Notes: generated by a model from the sequence alone, not told the origin. A DNA stretch of 64,000 nucleotides from an uncultured Myxococcales bacterium (GCA_964454015.1 CAYVQF010000030.1:420-64419); one strand, 5' to 3'. Shown: positions 1 through 64,000, numbered from the stretch's first letter. Numbers and translations are program-made.

Positions 1-1
1 C

Positions 2-2302
2 ACCTTTTTCGACGTCGATGGCGCACGCCCGAGCGCAGACGACACGCAGGATGACAACGCCGAGGGCGATGTCGAAGAGGTCGACTTGGCGCTCTGTGAG
101 GGTTTCTCTTGCACGGACTTTCCCGCGGCCGCTGCCATCTGTTGCGTTGTCGATGGCAGCCCGCTCTGCGTTGATGCCGACAACGACACCAACCACTGCG
201 GCGGTTGCGGGGTGCGCTGCGGCGTGGGTGAAGCCTGCATGGGTGGACAATGCCACTGCGGCGATAGCGTGGCCGACGGGCCTTTCTGCGCGGCCGGAAC
301 CTACTGTTGTGGCAGCACCTGCGTCGCCGATGGGCAGCCCTGTGTCTGTGCCGGCCAGGTCTGTGGCGAGGATGAGACCTGCTGCTTCGACGCCTGCGTC
401 GACCTCCAAACCAACAGCGATACCTGCGGCGACTGCTACACCTCTTGCGGCATGGACGCCGACTGTGTCGCCGGGGAGTGCCGTTGTCGCGAGGCGGGTA
501 AGACTTTTTGTTTCGGGGCTTGTGTCGATACCAGCAGCGACCCCGACTACTGTGGCGACTGCGACGTGAGCTGTAACGCCTTCCAGACCGAGGAAGTGAG
601 CTGCAATGCAGGCCAGTGTGAGCTCACCTGCGTCGATGGCTGGGCGAACTGTGATCAGAACCCCAGCAGCGGTTGTGAGACCAACTTGGCCACCGACACC
701 AGCCACTGCGGCGGCTGTGGCAACTTCTGTGGCACGGAGAACGTCACATCTTCCTCCTGTGTCAACGCAACCTGCCAGTTGAGTTGTGGCAGCGGTGGGA
801 TGCCGCCGCTGACGGCGTCCTATGGTGACTGCGATGGCAACCCTCGCAATGGCTGTGAGACCTTGTTGAACACGGTGAGCCATTGTGGTGCTTGCCATGC
901 CTCTTGTCCCACGGGCGCCCAGTGTTGCCCAGGCGGCGAGTGTCGTTGCGGCAGCGCCGTGGACATGTGCACGGGTGAGATTTGCCCAGGCCAAGGCGCC
1001 TTTCACAGCGCGGCGAGCTGTAGCGGGATGACCTGCGCGTTGACCTGCGCCCCGGGCCGCGCCAACTGTGACGGCGACGTCGGCAATAGCTGCGAGACCA
1101 ACACCCTCACGGATCCCAACAACTGTGGCGCTTGTCATCAGGCTTGTGGCACGGGCGGTGTCTGCGCCAATGGGCAATGCGACGAGGTGGTCAAGGTGGT
1201 GGCGGGCGGCTCACATAGCTGTCTGTTGCGGGCCAGCGGCAAGATCCTGTGCTGGGGCCGCAATCACCTGTATCAGCTCGGTGACGGCACCAACGTCTCG
1301 CGCAACCAACCCGTCATCGCGCGGATTGATGGTGGCACCACTTACAACGCCATCGATGTCGCAGTTGGCCTGAATCACACCTGCGCCGTCCTCGATGATG
1401 CTTCGGTCTGGTGTTGGGGCGGTAACACCGCAGGAGAGAGCAGCCCTGGTGCTGCGACCCAGCCCGTGACACCGGCTCGCAAGATCACCGCCGCCGGGGT
1501 CAACTTCACGGGGATCGTGGCGGGCTTGGCTCACACCTGTGGCTTGACCGACGGCGGCGCGGTGCGCTGCTGGGGCAAGAACGAGAAAGGGCAGCTCGGT
1601 TCGGGGAACTTCTCGCCCATGACTACCCTGAGCACGGTGACGTCCTTGGAGGGCCCTGCAGTGGCCATCGTGGCCGGTGCGGAGCACACCTGTGCCAAGG
1701 TCGGCACGGATCCTTATTATTTCTCCTGCTGGGGCTCGAACAGCCACGGTCAGTGTGCCGAAGACCCCAGCGTCCAAGACGCATTCCCATCGGGCCGGAC
1801 CATCTTCGAGGAGGTCAGCCTCATCGCAGCAGGGCGCAACCACACCTGCGCCGTCTTCTCGTTGGGCTTCTACTGCTGGGGCGACAACCAACGCGGCCAG
1901 CTCGGGACCAATGATGTCCAAGCCCTCTACGCTCCGGGCACACCGGTCCACAACTGGACCAGTGACACGACGGTGCTCACGGCTGGCGGGGATGCGACCT
2001 GCGCCGCCGACGGCTTTGGCAAAGCCTTCTGCTGGGGTGACAACTTCGGTGGGCAGCTCGGCATCGGCACTTCAGGCACGGGCACGCACCAAAGCACGCC
2101 GACGGCAGTGCTGCCAGGCGTCGGGACGCCCATGGTCACGGTCGATCGCTTGAGCCTTGGCGCGTCGCACACCTGCGCCCGCGAAGGAAGCAACAAGAAG
2201 ATCTTCTGCTGGGGCGATGCCACTGACGGACGCCTCGGCACGGGTACGACTGGCACTGCGCCAGTGACCTCCCCCCGGGAAGTGGTCAACGTCGTCCCCT
2301 GA
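2..2302 (+). CDS. Cys-rich repeat protein with C-terminal RCC1/BLIP-II-like beta-propeller (5'-truncated by window)
   Basis: Frame is open from base 2. Repeated D-x-x-(H/N)-CG-x-CG-x-x-C and CDG...GCETN units, then about 7 RCC1-type repeats (AGxxHTC...CWGxNxxGQLG). Confidence 0.85.
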   Translation, partial: TFFDVDGARPSADDTQDDNAEGDVEEVDLALCEGFSCTDFPAAAAICCVVDGSPLCVDADNDTNHCGGCGVRCGVGEACMGGQCHCGDSVADGPFCAAGTYCCGSTCVADGQPCVCAGQVCGEDETCCFDACVDLQTNSDTCGDCYTSCGMDADCVAGECRCREAGKTFCFGACVDTSSDPDYCGDCDVSCNAFQTEEVSCNAGQCELTCVDGWANCDQNPSSGCETNLATDTSHCGGCGNFCGTENVTSSSCVNATCQLSCGSGGMPPLTASYGDCDGNPRNGCETLLNTVSHCGACHASCPTGAQCCPGGECRCGSAVDMCTGEICPGQGAFHSAASCSGMTCALTCAPGRANCDGDVGNSCETNTLTDPNNCGACHQACGTGGVCANGQCDEVVKVVAGGSHSCLLRASGKILCWGRNHLYQLGDGTNVSRNQPVIARIDGGTTYNAIDVAVGLNHTCAVLDDASVWCWGGNTAGESSPGAATQPVTPARKITAAGVNFTGIVAGLAHTCGLTDGGAVRCWGKNEKGQLGSGNFSPMTTLSTVTSLEGPAVAIVAGAEHTCAKVGTDPYYFSCWGSNSHGQCAEDPSVQDAFPSGRTIFEEVSLIAAGRNHTCAVFSLGFYCWGDNQRGQLGTNDVQALYAPGTPVHNWTSDTTVLTAGGDATCAADGFGKAFCWGDNFGGQLGIGTSGTGTHQSTPTAVLPGVGTPMVTVDRLSLGASHTCAREGSNKKIFCWGDATDGRLGTGTTGTAPVTSPREVVNVVP

Positions 2303-2451
2303 GCCCGTGCGCTCGCGTCTCTGCCCTGCGCCGCGAGAGCGCGCCGCGCCGCCCTCGAGATGGGCGTGGCATTGCAACGAAGTGGTCGGTTCTGACGGGA
2401 TCTTCGTTGACGCCCACCCACCTTCTCGCTATCACAAGAGCCAGCGTCGAC

Positions 2452-2467
2452 TGGCGCACGATGTGCT
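2452..2467 (+). promoter_or_regulatory. Putative sigma-54 promoter
   Basis: TGGCGC-ACGAT-GTGCT gives GG(-24)/GC(-12) at canonical spacing, about 50 bp before the 2519 ATG. Confidence 0.4.
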
Positions 2468-2502
2468 GCCCTACCCCCGACATAGGGGTGGCGCATCTTT
2501 TT
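2460..2502 (+). terminator. Hairpin followed by T-tract (intrinsic terminator-like)
   Basis: CTACCCC/GGGGTGG stem, outer GATGTG/CGCATC pairing, then TTTTTT. Confidence 0.4.
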
Positions 2503-2518
2503 TAGACGAGGAAGGGCA

Positions 2519-4567
2519 ATGAAAAAGTTCTCCATGTTTCTGGTTCTTGGCGGTGCTCTCTTTGCCCTGGCAAGCTGTGACGATGCCAGCCCGCGAAGCG
2601 GGGATGTGATTCACCTCAACGACGTCATCGACGACACTGGCCCCACGACATGTCAGGTCGATTGTGACTGTCCGCAAGGGCAGGTCTGTGCTTCTGATGG
2701 TACATGTAAGGCGGTCCTCGATCCCATCTACTGCTGCGACAAGGCCGGTTGCCCCCAAGGAGAGCGCTGCGTCAGCCGCTCAGGGGCGGTGTCCATCTGC
2801 GCGGCTTGCGTGGTCGACTGCGATTGCCCCCAGGGGCAGGCTTGTGCCCTGAGCCAGTGTGTCGAAATGCAGAGTCCCGTCTTTTGCTGCGCGAAGCCCG
2901 GCTGCCCGGCCAACCAGACATGCTCCGATCTGGAAGGTTTGCCCGGCACCTGCCCGCGGGAGTGCCAGATCGACTGCGATTGCCCTCAGGGAGAGATGTG
3001 CTCCGTCTCGGGCATCTGTGTTCAAGGGGTCGACCCGGTCTACTGCTGTGACAAGCCGGCGTGCCCCATCGGAGAAGCTTGCACCAACATCGCTGGCGCC
3101 ACTGACACCTGCCGCGAATGTCGCAACGACTGCGAGTGCGCCCAGGGCTCCTTCTGCTCTTCGAGCGGCCTGTGTATGCGCGGCGTAGATCCGGTTTACT
3201 GCTGCAGCAAAGAGGGATGCCCCGGAGGCGAGCCCTGTGTCACCCCTGGTGGGCAGAACTCCTTCTGCGAAGGGGGCTGTGGCAACGGCGTCATCGACGA
3301 CGGTGAGCTCTGTGATGGCAACTGTCCCACGGACTGCCACTCCGATGTGGCCTGCATCACGGGCACCCTCACGGGCAGCGCGGCGACTTGCGATGCCAAA
3401 TGCGAGTGGACCTATATCACCCGCTGCGTCAACGACGACGGTTGCTGCCCCGCGGACTGCACCGCTGCCAACGACAACGACTGCCCCGCGACCTGTGGGA
3501 ACGGCCAGCTCGATCCAGGCGAGACCTGTGACGGCGACTGCCCCACGGTGTGCAACGACAATGACCCCTGCACGGAGAACCTCTTGATTGGCGCTGCCGA
3601 CAACTGCACGGCCGAGTGTGTTTTCCGCCCCATCACCCAGTGTCAACACGGCGATGGCTGCTGCCCAACGCACTGTGACTACACCAATGACAATGACTGC
3701 AGCTCCCCGAGCGGCCTCATCGGTTCCGCTTGTCGCAACGACAACGATTGTTTGGGCAACCTGTGTCTGGCCGGCTGGAGCCCCTCGGGTTACTGCTCCA
3801 AAGACTGTTACAACAACGCCGATTGTGGCGCTGGCGCCCATTGCGCCTTCAACAGCACTGGCGCGGGGATCTGCCTCAAGAGCTGCGACGCCAACCCAGA
3901 GTGCCGGGCCCCTGAGTATGGGTGCTACAACCGCGACGGTGATGCCAATAACTATCAAGAATGCGGACCCTTAGGCATCGGAACCAAGATGATAGGTGAC
4001 CCTTGCAACTTCATCACCGAGTGTCCTGGTGGTCAGCGCGCGTTGTGCCTGTGGGAGACACTGGGCTACCGCCACGGTTACTGTTCCATGACCTGTCGCA
4101 ACAACGCCGAGTGCCTGCCTGGTAGCCACTGCGGCAACATGGTCAACGGTGTTGGTAACTGTGTGCGTGACTGCGCAACCCAAGCCGCCTGCCGCGCCGA
4201 CGGCTACCTCTGCTTCGACGCCGACAAGGACAACTTACTCGAATGCGCGCCCGCCGCCACGGGTACGGGCGCGGTGGGTGCCGCCTGCCGGGGTGACTGG
4301 GAATGCGCTGGCGGCGTCGATGGCTTCTGTGCCCGAGACAGCAACATGCCCGGCGGCTATTGCTCTCAGCATTGCCTCCCCTTTCTCGGCCCTAATTGTC
4401 CTGACGGATCCCATTGTACGAGTGCGGGCTTCAGCAGAGCGTCATTGGGTCTCGCCTGTGTCGACACCTGCACCGCCACCTCCCAGTGCCGCGTCTCTGA
4501 AGGCTACATCTGCACGGACGCCATCAGCGAGTACCTCATCGCCATGAACGAGTGCTGGCCCCAATGA
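2519..4567 (+). CDS. Cys-rich lipoprotein with myxococcal CGNG..D.GE.CD repeats
   Basis: Signal peptide with lipobox LAS-C. Four C-x-x-DCxCxQG...PV(Y/F)CC-x-K-x-x-CP repeats, plus CGNGVIDDGELCD and CGNGQLDPGETCD. Confidence 0.85.
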   Translation: MKKFSMFLVLGGALFALASCDDASPRSGDVIHLNDVIDDTGPTTCQVDCDCPQGQVCASDGTCKAVLDPIYCCDKAGCPQGERCVSRSGAVSICAACVVDCDCPQGQACALSQCVEMQSPVFCCAKPGCPANQTCSDLEGLPGTCPRECQIDCDCPQGEMCSVSGICVQGVDPVYCCDKPACPIGEACTNIAGATDTCRECRNDCECAQGSFCSSSGLCMRGVDPVYCCSKEGCPGGEPCVTPGGQNSFCEGGCGNGVIDDGELCDGNCPTDCHSDVACITGTLTGSAATCDAKCEWTYITRCVNDDGCCPADCTAANDNDCPATCGNGQLDPGETCDGDCPTVCNDNDPCTENLLIGAADNCTAECVFRPITQCQHGDGCCPTHCDYTNDNDCSSPSGLIGSACRNDNDCLGNLCLAGWSPSGYCSKDCYNNADCGAGAHCAFNSTGAGICLKSCDANPECRAPEYGCYNRDGDANNYQECGPLGIGTKMIGDPCNFITECPGGQRALCLWETLGYRHGYCSMTCRNNAECLPGSHCGNMVNGVGNCVRDCATQAACRADGYLCFDADKDNLLECAPAATGTGAVGAACRGDWECAGGVDGFCARDSNMPGGYCSQHCLPFLGPNCPDGSHCTSAGFSRASLGLACVDTCTATSQCRVSEGYICTDAISEYLIAMNECWPQ

Positions 4568-4577
4568 CGAGGTCCCG

Positions 4578-5645
4578 GTGAAGAACCTGCGTGAGCCTCT
4601 CATTTTTGGAGCGGTCATCGTCGTCTTGGCCATCGTCGCAGCCATCTCGCTGTGGAAGCGCCCTGATGCCTCGTTCCAGGTTTTGGAGCACCGGCCCCAG
4701 GCGGTCATGGGCACGGCGACCCGTCTTTTGGTGGTGCCACCTCCAGGGGACGTGCCCCGCGGCGAAGCCACCTTGAGCTCGGCCGAGCGAGAGCTGCGCC
4801 GCGTCGAAGCCCTCATGAGTGTGCGCTTGGACATCTCGGAGATTTCTCGCCTCAACCAAGCGGCGGCGGGTGACTTCGTCCCCTTGTCGACGGACAGCGT
4901 CGCCGTTTTGATGGCAGCGCGCCAGGCGCATGATGCCACCCACGGCGCCTTCGACGTCACCCTGGGCCCTCTCATCAAGCTGTGGCGAGAAGGCGCGGTG
5001 AATGGCGTCGAGCCGGCGGCGGAGCGCTTGCAAGCGGCGCGGGACAGCTCGAAGTGGAGCTTGCTCCAGATCCGCGACGACGGCGCCGTCAAAGCAGGCG
5101 ATGGCCTGCAGGTGGACCTCGGGGGGATCGCCAAAGGTTACGCCATCGACCGCGGCATCGCCGCCATGCGCAACCTGGGCATGCGCGGCGGCGTGGTCGA
5201 TGTCGGGGGAGACGTGCGCGCCTTCGGCACCTTTGACGGCGAACGGGGATGGCCCGTGGATATCCTCGACCCCTTTTCGCCAGATGGCCGCCTCGGCCGC
5301 TTCAGCCTGCGCGACAAGGCCGTCTGCACCAGCGGCGACTATGCCCGCACCATCAAGATCCGCGGCGCCAAGTTCAGCCACATCATCGATCCACGCTCCC
5401 TGCGCCCAGCGGCCTTCGTGCCCTCGGTCTCGGTCATCGCCGACACCGCCATGGAGGCCGACGCCTGGGCCACGGCCATGTCCGTCTTGGGACCGGAAGA
5501 GGGCTTCGCCTTGCTGCCACCGGAGCTGGACGCCCTCATGGTGGTGGGCACGGAAGGGGACTATCGCGTCCTGGCGACGGAGGGCTTCGCCCGCTACCTC
5601 ACGGAACGCCCCGCCCACTTGGAGGTGATCGAGCGTGCGCCCTGA
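4578..5645 (+). CDS. apbE: FAD:protein FMN transferase
   Basis: MGT, SEISRLN, GAFDVTLGPL, DLGGIAKGYAID, TSGDY, HIIDPR and ADAWATA motifs; N-terminal TM segment. Confidence 0.93.
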   Translation: MKNLREPLIFGAVIVVLAIVAAISLWKRPDASFQVLEHRPQAVMGTATRLLVVPPPGDVPRGEATLSSAERELRRVEALMSVRLDISEISRLNQAAAGDFVPLSTDSVAVLMAARQAHDATHGAFDVTLGPLIKLWREGAVNGVEPAAERLQAARDSSKWSLLQIRDDGAVKAGDGLQVDLGGIAKGYAIDRGIAAMRNLGMRGGVVDVGGDVRAFGTFDGERGWPVDILDPFSPDGRLGRFSLRDKAVCTSGDYARTIKIRGAKFSHIIDPRSLRPAAFVPSVSVIADTAMEADAWATAMSVLGPEEGFALLPPELDALMVVGTEGDYRVLATEGFARYLTERPAHLEVIERAP

Positions 5646-5669
5646 CTCCGTCTCAGTTGGCATGCGCCC

Positions 5670-6230
5670 ATGAGCTTCCTCGCCGTCTTGGGTATCGCCG
5701 TAGCCTTGTCGGTGGACGCCTTCGCCGTGGCCGTCACCGCCGGGGTGAGCATGCGCGTGGTGTCGCCCCGTTCCTTGGTGCGACTCTCGTGGCATTTTGG
5801 TTTCTTCCAGGCCCTCATGCCGGTGCTGGGGTGGCTGGCTGGGGCCACGGTGCACGGCTGGCTACAGGGGGTCAACCACTGGCTGGCCTTCATCCTGCTC
5901 GTTGCCATCGGCTTGAAAATGCTCTGGGAGTCGCGGGCCGCGGCGGCAGAGACCACCCGTCACGACCCTAGCCGTGGCTGGAGCCTCATCGCCCTGTCGG
6001 TCGCCACCAGCATCGACGCCTTCGCCGTGGGTTTGAGCTTCGCCCTCTTGAGCATCCCCATTTGGTGGCCCGCCCTGCTCATCGGCGTGGTGACCATGGC
6101 CCTGACGGCCCTCGGCATGATCATTGGCCACCGCCTGGGCCGGGGATGTGGCCCCTGGCTCGAGAGAGTCGGCGCATTCGTTCTCATCGGGATTGGCGTC
6201 AAGATCATCCTAGATTATTGGTATGGGTAA
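5670..6230 (+). CDS. mntP: Manganese efflux pump MntP
   Basis: ALSVDAFAV and ATSIDAFAVG repeats, FGFFQALMP; hydrophobic 186 aa. Confidence 0.9.
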   Translation: MSFLAVLGIAVALSVDAFAVAVTAGVSMRVVSPRSLVRLSWHFGFFQALMPVLGWLAGATVHGWLQGVNHWLAFILLVAIGLKMLWESRAAAAETTRHDPSRGWSLIALSVATSIDAFAVGLSFALLSIPIWWPALLIGVVTMALTALGMIIGHRLGRGCGPWLERVGAFVLIGIGVKIILDYWYG

Positions 6231-6281
6231 CGACGGCACGCGCCCATGGGCGATGCGTGGCCCCCAGCTTTGGGCGACACC

Positions 6282-7100
6282 ATGAGCGAAGACGAGTTCT
6301 TTTTCTTCATTTTCATCCTGATCGGGGCCGTGTTGTTCTGGTGGATTTGGTACGCCTCGATCCGCCAGATTTCGCGGCTCATCTTCCACCCCGTCAACCA
6401 AGCCATCCTCAAGGTGACGCCCGCGGTGGCGGCCGTGGGCTTGGCCCTGGTGCTTTTTTTTGGCGCAGCTCACGACGTCAGAGATTCCGTCTTTTACCTC
6501 CTCTTCTATTTCATCATGGGAATGATGTGGCTGGGGATCGGGCCGTGGCTCATGCGCTTTTTGGGCGTGCTCTGGCTCGATGACAGCTTGGAAAAACGCA
6601 ACCCTGGCGCCGCCTTGATCGTCGCCGCCGGGATGCTCGCCATGATGGCCATTTTCGCCGGTGCCAACATCGGCGATGGCCCCGGCTGGTGGGTTGTGCT
6701 CATCGCTGCCCTCATCGGAGCGGTGCCCTGGTTGCTGTTGGCGGTGGCGTTGCAAGTGCTCTTCCACCTTGGGCACCGCGTCACGGTAGATCGCGATTTC
6801 ACCTTAGGGCTACGCTTTGGCGCTTACCTCGTGGCCACGGGTCTCATCTGCGCTTACGGCGCCGCTGGCGACTACACCGACGCCTGGACCACCGTGCTGG
6901 AGTTCAGTGGGGCCTGGCCCGTGCTGCTCCTAGGGGTGCACTTCGCGTCGGTGGAGACCATCGTTTTGGCGCGCCGCAAGAAGGCACGCGTCGCCATCCC
7001 TGCGCGGCGCGCACTGGCCCTCTCGGTAGCGCTCGCCGTCGCCTACCTCGTCTTCGCCGTCGTCGTGATCGTCATGGCGCCGGCACCGGTATTCGTCTGA
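6282..7100 (+). CDS. Multi-pass membrane protein, DUF350-like
   Basis: About 8 TM segments; DDSLEKRNPGAA resembles the DUF350 'E-x-x-N-x-A-x-A' motif; sits next to a GspS-like gene. Start could be 6246. Confidence 0.6.
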   Translation: MSEDEFFFFIFILIGAVLFWWIWYASIRQISRLIFHPVNQAILKVTPAVAAVGLALVLFFGAAHDVRDSVFYLLFYFIMGMMWLGIGPWLMRFLGVLWLDDSLEKRNPGAALIVAAGMLAMMAIFAGANIGDGPGWWVVLIAALIGAVPWLLLAVALQVLFHLGHRVTVDRDFTLGLRFGAYLVATGLICAYGAAGDYTDAWTTVLEFSGAWPVLLLGVHFASVETIVLARRKKARVAIPARRALALSVALAVAYLVFAVVVIVMAPAPVFV

Positions 7101-7101
7101 C

Positions 7102-8379
7102 ATGGACCACCCCACGCCACCTGCCCTTCGTCTGGTGCCCATCCCGCCCGAGTCCTATCGGCGCTATCGCCGCGAGGTCATCCTGCAGGGCTGTAAGTGG
7201 GATCCACAGGTGGGTGACACCAACACCATCGCCGATCACGTGGTGATCCTGGCGCGGGAGGAGGCGCAGCGCCTGTGTCAGTGGGCCGAGGCGCTGGCCG
7301 CGGAGTGCGACGCCCTACACGCCGCGCTCATTCGCCGCCCAGATCTCTTCACCGCCCTCGCCTTGGCACCGGCTCTGGGCCGCGCCATCCGGCACCAGGC
7401 GGCCTGCAGACTCAGTCCCCACGCGGTGCGCTTGCTGCGTTTTGATTTCCACCCGACCACGGCCGCGGGCGGCCGCGCGTGGGCGCTCTCGGAGGTCAAC
7501 GCCGATGTCCCCGGTGGCTTCGCCGAGGCGTCTTGGTTGCCGCGGGCCGCCGCCCAGCGGGTCCCGGCGGGCGCCGCCTGGGGCGACGTCGGTGGCGAGC
7601 TCAGCCGCGCCCTGGTGCAGCACCTGCGGCCCGGTGCCCATATCGCCATGGTGCACGCCACCTCCTATGCCGATGACCGCCAGGTGATGCACTACCTCGC
7701 GGGGCGCCTCGCCGAGGAGGGCTGCAGCACGGACTTGCTGGCCCCTGATCACCTCCGCTGGCGGCCGTGGGGGGCCCAGAGCCACCTCGACGGGCGCAGC
7801 TTTGACGCCGTGGTGCGTTTCTTCCCGGCGGAGTGGCTCCCGCGCCTGCCGCGCCGGAGCGCATGGCCAGACTTTTTCAGCCCAAAGCTCCCGGCGGCCA
7901 ACCACGCCACGGCGGTCCTGCTCCAGTCCAAACGCCTGCCCCTGCTGTGGGATGCCTTGGGGGTCGCCGTGCCGACCTGGCGCGCCCTCCTGCCTGCGAC
8001 CTGTGATCCCGCCCAGCTACCTGAGCGCGGCCGAGACCCAGGCTGGCTCCTCAAGCCGACCTGGGGCCGCGTCGGACAAGACATCACCCTTCCTGGCACC
8101 TTCAGCCACGGCGACGCTCGCCGTATTCGCTGGCACCAGCGCCTCTTTCCCCGCGCCTGGGTCGCCCAACGCGCCTTCGTGAGTCGGGCGCTGTCTTTGG
8201 CCAACGGCCACAAGGTCCACCTCTGCGTGGGCGTCTTCACCGTCAATGGGCGGGCAGCGGGCTTCTTCGGGCGCCTCTCTCGCTTTCCACGTATCGATGA
8301 GCGTGCGCAAGACGTCCCGGTCTTGGTGGACGCGGCGTCGCTTCCCCCCTCTTCACTCCCTCGCGGCACGGGTTCTTGA
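7102..8379 (+). CDS. Glutathionylspermidine synthase-like ATP-grasp ligase
   Basis: RFDFH, LSEVNADVPGG (EFNADTP-like) and LKPTWGRVGQDI (KP..GREG-like) motifs; no amidase domain. Confidence 0.8.
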   Translation: MDHPTPPALRLVPIPPESYRRYRREVILQGCKWDPQVGDTNTIADHVVILAREEAQRLCQWAEALAAECDALHAALIRRPDLFTALALAPALGRAIRHQAACRLSPHAVRLLRFDFHPTTAAGGRAWALSEVNADVPGGFAEASWLPRAAAQRVPAGAAWGDVGGELSRALVQHLRPGAHIAMVHATSYADDRQVMHYLAGRLAEEGCSTDLLAPDHLRWRPWGAQSHLDGRSFDAVVRFFPAEWLPRLPRRSAWPDFFSPKLPAANHATAVLLQSKRLPLLWDALGVAVPTWRALLPATCDPAQLPERGRDPGWLLKPTWGRVGQDITLPGTFSHGDARRIRWHQRLFPRAWVAQRAFVSRALSLANGHKVHLCVGVFTVNGRAAGFFGRLSRFPRIDERAQDVPVLVDAASLPPSSLPRGTGS

Positions 8380-8380
8380 C

Positions 8381-9631
8381 ATGTCTGCCAACACGCTACC
8401 GGAAACGCTGCAGGCGCTGCCTCATGCGGAGCAGGGCTTCTATCACACCGCCGATGGTCAATGGCAGTTGCGCTGGGAAGCCCCAGAAGGCTTCGGCGTG
8501 AGCTATGGGGGGGCGTCGCTGGCAGCAGAAGACCTGGCCTTGCAGCTCTCACAGTGGGCAGCGCCCGACACCCGGCGTGGGCTCGGCAAGCTTCTGAGTG
8601 AGGCGCCCCTGCTACAGTTGCACGTGGAGCTGCGGGTGCGCGAAGGCACCCATCGCGGTGCCCGCCTCGCCGTTTGGGCGCCGCTGCCCCTGGGAATCGA
8701 TGGCAGTGGCTTGGCCCCCTTGCGGGGGCAAGGGGAGGAGCGCCCGCTGGCGGAGGTCCTGGGCTGGGTGCAAGCGGCGCTGCGGCACGAGGTGTCCCTG
8801 GTGCGGGTCGAGATCGAGGCGCTCCAGCGTGCGCGTGAGCCGCGGACGCGTTACGACAAGGCGGACATGTACGCCGTGTGGGCGCCAGACACCTCGCCGT
8901 GGTCGCTGTGGGCCAAGCCGGTGCTCTTCGAGGCCCTGTCGCGCATCTTCACGGTCGACGCGCCCACAGACGATACGACAGATTTTTCGAAGATCGAGCG
9001 GGCCTTGCGGCACGAGGGCGACGGCGAGCTGCCCAGTGATTGCGCGCTCATCATCGATTGGCGGGGCGACGTGGCCGTGTGGCTCGGGGTCGCCCTGGCA
9101 CGTTGGGGTTGGCAACCGGTCCCGCTGTACAACGGCGTGCCGGGATCCTCCTCGGGTGGGCAGCCCATGGTCGACGCGCGGGAGATCGCCGATGCGCTGC
9201 GCGCGGCGACGCCGCTCCTGGATCGCATCGTCATCCCTCCGGGCGCGCCGCCAGCCTTTCTCATCGACGCGGCTCGCAACGCCCAGGGAGCGCGCCCCCA
9301 GCCCAAGCGCTTTGACAACCGCTGGTTCGTTTTGGCCCAGGACATGCCCTCGGCAGATCGCCTGCGCCTGGCGGGCATTCGTAATGTGATGTTGATATCG
9401 GACCGCATGGTCAATGACGTCCAACACATCCTCTACGCCTATCAGGAGGGGGGTCTGCTGGTGACGCTGCTGCGGGCGCAGGACGAGGTGGCGCAGGCGC
9501 TCCATGTGAAGAAGCCGCAGCGCTTTGGATCGATCTTTTACCGTCTTGGGGTGATCGCTGGTCTGCGACGCAACGCGGCGGGCGGCTTTGGCGCCGTGGT
9601 TCCAGAACCCAGCCAATCGAGTGGCTCATGA
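8381..9631 (+). CDS. Hypothetical protein, coupled to GspS-like gene
   Basis: ATG 1 nt after the upstream stop. Motif-like segments WAP...WSLWAKPVLF, PVPLYNG, FDNRW and QDMPS; C-terminal GGFG...SQSSGS tail. Confidence 0.75.
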   Translation: MSANTLPETLQALPHAEQGFYHTADGQWQLRWEAPEGFGVSYGGASLAAEDLALQLSQWAAPDTRRGLGKLLSEAPLLQLHVELRVREGTHRGARLAVWAPLPLGIDGSGLAPLRGQGEERPLAEVLGWVQAALRHEVSLVRVEIEALQRAREPRTRYDKADMYAVWAPDTSPWSLWAKPVLFEALSRIFTVDAPTDDTTDFSKIERALRHEGDGELPSDCALIIDWRGDVAVWLGVALARWGWQPVPLYNGVPGSSSGGQPMVDAREIADALRAATPLLDRIVIPPGAPPAFLIDAARNAQGARPQPKRFDNRWFVLAQDMPSADRLRLAGIRNVMLISDRMVNDVQHILYAYQEGGLLVTLLRAQDEVAQALHVKKPQRFGSIFYRLGVIAGLRRNAAGGFGAVVPEPSQSSGS

Positions 9632-9751
9632 GGCATGGTCGCGGCGGTTTTGGCGTCGCGAAGTGCTGGGACGTTGGCCTGATGGGCGCCATGTGTTAAG
9701 TGCGCAGGGCGTCACAGGCGCGGGCGTTGTTTTCTTTTGCATAGGCGGATC

Positions 9752-11086
9752 ATGGCAAAGGGCAGTGAGGCGGTGGGCGTGGTGAGCGCCCTGGGGGCCA
9801 ACGGCGAGGGGATCGTGGTGGAAGCCAATGGTTTCCAAGTGCATTTGGCGGGCGTGTTGCCGGGGGAGGAGGTGCGCTACCGGGTGACCCAGCGCAGTCA
9901 GCACAGCGCGCAGGGGTGGGGTGAGGTGCGGGCAGTGAGCCAGCGCAGCCCCGCTTTCGTCAAGCCCCCTTGCCACCATGCGGCGCCGCTGCGGGGGCAA
10001 TGCGGCGGCTGTCCGCTGATGCACCTCGACGCGACGGCCCAGGCGGCGTGGAAGGCCGAGCAGGTGGGCCAGGCCCTGCAAGCGCAGGGCTTGGCGCCCG
10101 AGCTGAGCCAGGCCCATGGGGCTCCGCAAGGGCTGGCCTATCGCAACCGCTGCAACTATGTCGTCTGCCGCCGGCCCCAGGGTGGGGTGCGCTTGGGTTC
10201 CTTCGCGCCCCGTTCGCACCAGGTGGCCGATATGGATGGCTGTCTGGTTCTGTTGCCACACTTGGCGGAGGTGGCGCGCAAGCTGCGTTCTCTGCTGGTG
10301 GAGCTGGCCGTACCCGTTGCGCCCGAGGGCGAGGGCCTGCGCTATGTGACCGTGGTGGGCAACCCGGCGGGAGAGTCCTTGATCGAGCTGATCTCTTCGA
10401 GCGCAGCGCCAAGCTGGCTGCCGGCGCTCTCGGATCTCTTGCGCAGCATCTCGGGCGTGGTCGGTGCCAGCCATGGGGTCAACGCCAGTCCAGGGAACAG
10501 CATCCGGGCGGAGGGACCCGTGGCCCTGCTGTGGGGACGCGAACACATCGACCTACCCCTGGGGCGGCTGGTAGCGCCCATCCGGCCGAGCGCCTTCTTC
10601 CAGCTCAACCACGCCGTCGCTGGCGCGATCTACGCCCGGATCGCGGCGCTGCTCCAGCCCATGGGCTGCTTGTGGGACCTCTACTGTGGCGTAGGGAGCA
10701 TTGGCTTGAACGTGGCGCCGCAGGGGCACCTCTTTGGGGCGGAGGCTGCCCCGGAGGCAGTGGCCTTGGCGCAAGCCGCAGCCGCGCGGCTGGGCCAGCC
10801 GGCGACCTTCGTGGCGTGTGATCTGCGCCAAGGTCTGCCGCAGGGCTGGCCGACGCCCGACGCCATCGTCGTCAACCCGCCGCGTCGAGGCGTGGACCCG
10901 GCGCTGCTGGCAGAGCTGGCCGCGGCCAAAGCTGCGCCCATCGTCTACATGAGCTGCAACCCCAGCACCTTTGCCCGGGACGCGCGGGTCTTGGTCGACG
11001 CGGGCTACCGCCTCAGCGCGGTGGAGATCTTCGACATGCTGCCGCAGACGGGGCACGTCGAGGTGTTGGGGCGCCTCGAGGTGTGA
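9752..11086 (+). CDS. rlmD: 23S rRNA (uracil-C5)-methyltransferase, RlmD/TrmA family
   Basis: TRAM-like N-terminus, C...CGGC Fe-S motif, AFFQLN, DLYCGVG, NPPRRG, YMSCNP, DMLPQTGHVE. Confidence 0.9.
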   Translation: MAKGSEAVGVVSALGANGEGIVVEANGFQVHLAGVLPGEEVRYRVTQRSQHSAQGWGEVRAVSQRSPAFVKPPCHHAAPLRGQCGGCPLMHLDATAQAAWKAEQVGQALQAQGLAPELSQAHGAPQGLAYRNRCNYVVCRRPQGGVRLGSFAPRSHQVADMDGCLVLLPHLAEVARKLRSLLVELAVPVAPEGEGLRYVTVVGNPAGESLIELISSSAAPSWLPALSDLLRSISGVVGASHGVNASPGNSIRAEGPVALLWGREHIDLPLGRLVAPIRPSAFFQLNHAVAGAIYARIAALLQPMGCLWDLYCGVGSIGLNVAPQGHLFGAEAAPEAVALAQAAAARLGQPATFVACDLRQGLPQGWPTPDAIVVNPPRRGVDPALLAELAAAKAAPIVYMSCNPSTFARDARVLVDAGYRLSAVEIFDMLPQTGHVEVLGRLEV

Positions 11087-11107
11087 GCCCACGCGCGAAT
11101 GGACGCC

Positions 11108-11806
11108 TCAGGGGACGGGGAGCGAGCACTTCCCCGTTTTATTGTAGCAATGCCCCTTGACGCAGTGGTCGTTGTAGTTTTTGCAGCTCGTGCCGTCGCC
11201 ACAGGTCTCTCGGACGCAGATCTTTTCGGCGTTGCAGACGAAGTTAGACTGCGTACAGTAAGTGTCCGCGCAGGACTGAGGCTGGCAGCGCCCATCGATG
11301 CAGATGTCGCCGTCCAGGGGGCAGGGGGCGTCGACGTCACAGGGGCTCACACACTGGGTTTCATTGGGGTTGCACATGCAGGCTTGGTTGCGGGCGGCGC
11401 AAATTTGTCCGTCAACGCAGGCCTCGTCGTCGTCACAGGCCACGCCGCGGTAGCAGGCGCCGCAGTTCTCATCGCTGGGGGCGTAGCAGATCTTGTTGTC
11501 GGTGCATTCGCTGCTGCTGAGGCAGGCGTTGGCCTCGCAACGCTGGATGCAACTGAAATCGTCGTAATGACTGCACGACCAGGTGCCGGCGGCCGTGCAG
11601 CGACAGGAGAGGTTGACGAAAGAGCAGTGATCGCACCCATAGGTCTGGCTACAAGCCTGACCTGGGGTGCAAGGATCGGAAGCCGATGGGCAATGGTCGA
11701 GGTAAACCGTTTCTTGTTCAACATCTTTGTTTTGATCTTCGTCGTTGTCGCAAGCGGGCAGGAAGAAGAGCACGGCCGCCACCAGAGTGAACTTGAACCA
11801 GCGCAT
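11108..11806 (-). CDS. Cys-rich lipoprotein (paralog 1)
   Basis: MRWFKFTLVAAVLFFLPA-C lipobox; GGAGG RBS; the real start lies inside the 600-aa ORF call. Confidence 0.8.
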   Translation of the reverse strand: MRWFKFTLVAAVLFFLPACDNDEDQNKDVEQETVYLDHCPSASDPCTPGQACSQTYGCDHCSFVNLSCRCTAAGTWSCSHYDDFSCIQRCEANACLSSSECTDNKICYAPSDENCGACYRGVACDDDEACVDGQICAARNQACMCNPNETQCVSPCDVDAPCPLDGDICIDGRCQPQSCADTYCTQSNFVCNAEKICVRETCGDGTSCKNYNDHCVKGHCYNKTGKCSLPVP

Positions 11807-12005
11807 GAGAGCCTCCACAGAGAATAAAAAGGGCGAGATGACCCATGGGTCGATTGTCGGGATTTGGGAGTGGGCAATGCAACGCCGCGCGGATAAAAAT
11901 CCGCAAATGCGGGCGCTCATTGAGCTAGCGTCGAGCAGCGCGCGTCCCGGCGGTGGTGGTGAGACGCAGGTTGCGAGCGAATCCATCCAGCGCTGAGGCG
12001 ATGGT

Positions 12006-12722
12006 TCAAGGCGGAGGCAGGGAGCAAGTTCCCAATTTGTCATAACACAGACCCTTGACACAGTGGTCGTTCCAGTTGCTGCACTTGCCGTTCTCGTCGC
12101 AGGCCTCGCGGACGCAGACCTTGTCGTCATTGCAGACGAAGTTACGCTCGCTGCAGGTGGTGTCGGCGCAGGGCTGGGGTTGGCAGCGCCCGTCGATGCA
12201 GACGTCGCCATCGTAGGGGCAGGGAGCGTCATCGGTGCAGGGGGGGGCGCAGATGGCTGCCCCTGGATCACAGAGACAGGCGGTGTTGCGGGCCACACAG
12301 AGGCTGTCGCCGCTGCAGGCGTCGTCATCGAGGCAGGCGACGCCCATTTGACAGGTGCCACAGGCCATGGCGTTGGGAACCAGGCAAGACTCTCCCGAGG
12401 TGGTGCATTCGCTGTCGTCGGCGCAGGCGTCGCCGCGGCAGCGCTCGAGGCAGCGGAAGTCATCGAAGTAGGAGCATTGCCAAGTACCCTCAGCGGAACA
12501 AGTGCAGTCCATGCTCGTGAAGGAGCAGTGGCTGCAGCGATAGGTTTCGTAACACAGGGTCCCCGCGGTGCAGCTCCCGCCGGCTCCGCCGGGGCAATGG
12601 TCGAGGAAGACCAGCTCGGCGTCTTCGCCGTCGGGATCCTCCTTGGTCGGCGAATCTTCATCATCGCAGCCCGGTGAAAGTAGTAGGATCGCGGCGAGGA
12701 GAACCACCCAGTACGTGCGCAT
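12006..12722 (-). CDS. Cys-rich lipoprotein (paralog 2)
   Basis: MRTYWVVLLAAILLLSPG-C; Cys pattern is colinear with 11108-11806 (LDHCP...DDFxC...NDHCVKG...CSLPxP). Confidence 0.8.
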   Translation of the reverse strand: MRTYWVVLLAAILLLSPGCDDEDSPTKEDPDGEDAELVFLDHCPGGAGGSCTAGTLCYETYRCSHCSFTSMDCTCSAEGTWQCSYFDDFRCLERCRGDACADDSECTTSGESCLVPNAMACGTCQMGVACLDDDACSGDSLCVARNTACLCDPGAAICAPPCTDDAPCPYDGDVCIDGRCQPQPCADTTCSERNFVCNDDKVCVREACDENGKCSNWNDHCVKGLCYDKLGTCSLPPP

Positions 12723-12942
12723 AGCTGCCTCCAAGGTCGGTGAACGAGGGGCAATGTGACCCGTCTCTCCACTATCCTTTTCGCGTCATCCGAAGGCAAA
12801 CGTCCACCTCCCTGTAGGCAGAATCCAGGGTGCTCTCCTCTTGACCCCGCGACGCTGATGCTGGAGATATCGAGCGGTGGTCGGAGGGCGATGGGCGCCT
12901 CTCCCCGCAAGGTGTCTCTGCGAGCGAGCCATGAGGTGAACC

Positions 12943-13440
12943 ATGAGGAAGGAGAGGGGAGTGAAGGGGCCCGTCAGGGTTGGGTCTTGGTGGCGGGCGG
13001 CGTTGGGCCTTGCCGGGTTGGCGCTCGTGGGCTGCGCGACGGCCCCCGCCGAAGTGGCGGGAGATGCGACACCTGTCGCCGACGGCGCGGTGGCTGAAGG
13101 GCTGCCGACGGCGCAGGAGGTCTTTCTCCATGCCAGCTTCGTCGAGGTGAGTGGTGACGTGGAAGAGAGCGCCGTGGTGAAGCTCACGGTGCGTTTCACC
13201 AACCAGGCGGCCTTTCCCATGCGGGTGCGCCTCTACCGTCTCTCCTGGCCCGGTGGTGAGATGACCATCGAGCCGGAGGATCTGGTGGTGGGGGAGGCCA
13301 ACCACCGGGATCGGATCTCGAGCTTGAACCCCAACCGGCAAGGGGTCGCGTTTTGGTGGGCCGTGTTGCAGGGCGAAGTGGAGGAGAGCTGGCGGGACGG
13401 CGTCCAGGTCGAGATCCTGGAGAGCGAGAAGGTTTTCTAG
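12943..13440 (+). CDS. Hypothetical lipoprotein
   Basis: LALVG-C lipobox, beta-rich mature part; start uncertain. Confidence 0.6.
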   Translation: MRKERGVKGPVRVGSWWRAALGLAGLALVGCATAPAEVAGDATPVADGAVAEGLPTAQEVFLHASFVEVSGDVEESAVVKLTVRFTNQAAFPMRVRLYRLSWPGGEMTIEPEDLVVGEANHRDRISSLNPNRQGVAFWWAVLQGEVEESWRDGVQVEILESEKVF

Positions 13441-13652
13441 GCAGCGCGCGCCCGGCGGAGGTGGATCCCAAGACCTCATAGGCGTCTGTCCCCTGCTCAG
13501 GGTGGGGCCGGGCCATGCGCTGGCGATGGGGAGGGGCCGGGCGGTCGATTTCGTAGGCCTGCGCTTGACCCCGGGGCCGCGATCGCGCAGAACACCTGTG
13601 CGGCGTGCAGGTGCTGCCGCCAGTAGGCCAGGCCGCTTGGGGAGGCAGGTGA

Positions 13653-15431
13653 ATGGAGAAGCATCCACACTATGGACCGTATGAGCTGATCGAGATGATC
13701 GGCGTGGGTGGCATGGGTGAAGTGTGGCGAGGACGGCATCAGAGCCTGGGGCGCGAGGGGGCGATCAAGCTGGTGCGGCGCGAGGCCCTCGGACCGTCGG
13801 CCGAAGGGGTGCTCAAGCGCTTTCGCAAGGAGGCCCAAGTGACGGCAGGCTTGTCCTCGCCGCATACGGTGGATCTCTTTGATTTTGGTGAAAGCGAGGA
13901 CGGCACGCTCTTTTACGCGATGGAGCTGCTCAACGGGATTGACGCGCAGAACCTGGTTGAGCGCTTCGGTCCGCAGCCCGAAGGCCGGGTCGTCCACCTG
14001 TTGTTGCAGGTCTGTGAGTCCCTGGGTGAAGCGCACCAGCAGGGGGTGATACACCGGGACATCAAGCCGGCCAATATCTTTCTGTGTAAGGTGGGTTTGC
14101 AGGTCGATTTCGTCAAAGTGCTCGACTTTGGCCTGGTGAAGAGCTTGGCGCCCTCGCCGGAAGAGACGATGCTGACGGCGATGAACGCCACGGCGGGGAC
14201 GCCAGCTTTCATGGCGCCGGAGATCGCCTCGGGGCGGGCCGAGGTGGACGCCCGAGCCGATATCTACTGTTTGGCCTGTGTCGCCTATTGGCTGCTGACG
14301 GGACAGCAGCTCTTCCCCAAGGAGAGCCCGATCCAGAGCTTGCTGGCCCACATCCAAGAGGAGCCGCCAGCGCCATCGCTGGTGCGGCCGGAGGAGATCA
14401 GCGCGGAGATGGACCACTTGCTGTTGCGGTGCCTCGCCAAGGAGCCAGCGCAGCGTCCGGCCAACACGGAGGAGGTCGCGGAAGCGCTGCGAGCGCTGGC
14501 GGAGCGCGCGCCCTGGGAGCCGGCGCGGGCGAGGGAGTGGTGGGCAGCCCATCTGCCAGAGCAGCTCAACGGCAAGAAAGGGCCGGCCTTGGTGCGCAGC
14601 ACGACGACCGACGAGACCCTGCCTGGCGACGTGGGCCAGGGAGTCCCGCTGACCCAAGCCAACCCCATCGCAGCGGCCAGTCCGGGCAAAGGAACGCCGC
14701 CAACGGAGGCAGCCGATCCCGCCCCAGCGGCTCAGGCGGCGCCAGAGATGTTGCCCCTGAAGAGAGGACATGACTCGGCCTTGTCGAATCAGCGCTTGGC
14801 GGCGATCAGGCAACTGCGCAATCACTTCGCCTATTCGACCATCGATGTCTATGAGCTGGAGCGGCGCCTGGAGATGGTGCAAGCCGCTACCGATGGGGCC
14901 GAGCTCGAGCCGGCGGTGGCCGACCTGCCAGCCCTGGACTCCAACGGCAAGGTGCCCATCGTCCGGCCGGCTGCGGCCGTGGGAGCGCAGCCGCAGCAGC
15001 CGCAGCAGCCGCACGCCCTGGCGCCCGTGGCTCAGGGGAATGCTGGAGCGTTGGCGGCCAATACTTGGGACTCCAGCACCATTGCGGCCTTTCTCACCAA
15101 AGAGACGCGCCAAGGTGCGTGGAAGGTGACCCGGGAGATCACCATTTTTGCCCTCTTGGGGGGGGCGGAGCTCGACTTCACCCAGGTCGAGATCCCTTAC
15201 CCGGCGGTGGAGGTGAACCTCTCGTGCTTCATGGGTGGGGTGAAGATCATCGTCCCCGAAGGGCTCTATGTCGAGAGCAACGCCATCGCCGTCGCTGGCA
15301 GCATCGACATCCCCGCGGCGGCGGTGCCGCCCATTCGCGACATGCGTCGCATCCACCTGACGGGGATGCTCTTTTTGGGGGGCGTCGATGTCATCGTGCG
15401 GCCGCGTCCTCGAGCGCTGCCCCGGCCGTGA
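13653..15431 (+). CDS. Ser/Thr protein kinase with C-terminal DUF1707 (SHOCT-like) and LiaF/DUF2154-like domains
   Basis: GVGGMGEV, AIK, HRDIKPAN, DFG, GTPAFMAPE; later ELERRLE...ADLP, then GAWKV...GGAELDF...MGGVKIIVP. Confidence 0.85.
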   Translation: MEKHPHYGPYELIEMIGVGGMGEVWRGRHQSLGREGAIKLVRREALGPSAEGVLKRFRKEAQVTAGLSSPHTVDLFDFGESEDGTLFYAMELLNGIDAQNLVERFGPQPEGRVVHLLLQVCESLGEAHQQGVIHRDIKPANIFLCKVGLQVDFVKVLDFGLVKSLAPSPEETMLTAMNATAGTPAFMAPEIASGRAEVDARADIYCLACVAYWLLTGQQLFPKESPIQSLLAHIQEEPPAPSLVRPEEISAEMDHLLLRCLAKEPAQRPANTEEVAEALRALAERAPWEPARAREWWAAHLPEQLNGKKGPALVRSTTTDETLPGDVGQGVPLTQANPIAAASPGKGTPPTEAADPAPAAQAAPEMLPLKRGHDSALSNQRLAAIRQLRNHFAYSTIDVYELERRLEMVQAATDGAELEPAVADLPALDSNGKVPIVRPAAAVGAQPQQPQQPHALAPVAQGNAGALAANTWDSSTIAAFLTKETRQGAWKVTREITIFALLGGAELDFTQVEIPYPAVEVNLSCFMGGVKIIVPEGLYVESNAIAVAGSIDIPAAAVPPIRDMRRIHLTGMLFLGGVDVIVRPRPRALPRP

Positions 15432-15459
15432 GCCGCCTGTCGCGGCCGTTGACGCGCGC

Positions 15460-15951
15460 TTAGTCGGTGGTCTCGGCGCGCCGGTTCTTGCGGCGGTATT
15501 GGTTGATCAACTCGCCGATCTCTTGCGGTTTGGGAATCCCCGACGCCTGGATCTCGATGTTCGACTGGGCCGCCGAGGAGATCCCAATGCTGCCGACGTT
15601 GAAAATGCGCTGGAAGAAGCTCTGGGAGATGTTCACATTGCGCACGTCGGCATGGTAGACCTCGGTGGTCTGCTTGGAGAGGATGCCCGTGCGCAGGACG
15701 ATGCGCTCGTCCGTCAGGGTGAGCCTGGTGCCTTTGACCTGAACCCACCAGAAGAAGAGGATGAGGGCGCCGAGGGCGGTCAGTCCGTAGAAGATGTAGG
15801 ACAGGATCTCACCGGCCGACAAGACGAACTTGGCTACGATGGGGCCCACGATGAGGATCAGGCAGCCGATGTAGTAGAAGGGGTGGTTGCGGAACATGGC
15901 CGGGTTGCGCGCGAGGAGGAGCTTTTCATCATGGGTCTTATCGTCTGACAT
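15460..15951 (-). CDS. Membrane protein with bacterial PH domain (bPH_2/DUF304)
   Basis: Two TM segments, then LTDERIVLRTGILS...QSFFQRIFNVGSI. Confidence 0.8.
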   Translation of the reverse strand: MSDDKTHDEKLLLARNPAMFRNHPFYYIGCLILIVGPIVAKFVLSAGEILSYIFYGLTALGALILFFWWVQVKGTRLTLTDERIVLRTGILSKQTTEVYHADVRNVNISQSFFQRIFNVGSIGISSAAQSNIEIQASGIPKPQEIGELINQYRRKNRRAETTD

Positions 15952-16055
15952 GAGCTTTCCCTGAGGCATGAGACCAGTCGACTGCATCTGATGTGCGGGG
16001 AGCAGCGACCGGGCTGAGTGGGTCCAGCGGTGGACTCGCGACGAGCGGTAATCTT

Positions 16056-16982
16056 TCACCTTTCAAGAGGAGATGCAAGCTCCTGCGGCGCTTCTCCCGT
16101 GTCATCGAAGCGCCCCGTGCGCAGAAACACGGACATGAGCTGGTCCTTCTCGACGAAGCGCGCATGTAGCCATTCTGCCAGCGCTTCGGCGTCACGGGGC
16201 AAGGAGGCGATGGGGTAGCGGCGCACATGGAGATGGGCCCGGCGGGCGAAACCCTTGATGTACTGCCACAGGGTGGGCACACCAGCGGCGTAGCCGATGC
16301 TGACGTCGTAGACGGCATCGACGCAGTCGCCCAAGCCCGCGACGGAGGCCACGAAACCTTTGGTACGCGGCAGGAGGAGATGCTGCAGAGGCTGGCGCCC
16401 CTGGCGCTGAGCGTAGGCTTGACTGGCGGCGAGCTTGGCCGTGGTGAGCCGGGTCCCCTCGACGAAGGCAATGAACCACACGGGGATGGCGTCCTGGACG
16501 ATGCGGGCGAAGGTCGCTTTGATGCGCGCCTCATCGGCGCTCCAGTTGCGATCGACGAAGAAGGAGTCGAGAAAATAGAGGCCCCAGCCGACCCCAGGCA
16601 CGTACTTGACGGACGACTTCAGCATCCACTTGAGATCGCCGAGACGCCGATGATCCCTGGCGAGAAAAAAGAGAAAGGGGACATCGGTCATTTGCTGGTG
16701 GTTGGCGATGAGGATCACCCGCTCGCCCGGGGGCAAGTCATCACCGCTGAGCACCACATCGGCACCGTAGAGCCACTCCCCCAGGGAGACGCAGAAACTC
16801 CAGAAGAGGTCGGCGGCCCAGCGGTTGACGCGGCGTACCGCTTGGCGCGAGATGGGTAGCAGCAACACGGTGAGACACTGGAGGACGTTGAAGAGCAACA
16901 GGGTGCCAAAGAGCACGAGCACACAAAAGAGCCCCGTCACAAGGCCGCGCAGACGCGCCCACGGGGAGAGTGGATTCGACAT
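16056..16982 (-). CDS. Lysophospholipid acyltransferase (PlsC/YihG-like)
   Basis: NHQQMTD, FVEGTR, LLPRTKGF; start uncertain (up to 17033). Confidence 0.88.
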   Translation of the reverse strand: MSNPLSPWARLRGLVTGLFCVLVLFGTLLLFNVLQCLTVLLLPISRQAVRRVNRWAADLFWSFCVSLGEWLYGADVVLSGDDLPPGERVILIANHQQMTDVPFLFFLARDHRRLGDLKWMLKSSVKYVPGVGWGLYFLDSFFVDRNWSADEARIKATFARIVQDAIPVWFIAFVEGTRLTTAKLAASQAYAQRQGRQPLQHLLLPRTKGFVASVAGLGDCVDAVYDVSIGYAAGVPTLWQYIKGFARRAHLHVRRYPIASLPRDAEALAEWLHARFVEKDQLMSVFLRTGRFDDTGEAPQELASPLER

Positions 16983-17223
16983 GGCTTGGCTGGGCATCGC
17001 GGGCATCCTCCCGAAAAAGTGCGTGGCACCCAAGGCCGCGGGAAGCTAGCACAATGGCCCAAACGGCGCGAGCCTGCGCGGCCCGAAGCGCCGCCCTCAG
17101 ATGACGCGGGAGGAGAGCATACAAGTGTTCGACGGCGCCGCCTTTGCAGGCGGCCACAGGGGGTGTACATAGCCCACAACGCAGTGCCGTACTGGTGCAG
17201 CGTCGCAACCCAAGCGGTGACCC

Positions 17224-17982
17224 ATGCACATCCAGTCGATCCCCTACGGCCGCGACAACTACGGCTACCTCATCACCCTCCCCGATGGCGACCGCGCCAT
17301 CGTCGATCCGGGCGACGCTAGGCCGTTCTTGACCGCCCTGGGAGAAGAGCGCGAGCGGTTGCGCCTCATTTTGTGTACCCACTACCACCCGGATCACGTC
17401 GCGGGCTTGCCCGAGCTGCGCCAGGCCTGTCCCGCGGCCAAGGTCCTGGCCGGCGCCGGTGACGCCGAAAGGATCGACGGGGTGGATGAGAGCCTGACGG
17501 ACTTGGCCATGATCCCCTTTGGCACGCGCCATTTCTGCGCCTATGCCACCCCGTGCCACACGCGTGGGCACATGATCTATGGGCTTGATGACGACCTCTT
17601 CACGGGCGACACCCTCTTCGCCGCGGGTTGCGGCCGCTTCTTCGAAGGTGGGCCAGAAGAGATGCACGCGGCCCTGAACGAGAGAATCGCCCAATTGCCG
17701 CCAGCCACGCGCGTCTATGCCGGCCACGAGTACACCCTGGCCAACCTGGCCTTCGCCCAGGAGGTCGAGCCCACGAACGACGCCATCCGAGAAGCCTTCA
17801 AAGACGCGGCACGCAAGCGCGATGCCGGCGCGCCTACCTTGCCAACGAGCATCGCCCAAGAACTCGCCATCAATCCCTTCATGCGGCTCCATGTTCCGGC
17901 GGTGCAAGCCTTCTGCCAGAGCCAAGAGGCGGTGATGGTCATGGGCCGCTTGCGCGCGGCCAAGAACACTTTCCGCGCTTGA
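17224..17982 (+). CDS. gloB: Hydroxyacylglutathione hydrolase (glyoxalase II)
   Basis: DNYGYL, THYHPDH, TPCHTRGH, FTGDTLFAAGCGRFFEG, GHEYT, NPFMR. Confidence 0.93.
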   Translation: MHIQSIPYGRDNYGYLITLPDGDRAIVDPGDARPFLTALGEERERLRLILCTHYHPDHVAGLPELRQACPAAKVLAGAGDAERIDGVDESLTDLAMIPFGTRHFCAYATPCHTRGHMIYGLDDDLFTGDTLFAAGCGRFFEGGPEEMHAALNERIAQLPPATRVYAGHEYTLANLAFAQEVEPTNDAIREAFKDAARKRDAGAPTLPTSIAQELAINPFMRLHVPAVQAFCQSQEAVMVMGRLRAAKNTFRA

Positions 17983-18161
17983 CCCAGGGCCATTCCATGG
18001 CCATTGGATAGGTTACATCGAGAATACGACACTTGCGGGGGTACCATTGCGCGGGTAGGTGCTGAGCCTACATTGTCCCCTCAGCGAGGCGATAGGTCGC
18101 GTTGGGTTGATGGGTTCATCACAGATTCATACCGCGCAAGCGCGCGCGCAAGGAGGTTCTC

Positions 18162-19115
18162 ATGTCTAGGTCTTCCCGCTTTTTCATTTTGCTCGCATTG
18201 GGAGTGAGTGTGGGTCTTTGGGCCTGTGCCGAAGATGTGACGGATCCCGTGGTCGATCAGAGGAGCGCAGCCCTGACGGCCGGAATCGAGGTTGGTTGCG
18301 TTGATTTTTCGGCGAAGATTTTTGCCGGCCAGCACATCGACGTGGGTACCTATGTCGTGTCGAGTGACGGCGAGAGCCTTCAGGTCAGCATCGACCTTCA
18401 GGACGAGTGGTTGGTGCAGCTCATCCACCTGCACGCGAGTGTTGATCCGGTCCCCCTGAACCCACAGGGCACTCCGGTACCGGGCGCTTTTGCGCATCAT
18501 TTCCCGCTGGATCCGGCGGTTGATAGTGTCTCCGTCTCCGTGCCTCTCGATCGATTGGGTTTGCAATGCGGCGAGACTTTCCATTTCGCGCTGCATCTGG
18601 AGGTCATTCGTTACGGCGACATTGGGCTGGAAGAAGAGACGGCCTGGGGCTTTGGCGACGGCATCTTTGATTCGCGTCGTTGGGGCTGGTACAGCGTTTT
18701 CACCTTGTGCTGTCCACCGCCGGTGGATGAGGGCTGCACCTTGACCCAAGGTTACTGGCGGACCCATCACCGCCACGCGAGGGTCGATGCTCTGCGCATT
18801 GCGTGGCCCATTGACGAGGACACCCTGCTGTGCGGGCAGACCTACCTCGAGATCCTGCACAGGGCGCCGCGTGGCTCCGCCTTTTACATCTTGGGGCAGC
18901 AGGCCATCGCGGCCCAGCTCAATTTGGCGTCCGGGGCGAGCGCCGACGACGAGATCCTCTATGCCGTGAAGGAGGCCTTCGTGTTGTTGGAGAGATGTGT
19001 ACTGAGCCGCGAGGAGGCGCGGCGCGCCATTGCCCTGTCGTCGCTGCTCGACGCCTACAACAATGGCGACATCGGCCCGGGCCACTGCGACAGTGATGAT
19101 GACGAAGTGGACTGA
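18162..19115 (+). CDS. Exported/lipoprotein, hypothetical
   Basis: Signal peptide with LWA-C; IFAGQHIDVG and ETAWG domain followed by a GCTLTQGYWRTH domain. Confidence 0.7.
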   Translation: MSRSSRFFILLALGVSVGLWACAEDVTDPVVDQRSAALTAGIEVGCVDFSAKIFAGQHIDVGTYVVSSDGESLQVSIDLQDEWLVQLIHLHASVDPVPLNPQGTPVPGAFAHHFPLDPAVDSVSVSVPLDRLGLQCGETFHFALHLEVIRYGDIGLEEETAWGFGDGIFDSRRWGWYSVFTLCCPPPVDEGCTLTQGYWRTHHRHARVDALRIAWPIDEDTLLCGQTYLEILHRAPRGSAFYILGQQAIAAQLNLASGASADDEILYAVKEAFVLLERCVLSREEARRAIALSSLLDAYNNGDIGPGHCDSDDDEVD

Positions 19116-19202
19116 GGCGCGTGGATGACGACCCTTGGTGATCTTCGGCGGCTTGAGCTAGAGTAGCTCTCACGCAGGTGTGCTGCGACGAGGGAGGTGA
19201 CC

Positions 19203-19910
19203 ATGGCCGAAGATCCCAAGGTGCGCATTCAAGAGGGTGAAGAGGCGGTGCGGCGGACCATCGTGGGGGGGCGTCCGCAGGCGCACAGCGGGAGGCACAT
19301 CGAGGTGCCCATTGGCATCGAGCGGGTCTTGCTGCGGGCGGCAACGGAGCCGGCTTTTCGCCGGGCCTTGGCCACGGATCGCGCAGGCGCCCTGGCGACG
19401 ATGCACACGGCGCTGAGCCCGACGGAGGGGGCCGTGTTGCGCACGGTCTCGGCGGCCCAGCTCGACGCCATGATCCAGGGCATAGACTACAAGCGCCACA
19501 GCAAGGGCGGCCTCTTGCGCGCCGTTGCCGCGGCGACCTTCTCGGCGGCGGCGTTGACGGCGTGTGCGCCGGCTGAGCAAGTCCCAGCTCCGCCTCCGCC
19601 AGAAGCCCAGCATAGCGTCGAGATTGCGGCCGAGGCGCCAGAAGATGTCACGGCGCCGCCGCCGACGCCAGCGGTCATTGCCGGAGAAGAGGGCGCCCCT
19701 GAGGCTGCGGCCGAGACGGGCGCAGAAGGCGCTGCCGCTGCGCCCTCTGGGGAGGAGGGCGAAAGCAGTCCGGAGGTTGGGAACGAACCTGAGGAAGCGC
19801 CTGCCACGGATCCCGAGGTGGTCGAGCCGGTGAAGATCCCCATCCGCCAGGATAAGCCAGTGAGCCGCGGCATCAGCCCTGATCGTCCGCGTTCGCGCAG
19901 CCTGGATTGA
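19203..19910 (+). CDS. NHLP-leader-like protein with internal lipobox, acidic linker and C-terminal RGISPD motif
   Basis: GGAGG RBS; IERVLLRAATEPAFRRAL resembles nitrile-hydratase-like leaders; AAALTA-C; Glu/Ala/Pro linker. Confidence 0.65.
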   Translation: MAEDPKVRIQEGEEAVRRTIVGGRPQAHSGRHIEVPIGIERVLLRAATEPAFRRALATDRAGALATMHTALSPTEGAVLRTVSAAQLDAMIQGIDYKRHSKGGLLRAVAAATFSAAALTACAPAEQVPAPPPPEAQHSVEIAAEAPEDVTAPPPTPAVIAGEEGAPEAAAETGAEGAAAAPSGEEGESSPEVGNEPEEAPATDPEVVEPVKIPIRQDKPVSRGISPDRPRSRSLD

Positions 19911-20601
19911 CGGCAGGCTCCCTATCGTCGCCGAGTTCTTGGAAGAGGTCTTCGAGGAAGCGTTCGAGCCGCGCGTGGCGGCGGGCACCTTCGGCGCGCG
20001 CCGAGGGCAGGCGCAGCGTCGCGCCAAGAGCGAGGAGCTTGCGGGGGAAGTGGTCCACGGCGAAGTGGCGGTCATCCAGGGACCGTTCCTGGGCCCGTGG
20101 GTCGGCAGGATCGTAGAGCTGGGAATGCCCACGGGCCATGCGTTGGGCACAGCAAAAAGTGCGAGCGATACCGATGGCCCCCATGGCGTCGAGGCGATCG
20201 GCCTCTTGCAGCACGAGAGCGACAGCGCTGGGTGGCGCCTTGCCACCGGACCAGGAGCCAGCGGCGATGGCCGCCTGAATCGTCTCGGTTTCAGCCGCGG
20301 TGTAGCCGGCGGCGCTCAGTAAGGGGGCTGAAGCGGTGGCGCTGTAGGCCGAGGCGGCGGCGCGCTCGGGGTCGTCTTTGGGGAGGTTGACCAGATCGTG
20401 GAGGAGGGCGGCGGCGGCGCACAATTCTGCCGACGCCTCGGCTTCTGGCGCGAGCACCAGGGCCCAGCGGCAGACGCGCAGGACGTGGAGGGCGTCGTGG
20501 GCCAAGTCGTCTGTGGCCGCGAGGGGGCGGACCGAGCGCCAGAGGGCGTCCAAGCGGGGGTGGATCGAGAAGGCCGCTTGAACTTCGGCAGGGTAGGGCA
20601 T
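19873..20601 (-). CDS. HD-domain phosphohydrolase (YedJ-like)
   Basis: AHDALHVLRV, LLHDL, ADRLDAMGAIGIARTF, DHF..KLL. Confidence 0.88.
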   Translation of the reverse strand: MPYPAEVQAAFSIHPRLDALWRSVRPLAATDDLAHDALHVLRVCRWALVLAPEAEASAELCAAAALLHDLVNLPKDDPERAAASAYSATASAPLLSAAGYTAAETETIQAAIAAGSWSGGKAPPSAVALVLQEADRLDAMGAIGIARTFCCAQRMARGHSQLYDPADPRAQERSLDDRHFAVDHFPRKLLALGATLRLPSARAEGARRHARLERFLEDLFQELGDDREPAVNPGCANADDQG

Positions 20602-20658
20602 GGGCTCACCTCAGAGGCAGGCATGGGGGAAGGGCGCGGGCGACGGCGGGTTGGGATC

Positions 20659-21900
20659 TCAGCGCAAGACTTTGTGCTGCAGGCCTTTGGCTTCGAGCTC
20701 GCTGAGCACGATGCCGAGCTGGGAGGTGTCCTGGAGGTTGAAGGTCAAGGTGACCTGGACGTAGCCCACGGGGACGCTGGTCGTCGAGCGTTCGTGGGAG
20801 ATTTCGTGGATGGAAGCGCGCACCCGCTCGAGGATGGAGATGATGGACTGCAGGGTCCCGGCTTGATCGGGGATGAGGACGGCGATGCGGGCGCGAAAGC
20901 CTTGCTCCATGACCCCTTTGTCGAGGATCTGTTCGAGGATGGCCATGTTGATGTTGCCGCCGCTGATGATGGGGACCACGGTCTTTCCGGCTAGGTCGGC
21001 TTGGCCGAAGAGCACGGCGGCCATGGCGGCGACGCCGGCCGGCTCGGCGAGGATTTTGGCGCGCTGGAGCAGCAGATAGGCGGCGCGGGCGATCTCGTCA
21101 TCCGTGACCACGACCACGTCGTCGACAAAGCGCTGCGCCGCTTCCAAGGTCAGGTTGCCCGGCGCTTTGACGGCGATGCCGTCGGCGATGGTGCGCACCG
21201 AGGTCAGGGCTTGGACCCGACCGGCGTCGAGGGAGGCCTTCATCCCTTGGGCCCCCTGGGCCTCGACGCCGACGATGCGGATGCTGGGGTTGAGATGTTT
21301 CAACGCGATGGCGACCCCGGCGATGAGACCACCGCCCCCGATGGGGACCCAGACTTCATCCACCGTGCGGAGACGCTCGAAGATTTCCAGGCCGATGGTG
21401 CCTGCGCCAGCGATGATATGGGGGTGGTTGAAGGGGTGGACGAAGACGGCGCCGCTCTCGGTGCCATAGTCGACGGCGGCCTGAAGAGCGTCGTCGAAGG
21501 TGTCGCCTTGCAAGACCACCTCGGCCCCATAAGCGCGCGTGGCGATAACCTTGAGCGGGGGCGCAAAGATGGGCATGAAGACCTTCGAGGCGACCCCCAA
21601 GCGACTGGCGGCATAGGCGACGCCCTGGGCGTGGTTGCCTGCGGAAGCGCAGATGACGCCGCGCCGACGCTCGTCTTCACTCAGATTGACGATCTTCATG
21701 TAGGCGCCGCGCGCCTTGAATGAGCCCGTGGATTGGAGATTCTCCAGCTTGAGGTAGACCTGGGCCCCGGTCATGGCCGAGAAGGATTTGCTGCGTTCCA
21801 GTGGGGTCTCTTTGACCACGCCCTGCAGCAGGGTCTGGGCCCGAATGATCTCGGAGAAGTGGGGGAGGGGGAGCGGACAAGGTGCGTAAGCCATTTTCAC
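20659..21900 (-). CDS. ilvA: Threonine ammonia-lyase with C-terminal ACT domain
   Basis: LKLENLQSTGSFKARGA, SAGNHAQG, IGGGGL, TIADGIAV, SGGN; ACT domain. Confidence 0.92.
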   Translation of the reverse strand: MKMAYAPCPLPLPHFSEIIRAQTLLQGVVKETPLERSKSFSAMTGAQVYLKLENLQSTGSFKARGAYMKIVNLSEDERRRGVICASAGNHAQGVAYAASRLGVASKVFMPIFAPPLKVIATRAYGAEVVLQGDTFDDALQAAVDYGTESGAVFVHPFNHPHIIAGAGTIGLEIFERLRTVDEVWVPIGGGGLIAGVAIALKHLNPSIRIVGVEAQGAQGMKASLDAGRVQALTSVRTIADGIAVKAPGNLTLEAAQRFVDDVVVVTDDEIARAAYLLLQRAKILAEPAGVAAMAAVLFGQADLAGKTVVPIISGGNINMAILEQILDKGVMEQGFRARIAVLIPDQAGTLQSIISILERVRASIHEISHERSTTSVPVGYVQVTLTFNLQDTSQLGIVLSELEAKGLQHKVLR

Positions 21901-22213
21901 TTCCGTTGCGCAGAGGTGCGCCCCGTTGGGCGCACACGATCGCGCGCCACCATAGCGCTTCTGGGGGAACGGCGACAGGGCATAGGCACCAGGTCGGCGC
22001 CGCGTCTCGACGACGGGTTGCGCAAGGTCAAATTTTCCAAGGGTCTGCGCTTCTCTTCTTGGAAAATGTCTACCACTTTCAAGCGGATAACCTCGTGATC
22101 GCTGCGACTTGGGCTTTACAAAAGGAGCGCACCCCTATAGCCTTGTCAACGATGGGCAGGTCCGTCACCTCATGACGCCCAAAATGCTGGCATTCGGCAC
22201 GGGAGCTGACACG

Positions 22214-23509
22214 ATGAAGCAGGGACTCCAATCGCCTCAACTCACCGAATCAACCCAGGACAAGCAGGACAAAGCGCCCCTGCCTGAGGCCAAGGAGTCG
22301 ACCCAGCTCTACGCCACCCTGGGCGGTATGAGCTGGGAAGAGCAGGTGCAGTACCTGCAACCTGGCGCCGAAAACGCCAACGAAGTGACGCGCGAAAAGG
22401 GCCCTGAAGAGGCCGTGCCTGAGAGCGCCCCAGAGAAGGTCACCTGGCGCACGCCTCTGATCGCCGCTTGGGGTCAGGCGCGCTTCGACGCCCTCCAGCA
22501 GAAACTCGGCGGCCGCCTCTACGACCTCAACCTGGCCTTCAAGAGTGACCCCGACCGCATCGCCATCATCTGCGATCACTTCGAGCAAGCCCGGGCCCGC
22601 ACGGTGGCGCGCTGGCTCGCCAAGGACATCGCCGCCCATGAAGGCGCCTTTGGCCTCACGCCCCTGCTCAAGCTCATCGATCTCGGGCTCGACCTCGGCT
22701 GGACCACCCGCACGGTGAGCCAGACCATCGCTTCCTTGCACCAAGCCGGCATGGCGAGCGCTGGCTACACCTTGGTCCGCGCCGCGAGTGGCGCTGGTTG
22801 GAGCCAGGCCCAGCTCGCCGAGTGCGTCGCCGCGGCCCAGCGCCTCAAAGCCAGCGCCGACGACCTCCAGCGACTCATCCCCGCGGCGCAAGCGCGAGGC
22901 ATGGACGCCGAAGAACTCATGAGCCTCATGCGCCGCTTCGCCAAGACCCCCGTCGCCAGCCTGGCCGCCCTCCATATGATGCTCACCGACGCTGAGCCCA
23001 TCGGCGCCGACAACATCCGCGAGGCCCTCGAGATCTACCCCCTCTTCAGAGCCGGGAACACCACCGTCAAGGGCGGCGCGCCGCCGGCCGAGCAGGCCGC
23101 CAACACCAGCGCCCTCGAGATCAAGGCCGGCCCCAAAAACAAGCAGAGCAACGCCAAGGTCTACATCGCCGAAGGGGACATCCGCCACTACAAGTCGGGG
23201 CACTCCTATCCCGATTACGCCCTGACTCGCTCCAATATCCGCCGCGCCGACGTCTCCACCATGTTTCCCCTCGACTTGGACATCACGGCCGCAGCGGATC
23301 AGGCCCTGCGCGACAACCAAGCTCGCCTCACCCGGCAGATGGGCAAAGGCCTCAAGGACTACCGCGGCGCTTTCGGCGAGAACTACTGTGGCTTCCAGGT
23401 GGTCGGCCCCGAAGAGATGCGCATGACGCAGTTCTACCCCGCCAATGGCTTCGGTGAGCCGCGCTCCAAGCTGACCCTGCTCGCCGTCAAAGCCCTGGTT
23501 CAGCCCTGA
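22214..23509 (+). CDS. Hypothetical protein, possible polymorphic toxin (EndoU-like C-terminus)
   Basis: GGAG RBS; C-terminal RHYKSGH...STMFP...TQFYP. Confidence 0.6.
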   Translation: MKQGLQSPQLTESTQDKQDKAPLPEAKESTQLYATLGGMSWEEQVQYLQPGAENANEVTREKGPEEAVPESAPEKVTWRTPLIAAWGQARFDALQQKLGGRLYDLNLAFKSDPDRIAIICDHFEQARARTVARWLAKDIAAHEGAFGLTPLLKLIDLGLDLGWTTRTVSQTIASLHQAGMASAGYTLVRAASGAGWSQAQLAECVAAAQRLKASADDLQRLIPAAQARGMDAEELMSLMRRFAKTPVASLAALHMMLTDAEPIGADNIREALEIYPLFRAGNTTVKGGAPPAEQAANTSALEIKAGPKNKQSNAKVYIAEGDIRHYKSGHSYPDYALTRSNIRRADVSTMFPLDLDITAAADQALRDNQARLTRQMGKGLKDYRGAFGENYCGFQVVGPEEMRMTQFYPANGFGEPRSKLTLLAVKALVQP

Positions 23510-23573
23510 GTGAGCCCGCCACGCGCTGCTGCTGCGGACGTGGATCCCAAGATAGTAACAAAGGATTGCCGGT

Positions 23574-24113
23574 ATGTACCCTAGCGCACCCAGCCAGACG
23601 GCGCCGCGCCACATCGCCCTCGGCGCCTACGACACCAGCGGCGACCGCACGGTGCTCCTGAGCGACGTCCTCGCCGGTGAGGTCGCCCCCGACGCCATCG
23701 AGCCCGGCGACGCGGTCATTGCCCTCTGGGATGGGGCGCAGGTCTACCTGCGCGAGGTTTGGAATTTCGGGGACTTGGAGCACATCACGCGGCAACTGGC
23801 CCTGGTGCGCGCGCGCCTGGCCGCGGGCCAAGTCGCCCTGCTGCGCTCGACCTTCCTCGACGAGCTCAAGGTGCCCTTTTTGCACTGGGCACCCGATGCG
23901 GCCGGCCACACAGCGGTCACGACCTTCTTCGTCACCGAAACCGAAAGCAACGCCATCTTCCCCGACGGCGCCGACAGCGACACCCTCTATGCCCACGTCG
24001 CCGCGGCTTGGGAGCAGCTCGAGCGCCGCCCGGTCTGTGTGCTGCCCACCTCAGCCCTGGTGACCGACCTGGACGCGGCGCTTGCCGAGGCGCAGCGCTT
24101 TCTTTCGTTATAA
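23574..24113 (+). CDS. Hypothetical acidic protein, possible immunity protein
   Basis: 179 aa, directly downstream of and co-oriented with the putative toxin; no signal peptide. Confidence 0.55.
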   Translation: MYPSAPSQTAPRHIALGAYDTSGDRTVLLSDVLAGEVAPDAIEPGDAVIALWDGAQVYLREVWNFGDLEHITRQLALVRARLAAGQVALLRSTFLDELKVPFLHWAPDAAGHTAVTTFFVTETESNAIFPDGADSDTLYAHVAAAWEQLERRPVCVLPTSALVTDLDAALAEAQRFLSL

Positions 24114-24282
24114 TTTGAAGGGATCCACGGGCCTAGGGCGCCCGCGACGGCGCGTGGCCTGGGCTGGGTCCTGGGGACTGCTCGTGATGCGGGGGGCTTG
24201 GGTCGCCGGGTTGCCTTGTGTTAGAAGGCGTTGACGGCCCCTGGGAGCCGTCCTGAGCTTTTCTTTGGCCAGGGTGGAGACG

Positions 24283-25548
24283 ATGTCGCGCGTGAACCCG
24301 AACCTAGCAGCGGCGCTGCGCCTGCTGCCCCAAGAGCGTCCGGTCAAGCCGTTGCGCTGCCGCGTGCGCGCCAGCGCCGTGCGCCGGCTGAAGGGCGGTA
24401 CACCGTGGGTCTTCGACCGCACCATCGACGAGGCCCCTGACAACGGTCGGGCTGGCGATTTGGTCGCCATTTACGACCAGCGTCGGCAGCCTCTGGGCCT
24501 TGGCCTGTGGGACCCCGACTCACCGCTGCGGGTGCGGCGGGTGAGCGAGCAGGGGGGGAGCCCGATCGATGGCGACTACTTTCTCCAGCGCATTGCTGGC
24601 GCCATGGCTAGACGCGAGGGTCTCTTGGCCCCGACCTGCACCACGGGCTACCGCTGGGTCAACGGGGAGTCCGACGGCATGCCGGCGTGGATACTCGATC
24701 GTTATGGCGATACGGCGGTGTTGAAGCTCTACAGCACGGTGTGGATGCCCTTTTTGGCGGAGTTGCTGCCGACGCTGCAGGAGCTGCTCCCGGTGGCGCG
24801 GGTGGTGCTGCGCTTGGCCCGCAAAGTCCAGGCGGCCTATGGGCGCTTTGCATTGAGCGATGGCCTGGTGATTCTTGGGGATGAGGCTGACATCAGCGCG
24901 GCGCCCTTTTTGGAAGACGGCGCGCTCCTGGAGGCGCAGGTCATCAAGGGGCAGAAAACGGGCTTCTTTTTGGATCAACGAGAGAACCGGGCCCGAGTGC
25001 GGGCCGCGGCCTCTGGGCGCCGGGTCTTGGATCTGTTTTCTTTTTCCGGTGGCTTCTCCCTGGCGGCGGCCCGCGGCGGTGCCATGGAGGTTTTCAGCGT
25101 CGATGGCGATGGCAATGCGTTGCAGCAGGCGGCACGGCACTTCGCCATGAACCGGGATGACGTCGCCGTCGCGGCCTGTGAGCACCACTGCGTGCGGCAG
25201 GATGTTTTCGCGGCGCTGGCTGACTTCGAGGCGCGCGGAGAGCGCTTTGACCTGGTCGTGGTCGATCCGCCCTCCTTTGCCGCCAACGCGACGAGCGTGG
25301 AGCATGCCCTGAGCGCCTACGCGCACTTGGCCCAGGCGGCGGCAAAGGTGCTGCGGGGCGACGGGCGGATGCTCTTCTGCTCCTGCTCGGCCCACATCAC
25401 GGAGAGCGCCTTCATGGAGGCCCTGCGTCGGGGGCTGGGGCTGCACTGGGTCAGCGGCGGCGGTCCCTACGGCCTGCCGGCAGATCATCCAGCGTCCTTC
25501 CCTGAGGCGCACTATCTCAAGGCGGTGTGGATGCAGGCGGGATCTTAG
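24283..25548 (+). CDS. rlmI: Class I SAM-dependent rRNA methyltransferase, RlmI-like
   Basis: PUA-like N-terminus, [39 protein letters not shown]. Confidence 0.85.
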
Positions 25549-25913
25549 GGGGCAGCTTCGACCACCTCGGGTGCTTTGATGCGGTTGTGATCGTCTACCA
25601 TGACCACAGCGGGCTGGTGGAGGGCAGCTTCTTCTGGGCTCATCTGACAGTAAGCGACGATGATCACTTTATCGCCCGGGTGGACCAGGCGCGCGGCGGC
25701 ACCGTTGAGGCAAATCTCACCGTCTTTGCCAGCGATGACGTAGGTGGCGAAGCGGGCGCCGTTGTCGCAGTCGTAGATCTCGACGCGCTCGTGGAGCAGG
25801 AAACCGGCGCGGCTGGCGAGGACGGGATCGATGGAGATCGAGCCCTCGTAGTTGAGATCGGCGCCCGTCACGGTGGCGCGGTGAATCTTGCCCTTCATCA
25901 TGGTGATCTGCAT
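25545..25913 (-). CDS. panD: Aspartate 1-decarboxylase
   Basis: [20 protein letters not shown] (Gly-Ser cleavage site), [16 protein letters not shown]. Confidence 0.96.
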
Positions 25914-25931
25914 AGCCTTGGATCTCTTGGC

Positions 25932-26039
25932 TTCAAGTCGGGGGACCCAGGAGGCCGCCCCGAGCGGGTCTCCCCCGATGAAGGTGGGAGCCCATTTGAC
26001 ATGAGGCAAGTGGTACCAGCGCGTGGCCGGCACCACTTG
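25932..26039 (-). ncRNA. Candidate cis-regulatory leader (pan RNA-like) upstream of panD
   Basis: Two strong stem-loops in the leader; the proximal one has a purine (GA) bulge in its 5' arm. Confidence 0.4.
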
Positions 26040-26223
26040 GCGGCGGTAGAGAAGCACATTTTCCTGGCAAAGGCCAGATCATCCGTTGCGAAATACGGCA
26101 ATCAGCGGCGCGTTGGGACGATGGCGTGGGGCTTTTACTCTGCAGGGCAAGCGTCTATGCTACAGGTGTTCTCGCGCCAGCCCCAAGCCGATGACGCTGT
26201 GGGGTAGCAAGATGGAGTGGTCT

Positions 26224-27360
26224 ATGCGTTGGGTACGTCAGAGCCGTCTCGTTGCTGCGGTCTTTCTCTTGGTGCTTCTCCTTCCGTTTACGGCCAAATC
26301 TGACGAGCAGATGCGCGTCTTTTTGCGCTTCAGCGGACCACTGGCCGCCAAGGTGTCCGTGCTCGAGGTGGCTTTCGAGGCGCCCATCCTGGCCGAGACC
26401 AAAGTGCGCTTCGCCGGCACCAAAGAAATGGACGCGGTCTACGCCGAGTGCCGCGAACAGATCGGCGTCGCGACGGCCGTGGAGCGAGAGTGCGAGCTGA
26501 TGGCAGCGCGGCGGATCTTCGTCGAGCAGATCATCGATATCGCTGCAAACAAGACCGATAAGGGCGGCGTGCGCCTGACCCTGAGTGTGTGGAGCACCGA
26601 CGACAACGCGAAGATCTTTGGCGCCCTGATCGCCGTGCCCAGCACGAGCGACGCCGACCTCGAAGAGGGGCTGCAGAGCTTGGCGCGTGACTACTTGTGT
26701 CACCGCGGCCTGAAGCGCCATTGTCCCGACGGCGACGCGCCAGCGGCCGAGGAGCCGCTCACCAAGCCCGACCCTTCCGAGCCCGTGGCGATCACCCCGC
26801 AGCAAGACCTTCAGGGGAGCAAAGGCCCGACCCGGATTCACGCTGACAGTGGGCGGCCCATCAACTTTTTGCAGCACAGCCGCGGGGAGTGGACCCTGCA
26901 TCGACGCGATGGCGACCTCGTCTGTGTGCTGCCCTGTACCCGCGATGTGCCGTCTGACAGCGGCTATTACCTGATGGGGCATCGCGTCGACAGCGGTGAA
27001 CCACGCGAGATTCGCGTGCCCAGGGACATTGGCTACGGGCAGGAACCTATGGACGCCCGCATCGATCTAGACGACGACTGGCAGACTTGGGAGATCACCT
27101 CACTGATTTTGTTGGGTTCTAGTCTGGTAGTCACTGGCATTGGCATGGGGCTCTTTTTGGCCAACGCCAACGATGATGAGCGCGGGGTGGCCTTCGGTGC
27201 CGGCATCGCGGCTTACGCCGTCGGTGGCATTACCTTGACCATCGTCACGCCTGTCTATGCGTTGTGGCACTGGGTGAAATCGCCCGGCAAGGACATGCTG
27301 TACCTGGAGGCGGCAGAGCAACAGAAGGCGATGTCACTTCAGTTCACCACGACCTTCTAG
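26224..27360 (+). CDS. Exported protein with C-terminal TM hairpin (myxobacterial type)
   Basis: Signal peptide, Pro-rich linker, VCVLPC PEGA-like segment, two C-terminal hydrophobic helices. Confidence 0.65.
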   Translation: MRWVRQSRLVAAVFLLVLLLPFTAKSDEQMRVFLRFSGPLAAKVSVLEVAFEAPILAETKVRFAGTKEMDAVYAECREQIGVATAVERECELMAARRIFVEQIIDIAANKTDKGGVRLTLSVWSTDDNAKIFGALIAVPSTSDADLEEGLQSLARDYLCHRGLKRHCPDGDAPAAEEPLTKPDPSEPVAITPQQDLQGSKGPTRIHADSGRPINFLQHSRGEWTLHRRDGDLVCVLPCTRDVPSDSGYYLMGHRVDSGEPREIRVPRDIGYGQEPMDARIDLDDDWQTWEITSLILLGSSLVVTGIGMGLFLANANDDERGVAFGAGIAAYAVGGITLTIVTPVYALWHWVKSPGKDMLYLEAAEQQKAMSLQFTTTF

Positions 27361-27378
27361 ACATCGCGCCGGGGGACG

Positions 27379-28392
27379 ATGGGCCGCAACCGCGAGCAGA
27401 TGCGAAGCTTGCTACAGAAGTACGGCGCCGCGCGCGACGTGGCGGCCTTGGAGCTGGCCCTGCGCGAAGCCGACCGGAACAGCGCCGAGCAAGATGTGGT
27501 GGAGATCTGCGACGCCTTACAGGCCATAGGGCAGTGGCGCCAGGTGTGGCAGCACGGCGCGCGTCTCTTGGCCCGGGCGGCCTGTGAGGCGTGCCGAGGT
27601 CAAGGCTATTTGAGCCAACTCGGAGAAGGCGTGAGCCTGTGCCGGGCGTGTCAAGGTGCGGGCGCACCGCTCTTGCTCCGAGACCACGCCCTGAGCGCGG
27701 CGCGGGTGCTGCGCACCCTCATTCCGGCGACGTGGCCACGCTGTGCATGCGGTCCACAGTGGATGGCCCCCCGGACGGAGGCCGCCGAGCCCTGTGCGAC
27801 GTGCAGTGAGCCCCGCGTCCTGGGGGAAGACCTCGCCACGAACCCCTGGCCGCGTCTGGTAGCGGCCTTGCGGTGGTGGTGGTTCGATGGGTGGTACTTC
27901 TGGCTCGCTGGCCGCCTCCATGCCAAGGGCCAATTGGTCTCCTTTGCGGAAGCGGGCAACCAAGGCATGCGCGCCAGCGATGGGATGCGGATCCTGCCGG
28001 GCGGCCAGGTGCGGGATTTGCCGGCGGTGGCCATGCCTTGCCCCGAGCTGCCGGCGTGCATCTGTGTGGCCGATGCTGCCGATTGGCTGGGGCGGCGCTG
28101 CGCCGAGCCCCATTGTGGCGGCGTCATCGGTCTCGACGGGCGCTGCTCGGGTTGTGGCGAGCTCATCTCTGGCCTATCTCCGGGGAAGTGCCCGGGCGGC
28201 TGCACCTTGATCCACACGGCGGGTGGGCGGCCGCTCTATCACGCCTTGGTGGATCGCGCTGACCCAAGCCGCTTGACGGCGCGCCTATGTCCCCTGTGCG
28301 CCGGCAACGGTCGCTGTGCCCGCTGCGTCCCGGCGGACGACGGTCTCTCTTACGCGGTAAAGTCGCTGTTGTTGGCCATCGAGGAAGATTAG
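27379..28392 (+). CDS. Hypothetical multi-CxxC zinc-binding protein
   Basis: CEACRGQG, CRACQGAG and CPLCAGNGRCARC (DnaJ-like CxxCxGxG) plus further Cys pairs; no signal peptide. Confidence 0.65.
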   Translation: MGRNREQMRSLLQKYGAARDVAALELALREADRNSAEQDVVEICDALQAIGQWRQVWQHGARLLARAACEACRGQGYLSQLGEGVSLCRACQGAGAPLLLRDHALSAARVLRTLIPATWPRCACGPQWMAPRTEAAEPCATCSEPRVLGEDLATNPWPRLVAALRWWWFDGWYFWLAGRLHAKGQLVSFAEAGNQGMRASDGMRILPGGQVRDLPAVAMPCPELPACICVADAADWLGRRCAEPHCGGVIGLDGRCSGCGELISGLSPGKCPGGCTLIHTAGGRPLYHALVDRADPSRLTARLCPLCAGNGRCARCVPADDGLSYAVKSLLLAIEED

Positions 28393-28529
28393 CTGCAGTA
28401 CGGAATCGTTCGTATATCGTGCGGCGCCTCAGCCAATGCGCACCCATTTTAGTGAAACCACAAGGGGTCTTTCGGATTTTGGCGAGTCCTGTATACTCCC
28501 GGGTGGGCCACATGATTGGGAGGTAGGCA

Positions 28530-29771
28530 ATGGCAAAATTCAATCCCGAGCGGGCGTTGGTGTCGGCCAAGCGCGAATTCGGCGAGCATGGTGGGGTCGC
28601 GCCTTCGATCGAGCGATCTTCGACCTTCACGGTCATGGAACCGGGCATCATGCCGGAGATTTTTTCGGGTTTGCGCGGGCCGGACAAGGGAGGGTGTTTT
28701 CTCTACAGTCGCCATTTCAACCCCACAGTGGATGTCTTGGCCCGCTCTTTGGCGGCGCTAGAGGGTACGGAGGACGGTCTGTGCACAGCGAGTGGGATTT
28801 CGGCCATTGCTTGTTCCCTCTTGCAGTTGTGTGAGTTGGGCGACCACATCGTGGCGAGTGATACCATCTACGGGGGCTGCCACGCGTTGTTGGGCCAGCT
28901 CTTGCCGCGTTTTGGGGTGAAGACGACCTTTGTACCGCCGCATGACGTGGATGCCTTCGTCGCGGCCATCACCCCGCAGACGCGGGTGATCTATACGGAG
29001 GTCGTGGGTAATCCTACGCTGCGGGTGGCGAATATCCCGGCGTTGGCGGAGATCTGCCACCAGCGCGGGCTCACCTTGGTGGTTGACAACACCTTCACGC
29101 CAGTCATCGTGTCGCCAGCGCAGCTTGGGGCGGATGTGGTGGCCTATTCGCTGACGAAGTTCGTCAACGGGGCGAGTGACCTCATCGCCGGCGCCGTCTG
29201 TGGGCGCAAAGAATTCGTGTACCGGTTGATGGACCTGCACGAAGGACGGGTGATGTTGCTGGGGCCCACCATGGACCCGCGGGTGGCTTTCGACGTGTAC
29301 CAGCGGCTGCCGCACTTGCCGCTGCGCATGCGCGAGCACGGTCGCCGGGCGTTGGCCGTGGCTGAGAGGCTGGCTGAGATCGGGGCGCCGGTGTGTTACC
29401 CGGGCTTGCCCAGTCACCCCCAGCATGGGTTGTATAAGGAAATATTGAATGAGGGCTTTGGTTTTGGCGGCATGCTGACGTTGGATTGCGGCAGCCACGC
29501 CCAAGCCGAGGCGTTCATGGCGTCACTGCAGAACGAGGAGGCTTTTGGTCTCATCGCCGTGTCCTTGGGCTATTTCGACACGTTGATCTCCTGCTCTGGA
29601 TCGTCCACGTCCTCTGAGATTCCGCCCGAGGACCAAGCCAAGATGGGGCTGTCCCCGGGTTTGGTGCGGATCTCCATGGGTTTGAGTGGTGATCTCGACG
29701 ACCGCGTCGAGGCCATCGTGCGTTCGGTCAAGAAGGTTAACCTGCGTCTAGGGCGATGCAGCCCATGTTGA
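28530..29771 (+). CDS. Cys/Met metabolism PLP enzyme, methionine gamma-lyase-like
   Basis: YSRHFNPT, ASGISAI, VVDNTF, SLTKF (PLP lysine), AVSLG, GLVRISMG. Confidence 0.9.
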   Translation: MAKFNPERALVSAKREFGEHGGVAPSIERSSTFTVMEPGIMPEIFSGLRGPDKGGCFLYSRHFNPTVDVLARSLAALEGTEDGLCTASGISAIACSLLQLCELGDHIVASDTIYGGCHALLGQLLPRFGVKTTFVPPHDVDAFVAAITPQTRVIYTEVVGNPTLRVANIPALAEICHQRGLTLVVDNTFTPVIVSPAQLGADVVAYSLTKFVNGASDLIAGAVCGRKEFVYRLMDLHEGRVMLLGPTMDPRVAFDVYQRLPHLPLRMREHGRRALAVAERLAEIGAPVCYPGLPSHPQHGLYKEILNEGFGFGGMLTLDCGSHAQAEAFMASLQNEEAFGLIAVSLGYFDTLISCSGSSTSSEIPPEDQAKMGLSPGLVRISMGLSGDLDDRVEAIVRSVKKVNLRLGRCSPC

Positions 29772-29896
29772 ATCACGATGCGGAGGGCGCCAAAGCCAGC
29801 ACGATGAATATTGGGGGTGGGACCTTTGCGGTAGCGCTGCTGGCGCTGCTGTTGATGGGCCTGCTGGTTTTCGTGCTCATGGCCCTCTTTGGCTAG
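29756..29896 (+). CDS. Small single-TM protein (46 aa), below the ORF track cutoff
   Basis: MQPMLNHDAEGAKASTMNIGGGTFAVALLALLLMGLLVFVLMALFG; overlaps the stop of the upstream gene. Confidence 0.5.
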   Translation: MQPMLNHDAEGAKASTMNIGGGTFAVALLALLLMGLLVFVLMALFG

Positions 29897-30027
29897 GAGG
29901 GGGTAGGGCGGGAGACTCCGACGGCGGGTTGTTCCGCGCATCCGAGCTTGGCCATCGGGTCGGGCGTCGCCCGTTCAGCCGCGCCTGTCCATTGCAGCGC
30001 AGCCGGTGCTGGGGATAGGATGGGCTC

Positions 30028-31197
30028 ATGATCAACGCCATTGCCATTGAGCACTATCGTTCGCTCTACGACTTCAAGCTCTCCCTCCACGCGCTGGTGC
30101 TGGTCACGGGGGCCAACGGCAGCGGCAAGTCGAACTTTTACAGGGCCCTGCGTCTGCTGGCCGAAACGGCCCACGGGGGCGTGGTGCAGGCCCTGGCCCG
30201 CGAGGGTGGTCTTGCGTCGGCCCTGTGGGCTGGTCCGAGTGTGCGTTCACGGGCCATGGAGCTGGGTCATGTCGCGATCGAGCCTCAGGGGGGCAACCTG
30301 CAACCGCGTCGTCTACGCCTGGGATTCACCATAGACGAATTGTCTTACGCCATCGCCTTTGGCTTCCCCAAGCCCTCGAGGTCGGCCTTTTCCCTCGATC
30401 CAGAGATCAAGTATGAGGCCATTTGGAACGGGAAAGTGCGCCGAGCCAGTATCCTCGTCGAGCGCCGTCAGGGCGTTGTCAAAGCCATGGGCGGCGATGG
30501 GCGCGTCTTCCTGACGGAGTCGCTGTCGCCCTTTGACAGCATGCTTTCGGAGATGGGCGACCCCATTGCAGCGCCGGAACTGCAGGCCATGCGCGCTCAG
30601 ATCAAGCGTTGGCGTTTCTACGACACCTTCCGGGTCGACCCCGAGAGCCCCGTGCGCCAGCCACAGGTAGCGACCTTCACCCCCGTGCTCAGCGCCGATG
30701 GGCACGACTTGGCGTCGGCGCTGCAGACGATCATCGAGATCGGAGACAGCGCCGCCCTTGACGCGGCCATCAGCGATGCCTTCCCTGGTTCGGTGCTGCA
30801 GATCGAGACCCATACGTACAATGGTGTGATCAGCCTATCCTTGACGCAGCACGGTCTCTTGCGTCCTCTAGGCGCCACTGAGCTGTCTGACGGCACGCTG
30901 CGTTACCTGCTCTGGTGTGCCGCGCTGCTGAGCCCTCGTCCGGCGCCGTTGCTGGTGCTGAACGAGCCAGAGACGAGCTTGCACCAGGAGCTGATTCCCC
31001 CGTTGGGTCGCCTCATCGTTCAGGCGTCTCAGCGAAGTCAGATCTGGGTGGTCTCCCACGCGCCAGCGTTGGTGGAAACGCTAAAAGGTGAGGGTTCTTG
31101 CCAGGCCGTCGAGTTGGAGAAGCACCAGGGCGTCACACGGCATCGAAGCCGTAGCTTGTTGTCGAGTCTGTCGTGGCAGTGGCCTGCAGGTTGTTGA
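30028..31197 (+). CDS. AAA_21/COG4637-type ABC-fold ATPase
   Basis: GANGSGKSN Walker A, LSDGT signature, LNEPETSLH Walker B variant, VVSH. Confidence 0.88.
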   Translation: MINAIAIEHYRSLYDFKLSLHALVLVTGANGSGKSNFYRALRLLAETAHGGVVQALAREGGLASALWAGPSVRSRAMELGHVAIEPQGGNLQPRRLRLGFTIDELSYAIAFGFPKPSRSAFSLDPEIKYEAIWNGKVRRASILVERRQGVVKAMGGDGRVFLTESLSPFDSMLSEMGDPIAAPELQAMRAQIKRWRFYDTFRVDPESPVRQPQVATFTPVLSADGHDLASALQTIIEIGDSAALDAAISDAFPGSVLQIETHTYNGVISLSLTQHGLLRPLGATELSDGTLRYLLWCAALLSPRPAPLLVLNEPETSLHQELIPPLGRLIVQASQRSQIWVVSHAPALVETLKGEGSCQAVELEKHQGVTRHRSRSLLSSLSWQWPAGC

Positions 31198-31640
31198 GTT
31201 CAGGTGGTGGCGTTCGGGTCCAGGACTTGGTTTTGTTTCCCGGGGTGGTCGTGCTGCGGCTGAGCTTGTGTCTGAGCTTGTGGTCGTCATTGTCGTGGCA
31301 GTGGCCTGCAGGTTGTTGAGTTCAGGTGGAGGTGCTTCGGGGGCCATGCCTGAGTGGTAGTTCCCATGGCGGTCGTGCTGCGGCATGCGGCGGCGTCGGT
31401 GCCATGGTGGTCGTGCTGCGGCTGAGCTTGTGTCTGAGCTTGTGGTCGTCATTGTCGTGGCCGTGGCCTGCAGGTTGTTGAGTTCAGGTAGAGGTGCATC
31501 GGGGGCCATGCCTGGGTGGTAGTTCCCATGGCGGTCGTGCTGCGGCATGCGGCGGCGGCGGTACCGTGGAGGTCGTGCTGCGGCTGAGCTTGTGTCTGAG
31601 CTTGTGGTCGTCATTGTCGTGGCCGTGGCCTGCAGGTTGT
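31169..31640. repeat. 162-bp tandem repeat array (~2.4 copies plus a partial copy)
   Basis: GGTCGTGCTGCGGCTGAGCTTGTGTCTGAG starts at 31247, 31409 and 31571; partial copy at 31169-31208. Confidence 0.92.
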
Positions 31641-31739
31641 GAGGTTCGGGGACGTTCGGGGATGTTCACGGCCCATAGGGCAATTTGTCCATGGCAGTCG
31701 GCAGTCCCGCGTCCCACCACCCCCTCAACCACCCCCTCA

Positions 31740-31767
31740 ACGTCTCATAAGGGATATTATGTCAACT
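31740..31767 (+). other. dif: dif site (XerCD chromosome dimer resolution)
   Basis: ACGTCTCATAA-GGGATA-TTATGTCAACT versus E. coli GGTGCGCATAA-TGTATA-TTATGTTAAAT; intergenic; strand skew flips here. Confidence 0.85.
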
Positions 31768-32033
31768 TACGTGCCAGGGGCGCCCTGCGAGCCTAAACAC
31801 ACACAATTCAATACAATGTCCTCAAAATGACCTGGTCGACCGTAACGACACCCCACGCCCGAATTGACGACGCCCCGCAAAGAAGGCAGGACGACGCCAC
31901 GCAAAGAAGCCACCACGAACGAAGCACCACCATGACCAATGCCGACACCTCGCGCCGACGCCGTGGCACACCCCTCCTCCCGCAAACGCAAATCACAACT
32001 CTCCTGCAACTGCGACTCACAGACGGCGACACC

Positions 32034-32208
32034 CACCTCACCCCCAAACACCCAAACCAATCCACACCGGAAAGAAGACACGAATGGCGACCGCCACCCG
32101 CAAGGCCTATCGCCCGACTCACCCCCAACCCAAACCAATCCACACCGGAGAACAGACACGAATGGCGACCGCCACCCGCAAGGACCATCGCCCACCTCAC
32201 CCCAACCC
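32034..32208. repeat. 78-bp tandem repeat (~2.2 copies), A/C-rich
   Basis: CCCAAACCAATCCACACCGGA...GACACGAATGGCGACCGCCACCCGCAAGG at 32051 and 32129. Confidence 0.9.
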
Positions 32209-32788
32209 AGAGAACCAGACGCCAAAGCCCCACATGAAGCGAACTCGGCCCACCTCGCCCATGCTTCGCTCACAACCTCAGCTCCGCCATGAGACGCTCT
32301 TTCTCCTGTTGACCCAGCCACGCCAGCCTCACGACAGCCATCGCTTCTCAGAACCACTTGAACACGCCTCCGGGTCGCATCATCGCGACCTGCAGACATG
32401 GTGGATTATGTAGGCACCAGACACACCTGGCGAAAAACGCGGGTAGGCAACAGCCACCCCCAGCCCGAAAGACCCTCTGGAGCTCGGCGCTCGCAAAAAC
32501 GGCGGCTCGGCCTTCAGCGCTGACGCCTACAAGCCATCAAGAGACACGCAGCAGCACGGGCTCCCGACGCTGGCCACAGCCCGGCAGAGGTAACGCTGCC
32601 GCACGCGCAAGCGCTCGCACCATCGTGACCGCGAAGGCGCACAACACTAACGGGTGGCCTCCTTGGCGACCGATGGCCTAGCCCGCGCTGCCACGCCTCA
32701 TCTCACCGCCGACGAGCTCACGAAGAGGCCTGATACATGCGTAGATAGCTGCCGCTCCGTCCTCACCTCGGCGTCATCGGCGACAGCA

Positions 32789-33700
32789 TCACCGTGCCGC
32801 CAACAGGCGCGCGTAATCCTCGTCCGCGTGGTGCGAGGAACGCGTCAACGGCGACGACGACACCATCTTGAACCCCTTGCTCAAAGCCAACCTGCCGAGC
32901 GCAGCAAAAGCCTCGGGGGTCACATAGCGCGCCACCTCGGCGTGCGCCGCGCTGGGTCGCAAGTACTGTCCCATGGTCAGAAAATCGACATCAGCGCGCC
33001 GCAGATCGTCCATGACCGCAGCGATCTCTTCATCACTCTCACCCAGGCCGAGCATCAGGCCTGATTTGGTGAACTCAGCCCCTCTGCGAACCTTGACCTC
33101 AGCCAAAAGCCCCAGGGAATGGGCGTAGTCGGCGCCTGGTCGCATCGCCTCATAGAGGCGCGGCACCGTCTCCACGTTGTGATTGAAGACATCGGGGTGG
33201 GCCGCGACGATGAGATCGATGGCACCGTCTTTGTGACGGAAGTCCGGCGTGAGCACCTCGATGGTCGTCTGCGGGTTGGCCTGGCGCAGGGCGCCGATGC
33301 AGGCGGCGAAATGTCCTGCCCCACCGTCGGCCAGATCGTCGCGATCGACCGAGGTGATGACCACATGCTTGAGCCGCAAACGCTCGACGGCCTCGGCCAG
33401 CATGGCGGGCTCGGCTGGATCGGGCGGCTGAGGGTGGCCGTGGCGAACGGCACAGAAGCGGCAACGTCGGGTACAGTCAGCACCCAGGATCATGAAGGCC
33501 GCGTGGCGCCTCGACCAACACTCGTTTTGATTGGGGCAGCGCGCCGACTGACAGACCGTATGCAGTGACAAATGGCGCAGGATCCGGCCGACTTCGCCAT
33601 AGGCCTCGCCTGTGGCAGCCCGGATCTTGAGCCAGGCGGGCTTGTGGGTCCACCCGGCTGGGGAAGGGCCTGAAGCGGGGTGGTTCTCTCCGTTTTCCAT
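32789..33700 (-). CDS. lipA: Lipoyl synthase
   Basis: [56 protein letters not shown]. Confidence 0.96.
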
Positions 33701-33888
33701 GACCAACACCTTTTGCTGCTCTGAGCTTGGGCCGCCGCACCGAGCGCCGGCCCGTGGCATCACACCCCTTTCACCGACTAGGGTCAATAGGCAGACGACT
33801 TGAAGCCAGCCGGACCAAAGGGAGAACGGCTTGGGGGAGGTTGATCTGCGCAGGACAATGATGTAGCCATTAGTCCGAGAGCCAGCCT

Positions 33889-33970
33889 GCCGGGATGGCG
33901 GAATAGGCAGACGCAGGAGACTTAAAATTTCCTATCGAAAGATGTGCGGGTTCGAGTCCCGCTCCCGGCA
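33889..33970 (+). tRNA. tRNA-Leu (anticodon UAA)
   Basis: GCCGGGA/TCCCGGC acceptor stem, GGAGA-CTTAAAA-TTTCC anticodon arm, long variable arm, GGTTCGAGTCC; CCA not encoded. Confidence 0.93.
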
Positions 33971-34086
33971 TTCAGCCATTTTTCCCGCTTAGCGCTGTCA
34001 ACGAGGCTACGGCCGGAGTGACGACGCTCTGAGGCGGACTAGCGACCGCCGCACCTGAATCCCACTGTGCGCAATGGAGTGAAGCT

Positions 34087-34434
34087 ATGGATACGCCCAT
34101 GACCGCCGAGTTCATCTTTGGCGAAGACATCCCCGAGTACTTGCAAGAGAACCCCGATGTGGTCAGCGAGATCGGCGCTGTCTACCAGTTCATCCTCGAG
34201 GGCGATGGCGGCGGACGCTGGTTCTTGGACTGCACGGCAGAGACCGACTGGGTGGGACGCGGCGACATCGCTGATCCCGACTGTACCGTTACCATGAAGG
34301 CCAGTGATTTCGTAGATCTTTACACGGGCAAGCTCTCCGGTCCCCAGGCTTTCCTCACGGGGAAGCTGCGGGTGGAAGGCGAGATGTCCCTCGCCCTCGA
34401 TCTGAGCAAGATCTTGGCGGCCGCCATCGACTGA
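34087..34434 (+). CDS. SCP2 sterol/lipid-binding domain protein
   Basis: YQFILEGDGGGRW, PDCTVTM, AFLTGKLRVEGEM. Confidence 0.88.
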   Translation: MDTPMTAEFIFGEDIPEYLQENPDVVSEIGAVYQFILEGDGGGRWFLDCTAETDWVGRGDIADPDCTVTMKASDFVDLYTGKLSGPQAFLTGKLRVEGEMSLALDLSKILAAAID

Positions 34435-34472
34435 AAAAGGCGAAGGCGGCGCCCCCCTGGGTGCGCCGCCCT
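34434..34472 (-). terminator. Intrinsic terminator between convergent SCP2 and htpG genes
   Basis: GGCGGCGC/GCGCCGCC stem followed on the minus strand by TTCGCCTTTTT. Confidence 0.6.
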
Positions 34473-34494
34473 CTGGTCCACTCACGGGCCTGTG

Positions 34495-36537
34495 TCAGAC
34501 CACGTCGAGCATGATGGCTGTCACCGCTTGGGTGTACTCGATGGGATCGGGCAGCGGAGAGCCCTCGGCGAGCAGCGCTTGCCCGTGGAGCAGCTCGGCG
34601 AAGAGCTTGATCTTGGGATCGGCCGCGTCGGCATTGAAACGCGCTTGCAGCTTGGCGAGAAGCGGATGGTCCGGGTTGACCTCCATGATGCGTTTGCGAT
34701 CGGGCATGGCCGACTGCCCCATTTTCTGCAGCAGGCGGTGGAAGTGCGGGCTGTAGTCGCCCTCTTCGCCCACCAAGCACACGGGAGACGAGGTCAAGCG
34801 AGCGCTGAGGCGCACCTCGGAGACGTAGGTCTCGAGGTGGGATTTGACCGCAGACAGTAGCTCGGCATAGTCTCCCTGCTGCGAATCGAGCTTGGAGCGT
34901 TGCGCCTGTCGTTCTTCCTCGGAGCCGAGCTCGACCTCGCCCTTGCCGACGAAGCGGATGGGCTTCTCTTTGTAGGTGTTGACTGAAGAGAAGAGGATTT
35001 CGTCATAGGGGTCGGTGAGGAAGATGACCTCGTAGCCTTTGGCGGCGAAGGCCTCCATGTGTGGCGAGCGCGCCACGGCGTCCTGCGATTCGCCGCTGAT
35101 GACGTAGATGGCGTCCTGTCCCTCTTTCATGTCGGCGACGTAGTCCGCGAGGGAGCGCACGCGCGGCGCCTTCGGGGTCTCCTCTGGGTCATCGGCCCCG
35201 TCATCCTGTCCTGCATCAGCGTCGTTTCGACGCGCCTCTTCCTTGGCAGTGGTCGTGCTCGCAAAGCGCAAGAGCTCGAGGAGGCGCTCCCGGTTGTCGT
35301 GGTCACTGACGGCGCCCTCTTTGAGGAGGCGACCAAAGTTCTCCCAAAGCTTGTCGGCCTTCTCGCCGCCGTCGGCGGCGATCTTGTCCAGGGCGTCGAG
35401 GACTTTCTTGGTCAGGCGCTTGCGGATGGAGCCAATGCGGCGGTCTTTCTGGAGGATCTCCCGGGAGACATTGAGGTTGAGGTCGGCGCTGTCGACGACG
35501 CCTTTGACAAAACGCAAGTAATCCGGAAGGAGGTCCTGGCACTCCTCCATGACCATGACGTGTTGTGCGTGCAAGCGGATCCCATAGCGCGCGTCGCGAT
35601 AATAGAGGTCAAAGGGGGCGCGGCTGGGGATGAAGAGGAGGGCGTGGTACTCCAATGTCCCTTCGGCTTTGAGGGAGATGGTCTCGAGAGGTTCGAGCCA
35701 GTCGTGGGTGATGTGTTTGTAGAACTCGTCGTATTCGCGCTGTTCGACTTCGGCCTGTGGACGGGTCCAGATGGCCTTCATGGTGTTGACTTGGGTCCAG
35801 GTGTAGGTCGGCGCCTGGGGTGCCTCCTCGGCGGCCTCCTCCTCGTCGTCGCGGGCCGGGGCTTGGGGCTTCTCCTCGACCTGGAGCATGATGGGGTACT
35901 GGATGAAGTCGGAGTACTTCTTGATGGTGGTGCGCAAGACCCATTCGGAGGTGAAATCCTCGAGGTTATTTTCCTCATCCGTGGGGCGCAGCTTCAGGCG
36001 GATGGTCGTGCCGGCCGTGTCGCGTTCGGCCGCTTCTACGGTGTACTCCCCGTCGCCCGTGGATACAAAAGCAAAGGCTTCTGCCGCACCAGCCCGACGC
36101 GTGGTGACGACCACCTCTTCGGCGGCCATGAAAGCAGAATAGAAGCCGACGCCGAAATGCCCGATGAGGGCGCGGACCTGTTCGTCCGTCTTGGCGGCCT
36201 TGATTTTGGCCATGAACTCTTTGGAACCCGAATGGGCGATGGTCCCGAGGTTTTCGATGATTTCCTCGCGTGACATGCCGAGGCCGTCGTCTTCGATGAC
36301 CAGGACGCGGGCATCGGCGTCGGCGTGGATCCTGATTTCCTGGCGTCCTTCGGGATGGGCGAGGGAGGGATCGGTGAGGGCCTCGAAGCGTCGTTTGTCG
36401 AGGGCGTCCGAGGCGTTGGAGATCAGCTCCCTGAGGAACACGTCCTTGCTCGAATAGAGCGAGTTGATCATCAAATCCAAGAGCTGGCGCGCTTCAGACT
36501 TGAACGCATGCACTTCCCGTTGTCTTTCCGTACTCAC
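34495..36537 (-). CDS. htpG: Molecular chaperone HtpG (Hsp90)
   Basis: FLRELISNASDA, DDGLGM, LGTIAHSG, IGHFGVGFYS, LNVSREILQ. Confidence 0.97.
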   Translation of the reverse strand: MSTERQREVHAFKSEARQLLDLMINSLYSSKDVFLRELISNASDALDKRRFEALTDPSLAHPEGRQEIRIHADADARVLVIEDDGLGMSREEIIENLGTIAHSGSKEFMAKIKAAKTDEQVRALIGHFGVGFYSAFMAAEEVVVTTRRAGAAEAFAFVSTGDGEYTVEAAERDTAGTTIRLKLRPTDEENNLEDFTSEWVLRTTIKKYSDFIQYPIMLQVEEKPQAPARDDEEEAAEEAPQAPTYTWTQVNTMKAIWTRPQAEVEQREYDEFYKHITHDWLEPLETISLKAEGTLEYHALLFIPSRAPFDLYYRDARYGIRLHAQHVMVMEECQDLLPDYLRFVKGVVDSADLNLNVSREILQKDRRIGSIRKRLTKKVLDALDKIAADGGEKADKLWENFGRLLKEGAVSDHDNRERLLELLRFASTTTAKEEARRNDADAGQDDGADDPEETPKAPRVRSLADYVADMKEGQDAIYVISGESQDAVARSPHMEAFAAKGYEVIFLTDPYDEILFSSVNTYKEKPIRFVGKGEVELGSEEERQAQRSKLDSQQGDYAELLSAVKSHLETYVSEVRLSARLTSSPVCLVGEEGDYSPHFHRLLQKMGQSAMPDRKRIMEVNPDHPLLAKLQARFNADAADPKIKLFAELLHGQALLAEGSPLPDPIEYTQAVTAIMLDVV

Positions 36538-36816
36538 CCTGGCCTCCTCTGTCGTGGTTGTCGGTGGGCGCGCTGGCGCCGCGATTTCGCCGCGGCAACC
36601 ATAGACACCGCCGGAAACGCATCAAGGGGAAAGGGGGGCCATTTTGTGCTCCCGGCCTTAACGATAGGCGTCGCTTTCGCGCATCCTGAGGAATGATGCG
36701 CCCGGGTTGTGGCGTTGTGACGCGAAGCGCGCTTTTGCCCAGGGTTTACGCGGGCGCGCAATTTATGCACCTTGGCAAGTGTCGCATTCATTGACGCTTG
36801 CGCCAGAGGAGAGACG

Positions 36817-38778
36817 ATGAAGGAAAGCAGCCCCTCCCCCACGCCCGACCAGAGCCAAGCGCCGCCGCCGGCAGCCGACACACCGCGGGTCTACGAAATG
36901 ACCGCCCGGGCGATCGCCACAGGGATGATCCTCGGTTCGGTGTTGTCCCTCTGTAACATCTACGCCGGGCTGAAGATCGGTTGGGGTTTCAACATGTCGA
37001 TCACGGCCGCCCTCATCGGCTATGGCTTTTGGCAGGGAGCCCATGCCATCGGCAAGACCCGCAAGTTCGGCATCCTGGAGAACAACATCAACCAGACCAC
37101 GGCATCAGCCGCGGCGTCCATCTCGTCGGCGGGTTTGGTGGCACCCATCCCGGCCTGGACCATCATTACGGGCGACGCGCTTCCGTGGCACTTGCTCGCC
37201 TTGTGGGTCTTTGCCGTGTCTTGTGTCGGGCTGGTGGTGGCCGTCGGTTTGCGGCGGCAGATGCTCATCGTCGATGCCCTCCCCTTCCCCGGCGGTATTG
37301 CCTCAGCCGAGACGCTCAAGGAGATGTATGCCAAGGGCAAGGAGGCCATGGCCCGGGTCAAGATGTTGATTTCTGCGGCGATCTTTGCCGCGTGTCTGAA
37401 GCTCTACACCAGCCTCGCCGGCATCAGGTTCATGGCCCCGGATGTGGGCTTTGAAGCCAAGGGCAAGCTCAAGGAAGCGGGCTACACTTCCCTCTCTCTC
37501 AAGAATCTCGGCTTTGCCCTGGACCCCACTGTTTTACTGGTCGGTGTCGGCGGCCTGATTGGCATTCGGGCCTGTGCCTCCATGCTCTTGGGGGCCATTC
37601 TGGCGTGGGGGGTGATCGGCCCAGCCATGATGGAGATCGGTTATGCCAATCCCGGCCTGGCCGATCCCAACGCCTCTTGGTACAACGCGACCCTCACTTG
37701 GCTGTTGTGGCCTGGGGTCGCCATGATGGCGACCTCCTCGCTGGCGTCGTTCGCCTTCTCGTGGCGCTCCATTCTGCGGGCCTTCAAGCCGCAGAAGGGC
37801 CAGAGCGCAGCGCAAGAGGACGATCAGGGTGACGTGCCGCGCAAGATTTTCCTCGCCGCGGCCGTGGGGGCGCTGATCCTGGCGACGGCCTGTCAGACGG
37901 CGCTCTTCGACATCGCCTTGTGGACGGCCGTCATCGGCGTCATGTTGACTTTCGTGCTGGCCATCGTTGCCGGGCGCGTCTCCGGCGAGACGGGGATCAC
38001 CCCGGTAGGCGCCATGGGCAAGATCACCCAGCTTCTCTTCGGTGGCATCGCTCCGGGCAATGCCACGGCCAACTTGTTGGCGGCCAATGTCACGGGCGGT
38101 GCGGCGAGCCAGTGCGGCGACCTCCTCCACGATCTCAAGACGGGTGTCCTCATTGGGGCCACGCCCAAACTACAGGCCCTGGGACAAGCCTTTGGCGTCT
38201 TCGCCGGGGCCATCGTCGGTGCGATCGCCTACACCATCATCGTGCCCGATCCCAAAACGATGTTGCTGACCGACGAGTGGCCAGCGCCGGCCGTGGCCTC
38301 ATGGAAGGCCGTCGCCGAGGTCTTTCAGGAGGGCTTCAGCGCCATGCCCGTGGGCGCCGTCGATGCCATGATTTGGGCCGGCGCGCTTGGGGTCCTGCTG
38401 GCAGTCATGGAGAAGACCCTGCCCAAACGCGGTCGCCCCTGGGTGCCGAGCCCGGCGAGCATGGGACTGGCCTTCGTCATCCCAGCCTACAACTCCATCT
38501 CGGTGTTCATCGGTGGCGTCGCAGCGCTCATCGCAGCGCGGGTGGCCAAGACTTGGTCCGGGCGCTTCGTCGTGGTCTTGGCGGCCGGGCTCATCGCGGG
38601 CGAGAGCCTGACGGGGGTAGGCCTCGCGGTGCACAAGGTCTCCGTCGACATCGCCCAACGGGCGGCGGCACCGGCGGCCATCGAAGCGGGGCCCGTCCGG
38701 GAAGATGACGCCCCGGAGGCGCCGCCAGCCGCGGCGCCCGCAGCGCCGTCCCCCGACGATGAGGGCAACGGCGAGTAG
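36817..38778 (+). CDS. OPT/YSL family oligopeptide transporter
   Basis: NIYAGLKIGW, ENNINQT, LPFPGG, DLKTG, PAP, GLIAGESL. Confidence 0.92.
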   Translation: MKESSPSPTPDQSQAPPPAADTPRVYEMTARAIATGMILGSVLSLCNIYAGLKIGWGFNMSITAALIGYGFWQGAHAIGKTRKFGILENNINQTTASAAASISSAGLVAPIPAWTIITGDALPWHLLALWVFAVSCVGLVVAVGLRRQMLIVDALPFPGGIASAETLKEMYAKGKEAMARVKMLISAAIFAACLKLYTSLAGIRFMAPDVGFEAKGKLKEAGYTSLSLKNLGFALDPTVLLVGVGGLIGIRACASMLLGAILAWGVIGPAMMEIGYANPGLADPNASWYNATLTWLLWPGVAMMATSSLASFAFSWRSILRAFKPQKGQSAAQEDDQGDVPRKIFLAAAVGALILATACQTALFDIALWTAVIGVMLTFVLAIVAGRVSGETGITPVGAMGKITQLLFGGIAPGNATANLLAANVTGGAASQCGDLLHDLKTGVLIGATPKLQALGQAFGVFAGAIVGAIAYTIIVPDPKTMLLTDEWPAPAVASWKAVAEVFQEGFSAMPVGAVDAMIWAGALGVLLAVMEKTLPKRGRPWVPSPASMGLAFVIPAYNSISVFIGGVAALIAARVAKTWSGRFVVVLAAGLIAGESLTGVGLAVHKVSVDIAQRAAAPAAIEAGPVREDDAPEAPPAAAPAAPSPDDEGNGE

Positions 38779-39004
38779 CGCTGCCTTGCCAAAAACAACA
38801 AATACTGGCGAAGTTCTTGGCACAGGGTTGTTCTGCGCTGGCTTCGCCAGCGCGGTGATGCGTCTGCCGCCGCTGCGAGGTGGTCTTCGGTGTGGGAAGG
38901 ACTGATGGGTCGGGAACCTTTCAGGGCTGGCAGTTGTCAAGCACGAGCCTTTGCTTTGTCTTGTACCAGGTTCGCCGCAGCGGACCGTCACCCACGGAGT
39001 CACC

Positions 39005-41308
39005 ATGCGACCGTCCATCTATCTCTGGGCCGTGTTTCTTTTGTTGTGTCCCCTCTTTGCCCTCGTAGGCTGCAAGGGCAAGAAGGAGGCACCACAGGTC
39101 TCGTCCTACCTCGGCGATGGGGAGATCTCCGACGAGCTCGCCGTCACCCGGGTCGTGCTCTACCAGAACGGTGTCGGATATTTTGAGCGGCGCGGCACCG
39201 TCGAGGGCGACACCCTCACCCTGCGTATTCGTCCCGATCAGATCAACGACATCCTCAAGTCCTTGACCATCATCGATCTCGGCGAAGGCCGCCCGGTGTC
39301 GATCTCCCTGCCCGTAGACCGCAAGGCCATTGACGCGCTCTCGGCCCTCCCGACCCAGATCAGGGAAGAGGGCGGTCTCCTCTCTTTGCTCGAGGCCTTT
39401 AGGGGGGCGCGGGTCGTCTTGCGCACCCGCACGGGGACGGTAGAGGGACGCATCGTCGGCCTCGAGAACCTGCCCACCACCGATGCCAACGGCAACTACC
39501 TGATGAACTATCGCGTCACGGTGAAGCAGCAGGCGGGCGAGCTCCAAGTGGTGGCCGTGGACGACATCGTTGGGCTGAACATTCGCGACCGCACCTTGGA
39601 GGTCGGCCTCGACAAGAGCCTGGATCTGAGTTTGAACGAAGGGGCGTGGAAGCCCATCGAGCTCAAAGTGCGCATGTCCAGTGGAGGCAAGCGCGAGATC
39701 ATGGTCAGCTACATCATCGCCATGCCCGTGTGGAAGCCGGCCTATCGATTGGTCTTGGGCGACGAGGACAAGGGCCTCTTCCAGGGCTGGTCGGTGGTCG
39801 ACAACGTCTCGGGTTCAGAGTGGCAGCAGGTGCGGCTGTCTCTGGTCGCCGGCATGCCCATGAGTTTTCGCTATGATCTCTACACCCCCAACTTCGTGAC
39901 CCGGCCTGACCTCAGCGCCCGCGGCGTCCGCACCGCCATCGCGCCGCCAGTCGAACAGGCGGCCTGGGGAGATTCGTCCAAGGATCGGAGCCTTGCCAAT
40001 GAGCTCTACGATGGCGAGACCCTCCGCGATGGCAGGATGCCGGGTTCCGGCATAGGCTATGGCGGCGCAGGCCGCGGCGGCGGCGGCATGGCAGAAGGCC
40101 GAGTCGGAACCGCGAGGGCTCGGGAAGATCGCGCCCCTCGCTCGACCGTGACCGCGACGGGGCGCTCAGCCCGCGACAGTGACGAATCGGGCTTCGCCAT
40201 GGACGAGCTGATGTGGGATCAGCCGGTGTTGGCTGAGCCCGAGCCAGCGATCATGGACTACAGCGTCTTGCAGAACACCTTTGAGGCCCACGGAGAGGCG
40301 ACGCAGCTCGGCGCCCTCTTCCAGTACGACATCGCCAGTCGCGTCACCGTCCCCGACCGGGCCTCTGCCCTGGTCAACTTGGTCCAGGCCAACACCAAAG
40401 CGGGCGAGGTGGCCCTCTTCCGCACGGAAATCCACGGCAGCTACACCGGGCTCAATCCCTTCAGGGCGGTGCAGTTCGAGAACGACTCGGGCTTCGACCT
40501 GGAGCCTGGCCCGGTGACCCTCTACAAATCGGGCACCTTCGTCGGCGAGGGCTACCTGCCGCGCACCGAATCCGGCTCGGTGGTGCACATCACCTTCGCC
40601 ATGGATGCGCGGGTGACCCTGAAGACCGCCCGCGAGGAAAGCGAGGAGGCCGCCAAAATCCTCAAAATCTCCGGCGGCGGACTGACCTCGGAGATCAAGC
40701 GGGTCACCCATCTCTCTTATGAGATCCGCAACCAGCACGCCGAAGACATCCGCGCGGTCATTCGCCGCCCGGTGCGCCCCGAGTGGAAGCTGGACCCCAT
40801 GCCCGAAGGCACGCTGACCGCCGCCGGCGCCTATTACATTCCGGTGACGGTCAAGGCCGGGGCGACCCTCGAGTTCAAGGTGCGCGAGTCCACGCCCATC
40901 GTCCGCACCCTCACCCTGGACTCGCGCCATGCCCTCGATCTGTTGAAGGTCCAGATCACCGATGACGCCCTCGATCCCGCACTCAGAGCGCAGCTCCAAG
41001 AGGTCGTGGACAAACAAGGCGAGCTGCAAGTCGTGCGTGAACAACTCGTCGCCCTGGTCACCCAGCGGGACGAGCTCGCCGTCGAGGCTTCCCGCCTGGC
41101 GGACTCCCTCGAGGACCTCAAAGACATCCGCGACACGGGCGCGCGACGCCTCCGCGAACAGCTCATCGCGCGCAAGACCACCGTGGAGCGCGACCTCAAC
41201 AACCTCACCACCAAAATGACCGAGCTGCGGGTCAAGGAGTCCGACTTGAACCTGACCCTGCGCGCCCTCTTCCGCTCCATCAGCTTTGAGGCCCCCAAGG
41301 CGCCCTGA
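39005..41308 (+). CDS. DUF4139/DUF4140-family lipoprotein (copy A)
   Basis: LVG-C lipobox; VVLYQNGVGYFER, PVWKPAYRL, VDNVSG, LEPGPVTLY; C-terminal coiled coil. Confidence 0.8.
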   Translation: MRPSIYLWAVFLLLCPLFALVGCKGKKEAPQVSSYLGDGEISDELAVTRVVLYQNGVGYFERRGTVEGDTLTLRIRPDQINDILKSLTIIDLGEGRPVSISLPVDRKAIDALSALPTQIREEGGLLSLLEAFRGARVVLRTRTGTVEGRIVGLENLPTTDANGNYLMNYRVTVKQQAGELQVVAVDDIVGLNIRDRTLEVGLDKSLDLSLNEGAWKPIELKVRMSSGGKREIMVSYIIAMPVWKPAYRLVLGDEDKGLFQGWSVVDNVSGSEWQQVRLSLVAGMPMSFRYDLYTPNFVTRPDLSARGVRTAIAPPVEQAAWGDSSKDRSLANELYDGETLRDGRMPGSGIGYGGAGRGGGGMAEGRVGTARAREDRAPRSTVTATGRSARDSDESGFAMDELMWDQPVLAEPEPAIMDYSVLQNTFEAHGEATQLGALFQYDIASRVTVPDRASALVNLVQANTKAGEVALFRTEIHGSYTGLNPFRAVQFENDSGFDLEPGPVTLYKSGTFVGEGYLPRTESGSVVHITFAMDARVTLKTAREESEEAAKILKISGGGLTSEIKRVTHLSYEIRNQHAEDIRAVIRRPVRPEWKLDPMPEGTLTAAGAYYIPVTVKAGATLEFKVRESTPIVRTLTLDSRHALDLLKVQITDDALDPALRAQLQEVVDKQGELQVVREQLVALVTQRDELAVEASRLADSLEDLKDIRDTGARRLREQLIARKTTVERDLNNLTTKMTELRVKESDLNLTLRALFRSISFEAPKAP

Positions 41309-41400
41309 GCCAGAGCGACCCAACGATGCGGGGGGCACGCTGGTTACGCAGCGCGCCATCCTCTGGGTGCTGCCCCCTGGACGCGCCGCCGCGACGACCT

Positions 41401-42102
41401 TCAGCGGTTGTCGAAGGTCGCCGCCTTGTGCGCCGCGATGATGGCCACGGCCTCATCGATACTCGCGGCGCAGTGCGGGATGTCGAGGTCCTTGGGGCTG
41501 ATCAGCGGCGGTTGATGCTCACTCATGTTGCGCTGGGCCCAGGCCACCAAGTCGCGCCACATCTCGCCGACGAAGACCAAGGGGACGTTGTCGATGTGCC
41601 CGACCTGGAGCAACTGCCACACCATCAGGGTTTCGAGCGCCGTGCCGATGCCGCCGTTGACGATGATGAAGGCGTCACTGAGGTGGAGAAAATGATGGAG
41701 TCGACTGAAGAAGGTCTGATGCAGAAAGGATTTTTCCACATAGGGGTTGGCCCCCTGCTCAAAAGGCAGCTCGACCCTGATGCCGATGGAGCGGGTCTTG
41801 TTCTCAGGATCGCCGAGGTTCTCGCCCTCATTGGCGGCCTGCATCAGGCCCGGCCCGCCACCGGTGACGATGTCGCAGCCCATGGCCGAGAGGCGCGATG
41901 ACAGGGTCTTGACCTCCTCATAAAGGGCGTCTTCGGGCTTGACCCGAGCCGAGCCAAAAATGCTGACCCGGTAATAGGGGGATTTAGGAGGGCGCAGGGT
42001 CGAGAGGGTGTTGGCTGTGTTCCAGAGCTCGAAGAGGGCGCGCTCGACGATCTGATAGCTCTCGAGGCTCTGCAAAACGATGCCGTTGTCATCCTTGGCC
42101 AT
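41401..42102 (-). CDS. LOG family nucleotide monophosphate nucleosidase
   Basis: VSIFGSAR, TGGGPGLMQAAN, FFSR, GGIGTALE. Confidence 0.9.
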   Translation of the reverse strand: MAKDDNGIVLQSLESYQIVERALFELWNTANTLSTLRPPKSPYYRVSIFGSARVKPEDALYEEVKTLSSRLSAMGCDIVTGGGPGLMQAANEGENLGDPENKTRSIGIRVELPFEQGANPYVEKSFLHQTFFSRLHHFLHLSDAFIIVNGGIGTALETLMVWQLLQVGHIDNVPLVFVGEMWRDLVAWAQRNMSEHQPPLISPKDLDIPHCAASIDEAVAIIAAHKAATFDNR

Positions 42103-42324
42103 GGTTTTCCTCACGTGGTGGGCTGACGCCTGATGGTAATGACCGCACTGCGTTCAACCTAGCACAGCAAGCGCACCTGCTCCTAGGGGTGGGGACGCCG
42201 CCAAGAACACCGACCACGGGTCACTTCTCTTCGTTCGCTTTCCCCCTCTATGATGCACCCAGCGAACGTTGTCTGTGTCGAGCGCCGTTTGGCGCTTCCT
42301 CTCACCCTTGTCACGGAGTGTGTC

Positions 42325-44547
42325 ATGCGTACACCCTATTTCGTTCTCCTGCTTGGTCTCGCCCTGGCCCTCACGGCGGTGACCGGCTGCAAAAGCAAAG
42401 CGCCCAAGGTCGCCGATCCAAGCTATCTCGGCGAAGGCGAGATTTCGGACGAGCTCGCCGTCACCCGGGTCGTGCTCTACCAGAACGGCGTTGGCTATTT
42501 CGAGCGCCGGGGCACGGTCGAAGGCGACACCCTCACCCTGCGCATCCGGCCGGATCAGATCAACGACATCCTCAAGTCCCTCACCATCATCGATCTGGGA
42601 GAGGGCCGGCCGGTGTCGATCTCCTTGCCCGTGGATCGCCGAGCCATTGACGCCCTGTCATCACTCCCAACCCAGATCCGCGACGACGGCGGGATCATGT
42701 CGCTCTTGGAGGCCTTTCGCGGGGCGCGGGTGGTCTTGCGCACCGCGACCAGCACCATCGATGGCCGCGTGGTCGGGCTGGAGAGCATCCCCACGACCGA
42801 TGCCAAAGGCAACTACCAGGCAGGCTGGCGCGTGACCATCAAGCAGAGCGCCGGCGAGCTTCAGGTCGTGGCCGTGACGGACATCGTGGGCCTGAAGATC
42901 CTGGACCGCACCCTGGAGGTGGGACTGGACAAGAGCCTGGATCTGAGCCTCAACGAAGGGGCCTGGAAGCCCATCGAGCTCAAGGTGCGCATGTCCAGCG
43001 GTGGCAAACGCGACATCATGGTCAGCTACATCATCGCCATGCCCGTGTGGAAGCCGGCCTATCGTTTGGTCATCGGCGAGGAGGATAAGAGCCTCTTCCA
43101 GGGCTGGTCCGTGGTGGATAACGTCTCGGGCTCCGATTGGGAACAGGTACGCCTCTCCTTGGTGGCGGGCATGCCCATGAGCTTCCTCTACGACCTCTAC
43201 ACGCCCAACTTCGTCACCCGACCTGACCTCACCTCGCGCTCACAGCGCGTAGCCATCGCGCCACCTGAAGAGCAGTCTGCTTGGGGAGCAGTAGATCGCA
43301 AGGAGCAGACCCGCGCCGACAAGCTGGAGGCTTACGCCGACGACAGCAGCATCGGCTACGGCGCCATAGGCGGAAGCGGCGTCAAAACCAAAGCCGCTGC
43401 CACTGGCCGGGCTGCTCCAGGGGCCTCTCCGGCGCGATCGGCTTGGGACGCCCCAGCAGAGGCGGCCCCCATGGCCGAACTCGAAGAAGAATATGCCATG
43501 GATTACGAGTCTCTGCAGCGCAACTTCGAGAGCAGCGGCGAAGCCACCCAGCTCGGCGCGCTCTTCCAGTACGACGTCGCCAGCCGGGTCAGCGTCCCGG
43601 ATCGCTCTTCTGCGCTGGTCAACCTGGTGCAGGCCAACAGCAATGCCCGCGAGGTGGCCCTGTTCCGCACGGAAATCTTCAGTAACTACAGCAACCTTCA
43701 ACCTTTCCGCGCCGTCCAGTTCCAGAACGACTCGGGCTTCGATCTCGAACCCGGCCCGGTCACCCTCTACAAGGCGGGCACCTTCGTCGGCGAGGGCTAC
43801 CTCCCGCGCACGGAGAACGGCTCGGTGGTCCACATCACCTTCGCCGCCGACGCTCGGGTCAACCTCAAGAGCAGCCGCGAGGAGACGGAAGAGGCCGCCA
43901 AAATCCTCAAGATCTCCGGCGGTGGCCTCACCTCGGAGATCAAACGGGTGAACCTCTTCTCCTACGAAATCCGCAACCAGCACCCAGAAGACATCCAAGC
44001 GGTCATCCGCCGCCCCGTCCGCGCCGAGTGGAAGCTCGACCCCATACCCGAAGGGACGCTGACCGCCGCTGGCGCCTACTACATCCCGGTCAAAGTGAAA
44101 GCCGGCGAGACGGCCACCTTCAGCTTCAAAGAGAGCACCCCCGTGGTGCGCACCCTCACCTTGGATTCCCGCCACGCCATCGATCTCCTCAAGGTCCAGA
44201 TCAGCGACGCCGCCCTCGACCCGGCCCTCAAGGCCCAACTCGAAGAGGTCATCGCCAAACAGAACGAGCTGCACGAGGTGCGCGAACAGCTCGAAGCCCT
44301 CGGCCAACAGCGCAGCGAGCTCGCCACCGAAGCCAGCCGCCTCTCCGACTCCCTGGAAGACCTCAAGGACATCCGCGACGCCGGCGCCCGCCAACTCAGA
44401 GAGCAGCTCATCACCCGCAAAGCCAACGCCGAGCGCGACCTCAACGGCATCACCACCCGCATGACCGAGCTGCGGGTGCGCGAGTCCGACCTCAGCCTCA
44501 CCCTGCGCGCCCTCTTCCGCTCCATCTCTTTTGAAGCCACGCCCTAA
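42325..44547 (+). CDS. DUF4139/DUF4140-family lipoprotein (copy B)
   Basis: VTG-C lipobox; closely similar to 39005-41308 except the central segment. Confidence 0.8.
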   Translation: MRTPYFVLLLGLALALTAVTGCKSKAPKVADPSYLGEGEISDELAVTRVVLYQNGVGYFERRGTVEGDTLTLRIRPDQINDILKSLTIIDLGEGRPVSISLPVDRRAIDALSSLPTQIRDDGGIMSLLEAFRGARVVLRTATSTIDGRVVGLESIPTTDAKGNYQAGWRVTIKQSAGELQVVAVTDIVGLKILDRTLEVGLDKSLDLSLNEGAWKPIELKVRMSSGGKRDIMVSYIIAMPVWKPAYRLVIGEEDKSLFQGWSVVDNVSGSDWEQVRLSLVAGMPMSFLYDLYTPNFVTRPDLTSRSQRVAIAPPEEQSAWGAVDRKEQTRADKLEAYADDSSIGYGAIGGSGVKTKAAATGRAAPGASPARSAWDAPAEAAPMAELEEEYAMDYESLQRNFESSGEATQLGALFQYDVASRVSVPDRSSALVNLVQANSNAREVALFRTEIFSNYSNLQPFRAVQFQNDSGFDLEPGPVTLYKAGTFVGEGYLPRTENGSVVHITFAADARVNLKSSREETEEAAKILKISGGGLTSEIKRVNLFSYEIRNQHPEDIQAVIRRPVRAEWKLDPIPEGTLTAAGAYYIPVKVKAGETATFSFKESTPVVRTLTLDSRHAIDLLKVQISDAALDPALKAQLEEVIAKQNELHEVREQLEALGQQRSELATEASRLSDSLEDLKDIRDAGARQLREQLITRKANAERDLNGITTRMTELRVRESDLSLTLRALFRSISFEATP

Positions 44548-44625
44548 AGGCGTGCGGCCGCCGCGAGCGGCAGCGAGGCCAGAGCGCACCGCGCGCCCGG
44601 CGCACCACCAGCAGGCGCCCTCTTC

Positions 44626-45843
44626 TCAGAAGGCGACGCGCCACCCCAAGCCAGCGCCCTCCCCGCCCCACCACGGCACGAGGGCGTGCCCGCTCGCCTC
44701 GGCGTCGCCGCCAAGGAGATCGATGAGCACCAAAGTCGCCCCGGTCACCACCGCGGCGCTGCCCACCCCCAGGAGTATATAATTGACCGTCCGCAGGGAC
44801 TTGAAATCGGACTCGGCCCGCTCGAACGCCGCCACGTCTCCCGCGGCGCCTGCCTTCTCCATGTCGTCCACCAAGGATCCCAGGGCGGTCAAGTCGACGA
44901 TGGCGAAGGTGGCCAACGCGGCGACACCCACACCCAAAGTGGTCCAGCCAGCGATCATCAGCGCCGCCGACTCCGTTGCTTCGGGTCGAAGCGCATCGCC
45001 GCTGACCTGGACGATGCCCGCTGGCGTCAGGGCCAGATGCACCTCCAGACGTTCCTTGCCACGGACCTGAAGGTTGAACTCGCTCCTGCTCCCGGCGCCC
45101 GTAGCGACGAGGGGATGCTCGCCCTCCGGCACCGACCAGCGCACGCTGCCGTCACAGCTCTGCGGCGGGTTCGTGCCCAGGCCCACATCGACTCCAGCGT
45201 CGCGACAGTAGACCACCACCTCGCCCTCCTCTCGCTCGAGCATGAGGCGCACCTCCGTGGTCTCCATGGCGACGACGCTCACCTCGACCCCGATCCGCGA
45301 GCCATGGGCGACGCCGTCCACTTGGTGCAGCCCGCTCTTGACCACGAGGGGATCCTTGGGGCAGGGCATCTGCTCTCCCTTGTCGATGGAGACGCGCATC
45401 TCCGGCGGGTCGCAGATGATCTTCATTTTTCCCGGGCACAGGCTGTTGAGCTCGATGCGGTACTCGGCCAGCTTCTGCTTGACGAATTCCGGGCTGGGCT
45501 CGCGCACCTTGGGCGCCTTGAGCACCTTATCGTAGGCCACCACCGCCTCTTCACAGCGGCCGGCCCGGGTCAGGGCACGCCCGAGGTTGAGGTAGGAGAC
45601 GTTGAGCTCCGAAAGATCGATGGCGGAGCGAAAGAGGCGGATGGCCTTGTCCCAGTCCTGGGCCTGCATGGCCTGCACGCCTTCGACGTTGAGCTGGCCC
45701 TGAGCCTCGGAGACGATGGCGTAGCCCTCGGCGTCCACACTCTGGGCCCAAGCGGGGGCCGTGCCGAGGCACAGCAGCACCCCCGCCAGCACAGGGGCTC
45801 CCCTGCGCATCCACGCGGCCAAAGAGAAGGTCGATACGAACAT
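44626..45843 (-). CDS. Exported TPR + PEGA-like protein with C-terminal TM segments
   Basis: GGAGGAG RBS, signal peptide, YLNLGRA TPR, two PEGA-like repeats, hydrophobic C-terminus. Confidence 0.75.
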   Translation of the reverse strand: MFVSTFSLAAWMRRGAPVLAGVLLCLGTAPAWAQSVDAEGYAIVSEAQGQLNVEGVQAMQAQDWDKAIRLFRSAIDLSELNVSYLNLGRALTRAGRCEEAVVAYDKVLKAPKVREPSPEFVKQKLAEYRIELNSLCPGKMKIICDPPEMRVSIDKGEQMPCPKDPLVVKSGLHQVDGVAHGSRIGVEVSVVAMETTEVRLMLEREEGEVVVYCRDAGVDVGLGTNPPQSCDGSVRWSVPEGEHPLVATGAGSRSEFNLQVRGKERLEVHLALTPAGIVQVSGDALRPEATESAALMIAGWTTLGVGVAALATFAIVDLTALGSLVDDMEKAGAAGDVAAFERAESDFKSLRTVNYILLGVGSAAVVTGATLVLIDLLGGDAEASGHALVPWWGGEGAGLGWRVAF

Positions 45844-45857
45844 AGCTCCTCCCGTTT

Positions 45858-47627
45858 TCAATCCGCGATGATGAGCTTCACGGGCGCTTTATCCTCCGGC
45901 TTCTTGTCCTCTTGCCGGATGACCACGACCGTGGGGTCACTCGCCTTGCTCTCGGTATCGTCACCGCGACGCTTGCTGCTCCCACCACCGCTGCGTTTCG
46001 CCGGCGTCAGGGCGCGGGAAAAAATCAACCCGTCGCGTGGGATAAAAGCCATCACACTATCATCGAAGCCATCGCGCTTGAGCACCAGACGCACCTCTTC
46101 CGCATCGTCACGGGGAAAGGTCACGTCCGTCGGCGTCAGCCCCAGGGACTCACCGTCGCGGAAAACGCCGGCGCCTGCAGGCTCCGTCTCGATACGGACG
46201 GTCACCATGGCCGCCTTTTCCGGATCCACGGCCGCCGTTTCAGCGTCTACTGTCGCGTCATCCACGGCCGCCGCAGCATCATCCCCCGGGGCTCCATCCG
46301 CGCCGGGAATGGGCTCTCCCGCCGTCTTCGCCGCGTCGGCGGGGTCTTCGCCGGTGCCCGCATCCCCTTCGCCAACAGCCGTCAGCCCCGGGTCCGCCGC
46401 GCTGGCACCCGGCATGGCATCCGCTGCGGCACCACGCGCCGTGCTCTCGGGCGGTCCATCGTCTCGGCTGAGGTGAATCACCACCCCGACCAAGGACAAG
46501 AGCAGCAGCACCACGATGGCCACGAGGATGAGCCGACGCCCCGAAGCTGGGGCCAGGGCCACATCCTCTTCACCTTCGCCCGCCGGCGGCATGACCGCAT
46601 CGCCGCCAAGCGCGCTGGCGTCGCTCTCAGGCGGCGTCACCGCGAGAACGGGGCGCGCATTGGCCGTCAGGGCCGCAGCGTCGACGGCCGGCAGCTCGCC
46701 GCTGTGCACCACGGCGGCGCGCTGGCGGTATTCGGAGAACTTCATTTTCGTGTCGCTGACGACCAGATCCTGGGCGCTGAGGGTCTCGAGATCGGCGAGG
46801 AAGGCGTTGGCGTCAGGATAGCGCTCTTGATAGTTGGGGTTGAGGGCCTTCCACAGGATCGCGCCGGCTTTGCCCTCGAGGAGCGACTCGGGGATGTCTA
46901 GCCCCCCCTGAGCGTGCGCCAAGAGGCAGGCAAAGGGGCTGGTCTCTTCGACCACGGGGTGCCCCGTGAGCATCTCGACCAGGATGAGGCCCATCTGGTA
47001 GACATCCAGGGCACAGGTGGCGATCTGATTGCGGATGTACTCCGGCGGCAGGTACTTGGGCGTCCCCATGATCTGGCCGGTGCCAGTCAGCGCGGCGCCG
47101 TCTTCCACCTCAGCCAGCCGCGCGACGCCGAAGTCGAGGATGCGCAGGCTCTCCCGAGGCTGATCAACCTTATAGAGGTAGAGATTCGATGGCTTGAGGT
47201 CCTTGTGAATGATGCCGCGGTTGTGCCCCTCACCGAGCGCCTCGAGGCAGCCCTTGAAGAGACGCAAGACCCGTTCGGGGGCCAGGGCGCCGTTCTTCGC
47301 CAGCCACACGGCCAGATCGCAGCCCTCGAGGAGCTCCATGGCGATGAAGGGCATGCGCTGCGGACCGGTGAAGCCAAAGTCGTAGATGGTCACGACGTTG
47401 GCGTGATCGATCTGCGCGGCCAGCTTGGCCTCGCGCATGAAACGCCGCTCGAACTCGTCAGCGTCCACGCCTTGAGGGGCGTGGGCCAAAAACTTCAACG
47501 CCACCATGCGATCGACGTGAAGCTGCTTGGCTTTGTACACCGAGGCGAAGCCACCGGCGCCGATGAACTCGACGATTTCGAAGCGATCCTCGACAACGGT
47601 TCCAGCAGTGTATCGATGCGTTTTCAA
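45858..47627 (-). CDS. Membrane Ser/Thr kinase with extracytoplasmic PEGA domain
   Basis: GAGGFASV, ALK, HKDLKPSN, DFG, GTPKYLPPE; TM; IETEPAGA...GLTP PEGA. Confidence 0.88.
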   Translation of the reverse strand: MKTHRYTAGTVVEDRFEIVEFIGAGGFASVYKAKQLHVDRMVALKFLAHAPQGVDADEFERRFMREAKLAAQIDHANVVTIYDFGFTGPQRMPFIAMELLEGCDLAVWLAKNGALAPERVLRLFKGCLEALGEGHNRGIIHKDLKPSNLYLYKVDQPRESLRILDFGVARLAEVEDGAALTGTGQIMGTPKYLPPEYIRNQIATCALDVYQMGLILVEMLTGHPVVEETSPFACLLAHAQGGLDIPESLLEGKAGAILWKALNPNYQERYPDANAFLADLETLSAQDLVVSDTKMKFSEYRQRAAVVHSGELPAVDAAALTANARPVLAVTPPESDASALGGDAVMPPAGEGEEDVALAPASGRRLILVAIVVLLLLSLVGVVIHLSRDDGPPESTARGAAADAMPGASAADPGLTAVGEGDAGTGEDPADAAKTAGEPIPGADGAPGDDAAAAVDDATVDAETAAVDPEKAAMVTVRIETEPAGAGVFRDGESLGLTPTDVTFPRDDAEEVRLVLKRDGFDDSVMAFIPRDGLIFSRALTPAKRSGGGSSKRRGDDTESKASDPTVVVIRQEDKKPEDKAPVKLIIAD

Positions 47628-47959
47628 CTAGTTAAGCCTCATGTTCAGCCCGCGTGGGTCGAAGACGACCTTGCCCTGCAGTGGAGCAACCTACATCCCG
47701 ATGGGTCAAAACGTCAATATCCCGCGTCTTAGGACCTCGCCGCGCCGGCCCGACGCGGGGAATGCAGAAACACGCGGCCAGGGGCTTGTCAGCGCCTGCC
47801 ATTTTCCGTCAAATAAGAATTCAGATGACCTGACCAGCCACAGGCAATGTCATGTCGAAATGGGAACAGCGCGCCTTTTGCTGCGCGCTGCTCGATTGCT
47901 CAACTCAATGGCGACCGGCGTGGTCGCGCCTCGCACGATGCTGCGAGAAGGAGCCCTGT

Positions 47960-50461
47960 ATGCGCGCTGTTCACTTCTACTTCATTTTCCTCTCGTTGCT
48001 CGGCGTGGTTGCGTTCACGTCGGCCTGTGATGACGCCACGCCGCGCCAGGACGATGCCGTTGACACCGAGGTGATCGAGCCGCTCTGCGGTGAGGCACCC
48101 TGTGTCGATGGCGTGTGTTGTGGCGAGAGCTGCGTGCAGCTCGACACCAGCGAGCACTGTGGCGCCTGCCATGTGCGCTGCTCAGCTTACGAGAGCTGTG
48201 TGGGCGGAAAGTGTATGTGCGCCGTGCCGAGCGGCACCCTCGCCCTGTGCGGCGCTGGTGAGGTGTGCTGCCCGGGCGTCGGCTGCCTGCCGACCCAGTC
48301 GGACCCGTGGAACTGTGGGGCGTGTGGGCAACAGTGCCAGGCAGGCGAAAAATGTGAAGACGGGCGCTGTGTCTGCGGCGACGCGGTCAACGCCACTGGC
48401 CCAGTCTGTGTGGACGGTGCCATCTGTTGCGGCGAAGCCTGTGCCGCGCCTGAAGACGAAACCTGCCAATGCGCCGACGAGATCTGCGGCGTGGGCCAGA
48501 AATGCTGCGCAGACGCTTGTGCATCCATCGACGTCGACGAAGAGAACTGCGGGGACTGCGGTCAACGTTGTGGCCTGGGACAGCGCTGCATCGGCGGTGG
48601 CTGCACTTGCGCCGCCACCAACGCCAACTGCGATGGCGATCCCATCACGGGATGTGAGGTCGACATCCGCACGGACGTCACCCACTGCGGCCGCTGCGGT
48701 CATAACTGTGCTGCGGGCTTCGTCTGTTACGACGCCCAGTGTGTGCAGAGCTGCCCCGTGACGCTGGACAACTGCCAGGGCTCTTGCGTGGACACTCAGT
48801 TCAGCCGCCACCACTGCGGGAATTGCGGGAACGCCTGCGCTCCCGGCGAAGTGTGCAGCCAGGGAACCTGTGCGCTCTCCTGTCAGGAGCAACTCCAGAA
48901 CTGCGGGGGCACCTGCGTCGACACCGACAGGGACCGCTTCAATTGTGGCTCCTGTGGACAGAGCTGCGCCGCGGGTGAGCTGTGCTGGGAAGGACGCTGT
49001 CAGTTGAGCTGCCCCGACTACCTCAGGCGCTGTGGCCAGACTTGTGTCGACACCCGGGTCGATCCCCAGCACTGTGGGGCTTGTGGGCAGCCCTGCCCCA
49101 GCGGCCTGCTGTGTGCCCAAGGACAATGCGTTCAGGTGTGCCCCTCGGGCCTCCACCCCTGCGCCGGTGGCTGTGTCGATCTGCTGAACAACCCGCGCCA
49201 CTGTGGGGCGTGCAGCGTGGGCTGCAGCGGTGGGACCTCGTGTATCGAGGGCGAATGCGTGCTGCAGTGCCCGCCGACGCAGCTCCTCTGCAACGGTGAG
49301 TGCGTCGATCCGCGCACGGACCGCAACTTCTGTGGCGCCACCTCCTGTGCGACCGCCACACCATGCGGGCCCAACCAAGGCTGCACCCAAGGTGCTTGCG
49401 TGTGCTTGCCAGGCTTTTTGGACTGCAACCAAGACCCCGCTGATGGCTGCGAGGCCCACGCGCCCACCGACGAGGAACACTGTGGCACCTGCAACACGGG
49501 ATGCCTGACCCATGAAACCTGTTGCAGTGGCCGCTGCGTCGACCGCGACCAGGATCCCCACAATTGTGGTGCCTGTTCCTACCTCTGTGAAGGCAGCGTC
49601 AACGCCGGTCCTGCCTGTGTGCAGGGCCTCTGTGCTCTGAGTTGTGCCAGCGGTTGGGGTGACTGCAACGGTGACGTGGCCGACGGCTGTGAGCATGACG
49701 TCTCGGCTGACGTGAACAACTGTGGCGGCTGTGGCCAGACCTGCGCCGCCATCAACGGCAGCGCCACCTGCGGCGACAACCAGTGCGTGTTGGTCTGTGA
49801 GCAGGGATTTGCAAACTGCAACAATGACTTCAAGGACGGTTGTGAAACCAATTTATCGGAAGACATGGCCCACTGCGGTGCTTGCAATGCTGCCTGCACG
49901 ATTCCCAACGGTCTGGGCAAGTGCGTCGCCGGCGAGTGCATGGTGACGAGCTGTGATCCCCAGTGGTACGACTGCGATTTGCAGGCGGACAATGGATGCG
50001 AGGCGCCAGGCATGTGCCCCATCACCTCGGGCCCCTGTGTCAACTGCACCTCTTCCTACGGTTTCGATTACGAGCTCATGTGGTTGACTTGGGACTGTAA
50101 CGAAATCTGCAACTTTGTCTCGGGTGAGGGCGCCTGGGTCTATGACGCGCGCTACAGTCGCACGCCCATGGGCTGTCAGTGGGCAGCCACGACGCCCCAA
50201 TGGATGGGGCCCGAGGTGGCGTTCACGTTTGAATACAATCACGTGCGGCAGACCTGGGAGGTCTTGGTCGAGCACTCGCAGGAACCTGGTTGCACCTGGA
50301 CGGCTGATGTCAACACCCCGCCGGTGTGCTCTGCCGTGAGCGGCAACTTCATCGAAGAGGTGCTCTTGGTGCCCACCGGGACTGACTCCATGGGCTGTGA
50401 GATCCGCATGATCTCCTACCACGACGACAACAACGACCCAGAGCTCGTCGAAGTCAACTGA
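47960..50461 (+). CDS. Large Cys-rich repeat lipoprotein (copy A)
   Basis: AGGAG RBS, TSA-C lipobox, more than 10 D-x-x-(H/N)CG-x-C repeats, distinct C-terminal domain. Confidence 0.85.
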   Translation: MRAVHFYFIFLSLLGVVAFTSACDDATPRQDDAVDTEVIEPLCGEAPCVDGVCCGESCVQLDTSEHCGACHVRCSAYESCVGGKCMCAVPSGTLALCGAGEVCCPGVGCLPTQSDPWNCGACGQQCQAGEKCEDGRCVCGDAVNATGPVCVDGAICCGEACAAPEDETCQCADEICGVGQKCCADACASIDVDEENCGDCGQRCGLGQRCIGGGCTCAATNANCDGDPITGCEVDIRTDVTHCGRCGHNCAAGFVCYDAQCVQSCPVTLDNCQGSCVDTQFSRHHCGNCGNACAPGEVCSQGTCALSCQEQLQNCGGTCVDTDRDRFNCGSCGQSCAAGELCWEGRCQLSCPDYLRRCGQTCVDTRVDPQHCGACGQPCPSGLLCAQGQCVQVCPSGLHPCAGGCVDLLNNPRHCGACSVGCSGGTSCIEGECVLQCPPTQLLCNGECVDPRTDRNFCGATSCATATPCGPNQGCTQGACVCLPGFLDCNQDPADGCEAHAPTDEEHCGTCNTGCLTHETCCSGRCVDRDQDPHNCGACSYLCEGSVNAGPACVQGLCALSCASGWGDCNGDVADGCEHDVSADVNNCGGCGQTCAAINGSATCGDNQCVLVCEQGFANCNNDFKDGCETNLSEDMAHCGACNAACTIPNGLGKCVAGECMVTSCDPQWYDCDLQADNGCEAPGMCPITSGPCVNCTSSYGFDYELMWLTWDCNEICNFVSGEGAWVYDARYSRTPMGCQWAATTPQWMGPEVAFTFEYNHVRQTWEVLVEHSQEPGCTWTADVNTPPVCSAVSGNFIEEVLLVPTGTDSMGCEIRMISYHDDNNDPELVEVN

Positions 50462-50516
50462 GGCACTGAGGAGTGGGTCATGGTGGCGGACCGGTGCCGC
50501 CGCCCCTTTTGCGGAG

Positions 50517-51278
50517 ATGGTATTGATCGAGGAGACTTACAGCGTCAGCCGCTACCCTTTCGACCTGGTCGCGCCGCTCTACGATCGGCTCATGGAGAGC
50601 ATGGATTACGAGCGCTGGTGCGACAACTACGTCGCCCTGCTGAGCGCCACCGCACCGGTCGAACGGCTCTTGGAATTGGGGTGCGGAACGGGCCTGATGA
50701 CGCGCGCCTTTTTGCGTCGCGCTTTGCAGGTGCACGGCGTCGATCGCTCTGCGGAGATGCTGGCCTATGCCGAGCATCGCTGCGCACCCTGGGGCGATGC
50801 GGTCTCCTTTGCCTGGGGTGACTTCGAGTCCTATCGGTGTCAGGCGCGCTACGATGGCGTGGTGGCCCCTTTCGATGTGCTCAATTACGCCCTCAGCCCA
50901 GAAGCGCTGCTGCGCGCCCTCCAGACGGCGGCGACCCACCTCCACCCGGGACAACCGCTGCTCTTCGATGTCAACACAGCCTACGCCTTCGAAATGAAGA
51001 TGTTCGATGAGGAAGAGGTGGGGCCCAACGCGGAGCTTCGCCACTGGTGGTGTAGCCGCTGGGAAGCGGCCACACGCATCGTCCAGGTCCAGATGTATTT
51101 CATCCAGGGGGAGGAGGTGATCCACGAGTGCCAGCAACAGCGCGCCCACAGCGCAGAGGAGATCAGCCAGGCCATGACCTGCGCCGGTTTCACCGATGTG
51201 ACTTTTTTCGATGCTGCGACACTGAGCGCTCCATTACCAGAGAGCGACAGGATTTATGTGCGGGCCGTCAAGGCCTAG
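50517..51278 (+). CDS. Class I SAM-dependent methyltransferase
   Basis: YDRLM...DY, LELGCGTG, GVDRSAEML, LNY, LLFDVNT. Confidence 0.88.
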   Translation: MVLIEETYSVSRYPFDLVAPLYDRLMESMDYERWCDNYVALLSATAPVERLLELGCGTGLMTRAFLRRALQVHGVDRSAEMLAYAEHRCAPWGDAVSFAWGDFESYRCQARYDGVVAPFDVLNYALSPEALLRALQTAATHLHPGQPLLFDVNTAYAFEMKMFDEEEVGPNAELRHWWCSRWEAATRIVQVQMYFIQGEEVIHECQQQRAHSAEEISQAMTCAGFTDVTFFDAATLSAPLPESDRIYVRAVKA

Positions 51279-51356
51279 GCCTTTACCAAAGGAACACGAA
51301 ACAGAACCAAGCGTGCGCCGGGAAATGGCTCGGCGAGCCGGGATTTCGTCAAGGAG

Positions 51357-53861
51357 ATGAGCATGATCATGCGAAGGATACCACGATTGAACTACTGCGC
51401 AGCCTTCATAGCTGCGTCTCTGCTCTGTTTTACGGCTTGTGACGAGTCTACCCCCAAGGATCGCGATGTCATCGACCTCATCGACGCGCCTGATCTCACC
51501 TGTGGTGGCGAAGTCTGCCCGGGCTTGTGCTGCGACGAGGTCTGTGTGCTCGGTGACGACCGAGACCACTGCGGTGCCTGTGGGCGCGCCTGTGGTCCCT
51601 ATGAGGTGTGCCAGGGCGGCCAGTGCCTGTGTCAGCCTGACGGCGGTGCCAGCCTCTTCTTGTGTGGGGCCGATGAGATCTGTTGCCCAGGACAAGGTTG
51701 CTTGGTGAGCCTCTCCGATCCGTGGAATTGTGGGGCCTGTGGACAACAATGCCAAGCCGGCGAGGTCTGCCAACAAGGTCGCTGTCTCTGCGGCGACCTG
51801 ACGAGCGCTGATGGGCCAGCCTGTACCGATGGCAACATTTGCTGTGGTGACGCGTGCGCCACGGCCGATGCCGAGATCTGTGCCTGCGCCGATGAGGTCT
51901 GCGGTCTAGGCCAGCGCTGCTGCGACGAGGCCTGTGTCGACCTCGCCGTGGACTATGAGAACTGCGGTGACTGCGGCCAGCGCTGCGCTTTGGGACAGCG
52001 CTGCCTCGGCGGGCAATGCACCTGTAGACTGACGACAGCGAGCTGCGACGGCGATGCCAGCACGGGTTGCGAGGTCGACCTGCGGACCAACGTCTCGCAC
52101 TGCGGGCGCTGCGGCCAGGCCTGCGAGAGTGGCTTCGTGTGCTACGATGGGCGTTGCGTCCAGAGTTGTCCTGTCTATCTCGACAACTGCCAAGGATCCT
52201 GCGTGGACACCGAATTGAGCCGTTTCCACTGCGGTGCCTGCGGCAACACCTGCCCGCCTGGTGAGGTCTGTTCTTCTGGGAGCTGCGGTCTCAACTGCCA
52301 GCTTGGCCTGGAGAAGTGTGGCGACATCTGTGTGGATCTACAGCGGGACCTCTCGCACTGCGGTGCCTGCGGGCGCTCCTGTAGTGCCGGCGAGGTATGC
52401 TGGGATGGGAGGTGCCAGGTGGCTTGCCCGAGCTATCTGACCCGTTGCGGACAGCGCTGTGTCGATGCCCGGATCGATCCCGCGCACTGCGGCGGTTGTG
52501 GGCTGGCCTGTGACTCAGGCCTCCTGTGTGCTCAGGGGCAGTGTCTCCAGGTCTGCCCCGATGGGCTCCACCCCTGCGCCGGTGGCTGCGTCGACCTCGC
52601 CTCCCACGCGGGTCACTGCGGTGCCTGTGGGGTGCGCTGCCTCGGCGGCATGGCCTGTGTCAATGGTGAGTGCCTGGGGCAATGTCCGTGGCCCCAGATC
52701 ATGTGCGAGGGCGAGTGTGTCGACCCGCGCTCGGACGTGGTCTTCTGTGGCGCGACGACCTGCACCAACGCCACACCTTGTGGTCTCAATCAGCGCTGCC
52801 AGAACGGTCAGTGCGTTTGCGCCCCAGGATTTGCCGACTGCAACCAAGACCCCGCCGATGGCTGCGAGGCCCACACGCCAACCGAGGAGGAGCACTGTGG
52901 CGCTTGCGGCGTGGCCTGCGGCACGGCTCAGACCTGCTGCAGCGGGAGCTGTGTGGACCGCAGCGTGGACGTCGACAATTGTGGCGCTTGTGCCGTGCGC
53001 TGTGGTGGCGGCGCCAACGCCGAAGCGGCTTGCTTCGAGGGCTTCTGCGCATTGGACTGTGACGCCGGATGGGACGACTGCAACCTCGACGCTGCCGACG
53101 GCTGTGAGTTCCCCGTCGCCGCCGACGTGAACAACTGTGGCGCTTGCGGCTTGGTGTGCAGCCAGAATAACGGCACGGCGTTGTGCGCCGAGAGTCGCTG
53201 CTCCATCACCTGTGACGATGGCTACGGGAACTGCAACGATGACGCCTCTGATGGTTGCGAGAGCGAGCTGGGCACTGACATCGCCCACTGTGGCGGTTGT
53301 GGCATCGCCTGCCACTTTGCCAACGCCGAGGCCCTCTGTGTCGACGGTGCGTGCGCCATGGGGGCCTGCGCGCCCTTCTTCTTTGACTGTGACAACGATC
53401 CGAGCAATGGCTGCGAATCTGTCGGTCAATGCACCATCACCGATGGGCCTTGTGTGGAATGTCAGGGCGGGTGGGCCTTGGGCTACTCAGATATTTACCG
53501 CGAAGATCCATGGGACTGTGACCCTCGCTGCCACTTCATCCCCAGCTATAGCACTTGGTTCGATCAAACCTATTACACGCGTTTGCCCATGGGCTGTGAG
53601 TGGACGGGAACGTCGTCGACCTATCAAGGAATGCCTGTGGACTTCAAAGTCGACTACGACCACGTCAACGACCAGTGGGAGATCACGGCGACGCTCGCCG
53701 CGGAGCCTGGCTGTACCTGGCGTGCGAATGTCGATGCCGATCCCATGTGTGAATTCAACGGCGAGTCTGGACAATTCACCAATGATGTCCTGCTCGTGGG
53801 TGACGGCTTCTATTCCCAGGGCTGCGACGTGCGGCTGAGTCCCTACGGCATCGAAAACTGA
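51357..53861 (+). CDS. Large Cys-rich repeat lipoprotein (copy B)
   Basis: FTA-C lipobox; colinear paralog of 47960-50461. Confidence 0.85.
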   Translation: MSMIMRRIPRLNYCAAFIAASLLCFTACDESTPKDRDVIDLIDAPDLTCGGEVCPGLCCDEVCVLGDDRDHCGACGRACGPYEVCQGGQCLCQPDGGASLFLCGADEICCPGQGCLVSLSDPWNCGACGQQCQAGEVCQQGRCLCGDLTSADGPACTDGNICCGDACATADAEICACADEVCGLGQRCCDEACVDLAVDYENCGDCGQRCALGQRCLGGQCTCRLTTASCDGDASTGCEVDLRTNVSHCGRCGQACESGFVCYDGRCVQSCPVYLDNCQGSCVDTELSRFHCGACGNTCPPGEVCSSGSCGLNCQLGLEKCGDICVDLQRDLSHCGACGRSCSAGEVCWDGRCQVACPSYLTRCGQRCVDARIDPAHCGGCGLACDSGLLCAQGQCLQVCPDGLHPCAGGCVDLASHAGHCGACGVRCLGGMACVNGECLGQCPWPQIMCEGECVDPRSDVVFCGATTCTNATPCGLNQRCQNGQCVCAPGFADCNQDPADGCEAHTPTEEEHCGACGVACGTAQTCCSGSCVDRSVDVDNCGACAVRCGGGANAEAACFEGFCALDCDAGWDDCNLDAADGCEFPVAADVNNCGACGLVCSQNNGTALCAESRCSITCDDGYGNCNDDASDGCESELGTDIAHCGGCGIACHFANAEALCVDGACAMGACAPFFFDCDNDPSNGCESVGQCTITDGPCVECQGGWALGYSDIYREDPWDCDPRCHFIPSYSTWFDQTYYTRLPMGCEWTGTSSTYQGMPVDFKVDYDHVNDQWEITATLAAEPGCTWRANVDADPMCEFNGESGQFTNDVLLVGDGFYSQGCDVRLSPYGIEN

Positions 53862-53907
53862 GCTCGCGTTCTGCCCCCTTCGCTGACCTTTCAACACGCT
53901 TGGACTG

Positions 53908-55368
53908 ATGCACACCTTTGGTTGGCTCTCCCTGCTTCCCCCTCTGGGGGCCATCGTCTTGGCCATCACCACGCGACAAGTGGCCCTGTCGCTCTTCATG
54001 GGGATCTGGCTGGGCTGGACCATCTTGGTGGGGGGCAACCCCCTGCTCGGTCTCCAGGAAGCGCTCAACGCCGTGGTCGATGTCTTTGCCAGCGGCTACA
54101 ACACCAAGGTCATCTTGTTCAGCGCCCTGGTCGGTGCGCTCATCACCCTCATGCAACGCGCTGGCGGCGTGGACGCCTTCGTTCACTGGATGCGGCAGAA
54201 GCGTTGGGGCCACAGCCGGCGCAGCGTCGGGCTCATCGCCTGGACCACGGGGGTCATCGTCTTCATCGAGTCGAGCATCACCTGTCTGGTGGCCGGTGCC
54301 ATCGCGCGCCCGCTCGCGGATCGGGTGCAGATGTCGCGGGAGAAGTTGGCCTACATCATCGACTCGACTTCGGCTCCCGTGTGTATCCTCATCCCCCTCA
54401 ACGCCTGGGGTGCCTACATCATGGCGCTGCTCGCCCAGGAGGGTGAGGCCCAGCCCTTGGCCCTGATGTTGAGCGCCGTGGCGTTGAATTTTTACGCCAT
54501 CCTCGCCCTGCTCATGACGCTGGCCGTGGTGCTCTTCGCCTTCGACATCGGCCCCATGGCCAAGGCCGAGCGACGCGCGCGCGAGGAGGGTAAAGTCCTG
54601 GCCGATGATGCTCAACCCATGATCGCCGACGACGCCATCGCCATGCCAGCCAAAGAAGGCATCCCCCTGCGCTCGGTCAACATGCTCCTGCCAGTCCTCA
54701 CCCTGGTGGTCATGATGCCCATCGGCTTGTGGGTGACGGGGGCACAGGCCCTGGCCGCGCGCCATGAAGCCGCGTCGGGGCTGCTCGACCTTCTAGGCGC
54801 CGGATCCGGCGCGACGGCCGTGCTGTGGGCGGTCCTGGCGGCCATCGTAGTCGCCGTGCTCCTCGCCATGGGACAAGGGATCCTGCGTTTGCGGGAGGTG
54901 ATGGGCTTGAGCTTTCGTGGCGCGGGGGCCTTGGTCCCCATGGCGGTCATCATGATGCTCGCCTTTGCCATCAACGCCACCTGCGGCGAGCTGGGCACCG
55001 GGCCCTGGGTCGCTGCCGCGGTGGCTTCCTTCGTTTCGCCTTGGGCTGCGCCGGCCCTTCTCTTTGCCGTGTCGGCTTTCATCGCCTTCTCCACGGGCAC
55101 CTCCTGGGGCACCTTCGGCATCATGACGCCCATCGCTTTTGGTCTGGCCGCGGGTATCGACGCGCCCCTCGCCCTCTCCCTCGCCGCGGTCCTCGGGGGC
55201 GGTGTCTTTGGCGACCACGCCTCCCCCATATCGGACACTTCAGTGATCGCCTCGATGGCAGCCGCCTCTGACCATATCGATCATGTTCGTACGCAATTGC
55301 CCTATGCCGTGATCTGTGCAGCCGGCGCTTTCGTACTTTACGTGATTGCTGGCATTTCCATCGTTTGA
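53908..55368 (+). CDS. NhaC-family transporter (Na+/H+ antiporter or amino-acid transporter)
   Basis: SREKLAYIIDSTSAP, FSTGTSWGTFGI, GDHASPISD, DHVRTQLPY. Confidence 0.9.
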   Translation: MHTFGWLSLLPPLGAIVLAITTRQVALSLFMGIWLGWTILVGGNPLLGLQEALNAVVDVFASGYNTKVILFSALVGALITLMQRAGGVDAFVHWMRQKRWGHSRRSVGLIAWTTGVIVFIESSITCLVAGAIARPLADRVQMSREKLAYIIDSTSAPVCILIPLNAWGAYIMALLAQEGEAQPLALMLSAVALNFYAILALLMTLAVVLFAFDIGPMAKAERRAREEGKVLADDAQPMIADDAIAMPAKEGIPLRSVNMLLPVLTLVVMMPIGLWVTGAQALAARHEAASGLLDLLGAGSGATAVLWAVLAAIVVAVLLAMGQGILRLREVMGLSFRGAGALVPMAVIMMLAFAINATCGELGTGPWVAAAVASFVSPWAAPALLFAVSAFIAFSTGTSWGTFGIMTPIAFGLAAGIDAPLALSLAAVLGGGVFGDHASPISDTSVIASMAAASDHIDHVRTQLPYAVICAAGAFVLYVIAGISIV

Positions 55369-55458
55369 ACGCCAGCTTGGATCGTGTATCTTAGCTGTGC
55401 GTGGTCGGATTCTGTCCAGGACAATTCTATCGTTCTGCCTGGACTTAGTGTCTTGCCT

Positions 55459-55474
55459 TGGCACTGAAAGTGCG
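55459..55474 (+). promoter_or_regulatory. Putative sigma-54 promoter of rrf2-cysK
   Basis: TGGCAC-TGAAA-GTGCG with canonical -24/-12 spacing. Confidence 0.5.
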
Positions 55475-55577
55475 TTGGGCACCTAGGGCCCTCGCGAGGA
55501 TTTTGTTTTCTTCTTGCGAGGCTTGCTGATCCGCTTCCCTTTCCCTGCTATACCTATCTGGCTAATGAGGTATTGGC

Positions 55578-56021
55578 ATGCGCTTGAGCCAAAAAGCTGA
55601 CTATGCGATCAGAGCCATGTTTGAGTTGACCCGTCTCGGTGGAAATGAACGTTCCGTGCGCACGGCTGAGTTGGCCGCGCGGGATAGCCTTCCGGAGAAA
55701 TTTCTCGAAGGCATCGTGGTGGATTTGCGCAAAGCGGGGCTCATCAAGAGTCAGCGAGGTAAAGGCGGCGGGCACCGCCTGGCCAAGGCGCCACAGGCGA
55801 TCACCCTCGGTGATATTTGGCGCGCCATCGACGGGGCGCTGTCGCCGGTGGCCAGTCTCGAGATGGAACATGTCGCCATGCACAGCACGGCGACGGCCAT
55901 GCTCATCCCCGTGTGGCGCGAAGTCGAGCAGGCCGTGGCGCAGATCGTCGATGCCGTAACCCTAGCGGATTTGGTGGAGAGAGCCGACGCGGAGTGCCAC
56001 GCGATCGACTTTGTCATTTAG
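55578..56021 (+). CDS. Rrf2 family regulator (CymR-like, no Fe-S Cys triad)
   Basis: MRLSQKADYAIRA, LRKAGL.SQRGKGGG, ITLGDI.RAIDG; directly upstream of cysK. Confidence 0.88.
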   Translation: MRLSQKADYAIRAMFELTRLGGNERSVRTAELAARDSLPEKFLEGIVVDLRKAGLIKSQRGKGGGHRLAKAPQAITLGDIWRAIDGALSPVASLEMEHVAMHSTATAMLIPVWREVEQAVAQIVDAVTLADLVERADAECHAIDFVI

Positions 56022-56075
56022 CGGCGCAGAGCTTTGGCGTTTTGGTTGCCAAAGCGTTGTCTTGATGAGGAAGAA

Positions 56076-57044
56076 ATGGGACGTATTTACGATGACAACA
56101 GCTTGTCCATTGGACGAACACCGATGGTACGTTTACAGCGCTTGACCCAGGGCCTCGGGGCTCAGGTACTGGTCAAGATCGAGGGGCGCAACCCGGCCTA
56201 TTCGGTGAAGTGTCGCATCGGTGCCGGCATGATCTGGGATGCCGAATCGCGCGGTCTTTTGGTACGTGGATCCAAGGACATCACGGTGGTGGAGCCGACG
56301 AGCGGGAACACGGGCATTGCCCTGGCTTTTGTCTGTGCGGCACGCGGCTATCCTCTGATCCTCACCATGCCCGAGACCATGTCGGTGGAGCGCCGCCGCA
56401 TGCTGCGCGCTTTTGGCGCTGAGGTGCTTTTGACCGATGGGGCCAAAGGGATGTCTGGCGCCATCGCCCGGGCCGAGGAGCTGGTCGAGAACGATCCCCA
56501 ACGTTTCTTCATGCCGCAGCAGTTCAACAATCCGGCAAACCCGGCCATTCACACCCAGACCACGGGTCCAGAGATCTGGGACGACACGGAGGGCAACGTC
56601 CACGTCTTCGTCGCCGGCGTGGGAACGGGCGGGACCATCACGGGGGTGAGTCGCTATATCAAAGAGATCCAGGGGCACGGGCTGCATTCCGTCGCCGTGG
56701 AGCCCGCGAACTCGCCGGTCCTCACCCAATTGCGGGCGGGTCAGGCCGTGCAGCCAGGCAAGCACATCATCCAAGGGATAGGCGCAGGCTTCAAGCCGGG
56801 CGTCCTCGACTTGAACCTGGTCGACGAGATCCAGACGGTGGAGAACGACGAAGCCCTAGAGATGGCCCTGCGTCTGCAACGCGAAGAGGGGATGAGCGTG
56901 GGTATCTCCAGCGGCGCCAACGTGAGCGTCGCCCTGCGCCTCGCGGCCCAGCCCGAATGGGCCGGCAAGACCATCGTGACGGTGTTGCCCGATGCGGGCG
57001 AGCGCTATATGTCCACGGCCCTCTTCCAAGACATTCCGGCCTGA
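56076..57044 (+). CDS. cysK: Cysteine synthase A
   Basis: [48 protein letters not shown]. Confidence 0.95.
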
Positions 57045-57214
57045 ACGCTTCAGGCACCGAAAAAGTTGAGTCCTGAGCCTTGGCACGGTAAAAAAGGACG
57101 GCGCGCCTGTGACGACCTGAGTCGATCGCTGGCGCGTTGTCTTTTTCCGCATCCCTGGCGCCGTCGGACGCCGCGCAAAGGGAGCGCTACTCATCAAGAA
57201 GAAGGAGCACCCCG

Positions 57215-57790
57215 GTGATCCCCAAGATGCCCAAATGGGAATGGCGCGCTTTTGGCCCTGACCTCAGCCTCGTAGAAGACAAGCTGGCGGCGTTGCCCGT
57301 GCTGGCGAGCATGGAGCGGCAGGAGACGCTCATCGTCTCGAAATGCAGTGAAGCCTTCTGCATGCTGCGCGAAGATGCGCTCCATCTCTGGCAAACACTG
57401 AGCAGAGACGGGGTGCTGGTCCAGTGGGATGAGGAGCTGGTCCTCCCCTTCCCCCTGACAGAGGCCCAGATCGCTCAGGTCTTTCGCGCTTGGGGACTGG
57501 AGACACCTCAGGTCGACGGGGGCGAGCTGCCGGCAGAGCTCTTCATGATGATCTTGGTCGGTGGCTCAGAGGAGCTCAAGACCGTGGACTGCCAGTCCTC
57601 CAGCCGCGTGTACCGCATCGACGGCGCTGAGGTGGTGCAGGCCATTCTCCACCTCGACGGTGAGGCGGTGCGCTCCCTCTCGGTGTCCCATGACGACGCG
57701 ACGGCCGTGCGTGACGTCGTGGCGCGCTTGGGGTTGCGCGGTGCCGGCTCGAGCTTCAGGGCCTTCCTCGCTGCGGTCGCGCCGTGGTAG
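57215..57790 (+). CDS. Hypothetical protein, possibly CYTH-like
   Basis: AAGGAG RBS + GTG start; PKWEWRAFG N-terminal motif; overlaps the ppx start. Confidence 0.55.
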   Translation: MIPKMPKWEWRAFGPDLSLVEDKLAALPVLASMERQETLIVSKCSEAFCMLREDALHLWQTLSRDGVLVQWDEELVLPFPLTEAQIAQVFRAWGLETPQVDGGELPAELFMMILVGGSEELKTVDCQSSSRVYRIDGAEVVQAILHLDGEAVRSLSVSHDDATAVRDVVARLGLRGAGSSFRAFLAAVAPW

Positions 57791-58737
57791 CTGACCATGG
57801 GGAAGGCTCGGCGCACCCGCGCGCACCGTTGGTCGCGGCGCTGGACGTCGGCTCCAACTCCATCCTCATGTTGGTAGCGCGTCGCGGGCTCGATGGGACG
57901 CTGCACCCGATGGTGGATACGGGTGAAATCTGCCAGTTGGCGCGGGGGATGACCCAGGGTCGCCTGGCTGAGGCGTCCATGCAACGCGCCTTGGCCACCT
58001 TGTCGCGTTTGCTGGGCCAGGGACGCGCCCTCGGTGTCTCCCAGTGGGCCGCCGTCGGGACCAAAGCGCTGAGGACGGCCACTAACGCCGCAGACTTTCT
58101 CACGGCGGCGCGCCGCCTGGGGATCGACATCGAGGTCATCAGCGGCCACGAAGAAGCGCGCCTGGGCTTCTTGGGCGCCGCCTCCGGCCTCAAACAAGAA
58201 GCCCAGGCGCGCTCTGCAACCTTCGACATTGGCGGAGCCTCCACAGAGCTCGCCCTTGGCCAGGGACAGCGCCTGGACCAGTGGCAGAGCTTCGACGTGG
58301 GCGCTGTCGCGGCGCATGAAGCCTACCTCGCCGGCCAAGACCCGCCCCTGCCAACTGCGGCCGCCACCCTCTCGACCCACCTCCATAGCCTCTTTCGCCC
58401 CCTCCACACCCTCACCGTGACGGACATCGTCGGGATTGGCGGCACCGTCACCACCCTCGCCTGTATCGCCCGCGCCATCCATCCCTTCTCGCCCTCCGCC
58501 ATCGATGGCCTGTGCCTCGGCGCCCAGGAAATCAACACCTGGTCCCAACGCCTCCTCCACATGAATCTCGAGACGCGCCGCGCCCTCCCCGGCATGCCGC
58601 CGGAACGCGCCGAGGTCCTGCCCGCAGGCCTGCTCATCCTGCAACACCTCCTCACCGCCCTGCGCCTCGACACCTGCCGCGTCAGCACCCGCGGACTGCG
58701 CCATGGCCTGCTCCAAGAGCGCTTCGCTTCAGCCTGA
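57784..58737 (+). CDS. ppx: Ppx/GppA family phosphatase (short form)
   Basis: ALDVGSNS, ISGHEEARL, DIGGASTE, GIGGT, GLRHG. Confidence 0.88.
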   Translation: MVADHGEGSAHPRAPLVAALDVGSNSILMLVARRGLDGTLHPMVDTGEICQLARGMTQGRLAEASMQRALATLSRLLGQGRALGVSQWAAVGTKALRTATNAADFLTAARRLGIDIEVISGHEEARLGFLGAASGLKQEAQARSATFDIGGASTELALGQGQRLDQWQSFDVGAVAAHEAYLAGQDPPLPTAAATLSTHLHSLFRPLHTLTVTDIVGIGGTVTTLACIARAIHPFSPSAIDGLCLGAQEINTWSQRLLHMNLETRRALPGMPPERAEVLPAGLLILQHLLTALRLDTCRVSTRGLRHGLLQERFASA

Positions 58738-58782
58738 GACCAAGCAGCACGCGCGCCCCGGCCCATGCCCTAAGTACAAAAA

Positions 58783-58815
58783 CCCAATTGACAAAAATGT
58801 CAGTTGGGCTAGGCT
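58783..58815 (+). promoter_or_regulatory. Sigma-70 promoter with overlapping palindromic operator
   Basis: TTGACA-16 bp-TAGGCT; inverted repeat CCCAA.TGACA-N4-TGTCA.TTGGG. Confidence 0.55.
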
Positions 58816-58848
58816 CGACCCCTTGCCCGCTGGAGGGCTCTGGCGCAA

Positions 58849-59943
58849 ATGGATTGGGTGAGCATGCTTCATCATCGTTGCACTTTCTTCGTCGCCATCT
58901 TCTTCACCTGCGGCCTCGCCACCTCGGCCCACGCCGAGCTGACCCTCAAGTCAGATGAGGCCACGGCGCTCATCGGCGGTCGCACCCAGGTCGGCTACGT
59001 GGCGCAGCCCCACGCACGGGCTGACGATCGCAGCAACAACCGCTTTCTCAGCAAACAGACGCGCCTCGAACTGACCGTCGAGGCCTGGGAAGACTTCAGC
59101 GGTAACTTCGTCATCGATCTCTTCGGTGCCCGGGGACTCCCAGGCGCCAAGGATGTCTGGGTCGCCTGGGCACCCCTGCGCTGGCTCTCCCTCAAGCTCG
59201 GCCAGTTCAAGCCCCCCGTCTCCCGCCAACGCGTCGTCTCCGGCCGCGACACCCTCTTCTCCGATCGCCCGACGGTGATCAACCGCCTGGCCCCCCCCCG
59301 CGAGATGGGGATGAGCGCCTCGTTCCTCTTTGACGAGCGCCGCTACCAGATCCACCTCGGCGCCTTCAACGGCCAGCGGGAGAACGTCCTCGTCGACGAC
59401 CGCGAAGGCTTCCCCCTCTTCACCTTCCGCTTCGAGGCCATGCCCCTCGGTGTCATGAATGCCGCCGAAGGCGCCCTGCCCTGGTCTGAAGACTTCCGCC
59501 TCCAGCTCGGCCTGTGGGGCACCTTCACCCGCGACGACTCCGCTCCCACCGCCGACGAAGACCCACGCACCTTGGAGAAGAGCCAGCTCGGTGCAGACCT
59601 GGCAATGCGCTACCAGGGCTTCTTCTTCAGCGCCGAAGGCAGCGCCCGCCGTTGGCGTGACGCCGCCGGCAACGACGGCATCGCCTGGGGCGCTTACGCC
59701 CAGGCCAGCTACCTCATCGAGGCCATCTATCTGGAGGCCGCCCTGCGCTTCTCCTACTACGATGAGCGCCTAGGACACGGGAAAAATAGCTGCCCCACCA
59801 TCAGCTACGGCCTCAACTACTACCCCTTCGGCTCCCACCTCCTCAAAGTGAACCTCGCCTACACTGACCACCTGCCGAGCCCCGACAGCGACGCCGACTG
59901 GGACGAAGACGAGCTCTCCATCATCGTCCAGTTGGCCTTCTAA
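58849..59943 (+). CDS. Outer-membrane porin, OprO/OprP-like
   Basis: Signal peptide, KLGQFKPP, GAFNG, alternating beta strands, C-terminal QLAF. Confidence 0.75.
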   Translation: MDWVSMLHHRCTFFVAIFFTCGLATSAHAELTLKSDEATALIGGRTQVGYVAQPHARADDRSNNRFLSKQTRLELTVEAWEDFSGNFVIDLFGARGLPGAKDVWVAWAPLRWLSLKLGQFKPPVSRQRVVSGRDTLFSDRPTVINRLAPPREMGMSASFLFDERRYQIHLGAFNGQRENVLVDDREGFPLFTFRFEAMPLGVMNAAEGALPWSEDFRLQLGLWGTFTRDDSAPTADEDPRTLEKSQLGADLAMRYQGFFFSAEGSARRWRDAAGNDGIAWGAYAQASYLIEAIYLEAALRFSYYDERLGHGKNSCPTISYGLNYYPFGSHLLKVNLAYTDHLPSPDSDADWDEDELSIIVQLAF

Positions 59944-59956
59944 GCAGGGGCCAGGC

Positions 59957-62029
59957 TCAGAACCACAGCGGCACGAAGGCCACCAGGATCAGCACCGAGA
60001 CCTTGATGGCGATGGGGAAGAGCACCCGCTCGTGGCGGTGCCAGAAGGTGTCCCGCTCGCTGCCAACGGGTCGGTACTCCTCCTCCCCGATGACCTGCCG
60101 GGTCAACAAGTGATTGAGCGCCACGGGCGGCGTCAGGTAGCCCAACTCAAAGGCGCACAGCACAGTGAGCCAGAAGTGCACCGGGACGATGCCGCTGGCG
60201 TAAGCCACGGCGGCCAAGGTGGACGAGACCAAGATCACCGCGCCATAGGGATCCATGCACATCCCGATGAAGACCAGCACCACCACCAGCACCAGCATGG
60301 CCATACTCGGCGAAGCAAAGGCTTGGGGCACATAGGCCATCAACTCGCCGCGCTCGATGATACCGCCCAGACAGATGGAGAGCCCCATGAGCGCCAGCAG
60401 CGCGCCCGTGTGAACGCTGGATTCGGACGTAGCATCGAAGAGGGAGCGGAAGAAGCCCGCCGGTCGCTCCGCCGGCGTCGCCGGTGCATCGGCAGCCGGT
60501 GCCGCGGCGGCTTTGCGGGCCTTGCCCTTGGCGTAGAAGCGGTCATAGAGGAGCATCGCCATGAGCACCACCGGCAGGATCAGAGGCGCCGAGTGCTCGT
60601 CGAAGGGCGTCTCCAGGCGAATGTGGAAAAAGAGAATGACCAAGGCACCCACGATCCCATAGGGGATGAGACGCGCCAGGGCGCGAGCGCTCTGGGGCAG
60701 GGCCTCCCGTACCGGAGCCAAGGTAAAGGGGCCGCGCCGGACGATGAGACAACCGATGAGGAAGATGACCAGATTGAGGGCAAAGACCCACAAACCTTTG
60801 TGGAACAACTCATCCGTGGTGACCTCTTTGTTGAGCGCGGCGACGATGACCACCAGCAAACAAGGCGAGAGCACCACGCCCATGGAGCCCGACATGGCCG
60901 TGGCTGCCTGGGCAAAGCCGCGCCGCGTGCCGGCCTGCCGCAGCTCGCGGTAGATGATGGCCCCAGCGGCGATGACGAAGATCCCCGAAGCGCCGCTGTA
61001 GGCGGTGGGGATGGCGGCAGCGCTCACCACGACAAAGGCCAGGATTTCTGGTGGCAGTTTCCACGGACGCACGATGGCGAAGGCGTGCTCCGCCAGTAAG
61101 GTGCGCTTGAGCAACATCCCGGTCCACACGTAGAGGCCGACGTTGATGTAGAGCAGGGCGTGCTCCGTGAGCTGGTCGAGGAAAATGGCGAGGCCGGCGA
61201 TGTGGTTCTCGATCAGACCGAAGTAGAGGCCCGTGATGATGGCCATGGCCACATAGAGGGGCACCCCCAGCAGGGTGCGCCCCCAGCTCGGCTCGGCATC
61301 GATGCGCGGCCGCGGCCGGATGAGGTGGGCCACGTTGACCACGGCCATGGCCGCAAAGCCCCCCAGCCACAACAAGGGGAGCTTGGAGACCTGCTCGATG
61401 CCCGCGCCCAGGTGGATCTGATGCAGGGTCCAGAAAGAATAGGCCAGCAGCAGGTTGGCGCCGAGCTGGAAGGCCTGGGTGATGCGATCGGGGCGACGCG
61501 ACGTGGCAGAGCGCAACGCAATGTGCGCGCGCCGCACCGTCGCCGTCAGGGCACAGAACATCATGAGGAGAACCAAGACGTGGCGGCTGTACTCGACGCC
61601 CACGTGCACCACCTCGGCGACGCCCGTCTCGATCCAGCGAAAACGCCGCAGGTTGCTCGACTGCAACGCCGTCTGGATGCGCTCGTAGGACGCGATGCGC
61701 TCGATACACAGCTCCCGAGCCGCAGCGATGGCGTCCTCCGACGGGCCCTCCTCGACCTCACCGAAGAGGGCGTCGAGGTCATCGAAGTCCTCTTCACTCA
61801 CCTCGGTGCCATGGTCCTCCTCGGCGCCGATGGCGTCGGGATCGCAGTCCGGAGGCGGTGGATCCGTGCGAAACTCACGATAACCCGGCCAGTGGTGCTC
61901 ACCCGACTGCAAGAGCTGGTTGTGGATCTTGCCAGCCGTGCCGTAAAAGATGACCGCAAGCAGCAGCAGCAATACGGGTAAACCTGTGAGCATCCAGGTG
62001 AGCAGAGCCTTCTTGCCAACTTGCGCCAC
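59957..62029 (-). CDS. TRAP transporter fused large permease (DctM-type)
   Basis: GGAGG + GTG start; TAYSGASGIFV, GMCMDPYGAV, FELGYLTPPVALN. Confidence 0.85.
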   Translation of the reverse strand: MAQVGKKALLTWMLTGLPVLLLLLAVIFYGTAGKIHNQLLQSGEHHWPGYREFRTDPPPPDCDPDAIGAEEDHGTEVSEEDFDDLDALFGEVEEGPSEDAIAAARELCIERIASYERIQTALQSSNLRRFRWIETGVAEVVHVGVEYSRHVLVLLMMFCALTATVRRAHIALRSATSRRPDRITQAFQLGANLLLAYSFWTLHQIHLGAGIEQVSKLPLLWLGGFAAMAVVNVAHLIRPRPRIDAEPSWGRTLLGVPLYVAMAIITGLYFGLIENHIAGLAIFLDQLTEHALLYINVGLYVWTGMLLKRTLLAEHAFAIVRPWKLPPEILAFVVVSAAAIPTAYSGASGIFVIAAGAIIYRELRQAGTRRGFAQAATAMSGSMGVVLSPCLLVVIVAALNKEVTTDELFHKGLWVFALNLVIFLIGCLIVRRGPFTLAPVREALPQSARALARLIPYGIVGALVILFFHIRLETPFDEHSAPLILPVVLMAMLLYDRFYAKGKARKAAAAPAADAPATPAERPAGFFRSLFDATSESSVHTGALLALMGLSICLGGIIERGELMAYVPQAFASPSMAMLVLVVVLVFIGMCMDPYGAVILVSSTLAAVAYASGIVPVHFWLTVLCAFELGYLTPPVALNHLLTRQVIGEEEYRPVGSERDTFWHRHERVLFPIAIKVSVLILVAFVPLWF

Positions 62030-62304
62030 ACCAGCCTCCTGCAAGTGCATGAAAAAAAGCGACGACGCCGCGGTGACCACCACGCGCCAGCGAAGCGCTG
62101 GGCTGCTTTTTAGTCTTTTTCCAAGCCTCTGTCATGGGGCCAGGCGAATCGTGTCAGAGCGGCCACGGGTGGCTTGCCTCGACAGAAGAAAAGCCTTTAT
62201 CTTGGCGTCAGTGGACGCGGTTGCCGCCGGCCGCCCACAGGGAATGACCCCTAAGTCAATAAACTTTCTAACCATTCTCACCTGCACCACTGCGAGCCCC
62301 CCCC

Positions 62305-63441
62305 ATGAAGCCATCGCCTGCGCCGCCCTCCCCCTCTCCAACTCGCCTCGTCCTCGCCTTGGTGGTGGGCTTGCTCACCCCAGCCGCCCTCGGCGCCTGC
62401 TCCATGCAGAAACTGACGGGCAACACCATGGTGACTTACACCACGGACCACGTCTTCACTTACCTCATGGCCAGCGACGACCTGAACGCCGCCTGTGAGC
62501 TGGGAGTCTCCATGGGCGGCTTCCTCGAGTCCTTCGCCGCCGTCGATGTCAACCCCGACAAGGCGGCCATCACCTCCCAGGTCGCCGCCGGCATGTGCGC
62601 CGAGGCCCTGGCCTGGGAGCTGGCCCTGGAGCGGACCCGGGCCCTGGGCCGCGGTGACGCCACAGGGGCACAAGACGCCTTGATTCGCGAAAAAGAGGCC
62701 CATCGCTTGGCCGCCACCCGCAATTACGCCGCCTATCAGCGCGCCCTCGCCGCCTATGGCTCCCCTGACGCCGGCTGCCCCAAGTTCGGCAACCGCAATG
62801 ACGAGGTGCTCTACATGCTGGGGCTCTCCGCTGGCGCCCTGGCGCTACTCCACGACCAAAACGCCGACCGCAGCGCTGGCGTGCCCATGGACGTCCCGGT
62901 CTTGGTCGAGCGAGGTGCCGCGTGTTTGGATCCACAGCGCTGGTGGGGCGTACCCTTGGCGCTGCGCGCCGCGGTGTGGCTGAGTGTGCCCGGCCTCGGC
63001 GGCGATCGCGATCCCTGGGCCGCGCTGCACGAAGCCGCCACCCTGGGTGACGAGGCTGGCGTCAGCATGGCGCGCGCCCTCTTGGTGCAGAGCGCCCGCG
63101 CCGCTGGCCAGAAAGAACGGATGTGTGCGGCCCTGGCGGCGCAGGAAGAGGCCCTGCGCCAGACGCCGCGCGCCGACCCGTGGCGCCTCCTCGACCGCTA
63201 TGGGCAGGTGATGATGCGTTTCGAGAACGACATCACCTGGACCCAGGAGCGCGGCCACCGCGCGCCCTTTGGCCACTGGCAATGCCCCGCCGCGCCCGTG
63301 GTCATCGACGACGCCGACGCAGACGACCTCCTGGAGGGGCTCTTTGGACCCGATGAAGATGAACCCACGCCCGTAGAACCCGAGCTCCTCGACGATGCCA
63401 AAGCCGAGGCCGAAGGCGCGCCTGGCGCCGAGGCGCCCTGA
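62305..63441 (+). CDS. TRAP-associated lipoprotein (TatT-like)
   Basis: LGA-C lipobox, helical, DDL..AC motif; lies between the TRAP permease and the binding-protein gene. Confidence 0.6.
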   Translation: MKPSPAPPSPSPTRLVLALVVGLLTPAALGACSMQKLTGNTMVTYTTDHVFTYLMASDDLNAACELGVSMGGFLESFAAVDVNPDKAAITSQVAAGMCAEALAWELALERTRALGRGDATGAQDALIREKEAHRLAATRNYAAYQRALAAYGSPDAGCPKFGNRNDEVLYMLGLSAGALALLHDQNADRSAGVPMDVPVLVERGAACLDPQRWWGVPLALRAAVWLSVPGLGGDRDPWAALHEAATLGDEAGVSMARALLVQSARAAGQKERMCAALAAQEEALRQTPRADPWRLLDRYGQVMMRFENDITWTQERGHRAPFGHWQCPAAPVVIDDADADDLLEGLFGPDEDEPTPVEPELLDDAKAEAEGAPGAEAP

Positions 63442-63589
63442 GGCGGGCGCTCCCTCCCCCCATGCGCGTCGAGGTCGATGTGAGAATTTCGGTGAAGAAA
63501 TCTTGGCCACAGGGCGTCTGGAGGCCGCACTTTTTCGGAGCAGGGCCTGCGGGTACCCTCCGCCACAGCCAACAACCCATGAGGAGTGA

Positions 63590-64000
63590 ATGATGAAGTT
63601 GAGACAACCCAGGCAGCGCCCATGGTGGCCCCGTGCCCTGACCCTTCTGATCGTCCTGGGCCTGACGGCCTCCTTCAGCGCCAACGCGTGGGCGCAGAAG
63701 AAATCTCTCTGTGTCTTCGATGTCTCCGGTGCCAACGGCGACGCCTTCGCCATCATGAAGGACTACCAAGTGGCCGCCGCCGGTTGGGGCGTCGATTTCG
63801 AACTCAAGCCCTACACCAACGAGAAAACCGCCGCCGACGACTTCAAAGCCGGCAAATGTGACGCCGTCCTCCTCACGGGGCTGCGCGCGCGGACCTTCAA
63901 CAAGTTCTCCTCCACCCTCGAAGCCATGGGGGCCATCCCTAGCTATGACCTCCTCGAAAAAGCCATTGGCCTGCTCTCCGGCCCCAAGGCTGGGGACATG
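63590..64000 (+). CDS. TRAP-type solute-binding protein, AdeT/DUF6091-like (3'-truncated; not in the ORF track)
   Basis: GAGGAG RBS; signal peptide then LCVFDVSGANGD...LKPYTNEKTAADDFKAGKCDAV... Confidence 0.8.
   Translation, partial: MMKLRQPRQRPWWPRALTLLIVLGLTASFSANAWAQKKSLCVFDVSGANGDAFAIMKDYQVAAAGWGVDFELKPYTNEKTAADDFKAGKCDAVLLTGLRARTFNKFSSTLEAMGAIPSYDLLEKAIGLLSGPKAGDM

Follow-up and report, generated by a model that had tools for sequence, protein, structure and literature searches.

Among the closest described counterparts of the gene pair studied here are the eCIS toxins that bear DUF4157, a PVC metallopeptidase (Zhang 2012 PMC3482391; Geller 2021 PMC8213781; Danov 2024 PMC11297309; AlgoCIS Cgo1/2), in which a hydrophilic N-terminus precedes a variable C-terminal toxin, an arrangement that we also find here. 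The N-termini of eCIS-associated toxins are described as hydrophilic and free of a Sec signal (PMC11297309). The DUF4157 toxins are well established, and most of them are said to lack immunity genes (PMC8213781, PMC3482391). Loading in AlgoCIS needs a disordered N-terminus and can do without DUF4157, and loading sequences are regarded as system-specific (bioRxiv 2026.05.27.728243). No conserved eCIS loading sequence is reported in the portions of PMC11297309 and bioRxiv 2026.05.27.728243 available to us.

On the side of the enzymes, the features that unite the RNase A-like and EndoU toxins of bacteria are a pair of His residues near the N-terminus and a terminal strand with an aromatic residue next to Pro (PMC7297114). 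The two His residues are 5-6 apart in the bacterial RNase A-like toxins, including CdiA(Ykris) with H170/H175 (5 apart), and 12-18 apart in the EndoU toxins (PMC7297114). The terminal strand of EndoU bears Ser/Thr (bioRxiv 2026.08.28.747851).

Here we describe two adjacent genes in a window of 64,000 nucleotides (the whole stretch of DNA analyzed) from an uncultured Myxococcales bacterium. We propose that the 431-aa product is an eCIS cargo toxin with a C-terminal RNase of the RNase A/EndoU superfamily and that the 179-aa neighbor is its immunity protein. As the steps of this account (the toxin-immunity pair, the RNase, and the loading into eCIS) are correlated, we set its overall probability at about 0.6.

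Gene pair and genomic context

The two ORFs are both on the plus strand with 64 bases between them (Table 1). The frames given in the original prediction, of 431 and 179 aa, were recovered and every motif quoted from them was found. The flanking genes were named there as the housekeeping genes ilvA and rlmI; by Pfam, the first is indeed ilvA-like (PALP+ACT) and the second rlmI-like (PUA+SAM methyltransferase). No Pfam family above the cut-off and no NCBIfam entry matched the 431-aa or the 179-aa protein, and neither has a paralog in the 5.9-Mb genome of the bacterium.

Table 1. Features of the predicted toxin-immunity locus (positions in the window) and eCIS-related genes on other contigs of the same genome.
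Feature	Position	Strand	Details or basis
Predicted toxin gene	22214..23509	+	431 aa; alternative start 22172 gives 445 aa
Hydrophilic acidic N-terminus, residues 1-75; candidate loading sequence	22214..22438	+	KD, pI
Leader motif L36-P50 (LGGMSWEEQVQYLQP), divergent member of consensus	22319..22363	+	Motif searches
Toxin middle region, three Gly-Trp/Met repeats	22439..23035	+	Homolog alignment
Predicted RNase domain, residues 275-431, RNase A/EndoU superfamily	23036..23506	+	Conservation, fold model
Predicted cognate immunity gene	23574..24113	+	179 aa, pI 4.5, Whirly/Pur-like fold as in CdiI(ECL); co-conservation, fold model
eCIS-related genes outside operon (VgrG-like OB, PAAR, third gp19 tube)	C4:144135-144995, C46:1909-2238, C71:23578-24036		

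The isoelectric points agree with the basic C-terminal domain and the acidic partner expected at the outset, being 4.4 for toxin residues 1-75, 8.8 for residues 317-431, and 4.5 for the partner. The first 35 residues of the toxin are hydrophilic (mean KD -1.24) and every 19-residue window stays at or below 1.1, so that the toxin carries no Sec signal, as had been supposed. Residues 1-75 are likely disordered. The middle region, presumed to be helical, contains Gly-Trp/Met repeats about 33 aa apart (G162, G195, and G229), which are common to the homologs P0003 and P0005.

The plus strand of the pair had been regarded as anomalously rich in C. This does not hold on the coding strand, where, among 4,234 ORFs that are likely coding, the GC skews of the toxin and partner genes (-0.147 and -0.111) rank at the 30th and the 37th percentile, and the ilvA-like gene, read on its own coding strand, is comparable (-0.136, 33rd percentile). 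GC3 is also host-like (0.85/0.87 for the pair vs 0.85 for the ilvA-like gene). Thus, we rejected the C-richness as a sign of transfer and regard it as a strand artefact. The DNA was present in sludge metagenome runs, and no joint skipping the pair was seen in four DNA runs, in which no contig spanned the pair.

Predicted C-terminal nuclease domain

The C-terminal 157 residues of the toxin represent an unnamed family with 12 relatives (13 sequences aligned). Nine relatives were kept from the 11 non-self phmmer hits among 1.84 billion representatives, and three genome loci were added, one from 400 genomes of the phylum and two from a single genome among 147 that belong to another order. The remaining phmmer hits, P0008 (a repetitive Cna-B protein) and P0010 (a fish protein), were dropped as spurious, as was a plasmid match (H1), which is an HTH regulator. 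The 400 phylum genomes also yielded a weak match (G087/L005; E 4e-4) to the middle region only. For one near-identical homolog, the contig was retrieved by scanning metagenomes. The word-indexed 5.8-billion search returned no homologs of either protein (alignment gave only known rows), the toxin-pattern search of genome contigs and the viral contigs gave none, and PDB sequence searches returned nothing relevant.

D322, H325, H330, N341, P409, and G412 are invariant in all 13 aligned domains, and P352 and R403 are near-invariant. H325 and H330 are thus 5 residues apart. The terminal strand was originally described as T-x-(Y/F)P. It actually reads Q-F-Y-P, in which Q406 is near-invariant (10-sequence alignment) and the aromatic Y408 stands next to P409. 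The GGAPPA stretch had been taken as a linker; we regard it as part of the domain because it recurs in the homologs and is modeled at a pLDDT of about 91.

AlphaFold2 modeled residues 275-431 with a pLDDT of 90.9 and a pTM of 0.86. Foldseek found no match at E<=1e-3 for the toxin model or the partner model, and its weak top rows for the toxin included RelE/ParE/HigB and a CdiA toxin. In a wide structural search, CdiA-CT(Ykris) (5e3e_B) came first with a middling Z of 5.4 (86 residues, 3.5 A, 13% identity; the tool warns that Z under 8 may reflect a common arrangement), followed by a Serratia CDI chain (7m5f_C, Z 5.1). Many of the remaining matches were RelE/ParE/BrnT/CdiA-type folds, and the EndoU matches scored Z 2.8 (5hkq_A) and 2.3 (9ftw_B). 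A second structural comparison, in which nsp15 scored Z 3.3, also placed the toxin model nearest to 5e3e_B. The ends of the structurally aligned ranges are compatible with the equivalences Y408 = Y278 and Q406 = T276, which were assigned by motif position, not by superposition.

Conservation and fold together support a predicted nuclease of the RNase A/EndoU superfamily. The original term 'EndoU-like' likely had the superfamily right and the branch wrong, as the His spacing of 5 and the best fold match, CdiA-CT(Ykris), favor the RNase A-like branch. That the domain is a classical bacterial EndoU toxin (PF14436) appears very improbable to us. T349-M-F-P352 does resemble the motif S/T-x-FP, which we take to be characteristic of EndoU and which is visible in the PF14436 matches. 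An Atlas neighbor cluster of the toxin, with PF14436 in 38% of its members at a score of 0.89, points the same way (the Atlas scores, <=0.90 for the toxin part and 0.82 for the partner, are leads only), and so does one of the 13 family members with an E of 0.11 to PF14436. These resemblances are outweighed by the His spacing of 5 vs 12-18 in EndoU toxins (PMC7297114), by Gln at the last-strand position of the EndoU Ser/Thr (by motif, not superposition), and by the Z of only 2.8 to 5hkq_A. The PF14436 profile did not match the toxin itself, and the PF18431 profile matched none of the 13 members at E<=1, G268 included. The hhalign comparison with three PF18431 and nine PF14436 matches had low power, the positive control of RNase A vs EndoU reaching 2%.

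Compared with CdiA-CT(Ykris) (PDB 5E3E, PF18431), the domain shares the His pair 5 apart, the terminal aromatic-Pro strand, and the C-terminal position in a toxin with an immunity gene downstream. On the other hand, it differs in the low identity, the lack of a PF18431 match, a Gln where CdiA-CT(Ykris) has Thr276 (judged by motif position), an extra C-terminal helix, an invariant Asp/Asn, and carriers of the eCIS type instead of CdiA. With the bacterial EndoU toxins (PF14436; CdiA-CT STECO31, PDB 5HKQ), it has in common the superfamily, two N-proximal His residues, and the S/T-x-FP-like motif, whereas the His spacing, the last-strand residue, the lack of an invariant Lys, the lack of a profile match, and the low Z separate the two. 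An SRLase1/BECR-like identity was set aside because the conserved residues described for it are different ones (R70, D72, H85, and H97; bioRxiv 2026.09.18.752725). Altogether, the domain likely acts in the manner of the bacterial RNase A-type toxins and belongs to neither PF18431 nor PF14436, and we consider it probable that the toxin is an RNase. We found no description of the nuclease family or the immunity family in the literature; the tables and HMMs of the BECR preprint (bioRxiv 2026.08.28.747851) or eCIS toxin datasets could already contain the domain.

Predicted immunity partner

A homolog of the 179-aa protein lies directly downstream of the domain in all four other loci for which DNA was at hand, within a few bases of the toxin stop. 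The homolog in L002 shows 30% identity (E 3e-18), that in G268 is fused to an FGE-sulfatase domain, and G426 has two, one of which is frameshifted. With P0002 as the sole query, three of the four downstream partners were found (E 5.5e-13 to 3.8e-6), and a 3-sequence profile found both partners outside it (2.7e-21 and 3e-7); there was no other significant partner match among 64,738 six-frame ORFs of the host genome and the loci. The reverse search with the partner in 400 genomes retrieved G268 and one partial copy in G174. The latter (L016, G174:C74:34074-34316) is an immunity-like stretch with no nuclease upstream, in a mosaic-looking region.

The partner model (pLDDT 85.2) matched CdiI(ECL) best (PDB 4NTQ, chain 4ntq_B; Z 8.2, 125 aa, 3.5 A), the only match with Z>=8 among 48,161 chains, and then Pur-alpha (Z 6.7), CdiI 5ffp_B (Z 5.8), and, further down, T7SS chaperones (Z 4.3-4.4). 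The partner thus resembles CdiI(ECL) and the Whirly/Pur folds, with an identity to CdiI(ECL) of 6%; CdiI(ECL) differs in blocking a colicin E3-like rRNase, a different type of toxin. The CdiI of Ykris is all-helical (PMC9086364), whereas the partner here is Whirly-like in its model.

It had been claimed that immunity is encoded downstream of the toxin, and the co-conservation in the four other loci and the CdiI-like fold support this for the present pair. An inhibitor is the simplest reading of a protein that is acidic, has an immunity-like fold, and follows a basic domain across unrelated carriers. Thus, the 179-aa protein is likely the immunity protein of the toxin, and it is very probable that the two form a toxin-immunity pair in which the partner binds the toxin and blocks its active site in the producer. 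We also considered that the domain might instead be a DNase, some other enzyme, or inactive, with a partner that acts as a chaperone or adaptor and not as an antidote. The middling fold scores of the domain, the lack of family profile matches, and the similarity of the partner to Pur-alpha and T7SS chaperones would be in keeping with such a pair. It is nevertheless decidedly unlikely, as the invariant His pair and the terminal aromatic-Pro strand are the features that define the RNase A/EndoU superfamily (PMC7297114) and the acidic partner tracks the domain.

Carriers of the domain and eCIS of the host

The domain forms the C-terminal end of proteins that differ in their N-termini and range in length from about 300 to 1,828 aa. 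DUF4157/eCIS_core is N-terminal to the domain in four homologs, namely P0004, P0005, G268 (1,828 aa), and G426 (1,822 aa). P0003 and P0009 start with the motif LQ-x-x-x-GN-x-AV, which we take to be an eCIS-type cargo motif. In P0006, the N-terminus is short and of low complexity, and those of the remaining five homologs are cut or uncertain. DUF4157 is absent from the 431-aa toxin and the genes adjacent to it.

Two of the loci deserve a separate description. The 1,828-aa carrier (L006:4109-10967, G268:C63) has a nucleotidyltransferase-like motif before the nuclease, recognized by eye with no Pfam hit, and this locus, with the FGE-sulfatase fused to the partner, may perhaps be a double toxin with double immunity. 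In L002:2089-4080, the pair is followed by two more ORFs with low-complexity N-termini. LQ/IQR motifs recur in the second of these, and the arrangement suggests a small array of toxins.

The host genome contains an eCIS operon on contig C36 with Pvc16_N, two sheaths, two gp19 tubes, CIS_tube-LysM, a GPD-like hub (below cut-off), gp25, Baseplate_J, and Tail_P2_I (E 5.5e-13). The machinery is split: the operon (C36:17300-36700) is without the VgrG-like OB, PAAR, and ATPase genes, which are found on other contigs (see Table 1 for the first two), and includes a 1,625-aa unannotated ORF. Seven AAA ATPases were identified as Pvc15-like by a motif that we presume to be of the Pvc15 type. The genome also encodes two DUF4157 proteins, C2:223222-226203, in which DUF4157 is C-terminal, and C16:41658-43256, of which the N-terminal MSPEEAAAL is loosely similar to the leader described below (no score). 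The toxin-immunity pair is on contig C30 and not within about ten genes of the operon.

The VipB/TssC sheath had no match in the host genome, which is 96% complete, and the E. coli control was positive. The SitA lipoprotein toxins of myxobacteria are recognized by an N-terminal lipoprotein signal. No such signal was found on the toxin, which has no hydrophobic N-terminal stretch and its first Cys at residue 120. Of the routes left open at first (T6SS, eCIS, or other), the choice narrows to eCIS from the operon and the links to DUF4157, and no sheath of the T6SS was found.

Compared with the eCIS toxins known so far, the toxin is alike in that its homologs carry DUF4157 and its genome encodes an eCIS. 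It differs in having no DUF4157 and being unlinked to the operon, in having a cognate immunity gene, which most of the known ones are said to lack (PMC8213781, PMC3482391), and in a leader that is conserved in sequence, no conserved signal being detected according to the available portions of PMC11297309 and bioRxiv 2026.05.27.728243.

N-terminal leader motif

The leader has the consensus L-[RK]-G-[MKL]-[ST]-[YF]-[ADE]-E-[GQ]-x3-L-x-P, lies near residue 36, and heads the 41 diverse Myxococcota proteins examined. A strict DNA pattern based on GMSWEEQxxxLxP matched in 3 of 300 other genomes of the phylum, with no match for the reversed control. Val follows Gln in each of the three matches, at a position that the pattern left unspecified. 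In the order holding two of the strict matches, a broader pattern matched 38 times (30 of the 38 loci were retrieved), spread over 13 of 18 genomes, vs 3 times for the control, and a second variant pattern gave 11 matches in 8 of the 18 genomes vs 0. The members resemble the copy of the toxin by construction at the specified positions; Leu at -2, outside the search patterns, is shared by 37 of the 41 proteins and the toxin. In 34 of the 41, an ATG occurs within 60 codons upstream, and the Gly of the motif is at residue 30-41 in 25 of these (median 36), a result bounded by construction by the 60-codon limit. The start at 22214 puts the leader Gly of the toxin at residue 38, near this median.

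Beyond the leader, 39 sequences fell into 29 groups. Pfam detected DUF4157 in seven of the 41 proteins, close behind the leader, the other 34 being without it in the retrieved part. Calpain (three proteins), PG-binding (three, one with SLT), Tae4, Tse3_N (a short match), HicA, transglutaminase, and GH46 domains were also found, while 25 proteins had no Pfam hit and 11 were cut by the locus edge. An unrecognized N-terminal signal had been postulated from the toxin alone, and the recurrence of the motif and its ties to DUF4157 and toxin domains strengthen that idea. We found no description of the leader motif in the literature (note that a motif is hard to find by words). In the order of G153/G126, one exact pattern marks up to seven leader-tagged genes per genome (L044-L080), most of them with unannotated C-termini, which are candidates for new effector families.

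The copy of the toxin is a divergent one. A matrix built without it ranks it first among 7.7 million windows of the host genome at 20 bits, compared with up to 17 bits by chance and 33-47 for the members (scored with themselves included); its HMM E-value is 2.1, and the VQ motif present in 23 of the 41 proteins is absent from it. Searches with tblastn, a regex, an HMM, and a PSSM found none of the other copies with different C-termini in the same genome that the original prediction had put forward as a check; the PSSM hit ranked second was rejected, as it falls inside a metabolic enzyme-like ORF. Relaxed patterns matched at chance level, with 3 vs 4 for the control across the class of the genome and 7 vs 11 in five sequence sets, from which one true copy emerged.

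These observations can be set against an account in which an eCIS-type pair came from another lineage, carries a leader that the host eCIS does not read, and is kept as an intracellular toxin-antitoxin module. The pair was not found in the 40 relatives searched, the leader is single, divergent, and rare in the class of the genome, and loading sequences are reported to be system-specific (bioRxiv 2026.05.27.728243). Nonetheless, both frames are intact, the leader keeps its spacing and usual position, the composition is host-like, and the host has a full eCIS set; we hold this account to be unlikely. Export of an RNase pair by a route other than eCIS (T6SS-like, outer-membrane exchange, vesicles, or lysis), of which the leader would be the mark, is similarly unlikely. 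The T6SS-type effector domains Tae4 and Tse3_N among the leader proteins, the 34 of 41 without DUF4157 in the retrieved part, and the distance of the pair from the eCIS genes speak for such a route. It is opposed by the absence of VipB/TssC from the host genome, by the lack of a Sec or lipoprotein signal, and by DUF4157, which stands closely behind the leader in seven proteins and heads four carriers of the same nuclease. We therefore retain eCIS as the route and somewhat favor the view that the hydrophilic N-terminus and the leader are recognized for loading with no need of DUF4157.

The gp19 tube was found in all five genomes chosen for the leader or the nuclease, in 17 of 18 genomes of the leader-rich order (one 67%-complete leader genome was without it), and in 70 of 150 other genomes of the phylum. 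As gp19 is so frequent and kin are not independent, its co-occurrence with the leader gives modest to weak support. The distribution of gp19 in the phylum sample is strongly family-wise (e.g., 12/12 and 11/11 vs 0/9).

Proposed mechanism and implications

In the mechanism that we propose, the toxin and its partner would be co-expressed, and the partner would cap the His cleft and block the active site in the producer. A Pvc15-type AAA ATPase would engage the N-terminus and the leader and thread the toxin into the tube without the partner. After injection, the toxin would refold, and H325 and H330, with N341, R344, R403, Q406, and Y408, would cut RNA metal-free by acid-base catalysis, stopping translation in a competing or prey bacterium. 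The repeats in the middle region may serve as a spacer or an entry aid.

The pair is likely an antibacterial toxin-immunity pair of the eCIS-cargo class made up of two unnamed families, and the cognate immunity gene argues for bacterial targets. It thereby contributes one nuclease family and one immunity family, neither of which carries a name, the logic of toxin and immunity itself being familiar. The most interesting feature of the pair is the shared leader. We put forward, tentatively, that in Myxococcota this leader, about 35 residues from the start, is what Pvc15-type ATPases recognize for eCIS loading, whether DUF4157 is present or not, and that it marks genome-wide arsenals of mostly unannotated toxins; the toxin described here would be one such cargo, its RNase family being new and standing between the RNase A-like and the EndoU branch, and its partner would belong to a new Whirly-fold immunity family. 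For the selection of eCIS cargo, the leader is a directly mutable candidate signal, with 15 residues at a near-fixed position in dozens of unrelated toxin-like proteins. It may also serve as a search tag for orphan effectors missed by DUF4157- and operon-based screens, given that 25 of the 41 tagged proteins had no Pfam hit.
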